NCBI GenBank assembly: GCA_038825875.1
Contig: JAWBOS010000003.1
Span: forward strand, 1,786 to 65,785
Source: Candidatus Woesearchaeota archaeon
Lineage (GTDB): Archaea > Nanobdellota > Nanobdellia > Woesearchaeales > JAWBMQ01
Reading direction: 5' to 3'
Length of the DNA: 64,000 nt
Positions 1 to 64,000 of this stretch are shown here, piece by piece. The position numbers and the translations under genes are program-made. Every line of letters starts with the position of its first letter. The stretch's first letter is position 1. The notes below the pieces were generated by a model, which was not told the DNA's origin, made no database searches, and saw only the letters and a program-made list of their open reading frames with translations.

Positions 1-736
1 CATATTCTCCTCCAAGAGAGAATACATAATCTGCTCTCCTTAACATTTCTTTGGTTTCTGCTGTGATATTTGCCATATAGACCTTTTTTTCACCTGTTTC
101 CTTTTCTGCTTTGTCTCTTAAATTTAAAGTTTTTTCAATTCTTTCTTCAAATCTATTAAATGATTGACTGGTTAGATTTTCGTCATCCTTTACAATGTCC
201 AAGCCTCCAACCCATGCAGCATAGGCGATCTTTGCGTGTTTTGCTGAACTTAAACCTACTTTGGGTTTTACAATAGTTCCTAACAGTGGTCTCTCATAAA
301 CTTTTAACAATTGTCTTATTCCCTTTATTCCAAAAGCAGGACCTGAATAAAGTTTTAGAATCTTTTGTGGGAATAGAATGTCAATTAACCTTAAATTTTT
401 TACTGCTTTCATACCAAATATGTTTCCTGCTAATGCAGAAAGAATTTGAGGAACAGAAGTGCCTTCAAAAAGTTCAGAGGGATATGCTATTTTTATTGTA
501 GATTTTTCCTTATTGATTTCAAATACTGAGGGTTTGAGATTTTCAAATATTTGAGGTTCTAATGACCAAAAGGATGTCCATGTGTCAATGGAGCTTTCAC
601 CAGCAACCTTATCTGCAACTTCCTCTAAGGAATAGTTTTTATTTGGTTCTAAATAGTAGTATGCAACAACATCATTCTTTGTAGGAGCATAGGTTAAATC
701 TATATACTTTAAAGACTTTAGATTTTGATTTTTCAT
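1..736 (-). CDS. rbcL: RuBisCO large subunit, form III (archaeal type). N-terminal part only; the gene continues past the window start.
   Basis: Reverse-strand translation from the ATG at 736 reads MKNQNLKSLKYIDLTYAPTKNDVVAYYYLEP...GTIVKPKVGLS...GGLDIVKDDENLTSQSF. These are the canonical RuBisCO large-subunit motifs (GxxxKPKxGLS and the GGLDxxKDDENxxSQxF loop). AGGTGA sits 5 nt upstream of the ATG. The ORF track missed it because it is truncated at the window edge. Confidence 0.85.
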   Translation of the reverse strand, partial: MKNQNLKSLKYIDLTYAPTKNDVVAYYYLEPNKNYSLEEVADKVAGESSIDTWTSFWSLEPQIFENLKPSVFEINKEKSTIKIAYPSELFEGTSVPQILSALAGNIFGMKAVKNLRLIDILFPQKILKLYSGPAFGIKGIRQLLKVYERPLLGTIVKPKVGLSSAKHAKIAYAAWVGGLDIVKDDENLTSQSFNRFEERIEKTLNLRDKAEKETGEKKVYMANITAETKEMLRRADYVFSLGGEY

Positions 737-808
737 AAATTCACCTAATAAACATCATTTAAAAAACGAGTCAATACTTAAAAAATTTTTTTTACCACTA
801 ATCAAAAG

Positions 809-1615
809 TTATAATATTGTAGAGTTTAATCTGAGATAACTTATAAAGAAACAAATCATAAAGCACATACTTGATAAGTAAAAGAGAAAAGAATGGAAAA
901 ATAATAGGTAATGAACAAAAAGATAAAATCCAGAAAAGGTAAATGATCTTAACAGAGAATTTAAACTTATCTCTACCTTTTCTTTAGAAAATTTATTTAG
1001 CACTTTTAGCATTAAAAAAAGTACAAAACTGGCAAAAAGAAAGTAGATAAAAGTATAAAAAACAATTAAAAGATAATTGAATAAAAACTCCAAAAGAGCA
1101 AATACAAGAAAGAAAATGAAAGTTGTTGTATTAATTAAAAGTTTTATGTCCATTTCCTTTTGATAAATAAAACTGAATATATTTTTTGGATAGAGGAGTA
1201 TGGAATAATATTGGAAATTAGGATTTATAAACTGCTTAGTATCGTACTTTAAAAGAGTATCCTCTAATAAATTAGAAAAGAGCGTGACAGATTTTTCATA
1301 GTAACTTACATAATTAGAGAAGTTTAAAAGATAATGTTGAATAAGTGGAAAAAAGAGAAAAGCTAACATCAAAAGCATAGAGTTCTTTAATGACAAATCA
1401 ACTAGAGGATGATCAAACGGATTTAAGAGAAGAAGGATTAGGTAATTCTTTTTCTTAGTGAATTTCTTTGAGAAAGCTTTTGATTGCGATTTTTCTAAGA
1501 TGAATTGTTTGGTTTCCCTTTTTTTAATAGAGCCTTTACCAGATGAGGATTTTATTATTTGAATCTCATCTTCTTTTTCAAAATCTTCAGATTGAGAGCT
1601 TTTTTCTGGATTCAT
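809..1615 (-). CDS. Hypothetical polytopic membrane protein with a charged N-terminal region and several hydrophobic helices.
   Basis: 268-aa ORF. The K/E/S-rich N-terminus is followed by long F/L/I-rich stretches that look like TM helices. No recognisable motif. Confidence 0.4.
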   Translation of the reverse strand: MNPEKSSQSEDFEKEDEIQIIKSSSGKGSIKKRETKQFILEKSQSKAFSKKFTKKKNYLILLLLNPFDHPLVDLSLKNSMLLMLAFLFFPLIQHYLLNFSNYVSYYEKSVTLFSNLLEDTLLKYDTKQFINPNFQYYSILLYPKNIFSFIYQKEMDIKLLINTTTFIFFLVFALLEFLFNYLLIVFYTFIYFLFASFVLFLMLKVLNKFSKEKVEISLNSLLRSFTFSGFYLFVHYLLFFHSFLFYLSSMCFMICFFISYLRLNSTIL

Positions 1616-1713
1616 TGTTTATTAGTTTTGGATTTTCTCATTTATATTTTTTGTTTTGAAACTATCGCTTGGAAAATTTCAGTATATATAAATATATACT
1701 GATATATTAATAA

Positions 1714-2175
1714 ATGAAAAAACGATACTTTTATATATTAGTTTATGCTAGTAGTTTATTAATGGTAATGTTATTTGACATTTACAATCTGCCAGAAGAT
1801 ATTTATGAAATTGTTTTTTCAACAAAAGCTCAAACAGTGGTTGCAAAAATTTTAGTTGATATGATGAAATCCGAAAATGGAGAAATAACCAAATCAGAAA
1901 TGTCTCTGTTTGCTAATAGATTGCATGAGGGAACCCTTATTGAGCCTGTTCAGAGTACAGTAAAACTTCCTCAGAAAGAAGTGAGCATATCTTACAATAA
2001 GAGACAGTTTTATGATAGAATATTAACACCTATGAAATCGATGGGAATGATTGATTATGATATGTATAAGAAAACATACAAATTATCAGATAAGTTCAAC
2101 AAGGCAATGATTAAGATTGGTTTATTATGGCTTCAGGAATTGAAAAACCCTCCGGGACTGAGATTCAAGAAATAA
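1714..2175 (+). CDS. Hypothetical protein
   Basis: 153-aa ORF with host-like AT-rich codon usage and a hydrophobic N-terminus. No motif recognised. Confidence 0.4.
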   Translation: MKKRYFYILVYASSLLMVMLFDIYNLPEDIYEIVFSTKAQTVVAKILVDMMKSENGEITKSEMSLFANRLHEGTLIEPVQSTVKLPQKEVSISYNKRQFYDRILTPMKSMGMIDYDMYKKTYKLSDKFNKAMIKIGLLWLQELKNPPGLRFKK

Positions 2176-2215
2176 TGCTCTTTCTAGAAAAACCCCCTCA
2201 AAAATTCCCAACCCC

Positions 2216-2238
2216 GAGGGCGTCTTAAAGACGCCCTC
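2216..2238 (+). terminator. GC-rich perfect hairpin (10-bp stem, 3-nt loop) followed by a T-rich run. Intrinsic-terminator-like element downstream of ORF 1714..2175.
   Basis: GAGGGCGTCT-TAA-AGACGCCCTC is a perfect inverted repeat, preceded by a C-rich run (aaaaaccccctc...ccaacccc) and followed by cttttctttctcttagctttttt. It is very GC-rich compared with the surrounding ~25% GC DNA. Confidence 0.5.
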
Positions 2239-2351
2239 CTTTTCTTTCTCTTAGCTTTTTTGTAATATTTTCAAAAAATTGATATAATAAAAGAGATTTT
2301 TTCAATTTTCTTCTCAAAATATTATTAAAGTATTTTAGGGTTCATTTTTCT

Positions 2352-4058
2352 ATGAAAAAAGGATCTTTGAAAGGATTTGCTTTTTTGTTTATCTTTCCTT
2401 TAATAGTTTTTTATCCTAATCCTTTTGATGAATCGAATGAGGGATTTTTTGTTTTAGCTCCAGAAAATATGAATCTTAGTGTAACTGTTGTTGATTTGAG
2501 AAATAATAACACAAAAAATTTATCAATCAGATCAGAGGATTTATATTCTACAAATATTGGAATCTTGAGATCTTTGAGTTTTTACGCAGGTTCACTAGTA
2601 AATACAAAAGCAAATTATTCTATAATTCTTTTCTATAATGATTCGAACTATGAATCTTTTATTTCTTATAGTTCGGCAAAAGAAGGTTGTGTTTATCTGT
2701 TTTCAAGTAACAAGTTAAATAGGCAAGAGATTTGTTTTGATAATGATTCTTCAGATCATATCATAAGTACAGTCTTAGAAAGTATTTTTGAGGAATTAAC
2801 CTTACAAATCAATCCTCAAACAGGTTCTGACTACAATATTAATGAGCAAGAGTTTGTTCTAGATGATGTTGAAGAAACTTTTAAAACAAACCCTTCTTTT
2901 GATGTAGAAATTGATGAGGCCTTTTATGAAGATGAATACATAGTATACACAATTGTGAATAAGAATTGTTCACAATCTTTTAAAAAAGAGGTTTTAGGTT
3001 TTGATATTTTTGGGAAGTCTGTGTATAGAAGTTTTTCAGATAGTAAAATTGCTACAAGACGAACATTTAGAATTAGCTTAAAACCAGGCGATTATAGTTT
3101 AATAATTTCCTGTGGTGATGAAAAGATTATAAGAAATTTTAGTGTTATTCCTCAAGGAGATTTATGTGAGAGTATATTTAATGGAATGGTTATTTTGAAT
3201 AATAGCCTTTCATTTCCATTTAAAGCAAATTGTAAATTTAAAATAGTCTGTGTTTATCCTTCTTATTATGAAAAGGATTTAGATATCTCTAAGACTGCTG
3301 TTGTTAAGCAGAGTTCTATTGCGTGCGATGTAATGAAGATTATTTTTAAAGAAAATGTTAGATATTTTTTATCTCAAGAGTTTCTTAGGGAATTAGAGGA
3401 GTTTAGAGAAAACGGCGATTTTTTTAGTACTGCTAGAATAGACATTTTTCTATGGCAAAAATGGGTATTTGGAAATAAAAGCGATACAAAGATCATCAAA
3501 TTTTTGAGTATTTACCCAAGAACATTTGGATATGAATTAGAATTTTTCAATAAGACTAAATTTTCAAATGATTCCTTAGAAATTATTTTTGATGATAAAT
3601 TTCTAATTAATGTATCTAATCAGACATACTTAAACAGAACTGAAAGGTTATTATTTTCTGCAGGAGCCTATGTTTTGAAGAGTCAAAAGAATTCCAAGGA
3701 AAAACCATTTTTACTGTTTGATTATAACTTTTCAGTTGAAGGAATTCAAATTTTTTCCATAAAAATTAACTGTATTTCAACAAACGAGTGTTTAAAAGAA
3801 GACTTTGTTTTTATTAGTGCTGCTACAACAAATATTACTCAGTTAAACAAAAGCTTAAACTTGCAGGAAAATATTTTGGAAATTCGTAACAATAGTGTAG
3901 AAAATGTTTATTATCCAAAAGAGGTAGAAACAATTCTAGAGGACAGTTCTATGAATTCTGAAATAGTTGAAAAAAATAAAAGTAAATCCAGATTTTGGCA
4001 AAGAATAAGTGAATTTTTCAGGAGAGTTCAAGGGTTATTTATAAAGAATCCAAAATAG
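2352..4058 (+). CDS. Secreted or surface protein with an N-terminal signal/anchor and many N-glycosylation sequons.
   Basis: 568 aa. The N-terminus MKKGSLKGFAFLFIFPLIVFYP is hydrophobic. More than 20 N-x-S/T sequons are present (NLS, NNT, NYS, NDS, NKS, NQT, NRT, NIT, NNS...). No catalytic motif recognised. Confidence 0.55.
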   Translation: MKKGSLKGFAFLFIFPLIVFYPNPFDESNEGFFVLAPENMNLSVTVVDLRNNNTKNLSIRSEDLYSTNIGILRSLSFYAGSLVNTKANYSIILFYNDSNYESFISYSSAKEGCVYLFSSNKLNRQEICFDNDSSDHIISTVLESIFEELTLQINPQTGSDYNINEQEFVLDDVEETFKTNPSFDVEIDEAFYEDEYIVYTIVNKNCSQSFKKEVLGFDIFGKSVYRSFSDSKIATRRTFRISLKPGDYSLIISCGDEKIIRNFSVIPQGDLCESIFNGMVILNNSLSFPFKANCKFKIVCVYPSYYEKDLDISKTAVVKQSSIACDVMKIIFKENVRYFLSQEFLRELEEFRENGDFFSTARIDIFLWQKWVFGNKSDTKIIKFLSIYPRTFGYELEFFNKTKFSNDSLEIIFDDKFLINVSNQTYLNRTERLLFSAGAYVLKSQKNSKEKPFLLFDYNFSVEGIQIFSIKINCISTNECLKEDFVFISAATTNITQLNKSLNLQENILEIRNNSVENVYYPKEVETILEDSSMNSEIVEKNKSKSRFWQRISEFFRRVQGLFIKNPK

Positions 4059-4067
4059 AATTAAGCT

Positions 4068-4622
4068 TTAAGCTTCTTTTCTCGAGAACAAAATCTTTTG
4101 ATTATATCCATATAAACCAATGGATTTCATCTGTTCGTATTGATCTTTGGTTAATGCCAAGTATAGAATATTATATTTGAATTTGTTATACGTTTCTTGG
4201 GCTATGTTCTTTATATATGTTAGATCTATATTTTCTCCTAGCAAGATGAGACTTGCAGAATTTTCCTTTTCCTGACCTTGAAGAATTACTTCTTCCACGT
4301 TAGGATTGTTCTTTACTTGATTCAAGAAAAATTCCAACCCTGAAGGAAGTAGTTTTATTATACTTCTTAGAAATTCTGAAGTTTTGTTTTCAGCAAGTGA
4401 GTAAAGTTTTAGTTTGTTTATTTCTTCTACTTTTACGATTTCCAGGCTCTCTAATTTTTTAAGGATCCTGTGAGTAGAGGAAATGGGTACTTTGCTTTCA
4501 GAGGATATCTCACTCATTCTCATTTTTAGGTTGGTGTTTTTTATAAGGATTTTTAGAATATTGACTATTTTTGGATCTATAAGCTTAATAAGTACTTCTT
4601 CAGGACTGGGAGGACTGGCCAT
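4068..4622 (-). CDS. Winged helix-turn-helix transcriptional regulator
   Basis: 184 aa. The N-terminal segment MSEISSESKVPISSTHRILKKLESLEIVKVEEI has the pattern of an ArsR/TrmB-like HTH recognition helix. The gene is divergent from ftsZ and has a repeat array in the shared intergenic region. Confidence 0.55.
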   Translation of the reverse strand: MASPPSPEEVLIKLIDPKIVNILKILIKNTNLKMRMSEISSESKVPISSTHRILKKLESLEIVKVEEINKLKLYSLAENKTSEFLRSIIKLLPSGLEFFLNQVKNNPNVEEVILQGQEKENSASLILLGENIDLTYIKNIAQETYNKFKYNILYLALTKDQYEQMKSIGLYGYNQKILFSRKEA

Positions 4623-4660
4623 AATATGCTAAAGATATCTTTATTTATAAATATTGTGTA

Positions 4661-4783
4661 TTTTTCATTTTTGAAAATTGTTTTTCATTTTTGGAAAATA
4701 TTTTCATTTTTGAAATTTTCAAAAAAATTATTTTTCATTTTTGAAAGGAATTTTTTAGTATACTATTCATTTTTCAAAAATTT
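4661..4783. promoter_or_regulatory. Array of 4-5 direct repeats of TTTTTCATTTTTGAAA at ~20-bp spacing, with an embedded palindrome TTTTGAAATTTTCAAAA. Candidate operator sites in the regulator/ftsZ divergent intergenic region.
   Basis: Read directly from the sequence. Units start at 4661, 4681, 4701 and 4731, with an inverted variant TCATTTTTCAAAAA at 4767. The 20-bp period equals two helical turns. The array lies immediately upstream of the minus-strand regulator start (4622) and ~250-350 bp upstream of ftsZ. Confidence 0.6.
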
Positions 4784-5020
4784 CTATTTAAAACTTTAAA
4801 ATTTTTAGTTTTTATGGCTTAAAAATGCAAAATATTTTTTTAGTTTTTAAAATAAAAAAATTTATAAATTGATGTTATATATTAGTTATTTCTGTTTGTG
4901 TTTAATTATAAATAGAAACCTTTATATATTACTTTTTTCTAATACGGAATAACCCTCATTCTGTTATTTGTTGAGGGTACTTATGATTAATATAAAGAAT
5001 AAAAAAATGAGGTGAAAAGA

Positions 5021-6091
5021 ATGAATTTCCTAGTGCAAAATGCAATAAAAACCCAAGAAGCTATGCAAGAGCAAGGTTTGGATGAATTTGATGCCTATAA
5101 GGCAACTATAAAGGTTATAGGATGTGGTGGGGCTGGTAATAATATGGTAAATTGGCTCTACCAAAAAGGAGTATATGGAGCTCAAGTGATTGCTGTCAAT
5201 ACTGATGCTCAACATTTGAAAATTACTGAGGCACATACAAAAATTCTGATTGGTAGGGAATTAACACGCGGTTTGGGATGCGGAGGTTTTCCTGAAAAGG
5301 GTGAAGAAGCAGCTAAGGAAAGTATGAACGAAATTAGAAAAGCATTAGAGGGAGCAGACATGGTATTTGTATGTGCTGGTATGGGAGGAGGAACTGGAAC
5401 AGGTAGTGCTCCTGTTGTGGCAAGAATTGCAAGAGATTTGGGAGCAATTGTTATTGGTACAGTTACAATGCCATTTGATGTGGAGAGAGCAAGAATAGAT
5501 AAGGCAGAAATTGGTTTAAGAAAATTAAGAGAGCACTGCGACACTGTCATAGTAATAGATAATAATAGACTTGTTAAGGTTGCAGGTAATTTGCCAGTAA
5601 AGCAGGCATTTGCCGTAGCAAATGAGATAATAGCTACTATGATTAGAGGTATTGTGGAAACTATAGCAAAGCCCAGTTTGGTTAATCTAGATTTCGCAGA
5701 TGTAAAGGCAATTATGAGTAATGGTGGAGTTGCAGCAATTGGAATAGGAATGTCTAATACCAAAAACAGAGTTGAGGAAGCAGTTCAAGCAGCACTAAGC
5801 AATCCTCTATTGGATATAAATTATGAGGGAGCTACAGGTGCATTAGTTCACGTCGCAGGTGGTCCAGACATGACACTAGAAGAGGTTAATCGTGCAGTTT
5901 CTTTAGTTACTGCCTCCATGAGTCCTGATGCAAATGTGATCTTTGGAGCAAGAATTGATGATGAATTAAAGGGACAACTTATGATTATGACAATAATTAC
6001 AGGAGTCAAGTCTCCTTGGATCCTTGGAAAACCAACGAAAGAGGAAACTAAGGCTGCTTTTAGAGAGGAATTGGGAATTGAGTTGCTGTAA
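5021..6091 (+). CDS. ftsZ: Cell division GTPase FtsZ
   Basis: The tubulin/FtsZ signature GGGTGTG is present (VCAGMGGGTGTGSAPVVA), as are the N-terminal GCGGAGNN GTP-binding loop and NxDxxxL motifs. The ORF track begins at a GTG at 5012. The ATG at 5021, with GAGGTGA 5 nt upstream, is the more plausible start. Confidence 0.92.
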   Translation: MNFLVQNAIKTQEAMQEQGLDEFDAYKATIKVIGCGGAGNNMVNWLYQKGVYGAQVIAVNTDAQHLKITEAHTKILIGRELTRGLGCGGFPEKGEEAAKESMNEIRKALEGADMVFVCAGMGGGTGTGSAPVVARIARDLGAIVIGTVTMPFDVERARIDKAEIGLRKLREHCDTVIVIDNNRLVKVAGNLPVKQAFAVANEIIATMIRGIVETIAKPSLVNLDFADVKAIMSNGGVAAIGIGMSNTKNRVEEAVQAALSNPLLDINYEGATGALVHVAGGPDMTLEEVNRAVSLVTASMSPDANVIFGARIDDELKGQLMIMTIITGVKSPWILGKPTKEETKAAFREELGIELL

Positions 6092-6179
6092 AATTAACTT
6101 TTTTTTAATTTCTTGTTTTTTTATTGTCATATTCTTTTTCTAGTGTTTTGTTCAGAATTTTTTTCTTAAACTAACTTTT

Positions 6180-6349
6180 GTCATTAAAAAAAAGACGAAG
6201 TGAATTTTGAATAAGAAAGTCAAGCCAAGCAAAAAGAAAAGCTAAGCAAATCTTAACATAAGTCAAATAGAAAAGTAGAAGAAAAAAGTTAAGGTAAAAG
6301 CCAAGCGAAAAGAACTCACAAAAAAACCTAGGAAAAAAGCTAACTAGAT
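6180..6349. repeat. Purine-rich tract (plus strand) with degenerate AAGC(C/T)AAGC repeats, lying between ftsZ and the foreign-composition ORFs.
   Basis: The plus strand is almost entirely A/G (gtcaagccaagcaaaaagaaaagctaagcaaatc ... aaaagccaagcgaaaagaac ... aaaaaagctaactag). The complementary T-rich strand would serve as a transcription stop for the minus-strand island genes. Confidence 0.4.
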
Positions 6350-7273
6350 TTACTTAGCATATCTGATCTCTCGATCAAGCCAACATGCATCCTCTCGATG
6401 ATAATCTATCAATCCATGCTCATCTAAATCTTTCATGAACTTGTCGTAAAACTCGGGCTTCCATATAGCTTCCTTCCATGCCCTGTCTAACCCTTCATAC
6501 CCCAATAACATCTGCGGTGTCTCTAACAAATCTGGCCTCCTACGATAGATGTTCTTTAACTTCTCTAGGTACTTCAAATAATACTCCTCTGCTGAAAACC
6601 AAAAACCTAACTCATGAAACACATTCATATCTAGCTTTAAGTTCTTATATTTCCTAACTCTCTCACTATACCCTGCTTGCGTGAATATCATGTTCATTGT
6701 CTTTATCATCTGCTCCAAAAATGCTGATTCCGCATCCGTATAATAACCTCTAACCTTGATCTCTGGATCCTGATTGTTCAACATCTTGTAAAATGGTGAA
6801 TCAAACTTGTCTAAATACTCCAATATCTTGTCCATCATATGATTGATAATTATATTCTGCGATGCTATGATATATTTCATCCCTCTTAATCTGTCCCTAT
6901 CATAGTACTTAGAAAAAATATAATCCCATAAGTAACCATTTATCGCATCATTTATACCTGGATATTTCTTCTCCAACTCCTGATAATAGTTATTTAATAC
7001 CTTGGGATCTAAACCTAGAGAACCAAAATTCCCCTTAACTATCTCCACTGCCTCCTTCTCTGTCTTGAAAAACTGCTGCCCTGACCACATATCATATGCC
7101 CTCAATCTCCATGGTGTAACAAAATTTAAACCATCCAATATTCCACTCAAATAACTCGCTGGATTTGTGTATATTATTGGATTATTCCTTTGATTTTTGT
7201 CAAAAACAATGTCATACCATCTCATACTATATATGTTTCCAGATGGTGCAAGTCGATTTAGATGATAAACCAA
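6350..7273 (-). CDS. Hypothetical aromatic-rich protein of foreign composition (downstream ORF of the island pair)
   Basis: 307 aa. It is W/Y/R/D-rich (WRLRAYDMWSGQQFF, GYLWDYIFSKYY, GFWFSAEEYYLKYL, WKEAIWKPEFY). Local GC is ~38% against ~28% for flanking genes, and codons are G/C-ending, unlike the rest of the window. No family recognised. Confidence 0.5.
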   Translation of the reverse strand: MVYHLNRLAPSGNIYSMRWYDIVFDKNQRNNPIIYTNPASYLSGILDGLNFVTPWRLRAYDMWSGQQFFKTEKEAVEIVKGNFGSLGLDPKVLNNYYQELEKKYPGINDAINGYLWDYIFSKYYDRDRLRGMKYIIASQNIIINHMMDKILEYLDKFDSPFYKMLNNQDPEIKVRGYYTDAESAFLEQMIKTMNMIFTQAGYSERVRKYKNLKLDMNVFHELGFWFSAEEYYLKYLEKLKNIYRRRPDLLETPQMLLGYEGLDRAWKEAIWKPEFYDKFMKDLDEHGLIDYHREDACWLDREIRYAK

Positions 7274-7287
7274 TTCAGGATTTATAA

Positions 7288-8157
7288 TTATTGAATATTT
7301 AGAAATCTCTCGAATCCTTGAAAACAGTGAACCTGAATATGGTCTGCAAACATAGTATTTCCTAATACTCTTAAAAATGGATGCTTGTAGGATGTAAGTA
7401 AATAATAATACACTACATTATCATTAACCCTTGTTAATAATTTCACACTATTGTATATCTGTTGAATCAAATCATCTCTATCCTTTAACACCAATCTACC
7501 ATTTCTCTCTATCCTCGGCCTGTATTGAAGACTCTTATCATCTAACCAATCCTCAAATACTATTGAATTTATTACCTCTACCCTAAAATTCTTCCTCAAT
7601 CTTGCTATTAAATCTTCCCTATCTATCCTCTCTGGCTGCCTATCTACCTCTTGTATGTATATCATCGGATCCAACTCCATCACTACATATAACCCTGCTG
7701 TCTCAAAATATGGCTTCTTACTCGGTATCTCTACTGCCTTGTACTTAGCTCCTTCATCTACATAACCTCCTGCCAACCTCTGCGATTTACCTAGAAAATG
7801 TAAATGATATGGAAATGTATGAGCTCCATCACATCTATCCCACCACCCTGGCTTTTGAGGAACTTCTCCCTTCCACACACTAGCTGCAAAATATTCATCT
7901 GACAAAATTCTTTTATATCTTCTTATATCATCTTTTAAATATGAGTAATCTATTTGATTTGCTAACACTATACTCTCTAGGGTATTGGTATGTTGCTTTT
8001 CCTTAATCTCTACTCTTATCTCATTGCCTCTTTCTAATGGTCTATCTTTAATTCTATCTACTATTGCTTCTTGGGTTATGCCTAATAATGTAGGTAATAA
8101 CGACACTCCAACTACAAGATTCTTTAAGCCTTTCTCTAATCTTACCATTTTATCCAC
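7288..8157 (-). CDS. Hypothetical protein of foreign composition (upstream ORF of the island pair). May be the N-terminal part of a single frameshift-split gene with 6350..7273.
   Basis: 289 aa, containing WWDRCDGAHTFPYHLHFLG. It has the same atypical composition as the adjacent ORF. The two ORFs are co-directional and separated by 14 nt in different frames. Confidence 0.5.
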   Translation of the reverse strand: MDKMVRLEKGLKNLVVGVSLLPTLLGITQEAIVDRIKDRPLERGNEIRVEIKEKQHTNTLESIVLANQIDYSYLKDDIRRYKRILSDEYFAASVWKGEVPQKPGWWDRCDGAHTFPYHLHFLGKSQRLAGGYVDEGAKYKAVEIPSKKPYFETAGLYVVMELDPMIYIQEVDRQPERIDREDLIARLRKNFRVEVINSIVFEDWLDDKSLQYRPRIERNGRLVLKDRDDLIQQIYNSVKLLTRVNDNVVYYYLLTSYKHPFLRVLGNTMFADHIQVHCFQGFERFLNIQ

Positions 8158-8287
8158 TGAAAAGTGAATTGATTTTTATTTTTTGCGATAGATGCTTTAT
8201 TTAATTTTTGTGCAATTTCTAAAATTCTTCCATAAGAAATTATAGAGAATAATTTAAAAATATTGATTTTTTACAAGAAGCACGAAG

Positions 8288-9097
8288 ATGGAAGGAAAAG
8301 AAAGACAGAACATTCATAGAAAAGCTAAATTTATAATGGTTGAAGGAATTGATGGAACAGGAAAAGGATATATTGTAGATACAATAGTTAACTTGTTAAT
8401 GAAGAAGGGTTTGACGGTTTACGATTTGAGAAAAAAGGAGGGGAAATTATCATATTTTCCTCTTTTTGAGGAGTTATGTGAATTTGAGGTTTTTGTTTAT
8501 AAAGAGCCTCCAGATTTTGGAATTGGAAAAGACATTAGATTAGAAATTCTTAGACGTGGTAAAGAGGAATATAATGCTAGAACACATGCCTATGCTTTTT
8601 CAGTTTCTCGGGAAGTTCTTTATAAGAGACTAGTAATTCCTGCATTGAAGAATTTAAAATTGGTTGTAGCAGAGAGAGGCTTTATAAGTTCTATAGTATA
8701 TCAACCATTATTTTCACAATTTCTGAAAGATGATGAAATACTCTCTCCAGATTTTGTGCTTTCCTTGGAAGGAAATAAAATAGCAATACAAAATCCTCCA
8801 AATCTCGTTTTAGTCGCGGATTGTGATGTAAATACAGCACTAGATAGAATTACTGAGAGAGATAGAGATAATAAATCGCTTTTTGAAACCAGAGAAATGC
8901 TTGAAAAATCAAGAGAAATATACTTAGGAAAACAAAAGTTTAAAATCTGGGGAAAAGAACAAACATTAGAACAATTTTTAGCAGAAATAGGAAAAAATGA
9001 GGATTTGCAGTACGTTATTGTGAATGCCAATGACTCTAAAGATGTTGTAAGAGAAAGAGTAGAAAAGATTATCTCAGATTTTTTTCTTAAAAATTGA
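8288..9097 (+). CDS. Thymidylate-kinase-like P-loop nucleotide kinase family protein with a non-canonical Walker A motif.
   Basis: IMVEGIDGTGKGY resembles the Tmk P-loop EGxDGxGKST, but the Ser/Thr is replaced by Gly. VVAERGFISSIVYQP parallels the Tmk DRY...AYQ region. At 269 aa it is longer than a typical Tmk. Confidence 0.45.
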   Translation: MEGKERQNIHRKAKFIMVEGIDGTGKGYIVDTIVNLLMKKGLTVYDLRKKEGKLSYFPLFEELCEFEVFVYKEPPDFGIGKDIRLEILRRGKEEYNARTHAYAFSVSREVLYKRLVIPALKNLKLVVAERGFISSIVYQPLFSQFLKDDEILSPDFVLSLEGNKIAIQNPPNLVLVADCDVNTALDRITERDRDNKSLFETREMLEKSREIYLGKQKFKIWGKEQTLEQFLAEIGKNEDLQYVIVNANDSKDVVRERVEKIISDFFLKN

Positions 9098-9223
9098 ATT
9101 AGTGGAAAATGAAAGATCAAAAATAGAAAAAAGAAATATTTATAAATCCTTCATTAATCCAAATCTTAGTTATCCCTTGCTTGAAGTAGCTATGAAACTG
9201 TATGCAAAAATTATTAAAAATAT

Positions 9224-9295
9224 GCTCCGGTGGTGTAACGGTTAGCATAGAGGCCTGTCGAGCCTCTGACCCGGGTTCAAATCCCGGCCGGAGCG
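9224..9295 (+). tRNA. tRNA-Asp (anticodon GUC)
   Basis: Cloverleaf read by eye. The acceptor stem is GCTCCGG/CCGGAGC. The anticodon stem-loop gaggc-ctGTCga-gcctc gives anticodon GUC. The T-arm is GGGTTCAAATCCC. No CCA is encoded. Confidence 0.85.
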
Positions 9296-9300
9296 CTTTT

Positions 9301-9374
9301 GAGTCCGTAGCTCAGGCTGGTAGAGCACTAGGCTTTTAACCTAGGGGTCGGGGGTTCAAATCCCCTCGGACTCA
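9301..9374 (+). tRNA. tRNA-Lys (anticodon UUU)
   Basis: The acceptor stem is GAGTCCG/CGGACTC. The D-arm is GCTCAGGCTGGTAGAGC. The anticodon stem-loop ctagg-ctTTTaa-cctag gives anticodon UUU. The T-arm is GGGGGTTCAAATCCCC. Confidence 0.85.
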
Positions 9375-9585
9375 TTGAGATATGAATGAGATTAAAAAAA
9401 GGAATAACAAAATGAATGCTTGCTTTGTCAATATTTCACGTCTGTATAAAACCTTCTCAGAATTTAAAATTCATTCACATTTTTACAGAGATCTTGAAAA
9501 AATCCAACTTCGTAATCCTCTAAAATGTTGTAATTTTTAAGTTTATATTCCATAATTTCATATTTTATTTAGAGGTGCTCAGAAA

Positions 9586-9990
9586 ATGAAAATTAAAAAG
9601 AAGGAAAAAAAGACTTCTAAATCTGAAATAAAAGATAAAGCAGAAAAAAAAGTTGTTCAAAAAAAGGAGAAAAAGAGAGAGTCTAAAAAAGAAACGCAAG
9701 TAAAGAAAGAGGTGAAATCTAAGAAATCAAAGAGTGAAAAGAAAGAAGAGTCTACGAGGACCATAGAAATTTGGAAACATCAATTAGTTCCTCAGCATAT
9801 TTTGTTAACTCCTGAAGAAATTCAGAAATTGTTTGAAGAGTATAATATAACTTTTGATAATTTGCCAAAGATAAAGGTTCATGATCCAGCAATAAAGCAC
9901 CTTAATGCAAAGCCAGGAGATGTTGTTAAGATCATTCGAAAATCAAAGATTGCAGGTGAGTGTGAATATTATAGGGGTGTGGTCGAATGA
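9586..9990 (+). CDS. rpoH: DNA-directed RNA polymerase subunit H (Rpo5) with an unusual ~60-aa lysine-rich N-terminal extension.
   Basis: The C-terminal 70 aa (HQLVPQHILLTPEEIQKLFEEYNITFDNLPKIKVHDPAIKHLNAKPGDVVKIIRKSKIAGECEYYRGVV) matches the RpoH/Rpb5 core. The gene sits at the conserved position upstream of rpoB. The N-terminus MKIKKKEKKTSKSEIKDKAEKK... is K/E-rich low complexity. Confidence 0.85.
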   Translation: MKIKKKEKKTSKSEIKDKAEKKVVQKKEKKRESKKETQVKKEVKSKKSKSEKKEESTRTIEIWKHQLVPQHILLTPEEIQKLFEEYNITFDNLPKIKVHDPAIKHLNAKPGDVVKIIRKSKIAGECEYYRGVVE

Positions 9991-11549
9991 AATCGCGCAT
10001 CTTAATGAAAAAATATTTTGAAAAGAACTCAATGATTCAATCAATAATTGATTCTTTTAATGATTTTGTTGATTTTGGAATGCAACAAGTTGTAGATGAA
10101 ATACACGAAATAGAACCAACAATAATTCCAGCAAATTTAGAGGAATACAAGATAAAGTTGGGAAAAATAAGGATTGGAGAACCCATAATTACAGAAGCAG
10201 ATGGAAGTATAAGAGAGTTATATCCTTATGAAGCACGCATCCGAGAAATAACCTATGCTTCTCCAATATATCTGGAGTTCATTCCAATAATTAATCAAAT
10301 TTTACAGAAACCTATAGAGGTTAAGATAGGAATGTTACCTATTATGGTTAAGTCAAAGTATTGTAGATTGTATAATCTCAAACCGGAGGAATTAATTGAG
10401 CTGGGTGAAGATCCTGATGATGTTGGGGGTTATTTTATTATTAATGGTTCTGAAAAAGTTATTATAAACATAGAGGATCTTGCACCAAATCAGTTTTTGG
10501 TAAATAAGGATCCAGTTACAGGTTCATATTTTGGGAAAATTTTTTCAGAGAATGGGGCATATAGAATTCCTCTAAGTATTGAACAGAGAAATGATCTTAT
10601 ATTTTATGTTACCTTTACAAGAGTAAAAAGAATTCCTGTGGTTGTCCTTTTGAAGGCTTTGGGTTTAGAAAAGGATTCTGAGATCATGGAAGCAATAAAT
10701 CCAACACCAGAAGGTTCAAATCTAGTTTTTATTAATCTGTACGAATACGCAGAGATTAAGAATTCCTTTGAAGCAAAAGATTACATATCAAAAATTTTAG
10801 GAATGACTCATCCTGTAGAAATAAGAATTCCGAGAATTGAGCAGATACTTGATCAATTCTTGCTTCCACATTTAGGTGTTACCGCTGAAGAAAGAAAGTT
10901 AAAGGCATATAACTTGGCAAGATATGTTTCAAAACTTATTAAAGTGTCAACTGGTGTGTTGCCAGAGGACGATAGAGATCATTATATGAATAAGAGAGTA
11001 AAAACTGCCGGTGAGAGTTTGATGGATTTGTTTAGGTATAACTTTAGAATTTTGGTTAAAGATATACTTTATAATTTTCAGAGAATTGTTAAGAGAGGAA
11101 AATTGCCTCCTCTAAATACAGTAGTTAGAGATAAATTGTTTACAAGTAGATTCTATTCAGCAATGGCTACAGGAAATTGGGTTGGAGAGAGAACTGGAGT
11201 TTGTCAAAGATTTATGCATTGGAGTTATATTGAAACTCTTTCACATTTGCAAAGGGTTTCATCATTACTTGATCCGAATCAGGAAAATTTCAAAGCAAGA
11301 GCATTGCATCCAACACATTTTGGAAGATTGTGCGCGATTGAAACGCCAGAAGGAAAGAATGTGGGATTGAGGAAAAATTTAGCTCTTATGTCAAGTATTA
11401 GTAGATATTACGATGAATCAAAGATTTATGAAGTGTTGCAAAGTTTTGGTCTTAAACTACTTGATCCAAGTATAAAATCATCACTTAAGAAGATGCAAGG
11501 TATAGTTAAGATTACTGATATGTCCGAGAGTAAAAAAGAATCCTCTTAA
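9987..11549 (+). CDS. rpoB: DNA-directed RNA polymerase subunit B'' (N-terminal half of split RpoB)
   Basis: 520 aa, overlapping rpoH by 4 nt (ATGA). Conserved RpoB N-terminal blocks are present (GYFIINGSEKVII, the protrusion and lobe regions). The gene lies immediately upstream of the B' part. Confidence 0.9.
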   Translation: MKSRILMKKYFEKNSMIQSIIDSFNDFVDFGMQQVVDEIHEIEPTIIPANLEEYKIKLGKIRIGEPIITEADGSIRELYPYEARIREITYASPIYLEFIPIINQILQKPIEVKIGMLPIMVKSKYCRLYNLKPEELIELGEDPDDVGGYFIINGSEKVIINIEDLAPNQFLVNKDPVTGSYFGKIFSENGAYRIPLSIEQRNDLIFYVTFTRVKRIPVVVLLKALGLEKDSEIMEAINPTPEGSNLVFINLYEYAEIKNSFEAKDYISKILGMTHPVEIRIPRIEQILDQFLLPHLGVTAEERKLKAYNLARYVSKLIKVSTGVLPEDDRDHYMNKRVKTAGESLMDLFRYNFRILVKDILYNFQRIVKRGKLPPLNTVVRDKLFTSRFYSAMATGNWVGERTGVCQRFMHWSYIETLSHLQRVSSLLDPNQENFKARALHPTHFGRLCAIETPEGKNVGLRKNLALMSSISRYYDESKIYEVLQSFGLKLLDPSIKSSLKKMQGIVKITDMSESKKESS

Positions 11550-11590
11550 GAAGGTTTCAAAAATTATGATTAAAATTTTATGGTGATAAA

Positions 11591-13399
11591 ATGACAGATG
11601 TTTGGTTAAACGGAAAATTTATTGGAACAGTTAAAGATCCTAGAGATTTTGTTGAACGTGTGAGAGAAAATAGAAGAAAAAATGTTCTGCCACCAACATT
11701 AAATATTTACTATGATGAAGAAAGCGATGAGATTAAGATTGAGACGAGTAAAGGGAGGTTGCTAAGACCATTAATCGTTGTGAAGAATGGAAAACCATTG
11801 CTAACTGAAGTACATTTAAAAAAATTGATGCAAAATGAGATGACATGGGATGATTTAGTTGCGCAGGGAATTATTGAGTATCTTGATGCATCAGAGGAAG
11901 AAAATGCTTACATAGCAATTTCTGAAGAGGAATTAACTCCAGAACATACACATTTAGAAATTTCACCCCTAGTTATGTTAGGTATAACTTCTTTGTGTGT
12001 ACCTTTTGGAAATTATAATCAAACAGCAAGATATACTATTGGAATAAAATCCTTGAAACAAGGAATGGGATTGTATATGGCCAATTACCATTTGAGAAAC
12101 GAACCAGATGTTTTTATTTTGCACAATCCTGAAGTTCCATTAGTGAAGACTTTTGGAGATGAAGTGATAAATATACAAAAGCATCCAGTTGGGCAGAATT
12201 TAGTAGTTGCGGTAATGACTTACGAAGGATATAACATGGAAGATGCGGTCATACTTAATCTAGGAGCAGTTCAGAGAGGATTGATGAGAGGTACATTTTT
12301 TATGCCTTTTGTTGGTGAGGAGATAAAATATGCAGGTGGCCAAAGTGATAAATTTACAATTCCTAGTAAAGATGTTGTTGGATATATTAGTGAACATGCG
12401 TACAGATTTTTGGAAGAAGATGGTATTGTGAGTCCAGGTATAGAGGTGCAGGAAGGTGATGTGATTATTGGTAAGGTTTCTCCTCCAAGATTTTTGAACG
12501 AACAAGCACAGTATTCTTTTATTGGGGTTACTAAAAGAGATTCTTCAATAAGTTTATCAAAAGGAGAGCAGGGAATTGTCGATACTGTTTTCGTAACAGA
12601 GAGTGAAGAAGGCAATAAAAAAGTAGTGATAAAGGTTAGAGAAAATAAGATTCCAGAGATTGGAGATAAATTTTCATCTAGACATGGACAGAAAGGAGTT
12701 ATTGGAATGCTTATTCCAGAATACGAGATGCCTTTTTCTGCAAGAGGAATTGTACCAGACTTGTTGTTTACTCCTTTTGGTATTCCTTCTCGTATGACTG
12801 TTGCACATCTGTTAGAAATGTTGGGTGGAAAAGTTGGTGCTCTTAAAGGCGAACAGATTGATGGAACTATCTTCGAGAATCAAAGCGAGCAAGAGCTTAG
12901 AGATCAATTGCTGAAACTTGGATTCCGAGATGATGGACTTGAAACGTTTTATGATGGTATAACTGGAAGAATGATCATGGCAAGAATTTATGTGGGAAAT
13001 ATTTTTTATGCCAGATTGAGACAAGTAGTTAGTAATAAAATCCAAGCTCGTGCAAGAGGTAAGGTACAATTGTTAACTAGACAGCCCACAGAAGGAAGAA
13101 GAAAAGGAGGAGGAATTAGATTGGGAGAAATGGAACTTGATGCACTGTTAGGATACGGAGCAGCAATGATTGTGAATGAAAGATATAGTGCAGATTCTAC
13201 AGAAGTGTATGTTTGCGAAAGCTGTGGAAGTTTGGCTTTTTATGATGAAATTAATAAGAGGGTAAGTTGTAAGTATTGCGGAGATTCTTTGAACATATCT
13301 AAAATCTCAATAAGTTATGCGTTTAAATTATTTTTAGAAGAGTTAATGGCCTTGGGAATAAGGCCTAAAATAAATATTAAAACAAAGTACGTGAGTTAG
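11591..13399 (+). CDS. rpoB: DNA-directed RNA polymerase subunit B' (C-terminal half of split RpoB)
   Basis: 602 aa containing SSRHGQKGV, GGIRLGEMELDALLGYGAA and the C-terminal Zn-ribbon CESCGSL...CKYCG. These are the typical RpoB' / Rpb2 C-terminal motifs. Confidence 0.92.
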   Translation: MTDVWLNGKFIGTVKDPRDFVERVRENRRKNVLPPTLNIYYDEESDEIKIETSKGRLLRPLIVVKNGKPLLTEVHLKKLMQNEMTWDDLVAQGIIEYLDASEEENAYIAISEEELTPEHTHLEISPLVMLGITSLCVPFGNYNQTARYTIGIKSLKQGMGLYMANYHLRNEPDVFILHNPEVPLVKTFGDEVINIQKHPVGQNLVVAVMTYEGYNMEDAVILNLGAVQRGLMRGTFFMPFVGEEIKYAGGQSDKFTIPSKDVVGYISEHAYRFLEEDGIVSPGIEVQEGDVIIGKVSPPRFLNEQAQYSFIGVTKRDSSISLSKGEQGIVDTVFVTESEEGNKKVVIKVRENKIPEIGDKFSSRHGQKGVIGMLIPEYEMPFSARGIVPDLLFTPFGIPSRMTVAHLLEMLGGKVGALKGEQIDGTIFENQSEQELRDQLLKLGFRDDGLETFYDGITGRMIMARIYVGNIFYARLRQVVSNKIQARARGKVQLLTRQPTEGRRKGGGIRLGEMELDALLGYGAAMIVNERYSADSTEVYVCESCGSLAFYDEINKRVSCKYCGDSLNISKISISYAFKLFLEELMALGIRPKINIKTKYVS

Positions 13400-13431
13400 A
13401 GTGAAAATATATTTCAAAAAGAGGTGAAAAA

Positions 13432-16128
13432 ATGCCTAGAAAATCAAAATTAAGAAAACCTCAGGATGAAATTCCTCAAGAGGAAGTAAAAAAAGATCAA
13501 AATTTAACATTTTCACTTGATGACTATAGGACATATCTAAATGTATATGAAAAATTGGTGGATTCCATTGAGTTCTTTTTGCTTTCTCCAGAAGATATTA
13601 GAAAGATGAGTGCCGTTAAAATAATTACTCATGAACTTTATGATAGTGAGGGATATCCTGTTGATGGTGGTTTGGTCGATCCTAGAATGGGCGTTGTGGA
13701 TCCAGGATTAAGATGCAGAACTTGTGGAGGAAGTGTTAAGACCTGTCCAGGACATCCAGGACATATAGAATTGGCAAGACCAGTTTATCATCCAAAATTT
13801 GTTCCTCTAATATATGTTTTGTTGAGTACTACTTGTCCTGTTTGTGGAATGCCGTTATTATCTAGAGAGGATTTAAATGCTACTATCTCAAAACTAAAAA
13901 AGATGAAGGAAAAATTGGGAGCAGTTGAATTTAGAGAGTTTTCAAAAAGAATTAGAAGTCAACTTACATTTAGAGATGTTTGTGATTTCTGTGGAGCAAG
14001 TAGAGCAGCTATTATTCTTGAAAAACCATATAATTTCTATGAGGGAGATAGAAGATTGACACCTTTAGAAGTGAGAACTAGATTAGAAAAAATACCCGAT
14101 GATGTTCTTATACTTTACGGCATAGATCCTTTATATGCAAGACCTGAGTGGACAGTTTTAACTGTTTTGTTAGTGCCTTCGGTATTAACAAGACCAAGCC
14201 TGACTTTGGAAACCGGAGAAAGAAGTGAAGACGATTTAACACATAAATTAAGTGATATAGTGAGATTTAATCAAAGATTGTTTGAGAATATTAATGCAGG
14301 AGTACCTGAAGCAGTTATTGAAGATATGTGGGATCTTTTGCAATATCATGTGGCAACTTATTTTGATAATACTATTCCCCAATTACCACCTGCTAGAAAT
14401 AGAGCAGGGCAGCCACTGAAATCTCTAGTAGAGCGATTAAAAGGAAAAGAAGGTAGAATGAGACAAAATTTGGTAGGCAAGAGAGTAAATTTTTCGGGAC
14501 GTTCAGTGATAAGTCCTGATCCGAGAATTGGCCTGGAAGAGATTGGAATTCCAGAATCTATGGCTAGAGAATTAACATATCCTGTTAGAGTTACTACATG
14601 GAACTGGCAATATTTAAAAAAATTCATTGAGAATTATCCAAAATATCCATCTGCAAACTATGTGATTAGACCTGATGGTACTTTAAAGAAAGTAACTGAA
14701 GAAACTAAAGAAATGATACTTGAAGAATTGAAGCCAGGCTATATTGTTGAAAGGCATCTTATGGATGGGGATATAGTTTTGTTCAACAGATATCCTACTT
14801 TACATAGAATGAGTATTATGGCACATACAGTAAGGGTTTTGCCGGGTAAAACCTTGAGACTCAATCCTGCTGTTTGTTTGCCATATAACGCAGATTTTGA
14901 TGGCGATGAGATGAATATCCATGTATTACAGACAATAGAAGCACAGGCAGAGGCTCGAGAACTGTTGTATATCCCATATAATCTCATAGTTCCAAAAAAT
15001 GGATTAGTTGCAGTGGGTCCAAGCTTGGATGCAATTGTAGGAAATTATCTCCTATCTAGATATCTTAAATTACCAAAAAATGAAATAATTGATCTTTTAG
15101 CAAGGTCAGGAGTAACAGATTTTTCCAGATTGCCACAAGGAGAGATTTTAGACGGAAAGGAATGTTATGCATGTATATTCCCTGAAGATTTTCATTTTGA
15201 AGGCGCTACAAAAGAATTTGTCTCTTCTTTAGGTAAGAAACAGGAGGGATGGTTAATTATTGATAAAGGAAGAATTATTCAGGGATTCTTGGATTCAAAA
15301 GTGTTGGCAAGTGGATCAGGATTACTTATTAGAAAACTGTGGGCGGATTACGGAGAGGAAAAAACAGTTGCAATTTTGGAAAAACTTACTCTTTTAGGTG
15401 TTGTGACTCTAACCAGATTTGGCTTGACTTCTGCAATTTCACATTTTGATTTACCAGAAGATATTTATGCAAAAATAGAAGAAATTCTACAAAAGGCATA
15501 TCAAGAAAGTGAAGATTTGATTAGGCAGTATCGTGAAGGGACATTAGAATTAATTCCTGGAAGAAATGAACAGGAATCATTAGAGATTAAGATATTAGCT
15601 ACGTTGAATAGGGCAAGAAATCAGGTAGGTGAATTGATTTTAGAAGCTTCAAAGAAAATAAACGAAAGCTTGCTTATGATAAAATCAGGTGCAAAGGGTA
15701 ACATAATTAATCTTTCTCAGATTGCAGGTGTTGTAGGACAGCAATCACTTGGAGGACAAAGATTGACAGTTGGTTATAAAGGAAGGGTTGTACCTCACTA
15801 TAAAAAAGATGATCTTTCTCCAGATGCAAGAGGTTTTATTAGAACAAGTTTTAAGAAGGGAATGAAACCATTGGAATTCTTTTTCCAAGCAATGACAGGT
15901 AGAGATTCACTTATTAGTAAAGGTATGGCAACTCCAAAATCCGGTTATCTTTATAGAAGGATGGCAAATTCATTCCAAGATTTGGTTGTGGATTATAACT
16001 TGACTGTAAGAGATTCTACTGGAACTGTGGTTCAGTTTAAGTTTGGAGATGATGGAATTGATGTTTCAAAATCTGAAGCTGGTACCATAAATGTAAGAAG
16101 AATAATTGATGAGGTTTTACAACAATAA
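13432..16128 (+). CDS. rpoA1: DNA-directed RNA polymerase subunit A' (RpoA1)
   Basis: 898 aa. The N-terminal Zn-binding CRTCGGSVKTCPGHPGHIELARPVYHP and the catalytic NADFDGDEMN motif are present. AGGTGA lies upstream. Confidence 0.93.
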   Translation: MPRKSKLRKPQDEIPQEEVKKDQNLTFSLDDYRTYLNVYEKLVDSIEFFLLSPEDIRKMSAVKIITHELYDSEGYPVDGGLVDPRMGVVDPGLRCRTCGGSVKTCPGHPGHIELARPVYHPKFVPLIYVLLSTTCPVCGMPLLSREDLNATISKLKKMKEKLGAVEFREFSKRIRSQLTFRDVCDFCGASRAAIILEKPYNFYEGDRRLTPLEVRTRLEKIPDDVLILYGIDPLYARPEWTVLTVLLVPSVLTRPSLTLETGERSEDDLTHKLSDIVRFNQRLFENINAGVPEAVIEDMWDLLQYHVATYFDNTIPQLPPARNRAGQPLKSLVERLKGKEGRMRQNLVGKRVNFSGRSVISPDPRIGLEEIGIPESMARELTYPVRVTTWNWQYLKKFIENYPKYPSANYVIRPDGTLKKVTEETKEMILEELKPGYIVERHLMDGDIVLFNRYPTLHRMSIMAHTVRVLPGKTLRLNPAVCLPYNADFDGDEMNIHVLQTIEAQAEARELLYIPYNLIVPKNGLVAVGPSLDAIVGNYLLSRYLKLPKNEIIDLLARSGVTDFSRLPQGEILDGKECYACIFPEDFHFEGATKEFVSSLGKKQEGWLIIDKGRIIQGFLDSKVLASGSGLLIRKLWADYGEEKTVAILEKLTLLGVVTLTRFGLTSAISHFDLPEDIYAKIEEILQKAYQESEDLIRQYREGTLELIPGRNEQESLEIKILATLNRARNQVGELILEASKKINESLLMIKSGAKGNIINLSQIAGVVGQQSLGGQRLTVGYKGRVVPHYKKDDLSPDARGFIRTSFKKGMKPLEFFFQAMTGRDSLISKGMATPKSGYLYRRMANSFQDLVVDYNLTVRDSTGTVVQFKFGDDGIDVSKSEAGTINVRRIIDEVLQQ

Positions 16129-16146
16129 ATCTCAAAAGGTGAAAAT

Positions 16147-17346
16147 ATGTATGAAAAAATAATAGAAAAATATCAAAATTTGTTGCCTAAAAAAATCATT
16201 GATGAAATTATATCCAATTTACCTTCAAATAAAAAGATAAGTGATGAAAAGGTAGAGGAAATCTTTAGGAAAGTATATCAGGATTATGTTGCTACATTAT
16301 TAGAACCAGGGCATAGTATTGGTTTGATCACAGCTCAATCATTTGGAGAACCAGCAACTCAGATGACATTGGATACCTTTCACTTAGCAGGTGTTTCAGA
16401 ATTAAACATATCCGTGGGTTTACCGAGAATTATTGAACTATTTGATGGTAGAAAAACTACAAAAACCCCAATAACTTTCATTTACCTAGTTCCTCCTTAC
16501 AATACTAAGGAATATGTTAGATCAGTAGCTTTAAGATTAAAAGAAACATCCTTGAAAGAAATAATGGATTCTGTAGAATTGGATTTGATGAACTATTCTG
16601 TTAGAGTTAATTTGAATTCAAAAATATTGGCTGATTTGGAAATGACACCTCAAACGGTGCTAGGAAAATTGAAAAAGTACATAAAAAACATAGAAATGGG
16701 TTTAGAAAAGAACATGATTTTTATTAAATTTCCTGAAGATATTGATATTAAGTTTTTATATAAGTTCAAAGAAAATATCAAAAGCTATTTTATTAGTGGA
16801 GTTAAGGGAATTAAATATGTTTTGCCTAAAGAAATAGAATATGAAGGAAAGAAGGAATATATGATTTTAGCAGCTGGTCAAAATCTTGGAGAATTGCTAA
16901 AGTTAGATTTTGTAGATCCATATAGAACGTATTCAAATGATATTTATGAAGTTTATACTTATTTGGGTGTTGAAGCTGCTAGAGAACTTTTGTTTAGAGA
17001 GATTTTAAATGTAGTTTCTGAACAGGGATTGAATATTGATTTGAGGTATATCTCTTTGATAGCTGATGTTCTTATGGCATATGGTGAATACAGAGGAATC
17101 ACAAGATATGGATTGATGAAAAGTAAATCTAGTGTATTGGCAAGAGCCACGTTTGAAACACCAATCACGCATTTTATTGATGCTGCATTGGTTGGAGAAA
17201 AAGAAAGATTAATTGGATTAATGGAAGCTGTTATTGTTGGACAACCGCCAGCAGTAGGAACTACATTATCTCAAGTGTACTTTGTGTCGAATCCTAAATC
17301 AAAGCAAGATGAGAAGAACAAGGAATCAAAGCAGGAAAATAAGTAA
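16147..17346 (+). CDS. rpoA2: DNA-directed RNA polymerase subunit A'' (RpoA2)
   Basis: 399 aa. The trigger-loop region GEPATQMTLDTFHLAGV is present. The gene immediately follows rpoA1 in the conserved order. Confidence 0.9.
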   Translation: MYEKIIEKYQNLLPKKIIDEIISNLPSNKKISDEKVEEIFRKVYQDYVATLLEPGHSIGLITAQSFGEPATQMTLDTFHLAGVSELNISVGLPRIIELFDGRKTTKTPITFIYLVPPYNTKEYVRSVALRLKETSLKEIMDSVELDLMNYSVRVNLNSKILADLEMTPQTVLGKLKKYIKNIEMGLEKNMIFIKFPEDIDIKFLYKFKENIKSYFISGVKGIKYVLPKEIEYEGKKEYMILAAGQNLGELLKLDFVDPYRTYSNDIYEVYTYLGVEAARELLFREILNVVSEQGLNIDLRYISLIADVLMAYGEYRGITRYGLMKSKSSVLARATFETPITHFIDAALVGEKERLIGLMEAVIVGQPPAVGTTLSQVYFVSNPKSKQDEKNKESKQENK

Positions 17347-17431
17347 AATTAAAAAGATTAATAGGATTACAAAATATTTTTAAATGTTGGCTGATTCATA
17401 ACGCTCCAATACATGCTTTTGAGGTGAACAA

Positions 17432-17719
17432 ATGATTAATAAAAGGATGAGCAAAGAAGAATTTGATGAATTCATGTTTAAGGAAAATAGGCAGAATGTT
17501 GTAATAGGTTTCAATAGAGTAAGAAAATTGCTCAAAAATTCAAAGATTAAAATAGTATTTATTTCAAATAATGCTCCTGATTTTATAAGAAAGGATATTG
17601 AGTATTATTCAAAACTTAGCGGAATAGAAGTTGTGGAATTAGATCTTAATAATATTCAACTGGGAAATTACTTTAAAAAAATTTACGGTATAAATGTAAT
17701 AGGGATCTTAACAGGTTGA
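17432..17719 (+). CDS. rpl30e: Ribosomal protein L30e
   Basis: 95 aa. The L30e/L7Ae-fold pattern is present (IKIVFISNNAPDFIRKDIEYYSKLSGIEVVEL...LG). The gene sits at the conserved position between rpoA2 and nusA. Confidence 0.75.
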   Translation: MINKRMSKEEFDEFMFKENRQNVVIGFNRVRKLLKNSKIKIVFISNNAPDFIRKDIEYYSKLSGIEVVELDLNNIQLGNYFKKIYGINVIGILTG

Positions 17720-17814
17720 GTGATTGAAGATTGATAAATTAAAAAGAGAATGTGTTGAATGTGTTATAGATATCAACTCGAAAATTTAAGTTAATTAAAA
17801 AATAGAAAAAATTA

Positions 17815-18243
17815 GTGATTAGAAATATGAGAAGGAAAATTGATAATGAACTTTTGAATTCGATAAATGTGTTTTTGAATGTTTCGAATGCAAAGTTGAA
17901 GGATTGCTTCAATTATGAAGGAGTAATATATTTTATTGTTGATGAAGGAGAATTGGGTAAAGCAGTTGGATTAAAAGGAGTTTTTGCTAAAACAATTCGA
18001 GAGAGATTAAAGAAAAATATAAAAATTGTAGAATTTTCAAAAGATCCAGTAAAATTTATAAAAAATTTTTTGCTCCCAATTCAGGTTGATGATATATTTA
18101 TTCAAGATAATGTGATTTATGTTGTTCAATTAGACAAGTTTCAAAAAGCAAAGATCATAGGAAAACAGAAGAAGAATCTAAATTTAATGAATGAGTTAGT
18201 AAAACAATATTATGGTCCTAATTTGAGTGTGTATGTTAAGTAA
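17815..18243 (+). CDS. nusA: Archaeal NusA-like KH-domain transcription termination/antitermination factor
   Basis: 142 aa, the size of archaeal NusA (two KH domains), with VGLKGVFAKTIRE and KIIGKQKKNLN GxxG-like loops. The placement is conserved, in the order rpl30e, nusA, rps12, rps7. Confidence 0.65.
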   Translation: MIRNMRRKIDNELLNSINVFLNVSNAKLKDCFNYEGVIYFIVDEGELGKAVGLKGVFAKTIRERLKKNIKIVEFSKDPVKFIKNFLLPIQVDDIFIQDNVIYVVQLDKFQKAKIIGKQKKNLNLMNELVKQYYGPNLSVYVK

Positions 18244-18293
18244 AGATTTATGAAATTAGTGGTTATGCAGTGCTTATCAAAAGTCATTGGTGA

Positions 18294-18737
18294 TTGAAAA
18301 TGGGAAAGAAAACGAATGGTTTTTTTGCAGGTAAAAAATTACTTATGAGAAGAAAGAAATTTAGATATAATGATACAAGATATATTAAGAGAATATTCAA
18401 GATTAAGAAAAAAGTTGATCCTCTGGAAGGATCGCATCAAGCAAGGGGTATTGTTCTTCAGAAAGTGGAAATTGAGGCTCGTCAGCCATGTTCCGGTTTA
18501 AGAAAGGCTGTGAAAGTTCAACTAATTAAAAATAAGAAAGTTATAACTGCACTATTACCAGGAGATAGAGCTACTAGTTTTGTGGATGAACATGATGAAG
18601 TTTTAGTAGAATGTATTGGTGGAAAACAAGGAAGAGCAATGGGGGATGTTCCAGGAGTTAGATGGAAAGTTATAAAGGTTAATGATCAATCCTTAGAAGC
18701 ATTGAGAAAAGGAAAAATACAAAAGGCAAGAAAATAA
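18294..18737 (+). CDS. rps12: Ribosomal protein S12 (uS12)
   Basis: The S12/S23 signature [27 protein letters not shown]...[27 protein letters not shown] is present. Confidence 0.9.
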
Positions 18738-18738
18738 G

Positions 18739-19347
18739 GTGGAAAAAATGGACTCATTCAAAGTGTTTGGAAAGTGGAGTATTGATGAAGTAGAACTAAC
18801 AGATCCAGGATTAAAAGATTACCTTTCATTGAAATCTCAGCACTATCTGAGTAGCTTTGGAAGATTGGGACATATAAGATTTTATAAGGCATATATGAAT
18901 CCAGTTGAGAGATTAATAAACAAATTAATGATTCCGGGGCATAAGGGTAAAAAACATTTCATTACTTCAAGGCATTTTGCTGGTAAAAAATTGAAAGCAA
19001 TGAAAATTGTAAAGAAAGCTTTTGAGATAATTGAAAAAGAGAAGAAGAAAAATCCTGTTGTTGTTTTTTATAGAGCAATTGAAAATGCAGCACCTTGTGA
19101 GGAAATAACTACAATTGAATATGGTGGAGCAAGATATCCTAAGGCAGTTGATTGTAGTCCTGTTAGAAGAATAGATTTGGCATTGAGATTTTTTATTCAG
19201 TCGGCATATCAGAGAGCTTTTAATAGCAAAAAAAAGATATATCAAACGTTGGCTGAAGAAATTATGAATGCTTATGATAATAACACTCAAAGTATGGCTA
19301 TTGTGAAAAGGCAAGAATTGGAGAAACAAGCAGATGCTTCAAGATAA
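18739..19347 (+). CDS. rps7: Ribosomal protein S7 (uS7)
   Basis: 202 aa, immediately after rps12. The S7/S5e-like C-terminal region (AIENAAPCEEITTIEYGGARYPKAVDCSPVRRIDLALR) is present. Confidence 0.85.
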   Translation: MEKMDSFKVFGKWSIDEVELTDPGLKDYLSLKSQHYLSSFGRLGHIRFYKAYMNPVERLINKLMIPGHKGKKHFITSRHFAGKKLKAMKIVKKAFEIIEKEKKKNPVVVFYRAIENAAPCEEITTIEYGGARYPKAVDCSPVRRIDLALRFFIQSAYQRAFNSKKKIYQTLAEEIMNAYDNNTQSMAIVKRQELEKQADASR

Positions 19348-19435
19348 TCCTTTCTTTTCTAATTATTTTTTGCTTATTTCTGCTAAATTTGATTAAGAAA
19401 ATATTTAAAAAGGATACATATTTTCAACAATTAAG

Positions 19436-19915
19436 ATGATTGAGCGTACATTGGTTTTAATAAAACCTGATGGAATTGAGAGAGGTTTAATTGGAAAAAT
19501 TATTGAAAGATTTGAAAATGTAGGCTTGAAAATTGTTGCAGCAAAAATGGTAAAGATTGATCAAGAGTTTGCAAGAAAGCATTATTGGGAGCATGTGGAA
19601 AAACCATTTTATCAATTTATAGAAAAGTACATTACCTCAGGACCAGTTTTGGCTTTGGTTTTAGAGGGATTGCATGCAGTAGAAGTTGTTAGAAAATTAG
19701 TAGGCCCGACAGAACCAAGAAAAGCACAACCAGGAACAATAAGAGGAGATTTTTCGCATGTAAGTTATGCGTATGCAGATAACAAGAAAATGGCAGTTAA
19801 GAATTTAATTCATGCAAGTGATAGCCTAGAAAATGCTAAATATGAGATTAGTTTGTGGTTCAAACCTGAAGAAATTATAGAGTACGAATCTGTTCATGAA
19901 AAGCATATTTTTTAA
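19436..19915 (+). CDS. ndk: Nucleoside diphosphate kinase
   Basis: ERTLVLIKPDG, the catalytic His context NLIHASDS, and a size of 159 aa all fit NDK. Confidence 0.9.
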   Translation: MIERTLVLIKPDGIERGLIGKIIERFENVGLKIVAAKMVKIDQEFARKHYWEHVEKPFYQFIEKYITSGPVLALVLEGLHAVEVVRKLVGPTEPRKAQPGTIRGDFSHVSYAYADNKKMAVKNLIHASDSLENAKYEISLWFKPEEIIEYESVHEKHIF

Positions 19916-19937
19916 TCAACCCTTGTGAGGTGAATAA

Positions 19938-22112
19938 ATGGCAAAATTGATGATTGATAGAATAAAAGAAATTATGAATATGCCAGAAAGGATAAGAAAT
20001 ATGGGAATTATTGCGCATATAGACCATGGAAAAACTACACTGAGCGATAATCTTATAGCAGGAGCTGGAATGATTTCCAAGGAATTAGCTGGTCAGTTAT
20101 GTGTTCTAGATTTTCATGAAGATGAAAAAGAGAGAGGAATTACTATTGATGCAGCAAATGTCTCTATGTTGCATACACTTGAAGGACAGGATTATTTGAT
20201 TAATTTAATTGATACTCCAGGACATGTAGATTTTGGAGGAGACGTTACAAGAGCAATGCGTGCTGTAGATGGAGCAGTTGTTGTTTGTTGTGCTGTTGAA
20301 GGAACTATGCCACAAACAGAAACTGTGTTAAGACAAGCTTTAAGAGAAAGAGTTAAACCAATACTTTATATAAATAAGGTTGATAGGTTGATCAGAGAGA
20401 TTAAATTAACTCCAGAAAAGATGCAGGAAAGGTTCATGGAAATAATTAGAAAAGTTAATCAATTAATTTACAGATATGCACATCCTGAGTTTAAAGAAAA
20501 GTGGCAAGTTAATGTTAATGATGGTTCTGTAGTTTTTGGTTCTGCATTTCATAATTGGGCATTGAGTGTGCCTTACATGCAAAAGAATAAAATAACTTTT
20601 AAGGAAATTATTGATGTTTATTTGTCTCAAGAGGAACAAGCAAAAAATATACTCAGAGATAAAGCTCCTCTGCATGTTGTATTATTGGATTCTGTAATTA
20701 GACATTTTCCAAATCCGAAAGAAGCTCAATCTTATAGAGTTCCGCACTTGTGGAAAGGAGATTTGGATACTGAAGAAGGAAAGGCCTTAATAAGCTGTGA
20801 TCCTAATGGACCTGCTGTTTTTGTAGCTACAAAAATAGTTATTGATCCACATGCTGGAGAAGTTATTACTGGAAGGCTTTTTAGCGGAAGACTTAGGCCA
20901 GGTATGGAAGTTGTTCTCTTAAAAACTAACTATCCAAAATATAGATTACAACAAGTTTTTATTTCCAACGGACCAAAGAGAGAATTGGTTGATGAGGTAT
21001 TGGCTGGAAATATAGTTGGAATTACAGGTGTTAAGGATTGTTTTGCTGGAGACACAGTAGCCTCTAAGGTAATGCAACCATTTGAAGAAATAAAACATAT
21101 ATTTGAACCAGTTGTTACCAAGGCAATCTCAGCAAAAAAACCTGGAGATTTGCCTAAGTTGGTAGAAGTTCTTAAACAGGTTCATAAAGAAGATCCATCA
21201 TTAAGAATTGAAATTAATGAGGAAACTGGACAACATCTTATCTCAGGGATGGGAGAGTTGCATTTGGAAGTGATTGAAAATCGTATAAAAAGGGAGAAAA
21301 ACGTAGATGTAGTTACATCTTCACCAATTGTTGTTTATAGGGAAACTGTTAGAAAAGAATCACCAGTTGTCGAAGGAAAAACTCCAAACAAGCACAATAA
21401 ATTCTACATTAAGGTTCAACCTTTAGAACCCAAATTACTCGATGTTGTGAGAGAATTGCCCAATCAAAGGGTAAAAAAATTTGATCAATTCTTAATTGAT
21501 GCATTGCAAAAAGGAGGAATGAGTTATGATGAGGCAAAGAGAGTAAAAGCAATAAATAACGCAAATATATTAGTAGATGCTACAAGAGGAATCATTCATT
21601 TGGATGAAGTTATGGAAATGATATTAGACATGTTTGAAGATGTGATGAAACAAGGACCATTGGCTAGAGAGCCTGGATTTGGAATAAAAGTTGTTTTAGT
21701 TGATGCAGTACTACACGAAGATTCAATTCACAGAGGACCAGCTCAAGTTTATCCTGCGGTTAGAGATGCAATAAAACAAGCAATGCTTCAAGCAGACCCT
21801 GTTTTGTACGAACCAGTTCAGATAATGCAATTTGAAGCACCACCAGAATTTATAGGAGCAATAACTAAGTTAATATCCTCAAAGAGGGGAATGATTTTAA
21901 CAATGGATCAGGGGGATTATCATGCAGTGATTCAAGCTAAGTTGCCAGTGGCAGAAACATTTGGATTAAGTAGTGAATTTAGGTCTGCAACAGGAGGAAG
22001 GGGTAGTTTTTTTGTAGTAGATCAGATGTTTGAATTACTACCATTAGAATTGCAAGATAAGATAATAAAGCAGATCAGAGATAGAAAGGGATTAGTAGAA
22101 GGCCAATTGTAA
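19938..22112 (+). CDS. fusA: Translation elongation factor 2 (aEF-2)
   Basis: 724 aa. The G1 motif AHIDHGKTTLSD and the G3 motif DTPGHVDF are present. The diphthamide-target loop DAVLHEDSIHRGPAQ carries the conserved His. Confidence 0.93.
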   Translation: MAKLMIDRIKEIMNMPERIRNMGIIAHIDHGKTTLSDNLIAGAGMISKELAGQLCVLDFHEDEKERGITIDAANVSMLHTLEGQDYLINLIDTPGHVDFGGDVTRAMRAVDGAVVVCCAVEGTMPQTETVLRQALRERVKPILYINKVDRLIREIKLTPEKMQERFMEIIRKVNQLIYRYAHPEFKEKWQVNVNDGSVVFGSAFHNWALSVPYMQKNKITFKEIIDVYLSQEEQAKNILRDKAPLHVVLLDSVIRHFPNPKEAQSYRVPHLWKGDLDTEEGKALISCDPNGPAVFVATKIVIDPHAGEVITGRLFSGRLRPGMEVVLLKTNYPKYRLQQVFISNGPKRELVDEVLAGNIVGITGVKDCFAGDTVASKVMQPFEEIKHIFEPVVTKAISAKKPGDLPKLVEVLKQVHKEDPSLRIEINEETGQHLISGMGELHLEVIENRIKREKNVDVVTSSPIVVYRETVRKESPVVEGKTPNKHNKFYIKVQPLEPKLLDVVRELPNQRVKKFDQFLIDALQKGGMSYDEAKRVKAINNANILVDATRGIIHLDEVMEMILDMFEDVMKQGPLAREPGFGIKVVLVDAVLHEDSIHRGPAQVYPAVRDAIKQAMLQADPVLYEPVQIMQFEAPPEFIGAITKLISSKRGMILTMDQGDYHAVIQAKLPVAETFGLSSEFRSATGGRGSFFVVDQMFELLPLELQDKIIKQIRDRKGLVEGQL

Positions 22113-22132
22113 TTCGGATCTTACATCTTTTT

Positions 22133-22528
22133 TTATTTCCTTATTGTTTCCATTTTCTTTCTATCTTGTTTATCATTCATGATATCTTTTATGTCTATGA
22201 ATCTTTCTTTAAAATTGATAATTTTATTGTTTATTACTCCAATACCTTCTCTTTTTAGGTTTCTCTTTTTTAATGATAACATTTTTTTAGATGTTGAGTT
22301 GAAATAACCTCCAATTTCACCGTTGCTTTTTACTATCTTATAACAGGGAGCATTAGTTTTATTCATCCCAAGTAATTTTCCAACAAAACGAGGCGATAGG
22401 TTTAGATAATTTCCTAAACTTTTGTATGTACTTACCTTACCTTTTGGAATCTTCTTTAGAATTTTGACTATTTTCTCAAGTAATTCTTTTTTACATTCTT
22501 TAGATTTTTCGTTAACTGATATTTTCAT
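22133..22528 (-). CDS. ogt: Methylated-DNA-protein-cysteine methyltransferase (MGMT/Ogt) DNA-binding-domain protein
   Basis: 131 aa. VSTYKSLGNYLNLSPRFVGKLLGMNKTNAPCYKIV matches the MGMT C-domain, with the active-site PC(H/Y)(R/K)VV cysteine present (PCYKIV). Confidence 0.7.
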   Translation of the reverse strand: MKISVNEKSKECKKELLEKIVKILKKIPKGKVSTYKSLGNYLNLSPRFVGKLLGMNKTNAPCYKIVKSNGEIGGYFNSTSKKMLSLKKRNLKREGIGVINNKIINFKERFIDIKDIMNDKQDRKKMETIRK

Positions 22529-22542
22529 TTGAGTTTGACTTT

Positions 22543-25029
22543 TTATTTTTTAATTCTACTTATTCCATTGCTTTTTTCAACATAAATAATATTATCTACA
22601 AAACTTTCAATATCCTGTTCATGACTTACAATTATTACTTGTGAAAACATAAGTTCTTTTAGTATGTCTCTTACTTTTTCTAATTGTTCTTTGCTAAATC
22701 CATCAGTAGGTTCATCTAGAATTATTATATTTTCCTTTATGCCAAAATAGTTAAGAATAGTTTCATTGAGTGCAAGTCTATATGCTAGTGAACAAGCAGT
22801 TTTCTCTCCACCAGAAAGATCTTCAAAGTCAATATTATAACCATTTTGTTCAACTACTACGCTGAAATCTTCATCTAATCTAGAAATTAGTAGTTCATTG
22901 TCTATCAATTTATCAAACCATTTTCTGTAAAGTTCATCAAAGTCCTTTAAAATTTGTAATCTTATATGTGTTTCAATATTTTCAGTTAGCGGCATGAAAA
23001 AAGTTTCAAAATATCTAAGTAAATTTTCAAGTAATTCATACTTTTCTTTTTCTTTTTCGAGTCGATTTATTTCATTTATAATGTCTCTATTTAATTCAAA
23101 CAGATTTTTTATCATTCCTCTTAGCTCCGCTATTTCACTAATTACCTTGCTTTCCTTTTCTTCAAATTCAAGTTTACTGTTTTTTAAATTAGATTTAGTC
23201 TGTTGCACTTGATTTAGAGTTTCTTCAATATTGAGTTTTTCCAATACTTCTATCTGAGAAATTATATTTTCTTTATCTTTTTTATAAGCCTCAATCTTCT
23301 TTTTTGATAATTCCATTTCATTTAATAGATACTTCAGATGTTCTGATAACTCTTGAAGTCTTATTTCTATCTTTTCTTTTTCTTGGATTTTTTCAAGTTC
23401 TTTTCTACTAAGCAAGATCTCTTGTTTAATTCCATCAAAATCAGTCATTTTTAACACTTGTAAAATTTTTTTATATTTTTCTAAAAGAGATGAGTTTTTT
23501 TGAATTTCATTTTTTATTTCTTTTATTTCTAGTATCTGTTTTTCAAGTTGTTCTTTTTTTGCAAGAAGAATCTTGGATTCGTTTATTCGCTGTATTAGAT
23601 TGTTTATGTTCTTTCTTTTTCTTTCTATTTCATTTTCTATTTCATTCTTTTCAAATTCTAACTTTTTAAGTTTTTCATTTTCACTATTGATGAAATCATT
23701 AAACTCAGATTTTATTTTTGATTTATGAGTAGGATCAATTCTTTGTAAGCATAGTGGACAGGTTTGAAGATTTTCAATATTTTCTATAACCTTTTCTTTT
23801 TCATTAATTCTATTTTTAGATTGGAAAAAGAGATCTTTTATTTCATTTAGTCTATTTTGAAGAGATTCAAGTTCCATTTCCTCTTTTTTATGAGTTGTTT
23901 CAAGTTCGGAAACATTTTCAAGTTGAGAATTTAGCTTGATCAATTCTTCGTTAATTATTGGTTCTTCAGATAATCTTTTTTCGAGATATTCTTGCTTAAC
24001 TTCGATCTCTTTTATGTATTTTTCAGTTTCAAAAATTTGATTTTTTTTCTCTTCGAGAAATTTCTCCTTTTCTTCAATGTCTTTCAAAAGAAGCTCTTTT
24101 GATTTTTCAATATGAAGATTTTCATTTAGTAATTTTAACTTATTTATTTCATCTTCAATTTTTGACCTCTTATTTTCAGATATACTTAACTTTTCTTCTA
24201 ATTCTAAAATTTCCTTTTCAATAGTTCTTTGTTTTTCTAGAAGATTATCCTTTTCTATTTTCATCTTTAAGAATTTTGTTTCTTCATCTAATGTTTTTTC
24301 TAATTCTTTTGAGATTGACTGAATTTTTTCTTTTAATATAATTTGTTCGGACAGCAGTGAATTTAATTTTCGTTGATATTCTTCAATTTTGAGGGAATTG
24401 TTGGCAACCTTTTCTTTTAATTCAGGTAATTTTTTAGTGGACTCTGTTATTCCCTTTAAAACAGATCTTAAATATGGTAATATTATTTTTCGTAGATTCT
24501 CTCTCATAATTTCATATTTGTCAATTGAAAAAACTTTTCTAATTACACTTAAACGTTCATCAGATTTACTTCTTAAAATTTCCTTCATGGATTCCTGAGG
24601 TGTGTAGATCGTAAATCTAAATAGTGGTAAATAATCTTTTTTCAAAAATTCAAGCGGATAATTTAAAAGTTTGAAAATGAAGTATTTTGCTTCAACAGGT
24701 GAAAGATATGTTTCATTATTGTTTACAACTATTTTTACATTTTTTTGTTCGTAATTCTTGTTTTTTCTAATAATTGTTCTTTCAATGACTACTTCTTTGC
24801 CATTATGAATAAAATGTAAAACAATTTTACCTTCGCTTGTACCAACTCTCAGAAGTTTTTGATATGTTAGATCATTTACAAGGCCGAATAGTGCAAATTC
24901 TATTGCATAAAGAATAGTACTCTTTCCACTACCAATGTCTCCCTTAATCAAAGTACTGTTTAGAGGAAATTCTATAAATTCATCTACATAACTTCTGATA
25001 TTCTGGAGTTTTAAACTCTTTAGTATCAT
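22543..25029 (-). CDS. rad50: Rad50-like SMC-family DNA double-strand-break repair ATPase
   Basis: 828 aa. The Walker A motif GDIGSGKST is N-terminal. A long coiled coil carries a central CxxC zinc hook (TCPLCLQRI). The C-terminal signature LSGGEKTACSLAYRLAL and the Walker B motif IIILDEPTDGF are present. Confidence 0.85.
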   Translation of the reverse strand: MILKSLKLQNIRSYVDEFIEFPLNSTLIKGDIGSGKSTILYAIEFALFGLVNDLTYQKLLRVGTSEGKIVLHFIHNGKEVVIERTIIRKNKNYEQKNVKIVVNNNETYLSPVEAKYFIFKLLNYPLEFLKKDYLPLFRFTIYTPQESMKEILRSKSDERLSVIRKVFSIDKYEIMRENLRKIILPYLRSVLKGITESTKKLPELKEKVANNSLKIEEYQRKLNSLLSEQIILKEKIQSISKELEKTLDEETKFLKMKIEKDNLLEKQRTIEKEILELEEKLSISENKRSKIEDEINKLKLLNENLHIEKSKELLLKDIEEKEKFLEEKKNQIFETEKYIKEIEVKQEYLEKRLSEEPIINEELIKLNSQLENVSELETTHKKEEMELESLQNRLNEIKDLFFQSKNRINEKEKVIENIENLQTCPLCLQRIDPTHKSKIKSEFNDFINSENEKLKKLEFEKNEIENEIERKRKNINNLIQRINESKILLAKKEQLEKQILEIKEIKNEIQKNSSLLEKYKKILQVLKMTDFDGIKQEILLSRKELEKIQEKEKIEIRLQELSEHLKYLLNEMELSKKKIEAYKKDKENIISQIEVLEKLNIEETLNQVQQTKSNLKNSKLEFEEKESKVISEIAELRGMIKNLFELNRDIINEINRLEKEKEKYELLENLLRYFETFFMPLTENIETHIRLQILKDFDELYRKWFDKLIDNELLISRLDEDFSVVVEQNGYNIDFEDLSGGEKTACSLAYRLALNETILNYFGIKENIIILDEPTDGFSKEQLEKVRDILKELMFSQVIIVSHEQDIESFVDNIIYVEKSNGISRIKK

Positions 25030-25735
25030 TTTTAAATTTAATTAGTTTGATTAAACCTCTAAATACATCACTCTCATCAGAGAGGACTATTTTAAATGGT
25101 TTTTTGAATTCTTTCTGTATTTTTAAGTATTTTGTTAATTCCTTTCTTCTTTGATAAACAAAAAACCCGATAGACCCATGTAAAACTAATTTGTCAAAAA
25201 AGAAGATATACCATAAACATTCTATGATTTTTGCAACCTTTCTTAAGAACTCTTGTTCTTCCTTTTTTGTTAAGTCTTCAAATTTTTTTCCATTTCTGAA
25301 TTTTTCTAATAGCTCTTTTTCGAGTTCAGTTTTACCAGTGTTTATATGTCCAATCTCTCCAAAGTTCCCGTTAAGAAGTGTTCCACGATATACACATCCA
25401 ACTCCAATTCCAGTTCCTAAGATAAGTGCAACAATCGTTTCTTTTCCATGGGAATGTGCCAGAGCAATTAAATTAGCATCATTTTCAGAGACAATAGATT
25501 TTTTGATTTTTAGCTTAATATTTTTGTTTGGTATTAAGACTAATTTGGACGTTTTATCTTCCTTTAAAACGATACCTGCATAAGATATTCCCTCGATCCT
25601 TCTGTATTTATTTATTAGGTAAACTATTTTTTTAATAGATGTTTTATTATATTCAATTTTTTCAATAATCTTTTCCTTTTTTGCTAAGCGAAAATAGGTT
25701 CCGCCAAAGTCTAAAAGATACATCTTTCGATTCAC
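24980..25735 (-). CDS. ROK/glucokinase-like sugar kinase family protein (ASKHA fold)
   Basis: The N-terminal LLDFGGTYFRLA resembles the phosphate-1 motif. LILGTGIGVGCVYRGTLLNGNFGEIGHI matches the ROK signature. The CxCGxxGC zinc motif is absent. The 3' end overlaps the rad50 start by 50 nt. Confidence 0.5.
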   Translation of the reverse strand: MNRKMYLLDFGGTYFRLAKKEKIIEKIEYNKTSIKKIVYLINKYRRIEGISYAGIVLKEDKTSKLVLIPNKNIKLKIKKSIVSENDANLIALAHSHGKETIVALILGTGIGVGCVYRGTLLNGNFGEIGHINTGKTELEKELLEKFRNGKKFEDLTKKEEQEFLRKVAKIIECLWYIFFFDKLVLHGSIGFFVYQRRKELTKYLKIQKEFKKPFKIVLSDESDVFRGLIKLIKFKNDTKEFKTPEYQKLCR

Positions 25736-25859
25736 TATAGAGTATTATATATTTAAATTCTTCTTTTTTGAATTATTTTTAAAGGTAATTTGAGATGTCA
25801 TTATTTTTAAATTCATAGTAGAAACTTTTATATATCACTTTTTTCCTACTTGCCTAACC

Positions 25860-26021
25860 ATGGCAAAATTCGATGACAAAAACAAAAAGAAAAAGAAAGA
25901 AGAGTTTGAAGATGAGGAATTTGAGGAGGAATTTGAAGAATCAGATTTAGAAGAAGATTACGAAGAAGATTATGAAGATTATTCAGATGAGGACTGGGAT
26001 GAGGATTGGGAAGAGGAATAA
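25860..26021 (+). CDS. Unannotated 53-aa hyper-acidic small protein
   Basis: The plus-strand ORF ATG...TAA encodes MAKFDDKNKKKKKEEFEDEEFEEEFEESDLEEDYEEDYEDYSDEDWDEDWEEE, which is over 60% D/E. TTTTATATAT lies 25-34 nt upstream of the ATG, which suggests a leaderless transcript. The ORF is below the track's 60-aa cutoff. The opposite-strand ORF at 25846..26028 is its low-complexity shadow. Confidence 0.5.
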   Translation: MAKFDDKNKKKKKEEFEDEEFEEEFEESDLEEDYEEDYEDYSDEDWDEDWEEE

Positions 26022-26102
26022 ACATCAATCTTTTCTTTTTTAAGTTTTCTTTTGTTATTCTTGTTTTTTGTTTTTTCTTTATTTTTTCAGTTATTTGCTT
26101 GA

Positions 26103-26762
26103 TTATTTTTTGTTTTCATCTTTTATTCTTATTCTTGTCAATTCTAACAGTTCTAGATTAAAGTAAAGGATTTCTGAAGGAATTGGTTCATTAAGAAGAT
26201 ATTTTATAACAAAAGATGCAGCCAATGATGATAAAAACATCACTGCAGAATTCATCACGCCAACTTCATTTAATTTTTGAGGAATCTTATTTTTGTATAT
26301 TTTAAGTATAGAAGATTTTTGAGGAGTATATAAGTACACAAATCCATGATTTTTTTGAACAGAGGTAAACAAATAATCTCTTCTGTTGTCTAAGCAAAAT
26401 CTTGCTATTGCTATTTTTGTATTAATATCATCTGTGCAATCTACACACAAATCATTAAAAGGGATATCATTTAAGTTTGTTGAATCTACCTTTACTGGAA
26501 GAGTTTCAATATTTGAGAACTTTTTTAGTCGATTTTTTAAACAATCCACTTTTAATTTTCCAATTTCTTCTAAGAAATAGTTTTGTCTTTCAAGATTTGA
26601 TTCTTCAACAATATCATAATCGACTAATAGCAAATTTATACCAGCTTTTGCTAATAGTTCAGCAAGCCAACTTCCGGTTCCTCCACAGCCAATGATTGTT
26701 ACTTTCTTTTTTTCCAAATCTTGAAGATTGTTTTTATAGATTCTGGATTTTCGAGTGATCAT
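26103..26762 (-). CDS. ThiF/MoeB/E1-like adenylyltransferase family protein (minimal, 219 aa)
   Basis: The Rossmann nucleotide-binding loop VTIIGCGGTGSWLAELLAKAGINLLLVDYDIVEESNLERQ is typical of E1-like/ThiF proteins. Confidence 0.65.
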   Translation of the reverse strand: MITRKSRIYKNNLQDLEKKKVTIIGCGGTGSWLAELLAKAGINLLLVDYDIVEESNLERQNYFLEEIGKLKVDCLKNRLKKFSNIETLPVKVDSTNLNDIPFNDLCVDCTDDINTKIAIARFCLDNRRDYLFTSVQKNHGFVYLYTPQKSSILKIYKNKIPQKLNEVGVMNSAVMFLSSLAASFVIKYLLNEPIPSEILYFNLELLELTRIRIKDENKK

Positions 26763-26807
26763 ATTTAAGGAAAAACATTTAAAAGTTAAATATTTTACTT
26801 ACTGAAA

Positions 26808-27410
26808 ATGATATCTTTTTTTCAAGAATTTTTTTTGTACATCTTAAAATCTATGTGGTTTCTCTTGCCAGCTTATATAGCAAATTCTACCCCTGTTTTA
26901 GTATATAAACTCCCTGTTTTGAACGTACCTGTGGATTTTAATAGGAAGCTAAATGGTAAACCTATTTTTGGAACTCATAAAACTTGGAGAGGATTGGTTT
27001 TTGGAATTCTTTTTGGTATGATAATTACATATTTACAAGCCATCCTATATCAAAATTTTGAGTTCATTAAAAAAATATCTATTTATGATTATGAAAATGC
27101 TTTTTTGTTTGGGTTTCTTATGAGTTTTGGTGCCCTATTTGGAGATTTGGTCAAGAGTTTTTTTAAGAGAAGAGTTGGAATTAGAGAGGGCAAGGATTGG
27201 CCAATTTTTGATCAAATTGATTTTATTGTTGGTGCTCTTGTCTTTACTCTTCCATATTTTGAGAAATCATTTATTTTCATATTTTCATGTTTTTTCATAA
27301 GCATTGTTCTTCATATATTCACAAATCTATATCTTAAACCATTATTTATGCAAGAAAAAAACTCTAAAAAGGCTAAGATAAGATATAAGAAAACATACTT
27401 TGTCTTTTAA
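26808..27410 (+). CDS. carS: CDP-archaeol synthase-like (CdsA-type cytidylyltransferase motif) integral membrane protein
   Basis: 200 aa with about 5 predicted TM helices. GDLVKSFFKRRVGIREGKDWPIFDQIDF resembles the CdsA/CarS signature S-x2-KR-x4-KD-...-D-x2-D. Confidence 0.5.
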   Translation: MISFFQEFFLYILKSMWFLLPAYIANSTPVLVYKLPVLNVPVDFNRKLNGKPIFGTHKTWRGLVFGILFGMIITYLQAILYQNFEFIKKISIYDYENAFLFGFLMSFGALFGDLVKSFFKRRVGIREGKDWPIFDQIDFIVGALVFTLPYFEKSFIFIFSCFFISIVLHIFTNLYLKPLFMQEKNSKKAKIRYKKTYFVF

Positions 27411-27424
27411 TGTTTTTTAAGTTT

Positions 27425-29935
27425 TTAGAGTTCTTTATTAAAAAACAAAAATGGTTTTTTGTCGATCTTTTTGGATATTATCCATTTTGTTAGATCTCCA
27501 ACTAAAAATATCGAGCTTGTGATTAAGGAAATAAAAAGGATTTCTTTTGGATCTATCCATGCATTCCCTAAAATCTTAGCAAGAGGTTCAAAGTAAATAG
27601 CAATTAAACTTCCAATCAAAGCAACTATTGCTCCAACAAGTAATTTTTTGTTGCTTAAGAAACTAACAAATGTAGTTCTGTGCAGTTCTACAAATACAAA
27701 AGCACAAAATATTTCAGACATAGTAATAGTAACAAAAGCTACAGTTCTTATTCTTTCTATCGAAGAATTTTGATGTGCCATGTAAAAAAATAATAGCAAA
27801 TTTAAACATAACAGATATAGCCCTAGAGTTAATATTATAATTATGTATTTTTTTGTTATTAATGGTTCATTTCTCTTGATAGGTTTCAAATTCATTGTGT
27901 TTTCTGTGAAATTGGATAAACTCAAATTTATAGAGGTAATATCGTCACTAAATAAATTGAAGAAAAGAATTTGAAGAGCTGTTAAAGGAGTGGGAAATCC
28001 GAGTATTGTAGGGATCAACAAAAAACCAATTTCCAGAATTTTGCATATGAATAGATATGAAATATATTTCCTTGTATTCGCAAACACTAATCTTGCTTCC
28101 TTAACTGCATCTCTAAATGCACTAAAGGAGTTATCTATTAAAATCATATCTGCGGATTCCTTTGCTACTTCTGTACCAGATCCAACAGCAATTCCTATGT
28201 CCGCTTCACTTAGTGCTGGCGCATCATTAACTCCATCTCCAGTCATTGCTACAATGTAATCTTTTTCTTTTAGGCTTTTTACAATTTCTAGCTTCTTTAA
28301 CGGTTTTGTTCTTGCAAAAATACCATATTTTGAAGCATCATCTAACTCTCTATCCCACGTAAAAATTTCCAAATTCTTAATTCCAGCTTGTTTTGCTATC
28401 GAGTAGGCGGTTTTAGCATAATCCCCAGTAATCATCTTTACCTCTATTCCACCACCTTGAACAGTTTCTATTGCTTCTCTCACATCCTCTTTTATTGGAT
28501 CAATCATTCCTGCTAATCCTACAAATATATAATTACCAGTAAGTTCTTCCTTTAGCTTATGCTCTGTTGTTTCACGATAGCAAAATCCTATTACTCTTAA
28601 TGCTTCATCAGAAAATGTTTCAATAGTAGCTAAAACTTCTTCCTTTGAGGATATTCCATTCATAAGATGCTTTGAATTTTCAAGTAATAATGTTGGATTT
28701 CCTTTTACGATTTCATATCTCTTGCCCTCAAATTCAACTAATGCTTTCATATATCCATTTTCAGATTTGAATGGGATTATGTCTATGATAGAAAAGGATT
28801 CATTAAATTTCGCTACAGAATACTCCTTTAATGCCACATCAACAGCATCACCACTCCATCTTTCTGAATTTTCTTCTTTCTTTAGTTTTGCACTGTTACA
28901 TGCACACATAATTAGATGCATGATCTTATTTTCATTAAATGTCTTTACTACAGTTAGTTGGTTCTTTGTAATGGTTCCTGTCTTATCAGTACATATTACA
29001 TTCACACAACCCAATGCTTCAATTACACTTAATCTTTTGACCAATACCTTCTTTCTGTAAAGTCTTCTCATAGCTAGTGCAAGAGATAATGTTACTACTA
29101 TTGGTAATCCTTCTGGAATAGATGCTACAAGAAAAGCAATGCTGATTTCAATTATTTCTATTAATTTTTGATATGAAAATCCTTGATTAATTATAAAAGA
29201 TGTAATTAGGATAAAACATGAGACGAAAGCCATAGTAATGAGTAATTTTACTATATGAGATATGTGCTTGTTTAGAATCACAATTTTATCTTCTTTTATT
29301 GATTTAGCTATTTTTCCAAATTCTGTGTTTTTTCCTGTCTTTACAACGATTGCTTCACAATTTCCGCTTTTTACAAAAGTTCCCATAAAGAGTTCTGGCT
29401 CTACAGAGAAATCAAACATATTATTTTGTATTAAACTAAGGACTTTTTCAGCATTATCACTTACAATTTTTTTTACGGGAATGCTTTCTCCAGTTAATAC
29501 GGATTCATCAACTCTTAATTCTTTCTCTGAAAGAATTATGCAGTCAGCAGGAATTCTATCTCCTTCTTCAAGGTAAATCAAGTCTCCTGGAACAAGATCT
29601 CTAGCATCTATTTCAATTAGGTTTCCATTTCTGTACACCTTACATTTTGGATTTAATAACTTTCTTAGGGATTCAATAGCTTTATTTGCTCGATATTCTT
29701 GAATAAATCCTAGTAAAATAACTACTAGAATGATTATCAAGATTACAATTGATTCTGCTAATTTCTTGGAAATTACTGAAAGAACAAGAGCAAAAATCAA
29801 GATCCACGGAATAATGCTCTTAAATTGATTTAATACAATCGTAATTGCGGTATTTTTCTTTTTTGTTTCTATTTCGTTAGGGCCAAAGGTATTTAAGAGT
29901 TCTTTTGCTTTTTCATTACTAAGACCGTTGTACAT
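27425..29935 (-). CDS. P-type cation-transporting ATPase (P2-type, Ca2+-ATPase-like)
   Basis: 836 aa. The phosphorylation motif ICTDKTGTITKN, MITGD, and the hinge TGDGVNDAPAL are present. The N-terminus (GLSNEKAKELLNTFGPNE) is typical of Ca-ATPases. About 10 TM helices are predicted. Confidence 0.9.
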   Translation of the reverse strand: MYNGLSNEKAKELLNTFGPNEIETKKKNTAITIVLNQFKSIIPWILIFALVLSVISKKLAESIVILIIILVVILLGFIQEYRANKAIESLRKLLNPKCKVYRNGNLIEIDARDLVPGDLIYLEEGDRIPADCIILSEKELRVDESVLTGESIPVKKIVSDNAEKVLSLIQNNMFDFSVEPELFMGTFVKSGNCEAIVVKTGKNTEFGKIAKSIKEDKIVILNKHISHIVKLLITMAFVSCFILITSFIINQGFSYQKLIEIIEISIAFLVASIPEGLPIVVTLSLALAMRRLYRKKVLVKRLSVIEALGCVNVICTDKTGTITKNQLTVVKTFNENKIMHLIMCACNSAKLKKEENSERWSGDAVDVALKEYSVAKFNESFSIIDIIPFKSENGYMKALVEFEGKRYEIVKGNPTLLLENSKHLMNGISSKEEVLATIETFSDEALRVIGFCYRETTEHKLKEELTGNYIFVGLAGMIDPIKEDVREAIETVQGGGIEVKMITGDYAKTAYSIAKQAGIKNLEIFTWDRELDDASKYGIFARTKPLKKLEIVKSLKEKDYIVAMTGDGVNDAPALSEADIGIAVGSGTEVAKESADMILIDNSFSAFRDAVKEARLVFANTRKYISYLFICKILEIGFLLIPTILGFPTPLTALQILFFNLFSDDITSINLSLSNFTENTMNLKPIKRNEPLITKKYIIIILTLGLYLLCLNLLLFFYMAHQNSSIERIRTVAFVTITMSEIFCAFVFVELHRTTFVSFLSNKKLLVGAIVALIGSLIAIYFEPLAKILGNAWIDPKEILFISLITSSIFLVGDLTKWIISKKIDKKPFLFFNKEL

Positions 29936-30028
29936 CTATAGGTACTCTATTTAGAAATATTTATAAATTTTTCTTTTGAACTTTAGAAAAACAAGTAATC
30001 GTTTTGTAAATATCTTCATAAATTCTTA

Positions 30029-30634
30029 TCAGAAATATTTTAATAGTCGGTCTGCAAAACTTTTCCAGTCGGTTATCTTGTTTTGATATTTGTTAGCAAC
30101 ATCAGATGCTACAGTTTCGATTCTTAGTAAATAATTTTCAATGCTTTCATTATCTTTTTTTACTACTTCCTTTGCTAAATTCAATAAGTCTTTGTTTATT
30201 TCTTCTTGTCGCATTTCTCCATACTTACTATAGAAATCATTTTTTTTATAGGATCTTGCTTGGATAAAACCAATAGCACTCCCTGCTGGAATGAAAAGCA
30301 AGCTTGTCAAACCAAAATATTCTTTAGTAATTGCAGTGGTAATCGCACCACCAATTGCTCCAACTATTGAATTTATCATCTTCTTTTTATCGTAAACCTT
30401 TAGAGATTCATACAGATCCCAAAGGCTCATAAAGGTAACACAATTCTCTACTGCAATTAAAGTTTTTTTGGCTATCTTTGCTTTTTCATTGCCGGATTGT
30501 ATAATTTTTTCTAGTTCACTTTTGACATCTTCACTCTGAATATTGAATTCACTTTTAATGGTTTTTTTGAGCGGACTGAGTATTGAATCTTCATACAACT
30601 TTTGGTTTTCATAACTAAATCTTAGATTTTCCAT
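30029..30634 (-). CDS. Hypothetical protein with central hydrophobic helices
   Basis: 201-aa ORF. The central segment is MINSIVGAIGGAITTAITKEYFGLTSLLFIPAGSAIGFIQ. No motif recognised. Confidence 0.35.
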   Translation of the reverse strand: MENLRFSYENQKLYEDSILSPLKKTIKSEFNIQSEDVKSELEKIIQSGNEKAKIAKKTLIAVENCVTFMSLWDLYESLKVYDKKKMINSIVGAIGGAITTAITKEYFGLTSLLFIPAGSAIGFIQARSYKKNDFYSKYGEMRQEEINKDLLNLAKEVVKKDNESIENYLLRIETVASDVANKYQNKITDWKSFADRLLKYF

Positions 30635-30717
30635 GTTATCACTTTAGGATGGGTATGTTTTTTGTTTAATAAATTTTTTGTTTTTTATAAGAGAAATTTG
30701 GAATATGATTGACAGAG

Positions 30718-30801
30718 CGTCGGGGGAGGGATTTGAACCCTCAAGCCCTTTCGGGCACTAGCTCTCCAGGCTAGCGCACTACCTGGTTATGCGACCCCGA
30801 C
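30718..30801 (-). tRNA. tRNA-Ser (anticodon GGA), type II with a long variable arm
   Basis: The minus-strand read is GTCGGGG-T-CGCA-TAACCAGGTAG-TGCG-CTAGC-CTGGAGA-GCTAG-TGCCCGAAAGGGCTT-GAGGG-TTCAAAT-CCCTC-CCCCGAC-G. The anticodon loop cuGGAga gives GGA. It has an 84-nt length, a variable stem-loop, and no encoded CCA. Confidence 0.8.
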
Positions 30802-30874
30802 AATAAAATAACTACGTGTTGAATAAAAGTATAGTTCACTTTTTAAATTTTTTGGACAAAATATTTTTTTAAAC

Positions 30875-31501
30875 TCAAAAATAGTATTTCATTCCTTTCT
30901 TATAAATTTTCCAATACTTCTTATTGCTCAACTCTTTTCTTATGTTTTTTAGATAATCTTCAAAAGAACTCTGTGTGTCCACACTCAACATTTCTAGTTT
31001 TCCGACGTGATTTTGAAGAAAATTTGATATTTTCCTAATTTCTTTGAGAACAAAATAGGCTTTTGGTAATACTTGAATATTCTTTAGGAATGATTCACGG
31101 GATTGTTGAGTATTTTGAACATACTCTAGTACATCTTGGAGAGATGCTTCTAATTTTGGTAATATCATTCGAAGATAACCTTTATAGGCAGAGTAACAAT
31201 TTTTTAGATAAAAGTATGTGTTTCTTATATTTTCACATAGTTCTGGATCTTCTTGAGCAGCTTCAGTTTTTGCTACTATTTCTGCTAAATCTCTGAAATC
31301 AAAGTCTTTTAATTCTTCTTTAGGAATTCCACAGAGATTAGAGACTCTGTATCTTAAGTTATCCATCACATTAGAGAGAACATTTTGGTAATTTTCAGAT
31401 AATACATCTTCATCAACTATAAGAGAGAAAACATTCTTCTGTTCGTAAAAGTTTTCATCTATTTGACTTTCAAGATCTTTTCTGTTATGGGAATAGGTCA
31501 T
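30875..31501 (-). CDS. Hypothetical protein
   Basis: 208-aa ORF, acidic and helical, with no motif recognised. Confidence 0.35.
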   Translation of the reverse strand: MTYSHNRKDLESQIDENFYEQKNVFSLIVDEDVLSENYQNVLSNVMDNLRYRVSNLCGIPKEELKDFDFRDLAEIVAKTEAAQEDPELCENIRNTYFYLKNCYSAYKGYLRMILPKLEASLQDVLEYVQNTQQSRESFLKNIQVLPKAYFVLKEIRKISNFLQNHVGKLEMLSVDTQSSFEDYLKNIRKELSNKKYWKIYKKGMKYYF

Positions 31502-31680
31502 TTTTAATTTTTGTTTTATTTTATCTTATGATTTTTCGTTCGGGATTTATTTTATTAATTTTTACTTTGTTCTTGTTTTTATTTTTTTAGTTATACATTC
31601 GGAAAGGTTTCTAAATTTGTTGTTACTTTATGGTAGTTAAACTAATTTAAATATTTTATGAATTTTTAAATCTTTGTTCA

Positions 31681-32925
31681 ATGGAGTTACATGCTAGATT
31701 TTTGATTCAAGATGAGAATACTGTTCTTGAGAATTGTATAATTTTAATTCAAAACGGAATCATTAAGGAAATAACTCCATCTAAAGAGTGTAAGGGAAAT
31801 AACATTGTAATGCCAGGTTTTGTTAATGCTCATACACATGCAGCAATGTATTCTTTAAGAGGATACAGTGATAATTTGCATCTCCAAGATTGGCTACAAA
31901 ATGTTTGGAAAATTGAAGAAAAGCTTACAGAAGAACTTGTTGAGATTTCTACTAGATTTGCTGTTTTAGAAATGCAAAGATTTGGAACCCTGGGATTTGT
32001 GGATCAATATTTTCATGAAATTGAAAGTGCAAAGGTTTGTGAAGAAGAGAAGATGTATTGTGCACTTGGGACACCTTTTGTTGATGATCCAAACTTTGAT
32101 AAAAGAGTTAAAAGATTTGATAAATTCCTTGAATTTGTAAAAGATTTTAGATTTATAAGGCCAATTTTTAATGTTCATGCAATATACACTACAGAAAATT
32201 CCTTTTCTGAATTGGTTATGTTAAGATTTCAAAAATATAGAGATCTTTGGTTGAATATTCATGCGGCAGAAACCAGAAAGGAAGTTTATGATTGCTATAA
32301 TAAGCATGGAAAGTATGTATTAGAATACCTAGATTCATTTTCTTTGTTGGAAAATTCAATCTTGGCTCATTGTGGATGGATTACTAAATCTGAGATTAAT
32401 CTTTTAAAGGGGAAAAATTCAATAGTTGTTCATAATCCAACCTCAAATATGAAATTAGCAACTGGTGCTCATTTTCCATATGTTGAATTTATGAATGCAG
32501 GAGTAACTGTTGCACTGGGAACTGATGGACCAGCAAGTAATAACTCTTTTAATATGTTTACTGAGATGAAAGTGATGAGTTTGTTGAATAAGCATAATTA
32601 TTGGGATTCGAAGTGTTGTTTGCCAGGGGATACGTTAAAATGTGCATTTGCTGGGTGGAAAATTTTTGGTAAGGATTATAGATTAGTTGTAGGAAACGAT
32701 GCTACTTTTATTGTTTTAGATGCATCTAACATTACACTTCAACCATTGAGAAAAGATAACATTTTTTCAAATATTGTATACTCTTTTGATGGAAAAATAA
32801 AGGAAAGCTATGTGAAGGGAGAAATAGTATTTGATGATGAAATTTATAGAAGAAAATTTGAAAATCTGATGAGTGAAGTTTATAAAATAAATTCGCTTTA
32901 CTCTAATTCGCCATCTAGTGAATAA
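31681..32925 (+). CDS. Amidohydrolase-superfamily nucleoside deaminase (MTA/SAH or 5'-deoxyadenosine deaminase MtaD/DadD-like)
   Basis: The metal-binding N-terminal motif VMPGFVNAHTHAAMYSLRG is present, as are the downstream HAAE and D-G ligand contexts. The size (414 aa) fits the ATZ/TRZ family. Confidence 0.65.
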   Translation: MELHARFLIQDENTVLENCIILIQNGIIKEITPSKECKGNNIVMPGFVNAHTHAAMYSLRGYSDNLHLQDWLQNVWKIEEKLTEELVEISTRFAVLEMQRFGTLGFVDQYFHEIESAKVCEEEKMYCALGTPFVDDPNFDKRVKRFDKFLEFVKDFRFIRPIFNVHAIYTTENSFSELVMLRFQKYRDLWLNIHAAETRKEVYDCYNKHGKYVLEYLDSFSLLENSILAHCGWITKSEINLLKGKNSIVVHNPTSNMKLATGAHFPYVEFMNAGVTVALGTDGPASNNSFNMFTEMKVMSLLNKHNYWDSKCCLPGDTLKCAFAGWKIFGKDYRLVVGNDATFIVLDASNITLQPLRKDNIFSNIVYSFDGKIKESYVKGEIVFDDEIYRRKFENLMSEVYKINSLYSNSPSSE

Positions 32926-33560
32926 ATATATCTGTCAATTTCAAGTACTCTTTTATTTTTGATTTTAATTTCCTTCGCAAAAAATGGTGCATATAACGTA
33001 AATGTTTCTGCTTCTCCTCCTTCAAAAACAGGATTGAACATTTTTTGAGATAGAAGCTCTTTCAAATCTTCCTTTGTGATTATTTTTCCAATAAGATCTT
33101 TTTTCAAACCTTCGCACATTATCTTTACTATTACAAATTTTAACCATGAAACTTCTTCTTCAAGAATGGTTTTGTATGGTTTTTTCCAGAGAAAACTAAA
33201 TACAGGTAAATTCAATTCTTCACATACAAAATTTATTCTCATTCTTTGATAGTCTGAGTTTATGGCTCCAGTTACGATTCCATTTATTTGAAATTTTTCT
33301 ATGCATTCTGCAATGACTTCTTTGAGAACGCTTAATTCGTTTTCATTAGTGCATTTTTTAATTATTATTGGGAATGGTAAGAATTTCTTTATTTCTTCTA
33401 TTTTGTCTGTAAAGGGATTGTGAAACATTAGAGAATCTTCAGCAGGAATTAATGTTATTAAGCATTTGATTTCCTTTCCACTTAATAAGCTTAATAAGGT
33501 ACTGTAACAACTATCTTTTCCATTGCTGTAAAGTACAGCTAATTTCAGATCCTCAACCAT
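32898..33560 (-). CDS. PP-loop ATP pyrophosphatase of the MJ0570 family (diphthine-ammonia ligase Dph6-like)
   Basis: AVLYSNGKDSCYS is an SGGKDS-type PP-loop at the N-terminus. The length (220 aa) and downstream blocks resemble MJ0570/Dph6. Confidence 0.55.
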   Translation of the reverse strand: MVEDLKLAVLYSNGKDSCYSTLLSLLSGKEIKCLITLIPAEDSLMFHNPFTDKIEEIKKFLPFPIIIKKCTNENELSVLKEVIAECIEKFQINGIVTGAINSDYQRMRINFVCEELNLPVFSFLWKKPYKTILEEEVSWLKFVIVKIMCEGLKKDLIGKIITKEDLKELLSQKMFNPVFEGGEAETFTLYAPFFAKEIKIKNKRVLEIDRYIYSLDGELE

Positions 33561-33631
33561 AGGTATACAGTTAGAGAAGAGATAAATTTAAAAATATCTC
33601 TATTATCTCTTTTAAAAAGAGGTGATGGAAA

Positions 33632-33820
33632 ATGAAAACAAGGTTAAATCCTGTTTCAAAATTTGTTAAAGTTCGATGTTCAAAATGTAATAATGAACAA
33701 ATAATCTTTGATAAATCTTCAACATATGTAAAATGTTTAATTTGTGAAACTCCAATAGCTAAACCTACTGGAGGAAAAGCAAAGCTTATTAATAGTCAAG
33801 TTTTAGAAGTTTTGGATTAA
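33632..33820 (+). CDS. rps27e: Ribosomal protein S27e
   Basis: 62 aa containing the C4 zinc ribbon VRCSKCNNEQ...CLICETP. It sits at the conserved position upstream of aIF2alpha. AGGTGA lies upstream. Confidence 0.8.
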   Translation: MKTRLNPVSKFVKVRCSKCNNEQIIFDKSSTYVKCLICETPIAKPTGGKAKLINSQVLEVLD

Positions 33821-33826
33821 GATACA

Positions 33827-34639
33827 ATGTACCTCGTAAAAAAAGGATTTCCAGAAGTAGGAGAATTGGTTTACTGTGAAGTTAAGTCAATTACATCTGG
33901 AGGAGCTTTTTTGGAATTGCTAGAGTATAAGAAAGATGCATTTCTTCCGACACCTGAAATTAGTGCAGGCAGAATTAGGAATCTAAGAGATTTTGTTGAA
34001 GAAGGAAAAAGAATTGTTTGTGTGGTGTTATCTACTGATCCTAAGAATAACTCCATTATAGTTTCGTTGAGAAGGGTATCTCAAAATGAAATGAGGAGAA
34101 AATTAGAATTTATTAGGCAGGAGAATAGTGCTGAGGAACTTGTCAAATATGTGGCAAATCAATTGAAAAAAGATCCAGAAAAATTATACCTTTCAATATA
34201 TGAAAACATCAAAAATAAGTATAGTTCTGTTTATGATTTTTTTATCTCTATTGTTAATGGAGAAGATGAGTTAGCTAATTATGTTGAAGATAAAACTGTT
34301 GCAACACTGTTGAAGAATGTTATTGTTGAAAGAATCAAACCAAAATTTGTGGAAAAAAAGGCAAGAATATCCTTAAAGGTTTATACTTCTCAAGGAGTAG
34401 AGTTGATAAAACAAGCTTTTAAAGAGGTTTTATCAATAAATCCTAAAAAATTTAAGTTTTCAAAGTTAAGTGCTTCATATCTTGGTGGTGGAAATTATGA
34501 ACTAGAGGTCATAGCAGGAGATTTTAAGGATGCTAATAAAGTTATTGATGAAGCAATAAATATATTAAACAGATATTTTGAGAATAAGAAGGGAATAGAA
34601 TACAGTGTTCAAGTTCTTAAGGGAGATAAGTTAAGATAA
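33827..34639 (+). CDS. eif2a: Translation initiation factor 2 alpha subunit (aIF2alpha)
   Basis: The N-terminal S1 domain (GELVYCEVKSITSGGAFLELLEYKKDAFLP) is present. The length is 270 aa, in the conserved rps27e, eif2a, nop10 order. Confidence 0.85.
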   Translation: MYLVKKGFPEVGELVYCEVKSITSGGAFLELLEYKKDAFLPTPEISAGRIRNLRDFVEEGKRIVCVVLSTDPKNNSIIVSLRRVSQNEMRRKLEFIRQENSAEELVKYVANQLKKDPEKLYLSIYENIKNKYSSVYDFFISIVNGEDELANYVEDKTVATLLKNVIVERIKPKFVEKKARISLKVYTSQGVELIKQAFKEVLSINPKKFKFSKLSASYLGGGNYELEVIAGDFKDANKVIDEAINILNRYFENKKGIEYSVQVLKGDKLR

Positions 34640-34663
34640 GCGAATATGTTAAATGAATGTTAA

Positions 34664-34849
34664 ATGAATTTCGTTAATTTCAAAATGAGAAAGTTAAGGA
34701 TTTGTCCTTCTTGTGGTAAGTATACCATGAAAGATGTTTGTGATACTTGTAATGTTAATACTGTAATTTTTAAGACTCTGAAATTTTCTTTGGAAGATAA
34801 ATATCAACAATATAGAATAAGTAAGAAAAGAGAATATTTAAAAAATTAA
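34664..34849 (+). CDS. nop10: H/ACA ribonucleoprotein subunit Nop10
   Basis: 61 aa, with RICPSCGKYTMKDVCDTC matching the Nop10 zinc ribbon. It sits at the conserved position after aIF2alpha. Confidence 0.75.
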   Translation: MNFVNFKMRKLRICPSCGKYTMKDVCDTCNVNTVIFKTLKFSLEDKYQQYRISKKREYLKN

Positions 34850-35886
34850 ATCTTAGATTCTTCCGCAATAACTTCTTCAACTTTGCTTTTCTTAGGCATT
34901 TTTTTCTGCATACTTTTCATTAGTTCTTCTTCTTCAGTTATTGCACTTCTTACAATTTTAGATGCATTCTTTATTTCCTCTACAATTTCAATGAAGTCTA
35001 AATTTCTTTGATCGTTTTCATTCTTTAATTGTTTTATTGCTTCATAAAGTTGATCTATTTGGCTCTTATTCTTTGCTAACAATTTTGAAATTACATCTAA
35101 TTGTTCTTCAAACGTAGTTGTTAGTAAATTAGCTCTTTCTCTCAAGTTTAAATATTCCTTTGTAACTTGTTTTAGAATTGTTTCTTTTTCGATTTCATGT
35201 GTTCTCTTCTCGGCTTCAAGAGTAACGAGGAACTCATTTCTTTCAGAGATAAGTTTTTGTTTCAATTCTTTTGTTTGACTTTCTAATTTCTCCTTTTCCA
35301 TTTTTAGATTTAATATCTGCTGATTCAATTCCTTGTTTTCGTTTTCTAGTAGAGTTATTTTTGTTTTTAGTTTTTCTATTTCAATATTAAGTTTTTCAAG
35401 TGATGCATTTTTTTCAGTTTTTTCTTTTTCTAAAGTAGAGAGAGTTGTTTGAAGTTCCTGATTTAGTTGATAGATTATTCTCTTTTGATCTTCTTCAATT
35501 TTGTTTATGTAATTCTGAACATTTCTCAAAGCCGTGTCCTTTTTTTCTATCTCTTCAGAGAGTTTAGTTTTTAGATTTTGAAGTTCTTCGATTAGTTTGT
35601 TTTTCTGATCAATTTCTTTTTTTAAAGCATCTATTTTTTGATTTAGGTTTTGAATGGTTTTTGCATAATCCGCATTTAATTGAGAGAGTTGATTTATTTT
35701 TTCATGTAAAGAAATTAGTTTTTTTAGTTCTGAAAGTTTTTCATTTTCTTTAGGTGGACCGGATTCTGTTTTCAATGCTTTTGCTAGTTCTAATAGAATT
35801 CTTTTTTCCTCTTCTATTTCCTTTTCATAATTTTCTAATCTTTTTGTTAGCTCAATAATTCTATCTTCAACGGTTTTAGATCGCAT
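34846..35886 (-). CDS. Coiled-coil protein (hypothetical)
   Basis: 346 aa of K/E/L/Q-rich heptad repeats throughout. No catalytic motif. Confidence 0.4.
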   Translation of the reverse strand: MRSKTVEDRIIELTKRLENYEKEIEEEKRILLELAKALKTESGPPKENEKLSELKKLISLHEKINQLSQLNADYAKTIQNLNQKIDALKKEIDQKNKLIEELQNLKTKLSEEIEKKDTALRNVQNYINKIEEDQKRIIYQLNQELQTTLSTLEKEKTEKNASLEKLNIEIEKLKTKITLLENENKELNQQILNLKMEKEKLESQTKELKQKLISERNEFLVTLEAEKRTHEIEKETILKQVTKEYLNLRERANLLTTTFEEQLDVISKLLAKNKSQIDQLYEAIKQLKNENDQRNLDFIEIVEEIKNASKIVRSAITEEEELMKSMQKKMPKKSKVEEVIAEESKI

Positions 35887-35985
35887 GATATAAAATAAAC
35901 TTCTATTTTTTTAAATGTTAGTTATCACTTTTCAGTAATTTTAATTATATGATTTAATTACTTTAATCACTTAGAATCCCTTTTA

Positions 35986-36939
35986 CTACTTTTTACACAA
36001 CTTAGCAAGAAATCCTTTTAGTTGAACTAAATCACTGCACCCATTCACTAGATTTGCCTCTACTAGTGCACATTCTTCTATGATTCTTATCTTTAAATCA
36101 TCGGGAATTGTTTCTTTTGATACGAAAGATTGAAATTGAGTAATAAAATCAATACCACTTAGAGCATATTTGTCAATTAATGATTCAAGAATAGATTGAG
36201 CTTTGAAGTAGTTCCTATTAACAATTGCGTTTAAAAGTTCTTTCATCTCATTGGGAAGAATTAAAGAAGCCATGGAATAAACCAATTCCTTAGTTATTTC
36301 TTTCTTCAATACACTGCAAGATTGAAGAATATTCTCTGCTTTTCTGCAATCCCCTTGAGAAATCTCGTACAATGCTTCTTTAGCACCTTCATCAATTTTT
36401 AAATTTTCATGTTTTGCTATCTTGTCCAATATCTTAAAAATATCCTCTTTTTGCAATCTTTTGAATTTGAAAACAGCACATCTGCTTTGAATTGGATCTA
36501 TTATCTTGGTCAAGTAATTGCAACTTAGAATAAATCTAGTTTCATTTGAATATTTCTCCATCATTCGTCTCAGTGCTTGCTGAGCAGCACTTGTCAGAGC
36601 ATCACTTTCATCTAAATATGCAATTTTGAAAGGCACATTTGGACTTTTTTTGCTTCTAGCAAAATCCTTTAATTTGCTTCTAATTACCTCTATTCCTCTT
36701 TCATCACTTGCATTCATCTCTAAAAAGTGTTCTCTGTAATTTTCTCCATAAAGCTGTTTTGCTATAACGATTGCTGTAGTAGTTTTTCCTGTTCCAGGTG
36801 GCCCTGCAAATAATAAATGAGGCATTTCTTTTTTTTCTACAAAAGATCTTATTTTAGAAATTATTTCTTCTTGGCCTACAATTTCTTCAAATTTTGAAGG
36901 CCTGTATTTCTCAGTCCACATTAAGTTTTCGAATTCCAT
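35986..36939 (-). CDS. rfcS: Replication factor C small subunit
   Basis: The Walker A motif LLFAGPPGTGKTTTA, the Walker B motif AYLDESDALT, and the SRC motif IQSRCAVFKF are present. The length is 317 aa. Confidence 0.9.
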   Translation of the reverse strand: MEFENLMWTEKYRPSKFEEIVGQEEIISKIRSFVEKKEMPHLLFAGPPGTGKTTTAIVIAKQLYGENYREHFLEMNASDERGIEVIRSKLKDFARSKKSPNVPFKIAYLDESDALTSAAQQALRRMMEKYSNETRFILSCNYLTKIIDPIQSRCAVFKFKRLQKEDIFKILDKIAKHENLKIDEGAKEALYEISQGDCRKAENILQSCSVLKKEITKELVYSMASLILPNEMKELLNAIVNRNYFKAQSILESLIDKYALSGIDFITQFQSFVSKETIPDDLKIRIIEECALVEANLVNGCSDLVQLKGFLAKLCKK

Positions 36940-36998
36940 GGTTTTTAATGATAAGTTTTTACTTTTACTATTTATGTTTTTCTATAATTTTCTATAAT

Positions 36999-38807
36999 TT
37001 ATAAGAAGATTTCAAAATGTTCATTAAAGTGTTTTTCTAACTTTTCTAAATGTTCCCTCTTTAAAGTGAGTCTCTTTAATTGCTCCTTTGTTAGTATTTC
37101 ATTTAATTTATCTATTTCAATCGTTTCAATAAAATTCATTTCTTTGTCAAGGACATGTATGAGATTTGTTTCATATTCATGCAAATAGTTTGCTTTTTCA
37201 GTTGGAATGAGTTCATATACTTTATTCTTTCCCTTGAATCTTATTTTGTATGTTTCAAGTTTTCTAAAGTTCTGTGCTTGCAAGTATTCTATCAATCCTT
37301 TCATGAATTCTGTCGCATTTTGACGGAGTTTGTTCATATCTATTTTTTCACTTTCATTTTTTGTGTATTTTTCATAACTTTCAAGTATTTGGTCTAACAT
37401 TCTTAAAAATTTTTGAGGAATTTTTCCACTTTTTATGAGATGTTCATTAAATAGATCTCTTATTTCTTTTTCATCTATTTTTTCAATCCCTTCCGTCTTT
37501 AAGGTATCTCTTATAATAGTGATTACATCATCATATATCTTTACAATGATTTCTCTCTCTTTTCTTTCTTCGATTTCATTGAATAGTTTCTTTATTCTTT
37601 TGATAAAATCTTCAGCATTTTTGTAATATTTTGCCAAATCCTCAGGTTTTAATTCTTTTACAGTTCCATGTTCAATTTCTTTTCTTACTTTTATTGCATC
37701 TTCTAATATTTTTGCATATTTTTCTTCAATCATGTTTTCCTTTTCTATGAAAATGCTTCTGAATAATGTGGGAGTTCCTTTAGGAGGCGGAATTGCAATT
37801 CCATATTTCATAAGAGCTGCTTGTGATGGAGTAAGAACTGCATAATATAAATCTTCTATTATTAGTTCTTTTACTTTGTTTTTTACATCTTCAATTATTC
37901 GTTCTCCTGTTTCAAATAATCTCTCTACGGCTTCAGGACTTGGTTGAATCATGCCCATCTTTAATAATTGCTTCCACGGCATGAAAATTCCACGATCATA
38001 CAAGGGGATTCCATCTCTGAGGAATGTATATATTACTGGATTTGCTTGTCTTAGACTATCCCAAAATTCTGTTAATAAGTAAACTTGTATGTTTAAATCA
38101 TTTTTTACTCCTGTTTTTTCTTTTGCAATAAATCCAGATTCTAAAATTATAGCTCTCAATTTTTCTCTTAATTCTACTCTTGTCATTCTCTTTACATCAG
38201 TATCATCAATTACTACAAATACATCTACATCACTTGTAGGAGTTGCTTCTCCTCTTACAGTGGATCCTGCTAATACATAAGCAACAACATATTTCTCAAA
38301 TTTTTCTAGAACAAGAATTTTGTGCACTTCTGACACTTTTATTGCACAAAACAGCCCTCTATCATATACATTGTAACCTAATGAAAATATCTTCAAAACC
38401 TCAAAATTAGAATCAAAACAATTTTGCCATAACTCAGAAAGCAACATTATTTCTGGTTTTATCTCTTTTTGTTGCGAAAATTCAATACATTTCTTTATTG
38501 CTTCAAGTTTTAGTTTTGCAATATCTTCTGTTTTTGAATCATCTAAAAGAGTGAACAAATGAATCTTATCACTTTTCTTATCTTCTTCATTTTCTAAAAT
38601 TGAAAATTCTTTTGGAATTATGGAAACTCCAATCAGTGTTTCTTTGAATTCTTTTTTCACCCAATTGATAAATTCTTCAACAGTTGTTTTGTTTTCCATT
38701 ACTTTTTTTTGCAAATCTTCAGGTAGTATTTTTATTTGTTCTGTTATTATTTGATTTTCAGACATTTTTTCACCTTTTTTATTTTTCTTTAATGATTTTA
38801 TAATCAT
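36999..38807 (-). CDS. Large Pol-beta-type nucleotidyltransferase-domain protein of unknown function
   Basis: The NTase signature AGSTVRGEATPTSDVDVFVVIDD (GS-x9-DxD) lies near residue 185 of 602. An R-x4-H (HEPN-like) element IKVRKEIEHG lies downstream. The C-terminal ~200 aa are K/E-rich and helical. Confidence 0.5.
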   Translation of the reverse strand: MIIKSLKKNKKGEKMSENQIITEQIKILPEDLQKKVMENKTTVEEFINWVKKEFKETLIGVSIIPKEFSILENEEDKKSDKIHLFTLLDDSKTEDIAKLKLEAIKKCIEFSQQKEIKPEIMLLSELWQNCFDSNFEVLKIFSLGYNVYDRGLFCAIKVSEVHKILVLEKFEKYVVAYVLAGSTVRGEATPTSDVDVFVVIDDTDVKRMTRVELREKLRAIILESGFIAKEKTGVKNDLNIQVYLLTEFWDSLRQANPVIYTFLRDGIPLYDRGIFMPWKQLLKMGMIQPSPEAVERLFETGERIIEDVKNKVKELIIEDLYYAVLTPSQAALMKYGIAIPPPKGTPTLFRSIFIEKENMIEEKYAKILEDAIKVRKEIEHGTVKELKPEDLAKYYKNAEDFIKRIKKLFNEIEERKEREIIVKIYDDVITIIRDTLKTEGIEKIDEKEIRDLFNEHLIKSGKIPQKFLRMLDQILESYEKYTKNESEKIDMNKLRQNATEFMKGLIEYLQAQNFRKLETYKIRFKGKNKVYELIPTEKANYLHEYETNLIHVLDKEMNFIETIEIDKLNEILTKEQLKRLTLKREHLEKLEKHFNEHFEIFL

Positions 38808-38816
38808 TTAGAATGT

Positions 38817-40325
38817 TTATTCCTTTATAAGTTTATCCTTAAAATCTTCGATTGTTTTTTCCCCAAAAAGTTCCTCTAAAACTGGTAAAAGTTCATCCTT
38901 TTTTACCCTTATTTGTTTTTCACTGTCTCTGTCTCTGATTGTTACTGAACTGTCTTCTAAGGTTTGAAAGTCAATTGTTATAACATAAGGAATTCCAAGT
39001 AAATTACATCTTAAATACCTTCTTCCGATGGATCCTGTTTCGTCATAAAATACATCGTACTGTTTTTCTAATAGACTTTTTATTTCAAATGCCTTTTGTA
39101 TGAGTTCAGGTTTTCTCAATAATGGTAATACTGCAACAGGAATTGGAGCAATATGTTTAGGCAACCTTAGTGTACTCTTTCCCTCTTCCTTTTCAAGTTC
39201 CTCATAGCAGTTACTAATCATTGCAAATATTATTCGATCAATTCCATATGCTATTTCAAGGATATGAGGAATCTCTTGTTTTTGCGTTTCTTCGTTAAAA
39301 GCTGTTAAGGATTGATTGCTAAATTTTGAGTGTTGAGTTAAGTCATAATTGCTTCTGTCATGTATTCCACATACTTCTTTCCAGCCAAAAGAAGGAAGTA
39401 GAATTTCTGCATCCCAAGCGTCAAGTGCATAAAATGCTTTTTCATCTTGCTTGTGCTGCCTTAGTCTAATCTTTTCTGGTGAAAATCCTAAGTCTAGAAA
39501 ACTTTTGTAGGTTAATGCTATACAATATAGATATGCATTGTTTTTGAATAGATTCTTATTCCAAGCTGAGTAAGGAGATAATCTGTATGTTCTGTCTTTT
39601 TCATCAATTAAGTTCATTTCAAATTGGAATTCTTTTAATTTTTCTTGAAACATGTTTTTTTGGTTTTCAAATATAAAAAGTTGACACTCGAATTGTGTAA
39701 ACTCTCTACATCTCAAGATGTGTTGTCTTGGATTTATTTCATTTCTATAAGCTTTACCTGTTTGAAATATTCCAAAAGGAAGCTTTTTTCTAAAAAAGTT
39801 GTAGTAGTAAATGAATGGAAGATATGTTGTAGTAGCAGTTTCTGGTCTGCAATAAGCTTCAGAATTTGCAACTTTTGCTTCAATCATTAGACTTTTCATC
39901 TCAATCTTTTCATCAAAACTACCATTGCATGAAGGACATTTAAGTTGTTTTATTAGTGATTTCATTTCTTCAATAGTATTTACTTTTTTGTCTAACTGTT
40001 CCTCAATTAAGTTATCTGCTCTAAATTCACCTTTGCAGTTTTTACATGTTATAACCGGATCTTTGAATCGATCTAAATGTCCAGAAGCTTTCCAAACAAT
40101 AGCAGGCATTATCGTAGGAAGTTCAACTTCCCAAAAGTCGTACCTATAATAGTATTTTCTTAGGAAATTTTCTATTGAATTTTTCAGTCTTTTTCCAAGT
40201 GGGCCATATGTGTAAAAACCAGCAAATCCCCCATATATTTCAGGACTAGGTCCATAAATTAATCCTCTATCTCGCATAAAAGCAATCAGTCTTTCTAACA
40301 CCTTTTTTTCATTTTCAGATGTCAT
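38817..40325 (-). CDS. glyS: Glycyl-tRNA synthetase (archaeal/eukaryotic alpha2 type)
   Basis: The N-terminus LIYGPSPEIYGGFAGFYTYGPLG matches the class II GlyRS motif 1 region. The length is 502 aa, and an anticodon-binding domain is present at the C-terminus. Confidence 0.88.
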   Translation of the reverse strand: MTSENEKKVLERLIAFMRDRGLIYGPSPEIYGGFAGFYTYGPLGKRLKNSIENFLRKYYYRYDFWEVELPTIMPAIVWKASGHLDRFKDPVITCKNCKGEFRADNLIEEQLDKKVNTIEEMKSLIKQLKCPSCNGSFDEKIEMKSLMIEAKVANSEAYCRPETATTTYLPFIYYYNFFRKKLPFGIFQTGKAYRNEINPRQHILRCREFTQFECQLFIFENQKNMFQEKLKEFQFEMNLIDEKDRTYRLSPYSAWNKNLFKNNAYLYCIALTYKSFLDLGFSPEKIRLRQHKQDEKAFYALDAWDAEILLPSFGWKEVCGIHDRSNYDLTQHSKFSNQSLTAFNEETQKQEIPHILEIAYGIDRIIFAMISNCYEELEKEEGKSTLRLPKHIAPIPVAVLPLLRKPELIQKAFEIKSLLEKQYDVFYDETGSIGRRYLRCNLLGIPYVITIDFQTLEDSSVTIRDRDSEKQIRVKKDELLPVLEELFGEKTIEDFKDKLIKE

Positions 40326-41485
40326 TCTTCCACCTTTTCTTTTAATGAAATTAGGTTGTTGTATAAATTATCATCAATCTCAAGTAATTCTCTAATTGTT
40401 TCGGAATTTTTGATTATTTCAATATATCTATCAAAAATCATTAGAATATCTTCACGATTTGCATGTGTAATTTTTGAAATCTTTTCGATCAATGCATTCT
40501 TTATTGCTTGTTTATTTGAAGCATTCCACTTATGAATATAGATGTTTGGTGCAGTAATTTTGAAGTTTGTTGCTGTTTCTTTTTTACTTTTTCCAACCAT
40601 TACTGACAAATAAAAGAATATGTAAACAAGCATTCTCCAGTATTCGTTTTTTTTCAATTCAAGAAGTAGGTAGTTTGCATTTTGTATATTTTTTAGCATT
40701 TCTTGTATTGAGATGTAACTAAAATTTGCATTCCAAATACTGTGTTCAACCCAATAGAGTATTTCTTCGGGTTCCAATTCTACATTAGAAAATGCCATAG
40801 ATAGATCATTGTAAGTGTTTTTGTAAATTATTGTAAGTATTGCGTTTACTATCTTTTTCTCAAGTTCTCTACCTAAGGGTTCTAGCGATTTGTTTTGAGA
40901 GTATAGTATTGCGTTTAGATCATTTAATGCGGCTCTAAGATCCCCCTTTGCACCATCTGCAATTTCTTCAAGAATTTCATCAGAGATCTGTATGTTTTCC
41001 AGCTGAGTGATTTTTTTTAATTGTTGAAAAATTTTTCTTTTGTTAATATGATTAAATTCTACAACTTTGCATAAGCTTCTTAGCTCTTTGAATCTTTTGT
41101 CCCAGATGTCGTTTGCTGTTAATACTACTGGAAATATTGATTCTTTGATTATTCTTTTTATCCCCTCTATAGCGCCGTAATCGGTATTACTTATTCCATC
41201 AATTTCATCGATTAAAATGATTTTATTTCTGCCAAATATTGATTTTTGCTTTACTGCAGGAATGTACTTTTCTAGTTCGCTTTTGCTTCTTTCATCACTT
41301 GCATTGATTTCTATTACTTCATAATTTAGATCACTTGCTATTGCATAAACACAACTTGTTTTTCCTACACCAGGAGGGCCATATATTATGATCTTTTGAT
41401 TTTTCTTTATGAGTTCTATTACTTCAGAAATCTTTTGCTCAATTATCTCTTTTGAGCTTTTTGGTCTGTATTTTTCGGCTAGCAT
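40322..41485 (-). CDS. rfcL: Replication factor C large subunit
   Basis: The Walker A motif IIYGPPGVGKTSCVYA and the Walker B motif LIDEIDG are present. At 387 aa it has the typical archaeal RfcL architecture. The gene overlaps glyS by 4 nt. Confidence 0.85.
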   Translation of the reverse strand: MLAEKYRPKSSKEIIEQKISEVIELIKKNQKIIIYGPPGVGKTSCVYAIASDLNYEVIEINASDERSKSELEKYIPAVKQKSIFGRNKIILIDEIDGISNTDYGAIEGIKRIIKESIFPVVLTANDIWDKRFKELRSLCKVVEFNHINKRKIFQQLKKITQLENIQISDEILEEIADGAKGDLRAALNDLNAILYSQNKSLEPLGRELEKKIVNAILTIIYKNTYNDLSMAFSNVELEPEEILYWVEHSIWNANFSYISIQEMLKNIQNANYLLLELKKNEYWRMLVYIFFYLSVMVGKSKKETATNFKITAPNIYIHKWNASNKQAIKNALIEKISKITHANREDILMIFDRYIEIIKNSETIRELLEIDDNLYNNLISLKEKVEE

Positions 41486-41528
41486 TGGAAATAGATAGAT
41501 CTCTTCTTTTTAAATATTTTATTTTTAG

Positions 41529-41834
41529 TTAGTCTACTAAAGGATTCTCTTTGCAATATATCACAGACATTAACCTTTTTTCTAAAGTACCTATAAAATA
41601 TTTGCCAGGTAAAAATTCCTTATCTATTTTTATCTCAATAGCTCTCTTTATAAAGGTTTTTCTTTGTTTTTGATCATTAAATGCCATAACAAAGCTGTTC
41701 TTTGTTTCATTTATTATAATCCCTGTGTATTCTGTGTTATTGAATCTTATTGTTACCTGCTTACCTATTAGATTTTTACAGATGTATTTTTTTAATTCAT
41801 CGATTATTGATTTTTTCTCATTAAATGTCATCAA
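41529..41834 (-). CDS. rnp1: RNase P protein subunit Rpp29/Pop4-like (Sm-like fold)
   Basis: LIGKQVTIRFNNTEYTGIIINETKNSFVMAF...KTFIKRAIEIKI...GTLEKRL parallels the Rpp29 pattern (LIGLKVEVV.S.NPSLVGIKGKVIDETKNTLVIE...F.F...VEIDG.LL.GRPE.RL). Confidence 0.5.
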   Translation of the reverse strand: MMTFNEKKSIIDELKKYICKNLIGKQVTIRFNNTEYTGIIINETKNSFVMAFNDQKQRKTFIKRAIEIKIDKEFLPGKYFIGTLEKRLMSVIYCKENPLVD

Positions 41835-41882
41835 TCCTTGAATACAAACAAACTTTAAATATTTTTATGCTTTTTCAAAATT

Positions 41883-42956
41883 ATGAGAGATAAGGGCAGC
41901 TTAAAACTATTTCAAGAGGGAAAAATAAGCTTTTATGCATCTTCTGGCAAGATAAGTGCAAATTTGGAAGTATTTTATAATCCTGTTATGAGAACAAATA
42001 GAGATATTACAATTTTATTTGTTAAAAGTATATTAAGCACAGATTCATTAAAAAATGAGAAAGAATTTCTATTTTTAGATGGATTCTCAGCTTCAGGAGT
42101 TAGAGGACTTAGATTGTTATGTGAAGGCGTAAATGTAATACTTAACGACATTTCTCCAATCTGTTGTGAAGTTATAAAAAAGAATTTAGAGATGAATAAT
42201 TTAAATGCAACAGTTGAAAATTTGGCTTTTGATGAACTTATTTTAAAATATAAGTATAAATATGATTTTGTAGATATTGATCCCTTTGGAACTCCTAATC
42301 CTTATTTGGATATTGCAATTAGATATGCAAAAAATAATTCCTATATAGCAGTTACTTCAACAGATACTGCAGCGTTAACTGGTACATATCCTAAAGTAAC
42401 AAAAAGAAAGTATTGGAGCAATCCAATGAAGAATGAAATGATGCATGAGATGGGATTGAGAACTTTGATACGGAAGTGCCAGATGATAGCTAGTCAATAT
42501 GATAAAGCGCTTATTGTTAAACTTGCATATTATAAGGATCATTATTTTAGAGTATTTTTTCAGGTTATAAATGACAAAAAGACTACAGATGAAATTCTAA
42601 ATTTGCATCAGTACTATTCCCTGGATGAATTTAGAAATGTAATTCTTGGCAATGGATATGGGCCAATTTATATTGGAAATCTTTGCATAAAGGATTTGAT
42701 TGAAAGAATGCTTGCATTTGATTTAGATATTAGTACAGAAACAAAAAAATTATTGGAATTGCTATTAATGGAGTATGAAAAGGTAGGATTTCTAGATTTA
42801 CACACAGCTTCAAAATTTGGTTATATTAAAAAAATTCCAAAGATTAGTGAAGTTTTACATCTTACAAATGCAACAAGAACACATTTTTGTAACACTGCTA
42901 TAAAATCTCCTTTGAGAAATGAGGAAATTTATAACATTATTAACTCAAAATTCTGA
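41883..42956 (+). CDS. trm1: tRNA (guanine26-N2)-dimethyltransferase Trm1
   Basis: The N-terminus FYNPVMRTNRDITIL, the SAM-binding LDGFSASGVRGLR, and DIDPFGTPNPYLD are Trm1 hallmarks. Confidence 0.85.
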   Translation: MRDKGSLKLFQEGKISFYASSGKISANLEVFYNPVMRTNRDITILFVKSILSTDSLKNEKEFLFLDGFSASGVRGLRLLCEGVNVILNDISPICCEVIKKNLEMNNLNATVENLAFDELILKYKYKYDFVDIDPFGTPNPYLDIAIRYAKNNSYIAVTSTDTAALTGTYPKVTKRKYWSNPMKNEMMHEMGLRTLIRKCQMIASQYDKALIVKLAYYKDHYFRVFFQVINDKKTTDEILNLHQYYSLDEFRNVILGNGYGPIYIGNLCIKDLIERMLAFDLDISTETKKLLELLLMEYEKVGFLDLHTASKFGYIKKIPKISEVLHLTNATRTHFCNTAIKSPLRNEEIYNIINSKF

Positions 42957-43922
42957 TTCTTTGTCAATAACGTACAGTTTTCTGGAGAAATTTCTGTTTA
43001 CAGGAATGTTTATAGAATTTTCTATTTTTAGATGATATTTTTTGCATATCTCTCTTATTGTTTCATCTATCTCTTTTTTGTCAATTATTAGCATAGCAGT
43101 CCTTAATCTACAGGAAAGAACTGATTCAATTAATTGTGGAAGATTTTCTCTTATTTTTGATCTAAAACCATATGGGAAGTCAGTGATTATCTTAGTTATT
43201 CCAAATTTTTTTACTAGTTTTTGACAATTTAGAGCATTTTCCCACAGTACAGTTGCATTTTTGCATCTAAACCAGATAAGATTCAATCTTGCTTTTCTAA
43301 GCATAATATGAAACAAATCGCTTCCATAGAATTGATTTTTATATAATCTGCAGCCTTCAATAAGAATTCCACCGGCTCCACAAAAAGGATCGAGGATTAT
43401 ATCATTCTCATTTATTCTTGATAGTAATAGCATAGATCGAGCAATCTTAACATCTAATAATGTAGCTGAATTTACCAGCACTATGGAATTTCTGTAATTG
43501 ATATAATCAATATCTGCTTTCCAGATCTGTTTTGCAAGATAAACTTGTTCATTTATAAGAAAAAGATTTATTTGTTCTCCTCTAAAATCTACCAGTTTTC
43601 CATTATTTTCGCATAATCTACCTAAGCTTATTTTCAATTCTTTTGGCACTTCTTTTGTCATTTCTTTCAAATAAAACCTTTGTGGAATTTTCTCGAATTC
43701 TTGGAACTCTGAAACAAATTTTTCACAGGTATTTTTGTAAATTACTTGATATGTTTTTCTTAAATAGCCAGATTTGTTTAAATTTTGAGTAGAAATGGGA
43801 TATTTTGTAAGTGCTAAGTTATTGTAAATCACAAAGTCTTTTGTGAGTTCTTTTAATTCCATTATTGCAAGCTTTGGATTTTCTTTTGAAAATTCTATAA
43901 TATTTTCAACCATCTTTAGCAT
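42945..43922 (-). CDS. tRNA guanine-N2 methyltransferase of the Trm11/Trm14 (THUMP plus DPPY-class MTase) type
   Basis: The SAM motif I ILDPFCGAGGILIEG and the catalytic D/N-PPY-type motif ITDFPYG are present. An N-terminal ~150-aa THUMP-like region is also present. Confidence 0.65.
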   Translation of the reverse strand: MLKMVENIIEFSKENPKLAIMELKELTKDFVIYNNLALTKYPISTQNLNKSGYLRKTYQVIYKNTCEKFVSEFQEFEKIPQRFYLKEMTKEVPKELKISLGRLCENNGKLVDFRGEQINLFLINEQVYLAKQIWKADIDYINYRNSIVLVNSATLLDVKIARSMLLLSRINENDIILDPFCGAGGILIEGCRLYKNQFYGSDLFHIMLRKARLNLIWFRCKNATVLWENALNCQKLVKKFGITKIITDFPYGFRSKIRENLPQLIESVLSCRLRTAMLIIDKKEIDETIREICKKYHLKIENSINIPVNRNFSRKLYVIDKESEF

Positions 43923-43961
43923 ACTTTTATAAAATCAATTATTTTTTATTTTTTATGAAAA

Positions 43962-44642
43962 ATGGAAAACGAAAATTTTGAAAATTATATTTTGAAGTAT
44001 AAGAATCTAATTTTTTTCGGTTCTTCGCATGTATCTAAAAAAGGATATCATATAATAAATAGAATCTTTGATAATTATAAAATTGATGCAGTTGCTTTAG
44101 AACTTGATCTTGGAAGATTTGTTGCTTTAGTTTCAGACCAAAAACCAACACTTTTTAGAGTTTTTTCAATTATGGATATAATTGTATATTTTTTGGCAAA
44201 GATTCAGTACGATTTAGCTAAAAAAATAGGAACAGACGTTGCTTTAGATATGAAACTTGCAGTTAAAAAATGTATAACTGAGAATTTGCCAATTTATCTG
44301 ATTGATCAACCAATGTCTTTTACTTTGAAAAGATTAAGAAAACACATCACATTTAGATTTTTTATTAAAGTTATCAAAGATTTTCTTAGGGGAGAAAAGA
44401 TAAAATTTTTGGTAGATGATTTTTTGGATTTATCTTATGATGAAATAGAAAAGGTTTTGGATTTGATGAGAAAAAGATATCCTGAACTCTATACACCATT
44501 GCTAGAGGAAAGAAATAGGTACATGGCAAAGAAGCTTAAGAATTTGTTAAACTCATCAGAAACTATACTTGTAATCGTTGGAAAAGCACATGTTCCAGGA
44601 ATTTTAAAAGATCTAGAACAACTTAATCAAAAGAATCCTTAA
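43962..44642 (+). CDS. TraB/PrgY-family protein
   Basis: FFGSSHVS resembles the GTAHVS motif, and LVIVGKAHVPGI resembles VVGAGHLxGI. The size is 226 aa. Confidence 0.55.
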   Translation: MENENFENYILKYKNLIFFGSSHVSKKGYHIINRIFDNYKIDAVALELDLGRFVALVSDQKPTLFRVFSIMDIIVYFLAKIQYDLAKKIGTDVALDMKLAVKKCITENLPIYLIDQPMSFTLKRLRKHITFRFFIKVIKDFLRGEKIKFLVDDFLDLSYDEIEKVLDLMRKRYPELYTPLLEERNRYMAKKLKNLLNSSETILVIVGKAHVPGILKDLEQLNQKNP

Positions 44643-46473
44643 TTTCAACAGTATTTATGTTTTTTGAAACACTTCTTATCTCTTTACTTATTTCTTTTTC
44701 TTCATTTTCAGATAGATGATTTGTTTTTAGAATTATTTTAAATCGTCCACTTTCTGCAGAAGCATCCACAGCTTGTAACTTTACTTTTTCTCTTATCTTT
44801 GAAAGTATCTTTAAGAGAATTCCATCTTCATCCTTACCATAGATGTATATTTTTGAAAATCTTTGTTTCCATTTTAATGGTTCTTTTTTGAAGATTGGAA
44901 GTATGTTTTGACAATTTTCTCTGTGAACAACTTCACCAGTTTTTGTGTGAACAAGAACTATTGGTTCTCCATATTTGATATTACTGCAACAACCAGCAAT
45001 CTTCAAATCCTTGTTATGGTCTATTAGTTTTTTGATGGCTACTGAAGTTTCTTCCTTCTTGCTTTTTTTGCTCATTCCTAGTATTCCTCTTATCATTGAT
45101 TTTACACTGTTACTTTTAACAATAGATAACCACTTTTCATTTATTTGAGGTTTTGGACTTGTAACGATTTCTACAATGTCTCCTGATTTTAGTTCTGTAT
45201 TTAGTGGCATTTTTTGTCCATTTATCTTTGCATATTGAGCATGAATTCCAATATCTGTGTGAACCTTAAATGCAAAATCTAAAGCAGTTCCACCTTTTGG
45301 AAGTTCAATAGGATCACCTTTTGGGGTGAAAACGAAAATTTTTTCTTCAAATGCGGAAAATTTAGGCTTATTACTTAATATGGGAAGAATGGAAATGATT
45401 TGTTTATTCCAAAAGAAAAATTTATCTAGTTTATCTGCTTCTATATTTTTATATTTCCAGTGGGCGGCTACACCATATTCTGCAAAATAATGCATATCCT
45501 CTGTTCTGATCTGAATCTCAAAAGGTTTTCCCTTGTAGTAAAAACAATTGTGCAAACTTTTATAACCATTAGGCTTTGGATGTTGAATGTAATCCTTAAA
45601 TCTTCCAGGTATTTCTTCAAATTTATCCTTCATAATTTCCATTGCTAAATAACACTCTTCCACAGTTTTTGTTATTATCCTTAATGCAATAAAGTCATAA
45701 ATTTCATCTAATTTTTTTCCACTCTCTTCTAATTTTTTCAATACACTATAAAGATGCTTTATTCTTCCTTCAATTCTGTGTTGAGGAAAAAGGTTTAAGA
45801 GGATATTATGCAATTCTTTTAGCAAAACATCTGCCTCTTTATATCTTTGGTTTATGTCTTTGTTTATTTTTTCATAAACTTCAGGATATAGAATCTTTAG
45901 TGGGATGTCTTCTAAACTGACTTTTAGAGCATTAATTCCTAATTTGTGTGCTATAGGAGCATAAATCTCTAGGGTTTCCTTTGCTATTTGGATTTGTCTT
46001 TCCTGTGGTAAGTATTGAATTGTTTTCAAATTATGAACCCTATTTGCTAACCATATTATGAGCGTTCTGAAATCCTTTAAGCCAGCTATTAGTAGAGTTC
46101 TTTTAAGATTTAGAGAATAATTATAGTCTTCTGCTCTCTTTTTTAAATCGTTTTTTTCGTGTAAAAGCTGAAGTAATTCATAAACTTCAGGATCCTTATT
46201 TTTTATACTTTCTATCAATTTTTGACTACAGTGATGTAAAAGTGCAGAGTATATTGTTTGAGGATCTGAATTTAAATCATGGACGATTTTACTAACAGCA
46301 AGAGAATGACAAATTGTTGGGGCTCCTGAATGTCTTTTTGAATCCTTTAAATCATTATCTGCCAAAATATAGTATTCCTTTAGCTTTTCTAATTCTTGTT
46401 TGTTTAATAAAGTAAAGTAAATTTTGAGTTCATCAGGTTCGAGATAAATTTCATTCTCATTGTATTTTATCAT
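44623..46473 (-). CDS. Full-length RelA/SpoT homologue (RSH, a (p)ppGpp synthetase) with a degenerate HD hydrolase motif, plus TGS and C-terminal regulatory domains.
   Basis: The synthetase core GRIKHLYSVLKKL...IALRIITKTVEECY...IPGRFKDYIQHPKPNGYKSLH...EIQIRTEDMHYFAEYGVAAHWKYK matches Rel/RelA. The TGS domain FVFTPKGDPIELPKGGTALDFAFKVHTDIG is present. The N-terminal HD region has RHSGAPTICHSLAV, but the HD dyad is changed to HH (ALLHHCSQ). Confidence 0.8.
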   Translation of the reverse strand: MIKYNENEIYLEPDELKIYFTLLNKQELEKLKEYYILADNDLKDSKRHSGAPTICHSLAVSKIVHDLNSDPQTIYSALLHHCSQKLIESIKNKDPEVYELLQLLHEKNDLKKRAEDYNYSLNLKRTLLIAGLKDFRTLIIWLANRVHNLKTIQYLPQERQIQIAKETLEIYAPIAHKLGINALKVSLEDIPLKILYPEVYEKINKDINQRYKEADVLLKELHNILLNLFPQHRIEGRIKHLYSVLKKLEESGKKLDEIYDFIALRIITKTVEECYLAMEIMKDKFEEIPGRFKDYIQHPKPNGYKSLHNCFYYKGKPFEIQIRTEDMHYFAEYGVAAHWKYKNIEADKLDKFFFWNKQIISILPILSNKPKFSAFEEKIFVFTPKGDPIELPKGGTALDFAFKVHTDIGIHAQYAKINGQKMPLNTELKSGDIVEIVTSPKPQINEKWLSIVKSNSVKSMIRGILGMSKKSKKEETSVAIKKLIDHNKDLKIAGCCSNIKYGEPIVLVHTKTGEVVHRENCQNILPIFKKEPLKWKQRFSKIYIYGKDEDGILLKILSKIREKVKLQAVDASAESGRFKIILKTNHLSENEEKEISKEIRSVSKNINTVEIKDSFD

Positions 46474-46476
46474 TTT

Positions 46477-47934
46477 TTATTCTCTTTTTTCAGGTTTTAT
46501 GGGTGGGAATGGAATAGCATCTTTTATTGAGTCTGTGTTAATAAGGATCATCACAAGTCTATCTATTCCAAATCCCAAACCACCAGTAGGAGGCATTCCT
46601 GTTTCAATTGCTTCTAAAAAGTCATAATCTAAAGGCATTGCTTCTTCATCGCCTTTTTTTCTATTTTCTTCTTGTTCTAAAAATCTCTGCTTTTGATCAA
46701 GAGGATCATTCAGTTCTGAATATGCGTTTGCTATCTCTCTTCCTGCAATAAACAATTCAAATCTTTCGACTAAGGTAGGATCTTTTCTGTGAACCTTTGT
46801 TAGGGGAGAAACCTCTTTTGGATAGTCCATTACAATTGTTGGTTGAATTAAATGTTCTTCTACAAAGTTTTCAAATACTTCATTAATTAAAACACCTCTT
46901 GGAGTATCTATGTCTAAAAATACATCTTTCTCTTGGAGTAATTCCCGCAATTCCTGATCTGTCATTTTGTCTATGTCTATTTTTGCATACTTTTTTATTG
47001 CATCTTTCATGGTAATCCTTTCAAATTTACTGAAATCAAGCTCATAATCTAAGTATTTGAATTTATAAGTTCCTTTTATTTTCAGAACAATCTTTTTGAA
47101 CAATTCTTCGATCATGTTCATCATATCATAGTAATCAGCATATGCCATGTACCATTCTATCATTGTAAATTCAGGACTATGTCTTGTGTCATAGCCTTCA
47201 TTTCTAAAGTTTTTTGTAATCTCAAATACCTTTTCATAACCACCAATTATAAGTCTTTTTAAATATAACTCTGGGGAAATTTTCAGGTAAAAATCGCAAT
47301 CGAGCGCATTGAAGTGAGTCGTGAATGGTCGTGCGTTTGCTCCTCCATAAACTGGTTGAAGAATTGGCGTTTCTAACTCAATAAAACCCCTTTCATATAA
47401 AAATTCCCTAGTCATGCGGATTACTTCATGTCTTATTTTGAAATTTTCTCTTGTGGGCCAATTCATTATTAAATCTAAATATCTTTTCCTGTATTTCAAT
47501 TCCTCATCTGTGAGAGAGTGATACTTCTCTGGTAGAGGTCTTGTAGATTTGCATAGAATCTCGAAACTTTTAGCGAAAATACTTATTTCTCCTGTTTTTG
47601 TTTTTCCTACATTTCCATGAACGCCTATCCAATCTCCGAGGTCTAGATATTTTAGAAGATCATAGTTTGTGGTTGAATCTTTTTTAAATACAATTTGTAA
47701 ATCTGCAAACTCATCTCTTATAGTAACAAAAGTAATTTTTCCCATCTCTCTAAATAGCATTATTCTACCTGCAACAGATTCTGTTTGTTCTGTGATCTTA
47801 TTACTTTCAATTTCCTTAAATTCGTTTTTGATTTGAGCATTGTTTTTTGTTTTTACAAATTTATAGGGATAGGGATTTATTCCTAGCTCTCTTAATTTGT
47901 TTAATTTTTCGATTCTTGTATGAATAATATCCAT
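46477..47934 (-). CDS. lysS: Lysyl-tRNA synthetase, class II
   Basis: The N-terminal OB-fold anticodon-binding region (VAGRIMLFREMGKITFVTIRDEF) and class II motifs 1-3 (ELETPILQP..., FRNEG, GGLGFGIDRLVM) are present. The length is 485 aa. Confidence 0.85.
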   Translation of the reverse strand: MDIIHTRIEKLNKLRELGINPYPYKFVKTKNNAQIKNEFKEIESNKITEQTESVAGRIMLFREMGKITFVTIRDEFADLQIVFKKDSTTNYDLLKYLDLGDWIGVHGNVGKTKTGEISIFAKSFEILCKSTRPLPEKYHSLTDEELKYRKRYLDLIMNWPTRENFKIRHEVIRMTREFLYERGFIELETPILQPVYGGANARPFTTHFNALDCDFYLKISPELYLKRLIIGGYEKVFEITKNFRNEGYDTRHSPEFTMIEWYMAYADYYDMMNMIEELFKKIVLKIKGTYKFKYLDYELDFSKFERITMKDAIKKYAKIDIDKMTDQELRELLQEKDVFLDIDTPRGVLINEVFENFVEEHLIQPTIVMDYPKEVSPLTKVHRKDPTLVERFELFIAGREIANAYSELNDPLDQKQRFLEQEENRKKGDEEAMPLDYDFLEAIETGMPPTGGLGFGIDRLVMILINTDSIKDAIPFPPIKPEKRE

Positions 47935-48042
47935 AATTCCACCACATTTAGAAAGAAAAGATTTTCCTTTAAAAATTTTTGTTTAAAGTTGAGAGTTATA
48001 TAATAATTGGTATGATTATATTGAATAATGAATGAAAAAAGA

Positions 48043-49383
48043 TCAATAGATATAGTTGTTTTTAATGGCTTCGGAGTATTCCTTTTCTGATGATTCTATC
48101 TGTTCTTTTAGAGAAACCTTAACTTTTTCAATTGGAACTTTTAAATATGTTTCTGCGGGAACTTTTTGCTTATTGAGAATGTGAGGATTATGTTCTTTTA
48201 AGATATGCGAATCAATGCCATATTTTTTTGATAACTCTTCCCAGGATGTTGGTTTTTCTAAGAAATAATGGGAATATATAGTTTTTTCATATTTTTTCTC
48301 TAGATATCTTGGAATAATTTCATGCCAAGAAATACAACCAATTATATATTTTTTCCCGCTATTTTTGAATTCAGGATACGTTTCTTGAAGAGTTAAATCT
48401 TTGATTAGATCTATTAATTTTATATCATATTTCTTTATAATTTCCGCGTTTATGTTTTCAGGATTAATATTTTCTTTGTAAAAGGTTTTTAGATGAGTTG
48501 AAATCATCCTTTTTACCTTATTTTCACCAAGATGATAAGCTAAAACAGTTAGATCCCATCTATATAGTCTGTTGTTTAATCTTCGTAGATATTGGAGTGC
48601 TGAGTCTATACTTTTCTCTGGATGAAATCTTTCTTCTACATCATTTGTTACTTTCATTCCCATTAACCATGCAGTACTGAGGCTTATTTGATATATTCCT
48701 TTATCATTTGATTGCTTGTTTACTGATTTTATGGTTCCATCAGTTTCATAAAGCATAATTCCAATTGCTGCAGGAAGTGGAATATTGTATTGAACACATT
48801 TTTTGAAAATATGATCATAGTATTGGTTTAGCAATCTCATCCTTAAGTCTATTCCTTTTTCATATCCTAAAAGTCTTTTTTCATATGACTTTACTTCTTC
48901 ATATAACCACTTTACTTCATCTAAGAAATAATCTCCCAAAAAGATAGAATACTTCTTTTGGAATTCTTCCACATCAGAGGTTTGAATGAAATATTTCTTT
49001 AACAGCGAGGATTCTTGAGAATTATTGGCTATATCTTCCAAAGTGTAGGTTTTACTTAAAGGTTCATTTGGTTCTTTTATTTCAGGAAATAATTTTTTAT
49101 CGTGGAAAAATTTTTCTAGTAGTTCATTAATAAAATTTTTAAAATCTTGATTTGCTTTTTCAAAATGTTTTTTAATTTGATCATAAGTTTTGTCAAGCTT
49201 CTCTGAAAAAGGAGCAACAATTTTAGATCCTCTATCTAAAAACCATTCATAGGATTCATTCATTTTTCTCTTAAGTTCTTCAGGCGGTATTTTAGAACAG
49301 AGATGAATTGTTGAAAGTATTCCTATTGTAGCTAAGGTAGCTCTAATTATTCCCTTTCCTTGAGATTGTTTGTTACTTTTCAT
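48043..49383 (-). CDS. Membrane-anchored or secreted lytic-transglycosylase (SLT) domain protein with a C-terminal LysM-like domain.
   Basis: The N-terminal hydrophobic anchor is GIIRATLATIGILSTIHLC. The SLT-like motifs are IGIMLYETDG (catalytic E-S/T), KGIYQISLSTAWLMG (GLMQ-like) and LAYHLGENKV (AYNxG-like). The C-terminal YFLEKPTSWEELSKKYGIDSHILKEHNPHILNKQKVPAETYLKVP fits the LysM consensus. Confidence 0.5.
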   Translation of the reverse strand: MKSNKQSQGKGIIRATLATIGILSTIHLCSKIPPEELKRKMNESYEWFLDRGSKIVAPFSEKLDKTYDQIKKHFEKANQDFKNFINELLEKFFHDKKLFPEIKEPNEPLSKTYTLEDIANNSQESSLLKKYFIQTSDVEEFQKKYSIFLGDYFLDEVKWLYEEVKSYEKRLLGYEKGIDLRMRLLNQYYDHIFKKCVQYNIPLPAAIGIMLYETDGTIKSVNKQSNDKGIYQISLSTAWLMGMKVTNDVEERFHPEKSIDSALQYLRRLNNRLYRWDLTVLAYHLGENKVKRMISTHLKTFYKENINPENINAEIIKKYDIKLIDLIKDLTLQETYPEFKNSGKKYIIGCISWHEIIPRYLEKKYEKTIYSHYFLEKPTSWEELSKKYGIDSHILKEHNPHILNKQKVPAETYLKVPIEKVKVSLKEQIESSEKEYSEAIKNNYIY

Positions 49384-49539
49384 TTTTGTTTTTCATGTGT
49401 TAAATTAAGCTAATTAATCTTGAAAATAATAATTACTTATTGGTGATTAATTGTAATTTATAAATATTTTTAAATTATCGTTATTACTTTAAAAAAGTTA
49501 CAAAAACTTATATATGAATTCGTGTTATGTTCTTAAGAG

Positions 49540-49755
49540 GTGAATACTATGGTTGGAATTGATATAAATCAAATTTTGTTAATAGTGGTATTAGCAGCTT
49601 TGTTAGCAATAATGTATGTGTTGAGAGTTTTAATAATTATGGAGAGATCTATTGCTAATATTGAGTTGCATATGGAGAAAATCGTTGAAAAGATTTATGA
49701 AGAGGAACTAAAGGTTGAGAAGGAACTTAAAAAAGTTGAAAAACAAATCAAATAA
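49540..49755 (+). CDS. Small single-pass membrane protein (hypothetical)
   Basis: 71 aa. The TM segment ILLIVVLAALLAIMYVLRVLII is followed by a K/E-rich tail. AGAGGTGA RBS lies upstream. Confidence 0.4.
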   Translation: MNTMVGIDINQILLIVVLAALLAIMYVLRVLIIMERSIANIELHMEKIVEKIYEEELKVEKELKKVEKQIK

Positions 49756-49789
49756 TTTTCTTCTTTGATTCTATTTTGTTTTTTTACAA

Positions 49790-50728
49790 ATGGTATTTGA
49801 GGCTTTTTTTAAGACTGTAGAGGAGATTAAACAGTTAAAAATTCAAGGGGCTCAAAATATCGCAGAATCTGGGCTAATTGCACTAAGAAATGCTTTTTTT
49901 GAAGCTGTTTCTTTAGGATATTCATCTGAAGAATTAAAAAATAAAGTGTTTGAAATGAAAACAATTCTAGAATCTGCAAGACCTACAGAGCCTTTGCTTA
50001 GAAATGTTCTTAATTATGTATGGTCAATTATTAAGGATGATGAAGATCTCTTCTTGTTGAAAAAGGATTTTGAGTTAGCATGTCAGGAGATTATGAATCA
50101 TTTTAGAGAAAGCGAAGAAAAAATAGCAGAAATTGGATCAAATCTAATAAAAAATGGTATGATTGTATTTACTCATTGCCATAGCTCTACTGTTGTAAAA
50201 TTACTCAAAAAAGCATACGATAAGGGAATAAGATTTGAGGTTTACAATACTGAAACAAGACCTCTTTATCAAGGAAGAATTACAGCTAAGGAATTGGCAG
50301 ATTACAATATAAAAGTTACACATTTTGTAGATTCTGCAGCAAGAATTGCTTTAAAAAATGCAGATCTTTTCTTGTTTGGATGTGATGCAATAACCGCTCA
50401 AGGAAAGATTGTGAATAAGATAGGTACCGAAATGTTTGCTGAGATAGCTCAATTGTACGGAGTAGAAGTTTATACTGTTACAGACTCCTGGAAGTTTGAT
50501 CCATTAACATTCTTTAATCCAGAAAAAATTGAAATCCGAAGTCCATATGAGGTTTGGCCAGATTGTCCAAAAAACGTGGAAATTTTAAATTATGCGTTTG
50601 AAATGGTAGATAAGGATCTTATTGATGGAATTGTATGTGAGTTTGGAATAATTGGAGTAGATGAGTTAATTTTTGAACTTAAAGAGCATTATCCCTTCTT
50701 CTTTCAGATGTATTCAAAAAAGGTGTGA
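49790..50728 (+). CDS. eIF-2B alpha/beta/delta-family protein; candidate ribose-1,5-bisphosphate isomerase (AMP pathway partner of form III RuBisCO)
   Basis: 312 aa. The eIF2B/MtnA-family fold pattern is present (VFTHCHSSTVVKLL...GCDAITAQG...). The specific function is assigned by inference from the rbcL in the same window. Confidence 0.55.
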   Translation: MVFEAFFKTVEEIKQLKIQGAQNIAESGLIALRNAFFEAVSLGYSSEELKNKVFEMKTILESARPTEPLLRNVLNYVWSIIKDDEDLFLLKKDFELACQEIMNHFRESEEKIAEIGSNLIKNGMIVFTHCHSSTVVKLLKKAYDKGIRFEVYNTETRPLYQGRITAKELADYNIKVTHFVDSAARIALKNADLFLFGCDAITAQGKIVNKIGTEMFAEIAQLYGVEVYTVTDSWKFDPLTFFNPEKIEIRSPYEVWPDCPKNVEILNYAFEMVDKDLIDGIVCEFGIIGVDELIFELKEHYPFFFQMYSKKV

Positions 50729-51552
50729 AGATGTTGGTTACTTCAAAAGAACTTTTGAATCAAGCAAAGGTAAAGAAAATAGCTATTGGTGCATTTAATA
50801 TCAATAATTTTGAATTTGCAAAAGCAATTATATTAGCAGCAGAGGAAATGAAACAGGATGTGATTGTGCAAACAACTCAAAACGCAATCGATTATGCTGG
50901 TTTTAAAGTATTGTCTTCGATCGTGAGAAATCTGGCAGAAGAAACCGATGTTAGAGTAGTTTTACATTTAGATCATGGAAAGGATTTGAAGTATGTTCTT
51001 AATGCTTTGAAATTTGGATGGACGAGTGTAATGATAGATGGATCACATTTACCATATTCTCAGAATGTTCAAATAACCAAAACTGTTGCAACTTTAGCAC
51101 ATCAATTAGATGTTCCTGTTGAGGGCGAACTTGGTCCAATTCCCAAAGCAAGTGAAAAAATTACAGAATTTACAGATCCAAATTTAGTAGAGGATTTTGT
51201 TAATACAACAGGAATTGATTTTTTGGCGATAGCGATTGGAAATGCTCATGGAATTTATACTGTCTCTAATCCACAATTGAATTTTTCTGTTCTTAAAGAA
51301 ATAAGAAGGAAAGTAAATATACCTCTAGTTATGCATGGTGGTTCAGGTATTCCTGATGAACAAATAAGAAGAGCAATTAAAGAGGGAATTTGTAAGATCA
51401 ATTTTGATACAGAGTTAAGGATGGCCTTTAGTGCTTCTCTTGAAAACTATTTCAAAGAAAAACCTGGAGATTATAATGTAAGAACATATCTTAGTGCTGC
51501 AATCCAAGCAATCAAAGAAAAAGTCAAAGAAAAAATGAACTTGTTGAGATAA
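50725..51552 (+). CDS. fba: Class II (metal-dependent) fructose/tagatose-bisphosphate aldolase
   Basis: The N-terminus LLNQAKVKKIAIGAFNINNFEFAKAIILAAEEMKQDVIVQTTQ matches class II aldolases. VVLHLDHG (a metal-binding His) and HGGSGIPDE are present. The gene overlaps the preceding gene by 4 nt. Confidence 0.8.
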   Translation: MKMLVTSKELLNQAKVKKIAIGAFNINNFEFAKAIILAAEEMKQDVIVQTTQNAIDYAGFKVLSSIVRNLAEETDVRVVLHLDHGKDLKYVLNALKFGWTSVMIDGSHLPYSQNVQITKTVATLAHQLDVPVEGELGPIPKASEKITEFTDPNLVEDFVNTTGIDFLAIAIGNAHGIYTVSNPQLNFSVLKEIRRKVNIPLVMHGGSGIPDEQIRRAIKEGICKINFDTELRMAFSASLENYFKEKPGDYNVRTYLSAAIQAIKEKVKEKMNLLR

Positions 51553-51576
51553 GAAAAATTTTAAAACTATACATTC

Positions 51577-52668
51577 TTGCAATACACTATGGAGGATGTA
51601 TTAAAAAAGATAAAGGATTTAGCATTTAGAATTTATGATAGAATCACAAAACTAGAACCTCCTGAATTAGAAGTGCCTCAAAGAAATTTGCAGAATGTAT
51701 ATTATGATGAAAAGCAAGGTTATTTTGAAATGCAAGATTTGATCAAAAAGAGGAAATTATCAGTTAATACTGTAAAAACATTTGCTCAAACATTAAAGAT
51801 GATTGAGTTATCCAAGATTCTTATTGAGACTGATGATATAGCAACAAAAAGAGAGGCTTATTATGTATCCAAAAATTGGGGAGAAGCTAGATTTAAGGAG
51901 CAGGCTGAATCAGATGCAATTATGGATGATATCGAGGCAATGTTTAAGGTTAACAGAGAACAATTGGGGTTTATTCCTGAAGAAAGAGGAGGAGATGTTG
52001 CAGGAGAGTTGCTTGTTATTGATAAGGATTCAGAGGGCAAAAGATTAGAAATAGACTGTACAAAGTTTGGTTCTGGAGCATATAGTATTCCTGTATCTGT
52101 TGAACATTTGAAATTTCAAACTAATGCAGAATTTGTGATTGCTATAGAAACACATGGTATGTTTCAACGTTTGGCAAAACATGGTTTTTGGAAAAAGTCT
52201 AATTCAATTTTAATAAATATGGGAGGAGTGCCAACAAGAGCAACAAGAAGATTCATAAGAAGATTGTCTGATGAATTTAAAATTCCAGTAGTTGTTTTTA
52301 CTGATGGAGATCCCTATGGATGGTTAAATATTTATAGAACGCTGAAAGTTGGCTCTGGTAATGCAGCTCACATTAACAGGTTCTTTTCAGTTCCACAAGC
52401 AAAGTTTATAGGTATCACTGCAAGAGATATTAAGGATTATGCTTTACCCACACATCCCTTAAAGGATGTAGATATAAAGAGAATAGATGATGGTCTTAAA
52501 AATGATCCTTTTGTTAAGCACCATCAAGAATGGCAACAGGAGTTACTTTTGTTAAAAGGTATGAAAAAAAGAGCAGAACAGCAAGCTCTCGCAAGCCATG
52601 GTTTAAATTATGTTATAGATACGTATTTACCAGAAAAATTGTCTATGCCTGAAAAGTGGTTGCCATAG
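51577..52668 (+). CDS. top6A: DNA topoisomerase VI subunit A (Spo11-like)
   Basis: The catalytic-Tyr motif TKREAYYVS, the Toprim acidic cluster VVVFTDGDPYGW and IAIETHGMF are present. The length is 363 aa. Confidence 0.85.
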   Translation: MQYTMEDVLKKIKDLAFRIYDRITKLEPPELEVPQRNLQNVYYDEKQGYFEMQDLIKKRKLSVNTVKTFAQTLKMIELSKILIETDDIATKREAYYVSKNWGEARFKEQAESDAIMDDIEAMFKVNREQLGFIPEERGGDVAGELLVIDKDSEGKRLEIDCTKFGSGAYSIPVSVEHLKFQTNAEFVIAIETHGMFQRLAKHGFWKKSNSILINMGGVPTRATRRFIRRLSDEFKIPVVVFTDGDPYGWLNIYRTLKVGSGNAAHINRFFSVPQAKFIGITARDIKDYALPTHPLKDVDIKRIDDGLKNDPFVKHHQEWQQELLLLKGMKKRAEQQALASHGLNYVIDTYLPEKLSMPEKWLP

Positions 52669-52732
52669 CCTATTAGATGAAGTTTTCAGGAAAAATAAAA
52701 ATAATTTGAAAATAAAATCAAAAGAGAAAATA

Positions 52733-52978
52733 TTATTCTTTTAGTTTTTCCAACATACTCACTAAGTTCCACAGATTAGTTCGTGTGTATGGTTCTATAT
52801 TTGGATCCTCATCGAGCTCTTCGAGCAGGGTAATGCATTTATCTGCTTGAATTCCGATGTCCTTTCCCTTTTCTCCAAGAATTTTTTTTATTTCCCTTAA
52901 CGTTTCTCTAACAGTTGTTTGAGTTCCAGAATCCGTTAAGAGAAAATCAATAAAATCAATGATTTCAGAAGGTTTCAT
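52733..52978 (-). CDS. Small conserved archaeal protein, UPF0147-like
   Basis: 81 aa. The pattern ...LLEELDEDPNIEPYTRTNLWNLVSMLEKL resembles UPF0147 family members. This recognition is from memory only. Confidence 0.35.
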   Translation of the reverse strand: MKPSEIIDFIDFLLTDSGTQTTVRETLREIKKILGEKGKDIGIQADKCITLLEELDEDPNIEPYTRTNLWNLVSMLEKLKE

Positions 52979-53223
52979 TTTCCATCACCCTTACTTTTTA
53001 GTTCGTTTAATTTCTTTTTTAAAGATTGTAATTTAAAAGCAAGCATCTCTTTTTTTTCAATTAATTTTTCTTCAATTTCCTTTTTAGGTTTTTTTATTAG
53101 GAAATTTGAAATTAGCTCGTAAACCTCTTCTTTATCTTTTATTTCTTCCAGGACTCCATCAATTTCATTTATCTGAATCTCAATTGCTTGAATCTGATGC
53201 ATTAAAGTTTCGAGATCATTCAT
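52975..53223 (-). CDS. Short prefoldin-beta-like coiled-coil protein
   Basis: 82-aa coiled coil. EVYELISNFLIKKPKKEIEEKLIEKKEMLAFKLQSLKKKL resembles the central hairpin and C-helix of prefoldin beta. It sits at the position prefoldin beta takes in the conserved L37ae-RpoP superoperon, but it is shorter than the usual ~120 aa. Confidence 0.35.
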   Translation of the reverse strand: MNDLETLMHQIQAIEIQINEIDGVLEEIKDKEEVYELISNFLIKKPKKEIEEKLIEKKEMLAFKLQSLKKKLNELKSKGDGK

Positions 53224-53428
53224 TTTTCAAAAATTTTTGTGTTATTTCATAAATTTTTAATGCTTTAATGATTCCATCTAAGTTAGCACGCAATGCAGTT
53301 GCATCCTTTGCAGAAACAATTACTCTATTTTCTTCTAATTGAGATGTACTTCTTTTTCCTTGATAGAGTGCCAACTTTATGATTTTATTTAATTTCTTAT
53401 CTTTATAATCAATTGTTACAGTGTACAT
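53216..53428 (-). CDS. pcc1: KEOPS subunit Pcc1-like protein
   Basis: 70 aa. VSAKDATALRANLDGIIKALKI parallels the Pcc1 C-terminal helix (KATDSSALRGTVNSYLRWIKA). The gene starts 2 nt after the rpoP stop. Confidence 0.45.
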   Translation of the reverse strand: MYTVTIDYKDKKLNKIIKLALYQGKRSTSQLEENRVIVSAKDATALRANLDGIIKALKIYEITQKFLKNE

Positions 53429-53430
53429 TT

Positions 53431-53565
53431 TTATTCTGCCTTTATTTTAGTTGGATGTATTCTACTTTTAAAAAAGATTTTGCTTCCACAGTATGGGCAT
53501 TGAACTTTTCTTTTTAGGTATTGCGGATCTACTTCTCTTTTGCATTTGAAGCATACGTATGCCAT
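53431..53565 (-). CDS. rpoP: RNA polymerase subunit P (RpoP / Rpb12-like zinc ribbon). Unannotated 44-aa ORF.
   Basis: The minus-strand ORF ATG(53565)...TAA(53431) encodes MAYVCFKCKREVDPQYLKRKVQCPYCGSKIFFKSRIHPTKIKAE. It carries the CxxC...CPYCG zinc ribbon and the typical RpoP length. It lies between rpl37ae and the pcc1-like gene, as in the conserved archaeal superoperon. Confidence 0.75.
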   Translation of the reverse strand: MAYVCFKCKREVDPQYLKRKVQCPYCGSKIFFKSRIHPTKIKAE

Positions 53566-53578
53566 TAGCTTTCACCTC

Positions 53579-53815
53579 TTATACTTTCATTTCTTCCACA
53601 GAATAAGCGTATCCTGTGAATTTAGAATTACAGCTTTTGCATTGCCAGATTCCCACTGCAACTCTTTTCACTGCTATTTTTCCACAGTATGGACATCTAT
53701 ATGTTTTTCTTGATAATCTTTCTACTTCGTCTACTCTCTTTCTTATCCTTAAACCATATCTTGCTCCGAATCTTTTAGACGGTTTTCCTTTGATTTCTTT
53801 GACCATATTTGTCAC
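53579..53815 (-). CDS. rpl37ae: Ribosomal protein L37ae (eL43)
   Basis: RFGARYGLRIRKRVDEVERLSRKTYRCPYCGKIAVKRVAVGIWQCKSCNSKFTGYAY matches the L37ae C4 zinc-ribbon signature. Confidence 0.9.
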   Translation of the reverse strand: MTNMVKEIKGKPSKRFGARYGLRIRKRVDEVERLSRKTYRCPYCGKIAVKRVAVGIWQCKSCNSKFTGYAYSVEEMKV

Positions 53816-53823
53816 CTGTAATC

Positions 53824-53897
53824 TGGGGCTGCCCGGATTCGAACCGGGGTCTCAGGCTCCCAAAGCCCGAAGGATAACCAGGCTACCCTACAGCCCC
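53824..53897 (-). tRNA. tRNA-Pro (anticodon UGG)
   Basis: The minus-strand read is GGGGCUG-UA-GGGU-AGCCUGGUU-AUCC-UU-CGGGC-UUUGGGA-GCCUG-AGAC-CCCGG-UUCGAAU-CCGGG-CAGCCCC-A. The anticodon loop uuUGGga gives UGG. It lies immediately upstream of rpl37ae on the same strand. Confidence 0.75.
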
Positions 53898-53990
53898 TAG
53901 CAAATAATTAGAGTATAAGGTATAATGTTTTCTTTATAAATTTTTGCTATTTAAGAAAACTTTTTATATCTCTTTATCAATGAATACTTA

Positions 53991-54743
53991 ATGATAACCA
54001 ATCCATTTCCTTTTTCCTATCTTAATCAGTTAAACTTTTCTGTTGATGAGTTCTTCAAAGAGTTTTTGACAATTTTTGAAAACTTTCATTCATATTCTAC
54101 AGAGTCAAGGATAGCACTTTCAAAGATTTCAGATCAAGAATTGGTTAATCTTATTTCCCAGTATGAGACACAGTACTTGTTAACTATTAAATCTTTAACC
54201 AAAATTTATACTATCCTTTATAGGTGTCATAGTCAGGATATTGAATATATCAATAGTTTATTTCTTCCTAAAGGCAGTTTATCTTTTTCAGAAAAACCAT
54301 ATTTCAATAGAGAAAAAACAGAATACAAAAAATTAGTTTCAAAGTTGAGGGAACTGAGAAAGAACAGAAATCTGATAATGTTACTTTCACTTCATGATCC
54401 AATATTATTTTCTCCTTTTCTGCCCTACTCAGGTAATTTTCAAATTACTGAGCAGTATCATAATGAAATTTTAAAGTTATTGTTGCGTCTTTTGAAGTAT
54501 TGGAAAAAATTTACCAAGAGTACTTTTTTTAGCAAATTATCAGAAATAAGAAGAGAAAGGGATTTGTTTTATAAAACATCTTTTTGGATTCTTAAGAGAA
54601 AGAAATATGATCTATCTGAGCTAAGAAAGGTTAAGAATCAAAACTTTAGCATAAAAAAATTAATGAGTTTAAATGATCAGGAGATACAGATAAGGGACAT
54701 AAGGTCAGATGGTTTGTTACCTTTAAGTGACAGGATTATTTGA
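53991..54743 (+). CDS. Hypothetical protein
   Basis: 250-aa ORF with host-like codon usage. No motif recognised. Confidence 0.35.
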   Translation: MITNPFPFSYLNQLNFSVDEFFKEFLTIFENFHSYSTESRIALSKISDQELVNLISQYETQYLLTIKSLTKIYTILYRCHSQDIEYINSLFLPKGSLSFSEKPYFNREKTEYKKLVSKLRELRKNRNLIMLLSLHDPILFSPFLPYSGNFQITEQYHNEILKLLLRLLKYWKKFTKSTFFSKLSEIRRERDLFYKTSFWILKRKKYDLSELRKVKNQNFSIKKLMSLNDQEIQIRDIRSDGLLPLSDRII

Positions 54744-54849
54744 AAAAGCAAAAATTTTTATATTTGAATATCTGTTTATTTTTGTCTATATTATTATACT
54801 TTTTAGGTATATTGAAAAACGAATACATTGAAAATCGTAAGGTGAGGAT

Positions 54850-55395
54850 ATGGCAATATCTCGCGAGGAATTAGAAAATTATCTTCGAAAAAGAAGAGAG
54901 ATTTATGGATATAGAGAAAGGATAAAAAAGATCAGACCAAAAGATAAAGAAGAAAAAAAGACCGATGAAAAAAGAGAACAAGTTCCTAAGCTTTCAATTC
55001 TTGATAAGATTAGAGGATTAATAAAACCAAAGGTAAGAAAATTGGAAATTTCTCCAGAAATAAAGGATGCGGATGAGATGATTGAAGAAATAGAAAACAT
55101 GGCAGTTTCTTCTGATGAATTCAGAAAAGAAAGAGTTGCAAAAAAATGCTTTTTTTCTCAAATAAGAAAACTTTTTGTAAGAAAACAAGATATGATTGAA
55201 ATTCCAGAAAAGAAAACGCTTGATTTGGATTATGAAGAGATAAGACAGGCTTTTAGAATAGCAAATTCATTGATTAAAAAATTGCCTCCTGCTGTGTTAA
55301 AGGCATTTAAGGAATCAGATAGCTATAAGATTTATTATAACACTATGAAAAAATTAGATCTGGTAAAAAAATCTGAAGATGAAATACACCAATAA
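54850..55395 (+). CDS. K/E-rich hypothetical protein
   Basis: 181-aa highly charged ORF (KDKEEKKTDEKREQ...). AAGGTGA lies upstream. Confidence 0.35.
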   Translation: MAISREELENYLRKRREIYGYRERIKKIRPKDKEEKKTDEKREQVPKLSILDKIRGLIKPKVRKLEISPEIKDADEMIEEIENMAVSSDEFRKERVAKKCFFSQIRKLFVRKQDMIEIPEKKTLDLDYEEIRQAFRIANSLIKKLPPAVLKAFKESDSYKIYYNTMKKLDLVKKSEDEIHQ

Positions 55396-57313
55396 AGCTT
55401 TAATTTTTGGAATTTTGATTTTTTTTATGTTTTCTGTGAGTGCTGAGTTGATATCTCTGTGTGATTATAACAATAAGAGTTTGAGCAATTATTCAATTAA
55501 TGCAGAAATTAAAATATTGGCTTCAAATAAAATTATGAGCGGAGATGTTGTTCCAGAAATTTATGTTTACTCTAACAATACGAGAATAGGAGTATTAAAT
55601 GATATTGGTAAAGGATGTGATGATGTTAAGGAAGATGGCGTTTACTGTGGATATATAAAGGCAAGTGATATTGTAGGAAGTATTGTTGTAGTTTATTCAA
55701 AGATAGCAAACGAATCCTTAAACTTTACCATTCTACAGGATAATTTTTCCACATATGAAATTAAATGTTTTCCAGATGAAAAAGATTCAAACAATGCAAT
55801 TTGTAGAATATTATCAAATGATACTTTTGTGCTAAATGGGAATATTATTACGGAAATTTCAGGATTGCAAGGATCTTTGAGGGATTTTACGTTTTATCAA
55901 TACACTTCTCTTTGCGGAAAAAGAAAAAGAACAATCTCAATTTTGTTTCCTGATTTTCAACCACCAAAACCGGTAGAGCTTAATTGTACTACTGCTAGTA
56001 ATAATGTTGTTCAAATTTCATGGAGTAAATCTGAAGATAATACTGGAATAAAATATTATGAAGTGTTTAAGTGCTCATTTCCTGTTTCAATGAAGGATGA
56101 AGAGAAGATTACTTCTTTTGTAGATAAAGCAAAATGTAATTTGACAAGTTTTAAGATTTTTAAGGAAAACGAGGAGTTAAGATTTGAGGATTATTGCGAT
56201 AATTGCGAGATCTATTATAAAGTTAGAGTTTATGATATTTTTAATAATTCAGTTGACTCAAAAATTTGTAGAACTTTTTCAGATTCTTCAAAGCCTAATG
56301 TAGAATATTTCTTGCAGTATCCTGATAAAATCTTAATATTGTATGGCGATGCTCATACAGTTTTTTATGATAAACTTTATCCTTTCAAAAACGGCATGAG
56401 TTTGAATTATGATAAAAATTTGTCAATTATCTTCTATGATAAGTTTGGAAATTTTGTTATGCTGAAAGTTAATGAAGTTGAAGAATTTCCTTTTTTAGAT
56501 GTTATTAATGATAAAGTTAAGAATGCAGGATTTTATTCTAACGAGAGTGTTTATAGGAAAGATATGAAAAAGGAATCATTTGGAAGATATTATTATGTGA
56601 TTAATCCTCCCTATGTTTTTAGATATGAAATTAGTACTAATCATTATACACAGAAGAATTCTTTTGTCTTTATTCCAAAGGCCAAGAATTTTACAATAGA
56701 TGGTCATTATAGATATTTTAAGTTGGAAAATGATGAAGTAGATGCAATATTGATTTCAAACGCAACTCTTATTATAACAGAAAATAACGTTAGATACAGA
56801 TATGACTTGGAATCAGATGAAAATATTTTGGATTTTTTAACAAATCTCAGAGCAGATTCATATAATGATAAGGAAGAATTCTTGATTGCAATTAATAAAT
56901 CTTTAGGGGATTATTATTTGGATAATTATTCATTGAAAAGGAAATCCACATCTCTTTTAGAATTGACCGGATTTTTTGTGAAAGGAGATAAATTGAGAGG
57001 CCTTTTTTCTGGCATTTCTTTAATTCTTCTTATTGTAGTAATCATTGGAATTATTTTTCTCTATATTTTGATTTCATTTTTAAAAATTCAGTTTAGACAA
57101 GTTAATTATAGGAAGAATTTTCTCAAAAAAATGGAAAACAAAAGAAAGGAAGAACAACAACTGTTGAAGAAATTGGAAGAAAAAAAGAAAAAGGATGAAT
57201 TAAAGAAGCAAGCGGAAAATGAGTTTATAAAAAGGGCAGTTGAAGAAGAAAAGAAAATTGAAGAAAAAGAGGTAATGAAAAAAGGTTTCAGATATAGGAG
57301 AAATGAATTTTAA
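55379..57313 (+). CDS. Type I membrane surface protein. It has a signal peptide, a Cys- and N-sequon-rich ectodomain with an FN3-like segment, a C-terminal TM helix and a K/E-rich cytoplasmic tail.
   Basis: The N-terminal segment is ALIFGILIFFMFSVSA. Many NxS/T sequons are present. ELNCTTASNNVVQISWSKSEDNTGIKYYEVFKC is FN3-like. The C-terminal TM helix is GISLILLIVVIIGIIFLYILISFL, followed by KKMENKRKEEQQLLKKLEEKKKKDELKK. Confidence 0.5.
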   Translation: MKYTNKALIFGILIFFMFSVSAELISLCDYNNKSLSNYSINAEIKILASNKIMSGDVVPEIYVYSNNTRIGVLNDIGKGCDDVKEDGVYCGYIKASDIVGSIVVVYSKIANESLNFTILQDNFSTYEIKCFPDEKDSNNAICRILSNDTFVLNGNIITEISGLQGSLRDFTFYQYTSLCGKRKRTISILFPDFQPPKPVELNCTTASNNVVQISWSKSEDNTGIKYYEVFKCSFPVSMKDEEKITSFVDKAKCNLTSFKIFKENEELRFEDYCDNCEIYYKVRVYDIFNNSVDSKICRTFSDSSKPNVEYFLQYPDKILILYGDAHTVFYDKLYPFKNGMSLNYDKNLSIIFYDKFGNFVMLKVNEVEEFPFLDVINDKVKNAGFYSNESVYRKDMKKESFGRYYYVINPPYVFRYEISTNHYTQKNSFVFIPKAKNFTIDGHYRYFKLENDEVDAILISNATLIITENNVRYRYDLESDENILDFLTNLRADSYNDKEEFLIAINKSLGDYYLDNYSLKRKSTSLLELTGFFVKGDKLRGLFSGISLILLIVVIIGIIFLYILISFLKIQFRQVNYRKNFLKKMENKRKEEQQLLKKLEEKKKKDELKKQAENEFIKRAVEEEKKIEEKEVMKKGFRYRRNEF

Positions 57314-57372
57314 GTCCCTTTTAAAAAATCATCCATAATATTTATATTATACCAGATTTCTTTTATGGTCAA

Positions 57373-57912
57373 ATGAAATCTAAATGGAAAAAGGTTGTAG
57401 ATGCAAAAGATTTGAAAATTTTTGAATACGTAGATTCACGAAAAAATGAAAAAAAGATAGTTGAAGCAAGATTAGTGGATGGGAAGTGGCATATAATAAA
57501 AAAGGAAAAAGAAACAGTAAATGAATATCTTGTAGATGAAAAAGATTTTGATCTTTTTTTAAGAAAGGTTTTTAAGGATGAAATCAAGATTAAGCAAAAT
57601 AAGAACACAGAACCAGTGATAAAATTCTATCGCTTATTTAAGGATTCAATTTGTGAAAAATGGGTTATAAGCATAAATAATGAATCTTATTCTAATGTTG
57701 CATATATCTATGCAACAGATCTTATTTCTGTTGATCTTATTTTGCATATGAAATATAAGTTCCTAGAAAAAAAGATTCTTGATGAGTTGAAAATCACTTT
57801 AGGGATTTATAATGAGGATATTGAATTTAATGTTTATTATTATAGCTATTCTCAAAAATTTTTTGAAATGAATGAATTCAATGAATTTGAGCGGTGGGAG
57901 GATGAGGATTAG
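57373..57912 (+). CDS. Hypothetical protein
   Basis: 179-aa ORF. No motif recognised. Confidence 0.35.
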   Translation: MKSKWKKVVDAKDLKIFEYVDSRKNEKKIVEARLVDGKWHIIKKEKETVNEYLVDEKDFDLFLRKVFKDEIKIKQNKNTEPVIKFYRLFKDSICEKWVISINNESYSNVAYIYATDLISVDLILHMKYKFLEKKILDELKITLGIYNEDIEFNVYYYSYSQKFFEMNEFNEFERWEDED

Positions 57913-59782
57913 TTTTGAAGGCAAATCTTATGTTACTGAAGCAAAAACTATCTTAGAGTTTTTAAAAGAAATAAAAAAAGACAAAGATGCATTGGTTGCA
58001 GAGGTGAATGGTGAATTGTGTGATTTGACTTCGCCTGTAGTTGATAATTCCAATCTTAGAATTTATACTTTTGCAGATAAAAAAGGAAAAGAGGTTTTTT
58101 GGCATACGTCGAGCCATATCTTAGCTCAGGCAGTTAAGCGATTGTTTCCAAATGCAAAATTAGCAATAGGTCCATCAATAGAGGAGGGTTTTTTTTATGA
58201 TATTGATTTAGAGCTTAGAGAGGAGGATTTAGAAAAGATTGAAAAAGAGATGAAGAAAATAATTTCTGAAAAGTTGCCAATACAAAGAAAAGAAATTAGT
58301 TATGAAGAAGCAAAAAAATTGTTTCAAGATAATCCCTATAAATTAGAGCTCATTGAAGAATACAAAGAAAATTTGACAATTTACATTCAGGGTGAATTTT
58401 TTGATTTGTGTAAGGGACCACATTTACCAAATACAAGTTATGTTGGTGCAATAAGGATAACAAAACTGGCAGGAGCTTATTGGAGAGGAGATCCTAATAA
58501 TAAGATGCTTACAAGAATTTATGGGATTTCTTTTCCCACCGAAAAAGAACTTCAAGATTACTTGACCTTTTTGGAAGAAGCAAAAAAAAGAGATCACAGA
58601 ATTCTAGGACAAAAATTGGATCTGTTTAGTTTTCATGATGAAGGGCCTGGTTTTGTTTTTTGGCATTACAAAGGAATGATTTTAAGAAATATTCTATTAG
58701 ATCTCTGGAGAAAAATACACTATAGTCAAGGTTATCAGGAGATTTCTACACCCATACTGTTAAATGAATCTCTATGGCATACAAGTGGACATTGGGATCA
58801 TTATAAGAAAAATATGTACTTTACTACAATAGATGATCAAATTTATGCAATTAAGCCAATGAATTGTCCAGGAGGCATTTTAGTTTATAAATCTAGACCA
58901 AGATCTTATAAGGAGTTTCCTCTTAAATTGGCAGAGATTGGATTAGTTCATAGACATGAGTTAAGCGGGGTTTTGCATGGATTATTAAGAGTTAGGGCTT
59001 TTACTCAAGATGATGCCCATATCTTTTGTGAACCAGAATATTTAAAGAAAGAAATAAAAGAAGTTGTTAAACTCATAGATTCAGTTTATAAGATTTTTGG
59101 ATTTGATTATCACGTTGAAATTTCTACAAGACCTGAAAGCAGAGTTGGAAGTGATGAGTTATGGGACTTGGCAGAAAATTCACTTGAGGAAGTGTGCAGG
59201 GAAATGAATCTAAATTATAAAATTAATCCCGGAGAAGGGGCATTTTATGGTCCCAAGATTGATTTTCATATAAGAGATTCTTTAAAGAGAACTTGGCAAT
59301 GTGCTACAGTTCAAGTAGATTTCAATATGCCACAGAGATTTGAATTAACTTATATGGGACGTGATGGAACTTATAATCATAGACCAGTGATGTTACATCG
59401 AGTTGTTTATGGTAGTTTGGAAAGATTCATAGGAATTCTTATTGAGCATTATGCTGGAAATTTTCCACTTTGGCTAAATCCAGTTCAGATAAAAATATTG
59501 ACTGTTGCAGATAGATTCCAAGAAAAAGCAAGGTCTATTGGCGAAAAGATAGCTAAGGAAGGTTTTAGAGTGGAGTATGATTTTGAAGCAATGACTATAA
59601 ACAAGAAAGTGAGAAATGCAGAATTGGAAAAGGTTAATTACATTTTGGTAATCGGTGAAAAAGATTCCGAGGAAAGATTGGCAGTGAGATCTAGAGATGA
59701 TAAGATAGAATTTTTGTCTCTTAGAGAGTTCTTGGAAAAACTTAAGCAAGAGATGAATGAACCATTTAAGCATCTGTTTTGA
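57902..59782 (+). CDS. thrS: Threonyl-tRNA synthetase (bacterial/eukaryotic type, with TGS and N2 editing domains)
   Basis: RDHRILGQKLDLFSF is the ThrRS HRxLG motif. SSHILAQAVKRLFPNAKLAIGPSIEEGFFYD is the N2 editing domain. The class II motifs and the C-terminal anticodon-binding domain are present. The track ORF starts at 57872; the ATG at 57902 (MRISFEG, TGS start) is the more likely start. Confidence 0.9.
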   Translation: MRISFEGKSYVTEAKTILEFLKEIKKDKDALVAEVNGELCDLTSPVVDNSNLRIYTFADKKGKEVFWHTSSHILAQAVKRLFPNAKLAIGPSIEEGFFYDIDLELREEDLEKIEKEMKKIISEKLPIQRKEISYEEAKKLFQDNPYKLELIEEYKENLTIYIQGEFFDLCKGPHLPNTSYVGAIRITKLAGAYWRGDPNNKMLTRIYGISFPTEKELQDYLTFLEEAKKRDHRILGQKLDLFSFHDEGPGFVFWHYKGMILRNILLDLWRKIHYSQGYQEISTPILLNESLWHTSGHWDHYKKNMYFTTIDDQIYAIKPMNCPGGILVYKSRPRSYKEFPLKLAEIGLVHRHELSGVLHGLLRVRAFTQDDAHIFCEPEYLKKEIKEVVKLIDSVYKIFGFDYHVEISTRPESRVGSDELWDLAENSLEEVCREMNLNYKINPGEGAFYGPKIDFHIRDSLKRTWQCATVQVDFNMPQRFELTYMGRDGTYNHRPVMLHRVVYGSLERFIGILIEHYAGNFPLWLNPVQIKILTVADRFQEKARSIGEKIAKEGFRVEYDFEAMTINKKVRNAELEKVNYILVIGEKDSEERLAVRSRDDKIEFLSLREFLEKLKQEMNEPFKHLF

Positions 59783-59898
59783 TCAGTACTAGGTTTCTTT
59801 TTTTCATTTTGACTTTTCATTTAGGTGATTCTTTAGAGGATTTATCACTTTAATTTAATTAGAAAGATTTAAATATTTAAAAAAGGTAGGATTTTTAA

Positions 59899-60570
59899 AT
59901 GAAAACATATCTTGTTTGGATTACTTTGTTTTTAATACTTTTATCTTTTCCAGTTTTTTCGATTCAACAATCTCATCCGGCATCTGAAATTGAACCTGGT
60001 GTTTTTGGTGCAGATCTTTATGTTGGAAATTATACTTTTCCTGATTCTTTATCTGTTTCAAGAGATCTTTCTGTGGGTTTGAGGATTGGTGTAGGAACTT
60101 CTACACCTAGAGAAGCTATTGAAGTGGTAGGTTCTATAGGTTTGTCTGGTTCAAACCCTGTCAGAATTGGAACTATAGATAGCATAGGGTTATCTATAGT
60201 AACTGCAAATACATCCAGAATTTTGATTAGCTCTACTGGAAATGTAGGCATAGGGACAACAAGTCCAAGTTATAGGTTAGATGTATCAGGCGCATTAAGG
60301 ACAACCCAAGATACATACTTAGCAACGACAAGTGGAAATGTAGGGATAGGAACAACAACGGCTAATGATAAGTTGGAGGTAGCAGGAAATGTTAGGGCTG
60401 TGCAATTTATAGACAGGGATAATACGAATTATTATTTAGATCCGTCTAATACAGGATTATCGATGAGAGTAGCGGGGAATATAAGGGTAGATGGTAATAA
60501 TATACAGGATTCAGGGGGAACAGCAAGATTTACTGTTTCAGGAACTAATGTCATAATTACTATTGGTTAG
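59899..60570 (+). CDS. Secreted protein with tail-fibre-like repeats (G-N-V-G-I-G-T-T-S/T-P ... L-x-V-x-G)
   Basis: The signal peptide is MKTYLVWITLFLILLSFPVFS. The repeats are RIGVGTSTPREAIEVVGS, GNVGIGTTSPSYRLDVSGA and GNVGIGTTTANDKLEVAGN. Codon usage is atypically G-rich (GGG/AGG). Confidence 0.5.
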   Translation: MKTYLVWITLFLILLSFPVFSIQQSHPASEIEPGVFGADLYVGNYTFPDSLSVSRDLSVGLRIGVGTSTPREAIEVVGSIGLSGSNPVRIGTIDSIGLSIVTANTSRILISSTGNVGIGTTSPSYRLDVSGALRTTQDTYLATTSGNVGIGTTTANDKLEVAGNVRAVQFIDRDNTNYYLDPSNTGLSMRVAGNIRVDGNNIQDSGGTARFTVSGTNVIITIG

Positions 60571-61453
60571 TGTTAGTTTGTTCTTCAATTTTCAAGATAA
60601 TTTTTTTGATTTCTTCTATTGATTTAGATTTGTTTATTTCTGTTCTGAGTTTTTTTGCATTTTTTGTTTCTTTTGTAAATATGTAACTTAGTTGTTTAAT
60701 TCTTTTAAATTCGATTTTAAATTCTTCTGCAAGTTCAAGATAATTGTAGAAAAGTTTTATTTTGCTTATCTTTTTGTTTGATTGGATTTCACTGAAAATT
60801 GAAGGATTTCTTAATGCTCCTCTACCTATCATGATTCCATCAAGATTCCGCTTTTTTGAATAATAATCTTGGGCATGAAAAATATCTCCATTTCCTATGA
60901 TTGGAAAATTTGTTATTTCTTTCAGCTTATAAATGTCTTCATATTTTGCTTTTCCACTAAATCCTTGTTTTACAGTTCTACAATGTACTATTAATTCATC
61001 GACATTCAATTTTACAAATTCTGATGTTATTGATTTTTCGTATCCTAATCTTGTTTTAAAAGAGAAAGGTATTGCCAGCTCTTTTTTGCACATTTTAGAA
61101 AAGTTAATTAACCTTTCTATATCTTTCAACCAGTAACCTCCACTTTTACTTTTTAGAATGTTTTTGTCAGGACAACCAAAATTGAAATTTATAAAATCAC
61201 ATTCATATTTTTTTTCTAAGATCTTTGCACTTTTTATTAATTCTTTTTCGCTATTTCCAAACAATTGAATACCAAAATCCTTACAATAGCCTCTGTTTAT
61301 TATGAATTCAGGAACCTTTTTACTGATTATTGCTGAGCTATGAATCATTTCAGAGTAGCAAACAATTCTTCCAGTTTTAGAAATTAGACTTCTGAATGCT
61401 ACATCTGTAAAACCTTTGAGAGGAGCTAAGTGAAGATCACTTATGTGTTTCAT
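60560..61453 (-). CDS. dus: tRNA-dihydrouridine synthase (Dus family, FMN-dependent)
   Basis: FINFNFGCPDKNILKSKSGGYWLKD is the Dus NxGCP motif. The TIM-barrel pattern and the size of 297 aa fit the family. Confidence 0.7.
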   Translation of the reverse strand: MKHISDLHLAPLKGFTDVAFRSLISKTGRIVCYSEMIHSSAIISKKVPEFIINRGYCKDFGIQLFGNSEKELIKSAKILEKKYECDFINFNFGCPDKNILKSKSGGYWLKDIERLINFSKMCKKELAIPFSFKTRLGYEKSITSEFVKLNVDELIVHCRTVKQGFSGKAKYEDIYKLKEITNFPIIGNGDIFHAQDYYSKKRNLDGIMIGRGALRNPSIFSEIQSNKKISKIKLFYNYLELAEEFKIEFKRIKQLSYIFTKETKNAKKLRTEINKSKSIEEIKKIILKIEEQTNTNQ

Positions 61454-61539
61454 TACTCTTAAGATTAGGTAATGTTTTTTATTATTTTTGTTGTTTTTGT
61501 TTCAAAATATTTTTATTTTCAAGTATTTTATCTATTTTT

Positions 61540-61953
61540 ATGCTATACAAGAGCACAGAAAATTATCTTTTTAGGTTGCCCGAAGGGGATGATCTTATTG
61601 AAGGATTAGTTAATTTTGCCAAGCAAAAAGAGATTTTAACAGGTGTTATTTTTGTTATTGGTGCTGTGAAAGATGTTGTATTAGCTTACTATGATTTTGA
61701 AGAAAAGAGATATAAGGAGATTGAATTAGATGGTACTTATGAGTTGGTATCTGCAATAGGAAATATTTCTGTTAAAGAGGATAATATATTTGTTCACTTA
61801 CATACTACTGTTGCTAATTCTCAGGGAAAAATTTATGGTGGGCATTTAATGAAAGCAAAGGTGGTTGTTGCGGAAGTTTTGATTGAAAAGATGATAGGTA
61901 ATCCTTTATATAGAAAACTCCAGCTCAATGGGTTATATTTGTGGGATATATAA
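61540..61953 (+). CDS. PPC-domain (DUF296) protein
   Basis: 137 aa. LPEGDDLIEGL...VIGAVKDV...LVSAIGNIS...HLHTTVA...GGHL fits the PPC/DUF296 pattern. Confidence 0.5.
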   Translation: MLYKSTENYLFRLPEGDDLIEGLVNFAKQKEILTGVIFVIGAVKDVVLAYYDFEEKRYKEIELDGTYELVSAIGNISVKEDNIFVHLHTTVANSQGKIYGGHLMKAKVVVAEVLIEKMIGNPLYRKLQLNGLYLWDI

Positions 61954-61954
61954 C

Positions 61955-62245
61955 ATGGAAATAAAATCTTCAATCTTGGAAGAGATAGATACTATAAGAA
62001 GAATTGTTGAAGAAAATAAATACAGAAAGATTCTGATTCAATTACCAGATGGTTTAAAATCCTATGCTCCAGTTATCTTTGAAAGAATAAAAGATCTCTG
62101 TGAGGTATTTTTTTATGGCAATTCAAATTTTGGAGGTTGTGATTTGCCAATTTATTTAAAGGATGATTTTGATGCTGTATTTCATTTTTCACATTCCAAA
62201 TATTTCGATACTGCCCAAGAGAATAATTTTTCTAAAAAATCTTAG
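61955..62245 (+). pseudogene. dph2: N-terminal fragment (~95 aa) of the diphthamide synthase Dph2. Truncated, and a likely pseudogene or remnant.
   Basis: KILIQLPDGLKSYAPVIFERIKDLCEVFFYGNSNFGGCDLPIYLKDDFDAVFHFSHSKY aligns with the Dph2 N-terminus (VLIQSPEGL...EVFLHGEINYGACD...CDALIHLGHS). The ORF then terminates. Full-length Dph2 is about 330-350 aa with three Fe-S Cys, and only the first Cys is retained here. Confidence 0.5.
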
Positions 62246-62341
62246 TCTTTGAATATCTTTCAATTTTCTTTAAGACTTTTCAAAAATTTTTCAATTTTTT
62301 TACAAAAATTAATTTTAACTCTTTCATATTGCAAGACTTAG

Positions 62342-63325
62342 GTGAGACAAATGGATGAAAATTTGAATGAGTTAATAAAAAAGTACGAGAATTCTATGCC
62401 ATCTATGATGGAGTATAAAAACGCTGCAGAATTTTCAGGAACAGAATCTAAAAGAGTTGATGGGATGATCAAGGAAGTTACGGATTCGTGGAATAAGATA
62501 GATAAAGAGATGAGATCAATTTGGGGTTCTTATGCAGGATTACTTGCAAAAGTAAAAAACATAGTGAATCCAATGTCTAAAGAAGAAATTCTTAAGGAGA
62601 TAAAAAAGAAGTTAAGTGAAAACATATCTAAATGTAATCAGCTCTATAAAGTTGTAGAAAGTGAATACAATAAGATGGAAAAAGAGTCAAAATTTTTGGA
62701 GGATTATATGGAGGAAAAATACGAGGAATTGGAGAAAGTAAAAGCAGATGCTACTAAAATGTATCTTGAATATTCAAAATTATTGAATAGTAATAAAGAT
62801 CAGAAGTCATATTATTTTAGAAGATTAGAAAAGGCTTTGTTTAACAATTTATCAAAATTGGATTCTTTGATGTTTCAAATTCAACATCTTAGGCAAAGTT
62901 ATGATTATATCTATTTTAATCAACTAGTACTTCAAAAGTATTCTGTTGCATTGAATAATACATCAACTACTCTTCAAACAGCACTATCTAATTTAGAAAC
63001 GCTATACATGTCTTTTGATCTGAGAAACTTCCATGAGGTTATTAAGGACTCATATGACTTTACATCAAAATTGAGAGAACTTGAAGGTAAGATGATGAAT
63101 GTGAAAAATAAAGAAGTTGAAGTAACTAATCAAGTTGTTAGAGAAGCAGAAAATTCTTCAAAAGTTATGGAGGATGTAGTGAAGAGATTTGATGAACAAA
63201 ACAGACTGATGGAGAGATTGTATAATAGTCCAAACATTGCAGAATTCTTAAAAAGTTTAGAAGAAAGGGGGTTAAATGTTCAAGAAAATAGAGATGAAGA
63301 AAAAGAAAACAGACTTAGATCATAA
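62342..63325 (+). CDS. Coiled-coil hypothetical protein
   Basis: 327-aa helical K/E/N-rich ORF. No motif recognised. Confidence 0.35.
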   Translation: MRQMDENLNELIKKYENSMPSMMEYKNAAEFSGTESKRVDGMIKEVTDSWNKIDKEMRSIWGSYAGLLAKVKNIVNPMSKEEILKEIKKKLSENISKCNQLYKVVESEYNKMEKESKFLEDYMEEKYEELEKVKADATKMYLEYSKLLNSNKDQKSYYFRRLEKALFNNLSKLDSLMFQIQHLRQSYDYIYFNQLVLQKYSVALNNTSTTLQTALSNLETLYMSFDLRNFHEVIKDSYDFTSKLRELEGKMMNVKNKEVEVTNQVVREAENSSKVMEDVVKRFDEQNRLMERLYNSPNIAEFLKSLEERGLNVQENRDEEKENRLRS

Positions 63326-63331
63326 GCAAAA

Positions 63332-64000
63332 ATGTACGAGAAAATTCTTTCTTTTTTTGAGAAGTATAGGTTAGAGTATAAAGTTTCCCAGATTGAGGCT
63401 TTAGTTTTTTCTTTCTTTTCTACTTTGGAATATTCCAAGGAAACTATTCTTTCGAGCAAGGACCCATATAAAACCTTTTTAGAGACTCTTTATGTATCTT
63501 CATCACTCGCACTCAAACCCTTTGACATACCTATAGATAGTTTTAGAGAGTATAATTTATCTTCAAAGGTGGAAGATTCTTTAAAAGATGTGGTAAAATA
63601 TTACTATGAAGAAATTTGTAATGTTACAAATGTTGAAGAGATTAAGTTTTACACACAGAAATATTTTGAAAAATTGAAGAGAACAGCAAAAAATCGTCTT
63701 TCAATTGAATTAATTTCAAAATTAGATGGGATTATTCAAAAATCTCCTCCACTTTCCTTTGAAGAGGGATTAAAATTTAAAGCCTCAATTTTAGAAAAAA
63801 TGGAGAAACAAAAGATGCAAGAATTATCTCAAAAATCAAATGAAATAGCAGGAAATCAATCAATAGATACTTACTCTACATTCGAGGAGATAGAGCAATT
63901 ATGGAAGGATATCATAGGAAACGATGATGTGAAGCAGGGACTTAGAAGAATTATAAGATGCCTATTTGCTTATGATTTTAATGTAAAAAAGAATCCTTGG
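63332..64000 (+). CDS. Hypothetical protein, partial (runs off the window end). Its last residues resemble the lead-in to an AAA+ ATPase domain.
   Basis: The open frame from the ATG at 63332 to the window end spans 223 codons. The end of the fragment (IIGNDDVKQGLRRIIRCL) resembles the region preceding Walker A in AAA+ proteins. This assignment is speculative. Confidence 0.3.
   Translation, partial: MYEKILSFFEKYRLEYKVSQIEALVFSFFSTLEYSKETILSSKDPYKTFLETLYVSSSLALKPFDIPIDSFREYNLSSKVEDSLKDVVKYYYEEICNVTNVEEIKFYTQKYFEKLKRTAKNRLSIELISKLDGIIQKSPPLSFEEGLKFKASILEKMEKQKMQELSQKSNEIAGNQSIDTYSTFEEIEQLWKDIIGNDDVKQGLRRIIRCLFAYDFNVKKNPW

What the first reader, a model, noticed from the sequence alone, without database searches (positions are those of the whole stretch)
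48043..49383. A peptidoglycan-targeting enzyme (SLT lytic transglycosylase plus LysM) in an archaeal genome
The protein has an N-terminal membrane anchor or signal. Its SLT-like catalytic region is IGIMLYETDG / GIYQISLSTAWLMG / AYHLGENKV. The C-terminal segment fits the LysM consensus (…WEELSKKYGIDSHILKEHNP…VPAETYLKVP). The other genes in this window are archaeal and give no evidence of murein synthesis. A murein-degrading enzyme therefore suggests interaction with a bacterial partner or prey, or with pseudomurein-like polymers. Together with the other bacterial-type genes here, this is consistent with the episymbiotic lifestyle proposed for some DPANN archaea.
Basis: partly seen in the sequence, partly recalled or inferred. 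Interest (0 to 1): 0.75.

Follow-up and report, generated by a model that had tools for sequence, protein, structure and literature searches.

The report
MltD-like murein-cutting enzyme in Woesearchaeota
A tiny DPANN archaeon (Woesearchaeota) encodes a membrane-anchored enzyme built like the bacterial cell-wall cutter MltD, so it probably attacks bacterial cell walls, but enzymes of this kind in these archaea are already published and this protein is already annotated as one.

Summary
ORF 48043-49383 (-) encodes a 446-aa protein with an N-terminal membrane helix and a significant Pfam SLT domain (E=6e-16). All family-1 lytic-transglycosylase motifs are present: E213, G229xxQ232, A282-Y-x-x-G286 and Y346.

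Pfam does not detect a LysM domain in this sequence. The segment is still a genuine but degenerate LysM. Six of ten family members hit Pfam LysM in the same columns, a leave-one-out HMM scores it 36.5 bits (best of 2000 shuffles: 12.4), and the AlphaFold model has a β-α-α-β fold there.

The contig is archaeal (split RpoB/RpoA operon, Topo VI, CDP-archaeol synthase). The gene sits in conserved synteny in other Woesearchaeota MAGs and evolves much faster than its neighbours (dN 0.215 against 0.016 or less; dN/dS about 0.2).

Action on bacterial murein is inferred, not shown. GH23/SLT enzymes in Woesearchaeota and Pacearchaeota have been reported since 2013-2015, and the exact protein is in NCBI. 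This is a new member of a known kind, of modest interest.

The parts
48043..49383 (-). Complete ORF of 446 aa plus stop codon. Membrane-anchored MltD-like (LT family 1D) lytic transglycosylase.
49294..49362 (-). Residues 8-30: N-terminal transmembrane helix or signal anchor, preceded by a Lys/Arg-rich start. Predicted N-in, C-out.
   Evidence: Highest hydropathy window is residues 11-29. AF2 helix at 8-30. All full-length relatives have an N-terminal hydrophobic segment. Topology is inferred from the positive-inside rule. No lipobox (IHLC does not fit).
49102..49284 (-). Residues 34-94: one long predicted helix, a possible stalk. Poorly conserved among relatives.
   Evidence: AF2 helix at 34-94, pLDDT about 46-86. 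No alignment to P0002 in this region. The stalk function is inference.
49042..49101 (-). Residues 95-114: low-confidence, probably flexible linker.
   Evidence: pLDDT below 50 at 99-113.
48811..49041 (-). Residues 115-191: helical extension N-terminal to the Pfam SLT domain. Corresponds to the extra helices that are a hallmark of LT family 1D.
   Evidence: AF2 helices at 115-199 with pLDDT rising from about 56-63 at residues 115-130 to above 90 from about residue 140. The family profile aligns from profile position 126 to PaMltD chain residue 50 onward. The hallmark is described in PMC11327851.
48496..48810 (-). Residues 192-296: SLT catalytic core. Motif I is E213-T214, motif II is G229-I-Y-Q232, motif III is A282-Y-H-L-G286.
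   Evidence: Pfam PF01464, E=6e-16. Conservation: E213 in 51/52; G229, Q232, R252, Y283 and G286 in 52/52.
48745..48747 (-). Codon of E213, the predicted catalytic general acid/base.
   Evidence: Translates to E. Aligns with the Glu of the ES motif in PaMltD, which is E144.
48295..48495 (-). Residues 297-363: post-SLT helical region holding a DPANN-specific insert of about 20-28 residues and the conserved G343-x-x-Y346-I motif. The Tyr is predicted to be the counterpart of PaMltD Y249, which hydrogen-bonds the catalytic Glu.
   Evidence: Y346 is conserved in 45/52, with F in 5. The family profile aligns 'YVqKvlA' to PaMltD 'YVPKLLA'. The role of Y249 is from PMC11327851. The equivalence is inferred from the alignment and was not checked in 3D.
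48112..48294 (-). Residues 364-424: degenerate LysM module (β-α-α-β), in the position of the sequence-cryptic LysM1 of MltD.
48046..48111 (-). Residues 425-446: C-terminal amphipathic helix, function unknown.
   Evidence: AF2 helix at 425-441. Weakly conserved 'Y' near the end in relatives.

Best explanation
The gene encodes a type-II membrane-anchored, outward-facing lytic transglycosylase of the MltD type (LT family 1D, CAZy GH23). It belongs to the core chromosome of a Woesearchaeota (DPANN) archaeon.

Architecture: an N-terminal TM helix, then a long helix and flexible linker (a stalk), then the catalytic module, then one LysM packed on that module.

Proposed mechanism, by homology. E213 protonates the beta-1,4 MurNAc-GlcNAc glycosidic oxygen and then deprotonates the C6-OH of MurNAc. 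This cuts the glycan strand without water and leaves a 1,6-anhydroMurNAc end. Y346 orients the Glu. The GIYQ clamping loop and the N-terminal helices form a long sugar-binding groove. The degenerate LysM acts mainly as a structural or groove-extending module, like LysM1 of MltD.

The archaeon shows no murein genes in this window, so the substrate is most likely foreign bacterial peptidoglycan. That could be at a contact site with a bacterial host or prey, or in cell-wall debris.

Shown here: domain identity, conserved catalytic motifs, the MltD-like fold, archaeal genomic context, conserved synteny, and purifying selection combined with fast divergence.

Inferred: membrane topology, enzymatic activity, substrate and ecological role.
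For: Domain identity:
- SLT domain, E=6e-16.
- NCBIfam MltD partial hit, E=1.5e-5.
- The family profile hits PaMltD at E=8e-28, colinear over the catalytic domain, the YVxK motif and LysM1.
- Catalytic and structural motifs are conserved.
- Family 1D hallmarks are taken from PMC11327851.

Genomic context:
- The window is archaeal and no mur genes were found.
- The same gene order occurs in two other Woesearchaeota MAGs: Top6A / FBA / IF-2B / 71-76 aa ORF / SLT / LysRS / RelA-SpoT / TraB / MTase / Trm1 / RFC.
- GC and GC3 are typical of the genome.
- There are no phage relatives.

Selection: dN/dS of about 0.2 between L001 and L002 shows the gene is under selection.

Distribution: close relatives lie in Woesearchaeota and Ca. 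Nanoanaerosalina MAGs.

Literature: the same interpretation is published for other DPANN GH23 proteins.
Against: - No biochemical data exist for any archaeal member.
- The residue after the catalytic Glu is Thr, where 39 of 52 homologues have Ser. The near-invariant Asp at position 250 is Glu here.
- The LysM has lost its GDT and GQ residues, so glycan binding by this module is doubtful.
- Only 64 kb of the genome was seen, so murein or a murein-like polymer made by the organism cannot be excluded.
- The same family occurs in Ca. Nanoanaerosalina, whose predicted hosts are haloarchaea without murein. That fits a bacterial target less well.
Confidence: 0.7

Rival explanations
1. The enzyme acts on a non-murein GlcNAc-containing glycan, such as chitin or chito-oligosaccharides, or glycans of an archaeal host or of its own envelope. 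It would serve nutrition or attachment to an archaeal partner rather than a bacterial one.
Confidence: 0.13
2. The protein remodels a murein-like wall made by the archaeon itself. That would be a housekeeping autolysin role, as MltD has in bacteria.
For: The gene has a fixed chromosomal position among housekeeping genes in three MAGs. Its composition is typical of the genome. Only 64 kb of the genome could be inspected.
Against: No Mur ligase, MraY, MurG or PBP genes were found among about 50 ORFs scanned. CDP-archaeol synthase indicates an archaeal envelope. The literature describes murein transglycosylases as normally absent from Archaea and does not report murein synthesis in these lineages. 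A housekeeping autolysin would not be expected to diverge to 33-35% identity while its neighbours stay at 65-90%.
Confidence: 0.05
3. The protein is a catalytically dead adhesin. The SLT-LysM module only binds glycan and tethers the cell to a partner.
For: Substitutions at two near-invariant positions (S214T, D250E) and a degenerate LysM. Castelle et al. 2021 also consider an attachment role.
Against: The catalytic Glu and all invariant motif residues are retained: G229, Q232, R252, Y283, G286 and Y346. The substitutions are conservative. The gene is under purifying selection over the catalytic core, with dN/dS of 0.16-0.22.
Confidence: 0.05
4. The gene is a virus- or mobile-element-derived endolysin, or the contig is a bacterial contaminant or chimera.
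For: SLT domains are common in phage and conjugation systems. T7 gp16 is a weak PDB hit. The neighbouring genes are of bacterial type (LysRS class II, RelA/SpoT).
Against: tblastn finds nothing in 50,697 phage records. There are no integrase or phage genes nearby. The same contig carries the archaeal RNAP/ribosomal operon. Synteny is conserved across independent MAGs from different studies. GC3 matches the genome.
Confidence: 0.02

Closest known systems
MltD of Pseudomonas aeruginosa and E. coli (lytic transglycosylase family 1D, CAZy GH23; PDB 8rhe/8rhf/8rhi)
   Same: The catalytic module has the extra N-terminal helices. It has the E-S/T motif, the G-x-[WY]-Q clamping-loop motif, A-Y-x-x-G and the downstream YV Tyr. 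One sequence-cryptic LysM follows the catalytic domain directly and is colinear with LysM1. Membrane tethering is through the N-terminus, followed by a long tether.
   Different: Sequence identity is only about 16-18% in structural alignment. The anchor is a TM helix rather than a lipidated Cys. A long predicted helix takes the place of an unstructured tether. There are no mobile LysM2-4 modules. An insert of about 20-28 residues lies between motif III and the YV motif. The host is an archaeon with no evident murein.
Large extracellular murein-like transglycosylase proteins of Woesearchaeota and Pacearchaeota (fam00969, Castelle et al. 2021; AR20, Castelle 2015; GH23 in the Lake A MAGs, Vigneron et al. 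2022)
   Same: Same phyla, the same catalytic domain family (SLT/GH23), and the same proposed role of binding or degrading bacterial cell wall.
   Different: Those are described as large proteins, up to about 3000 aa. This one is a compact 446-aa MltD-like protein with a LysM. I did not test whether it falls inside fam00969. L001 and L002 carry a 727-aa protein with a weak SLT match that may be nearer to that class.
Bacteroidota-type MltD-like SLT proteins (P0003, 326 aa; neighbours include a T9SS Por_Secre_tail protein, an ECF sigma factor and Wzy)
   Same: SLT core plus a similarly degenerate C-terminal LysM-like segment ('WVELAKQNGISYYELRRLNPWI...IKIP') and an N-terminal hydrophobic segment.
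   Different: About 24-26% identity. It lacks the DPANN insert and the long N-terminal helix, and it comes from a bacterium that makes murein. The data are too thin to call it the donor lineage.
Archaeal peptidoglycan hydrolases shown to kill bacteria (Strock et al. 2025, PMC12352652)
   Same: The concept: archaea encode secreted murein-degrading enzymes with a binding domain plus a catalytic domain, aimed at bacteria.
   Different: In the passages I read, that paper discusses other catalytic classes, for example M23 zoocin-like enzymes in Halobacteriales. It mentions Woesearchaeota transglycosylases only by citation.

Membership tests
Pfam SLT (PF01464) / CAZy GH23 lytic transglycosylase family 1 | Significant match to the SLT profile above the curated cutoff | tested here: met
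   58.5 bits against a cutoff of 21.3, E=6e-16, residues 192-296
Pfam SLT (PF01464) / CAZy GH23 lytic transglycosylase family 1 | Catalytic Glu of motif I (E-S) | tested here: met
   E213 aligns with the Glu of the ES motif of PaMltD. Conserved in 51/52 homologues. The following residue is Thr instead of Ser (S in 39/52, N in 8/52), a conservative variant.
Pfam SLT (PF01464) / CAZy GH23 lytic transglycosylase family 1 | Motif II (G-L-[MW]-Q) and motif III (A-Y-N-x-G) | tested here: met
   G229-I-Y-Q232 and A282-Y-H-L-G286. G229, Q232, Y283 and G286 are invariant in 52/52.
Pfam SLT (PF01464) / CAZy GH23 lytic transglycosylase family 1 | Non-hydrolytic cleavage that produces 1,6-anhydroMurNAc | not testable with these tools
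   Needs an enzyme assay with LC-MS of the products
LT family 1D (MltD-like) | Extra N-terminal helical region that extends the active-site cleft | tested here: met
LT family 1D (MltD-like) | LysM module (LysM1) directly following and packed against the catalytic domain | tested here: inconclusive
LT family 1D (MltD-like) | Tyr that hydrogen-bonds the catalytic Glu (PaMltD Y249) | tested here: inconclusive
   Y346 lies in the conserved YV/YI motif, which aligns to PaMltD 'DYVPKLLA'. The 3D distance was not measured.
LT family 1D (MltD-like) | NCBIfam MltD equivalog (NF008050) above its cutoff | tested here: not met
   23.5 bits against a cutoff of 508, partial match only. It is not an orthologue of enterobacterial MltD. 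It lacks the additional LysM repeats.
Pfam LysM (PF01476) | Significant match of this sequence to the LysM profile | tested here: not met
   No hit even at E<=10. Only a SafA-type hit at E=0.027.
Pfam LysM (PF01476) | Homology to bona fide LysM domains via intermediates, plus the β-α-α-β fold | tested here: met
Pfam LysM (PF01476) | Glycan-binding loop residues (GDT...; ...G-Q) and GlcNAc binding | tested here: not met
   The window copy has KPT and AE at these places. P0004-P0008 keep GD[TS]L and G-x. Binding itself is not testable here.
DPANN large SLT proteins (fam00969, Castelle 2021) | Membership of that protein cluster; very large multidomain extracellular protein | not tested
At 446 aa this protein does not fit the 'large' description.

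The most novel reading that the evidence does not exclude
The compact TM-stalk-SLT-LysM proteins form a DPANN-specific, multi-copy family shared by Woesearchaeota and Nanoanaerosalinaceae. They sit at fixed chromosomal loci but are replaced or diversified far faster than the surrounding genome (dN 13-50 times that of the neighbours, with dS also raised). On this reading they are host-range determinants in an arms race with bacterial cell walls: the tool that opens the murein of a bacterial host. If so, some DPANN lineages now assumed to live on archaea, such as Nanoanaerosalinaceae, would actually have bacterial hosts or prey.
Probability: 0.2. Interest if true: 0.7.

Novelty: new member of a known kind. 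Interest (0 to 1): 0.3.

Why it matters
No Woesearchaeota has a known host. A surface-exposed, apparently active murein-cleaving enzyme in the core genome is one of the few concrete molecular handles for asking whether these archaea attach to, feed on or kill bacteria.

The idea is already in the literature (Rinke 2013 and Castelle 2015 as cited in PMC8204110; PMC9723730), so this locus does not open a new question.

This analysis adds four things:
- A precise assignment to LT family 1D, including MltD's cryptic LysM1.
- A small (446 aa) protein that should be practical to express, with a confident model. It would be a better assay candidate than the 3000-aa proteins described so far.
- Evidence that the gene is syntenic but evolves unusually fast.
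- The presence of the family in Nanoanaerosalinaceae, which the paper describing that family does not mention.

Tried and rejected
- Amino-sugar salvage link. The window's ROK-family protein and amidohydrolase were checked as possible NagK/NagA. The ROK match is weak and partial. The amidohydrolase is of the MTA/SAH-deaminase or chlorohydrolase type, not NagA. Rejected.
- Second SLT copy in the window. An SLT HMM run against all six-frame ORFs finds only this gene. L001 and L002 have three copies each.
- Viral origin. tblastn against phages found nothing.
- AFDB50 fold search for the organism distribution. The library was not available.
- The look-up of encoding contigs for the window protein itself. 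It is not on record, so the MAG accession and sampling site were not recovered.
- Donor lineage. Word-indexed searches returned very few relatives. The exhaustive search has no taxonomy, and only 2 of 10 clusters carried names. The single identified bacterial relative (P0003) is from a Bacteroidota-like context. No donor can be named.
- Literature on murein biosynthesis in Woesearchaeota. Nothing supports an endogenous wall.
- Lipoprotein anchoring. The residues before C29 (I-H-L-C) do not fit a lipobox, and the Cys is not conserved in relatives.
Full report
**1. The observation**

The quoted peptide strings are all present, at 212-216, 229-234, 282-290, 381-389 and 413-417. I checked the residue-to-coordinate mapping by translation.

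The N-terminus is a short Lys/Arg-rich stretch followed by the most hydrophobic segment of the protein (residues 11-29, Kyte-Doolittle mean 1.5). AlphaFold predicts a helix at 8-30. Every full-length relative has an equivalent N-terminal hydrophobic segment. The residues before Cys29 (I-H-L-C) do not fit a lipobox, and the Cys is not conserved. I read this as a signal anchor, N-in and C-out. That topology is an inference from the positive-inside rule.

**2. The catalytic domain**

Pfam SLT (PF01464) matches residues 192-296 with E=6e-16, 58.5 bits against a curated cutoff of 21.3. NCBIfam gives a partial match to the MltD model, far below its equivalog cutoff. The best PDB sequence hit is P. 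aeruginosa MltD (8rhe).

In that alignment the Glu of the query's 'YET' pairs with the Glu of the 'ES' motif. The MltD structure paper identifies this residue as the catalytic E144 (PMC11327851).

In a 52-sequence alignment of the query with its best relatives:
- E213 is kept in 51 of 52.
- G229, Q232, R252, Y283 and G286 are kept in 52 of 52.
- Y346 is kept in 45 of 52, with Phe in 5.

Y346 lies in a 'YV/YI' motif that the family profile aligns to PaMltD 'DYVPKLLA'. It is the likely counterpart of Y249, which hydrogen-bonds the catalytic Glu in PaMltD. This equivalence comes from the alignment and was not measured in 3D.

Two positions are unusual in the window protein: T214 (Ser in 39/52) and E250 (Asp in 51/52). 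Both changes are conservative.

**3. The LysM question**

Pfam LysM gives no hit even at E<=10. The only direct sign is an E=0.027 match to the LysM-type SafA model over residues 383-407. Four independent lines nevertheless show that the segment is a LysM.

- (a) The exhaustive search found a small set of full-length relatives (P0002, P0004-P0010) that align through residue ~420. In the alignment their C-terminal segments carry canonical LysM signatures, for example 'YRIQSGDTLSKISNTYGTSLDDLKKHNPNI..HVGQKLYVP'. Six of the ten members hit Pfam LysM, best E=4.4e-15.
- (b) An HMM built only from the relatives' LysM columns scores query residues 370-420 at 36.5 bits. The best of 2000 shuffled C-termini scores 12.4.
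- (c) The family profile hits solved LysM domains: Ecp6 2e-17, LytE 9e-14 and SafA 4e-10.

The window copy has lost the GDT and GQ loop residues (now KPT and AE). It is therefore a degenerate LysM, and its glycan binding is uncertain.

**4. The whole protein is an MltD-type (family 1D) core**

The AlphaFold model, built on a 52-sequence alignment, has mean pLDDT 87.4, with values above 93 from residue ~140 to ~430.

- Foldseek's six best PDB hits are all PaMltD, aligned over about 270 columns.

The MltD paper names the hallmarks of family 1D: an extra N-terminal helical region that lengthens the cleft, and an 'unpredicted' LysM1 packed tightly against the catalytic domain. Both are present here, as helices 115-199 before the Pfam SLT core and a sequence-cryptic LysM directly after the catalytic module. 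The family profile aligns colinearly with PaMltD through the catalytic domain, the YV motif and LysM1 (E=8e-28).

Differences from MltD:
- A TM helix instead of a lipidated Cys.
- A long predicted helix (34-94) plus a disordered linker (95-114) in place of MltD's unstructured tether.
- No mobile LysM2-4.
- An insert of about 20-28 residues between motif III and the YV motif.

**5. The genome is archaeal and the gene is native to it**

The window carries these archaeal genes:
- RpoH-RpoB''-RpoB'-RpoA'-RpoA''-NusA-S12-S7-NDK-EF2.
- Topo VI-A, Trm1 and RFC large and small subunits.
- aIF2-alpha, CDP-archaeol synthase, FtsZ and a Rad50-like ATPase.

None of the roughly 50 ORFs scanned is a murein-synthesis gene.

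The exact protein is in NCBI as 'transglycosylase SLT domain-containing protein [Candidatus Woesearchaeota archaeon]'.

In two other Woesearchaeota MAGs (L001 = GCA_038889815.1; L002 = isolate GXS_202007_bins_56) the gene order is the same: Top6A / class II FBA / IF-2B-like / small TM ORF / SLT / class II LysRS / RelA-SpoT / TraB / MTase / Trm1 / RFC.

The gene's GC (0.287) and GC3 (0.213) are typical for the window. tblastn finds nothing in 50,697 phage records. Recent transfer, viral origin and contamination are therefore all unlikely.

**6. A fast-evolving gene in a slow neighbourhood**

Against L001 and L002 the neighbours are 65-90% identical in protein: Top6A 90, LysRS 77, FBA 75-76, IF-2B 74, RelA/SpoT 65. 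The SLT protein in the same position is 33-35% identical, and its N-terminal ~120-135 residues do not align.

L001 and L002 are 85% identical in DNA. Between them:
- The neighbours are 96-100% identical in protein, with dN 0.00-0.016 and dS 0.11-0.36.
- The SLT orthologue is 67% identical, with dN 0.215, dS 0.99 and dN/dS 0.22.
- A second SLT paralogue has dN 0.094, and a 727-aa weak-SLT protein has dN 0.199.

So the gene is under purifying selection and is functional, yet it diverges 13-50 times faster in amino-acid-changing sites than its neighbours. The raised dS suggests either replacement by divergent alleles through recombination or saturation. I cannot tell which. This pattern is what one expects of surface proteins that meet another organism, but that reading is inference.

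The family is multi-copy. L001 and L002 hold three SLT-type genes each, and L003 and L005 (Ca. Nanoanaerosalina) hold two each. The window holds only one.

**7. Distribution**

Of 1390 representative proteins with E<=1e-3, only 13 reach 1e-10. The near-full-length matches with a known source come from Woesearchaeota MAGs, Ca. Nanoanaerosalina (Nanohaloarchaeota) and one 4.8-kb contig binned as Methanosarcinales.

The only bacterial relative I could place is P0003. It sits next to a T9SS-tail protein, an ECF sigma factor and Wzy, which suggests a Bacteroidota-like bacterium. No donor lineage can be named from these data.

The paper describing Nanoanaerosalinaceae does not mention transglycosylases or LysM. 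It predicts, weakly, haloarchaeal hosts.

**8. Mechanism**

The best-supported picture is as follows. A TM helix holds the protein in the archaeal membrane. The helix and linker carry the catalytic module outward. E213 performs the family-1 lytic transglycosylase reaction on beta-1,4 MurNAc-GlcNAc bonds, giving 1,6-anhydroMurNAc ends. The degenerate LysM serves as the structural LysM1 of family 1D.

The substrate is most likely bacterial murein, either of a host or prey at the contact site or of debris. I put the molecular identity at about 0.9 and the bacterial-murein role at about 0.6-0.65.

Rivals:
- A chitin-type or other GlcNAc glycan substrate. GH23 and LysM can handle these, and PaMltD binds chitotetraose.
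- An endogenous wall. No supporting genes were seen, but only 64 kb was inspected.
- A catalytically dead adhesin. All catalytic residues are kept.
- Viral origin or contamination. Synteny, composition and the lack of phage hits argue against it.
- Pseudomurein as substrate. This is unlikely from established chemistry: beta-1,3 linkages, talosaminuronic acid and resistance to lysozyme.

**9. Comparison with what is known, and novelty**

SLT/GH23 murein transglycosylases in DPANN archaea are an established observation.
- Castelle et al. 2021 describe them as widespread in small-genome Pacearchaeota and Woesearchaeota, propose binding or degradation of bacterial walls, and cite Rinke 2013 and Castelle 2015 for the first cases (PMC8204110).
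- Vigneron et al. 2022 build a 'vampiristic' predation hypothesis on them (PMC9723730).
- Later papers repeat the point. At least 11 papers in the library mention GH23 together with DPANN.

What is new here is detail: the assignment to LT family 1D with a cryptic LysM1, the compact TM-anchored architecture (the literature stresses very large proteins), the conserved locus with accelerated divergence, and the presence of the family in Nanoanaerosalinaceae. I rate this as a new member of a known kind, with interest of about 0.3.

**10. Limits**

- Model coordinates could not be inspected.
- The AFDB library was unavailable.
- The MAG accession of the window was not recovered.
- Taxonomy is missing for most homologues.

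Noticed in passing
window 44623-46473 (-): A long RelA/SpoT homologue (HD hydrolase, synthetase and TGS domains; TIGR00691 439.7 bits, just under its cutoff of 499) lies two genes from the SLT gene in an archaeal contig. It is 65% identical in a second Woesearchaeota MAG. To my knowledge, long RSH enzymes are typically bacterial.
   Followed up: partly
window 46477-47934 (-): The lysyl-tRNA synthetase is the bacterial-type class II enzyme (TIGR00499 lysS_bact, 608.9 bits, above its cutoff). It is conserved at 77% identity in L001.
   Followed up: partly
window 49790-51552 (+): A ribose-1,5-bisphosphate-isomerase-like (e2b2/IF-2B family) gene overlaps by 4 bp a class II (bacterial-type) fructose-bisphosphate aldolase. 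The pair is conserved in L001 and L002. This fits the nucleotide-salvage metabolism proposed for these archaea.
   Followed up: partly
window 49540-49755 (+): A 71-aa predicted membrane protein is transcribed divergently from the SLT gene. It is 78% identical in L001 and L002 and 100% identical between those two. No family match; function unknown.
   Followed up: partly
window 19436-19915 (+): A nucleoside diphosphate kinase gene is inserted between ribosomal protein S7 and EF-2 in the otherwise canonical archaeal RNAP/S12/S7/EF-2 operon.
   Followed up: no
window 55379-57313 (+): A 644-aa protein has an N-terminal signal-like segment, a C-terminal TM helix and a Lys/Glu-rich tail. It has no Pfam or NCBIfam match. 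It is a candidate surface protein of unknown function.
   Followed up: partly
L001 304-3637 and L002 954-4295: Beyond Top6A, both related Woesearchaeota loci carry a second SLT-LysM-type paralogue (367 aa) and a 727-aa protein with a weak SLT match. The window has neither at that place. It has small prefoldin-like ORFs, an L37Ae-like gene and tRNA-Pro there instead.
   Followed up: partly
L001 vs L002, SLT genes: Synonymous divergence at the SLT loci (dS 0.99 and 1.04; 0.37 for the paralogue) is well above that of the adjacent housekeeping genes (0.11-0.36). This hints at recombination with divergent alleles rather than only relaxed or positive selection.
   Followed up: partly
L003 401-8900 (Ca. 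Nanoanaerosalina): Two SLT-LysM paralogues flank a CARDB-domain protein, two MMPL/SecDF-like membrane proteins and a PadR regulator. The paper that describes this family does not mention transglycosylases.
   Followed up: partly
L004 (4.8-kb contig binned as Methanosarcinales): A full-length family member (30% identity) lies next to an RFC small-subunit gene. The contig is short, so the taxonomic label may be a binning error.
   Followed up: no
window 9224-9375 (+): tRNA-Asp(GTC) and tRNA-Lys(TTT) lie 3 bp apart, immediately upstream of the RpoH-RpoB operon.
   Followed up: no
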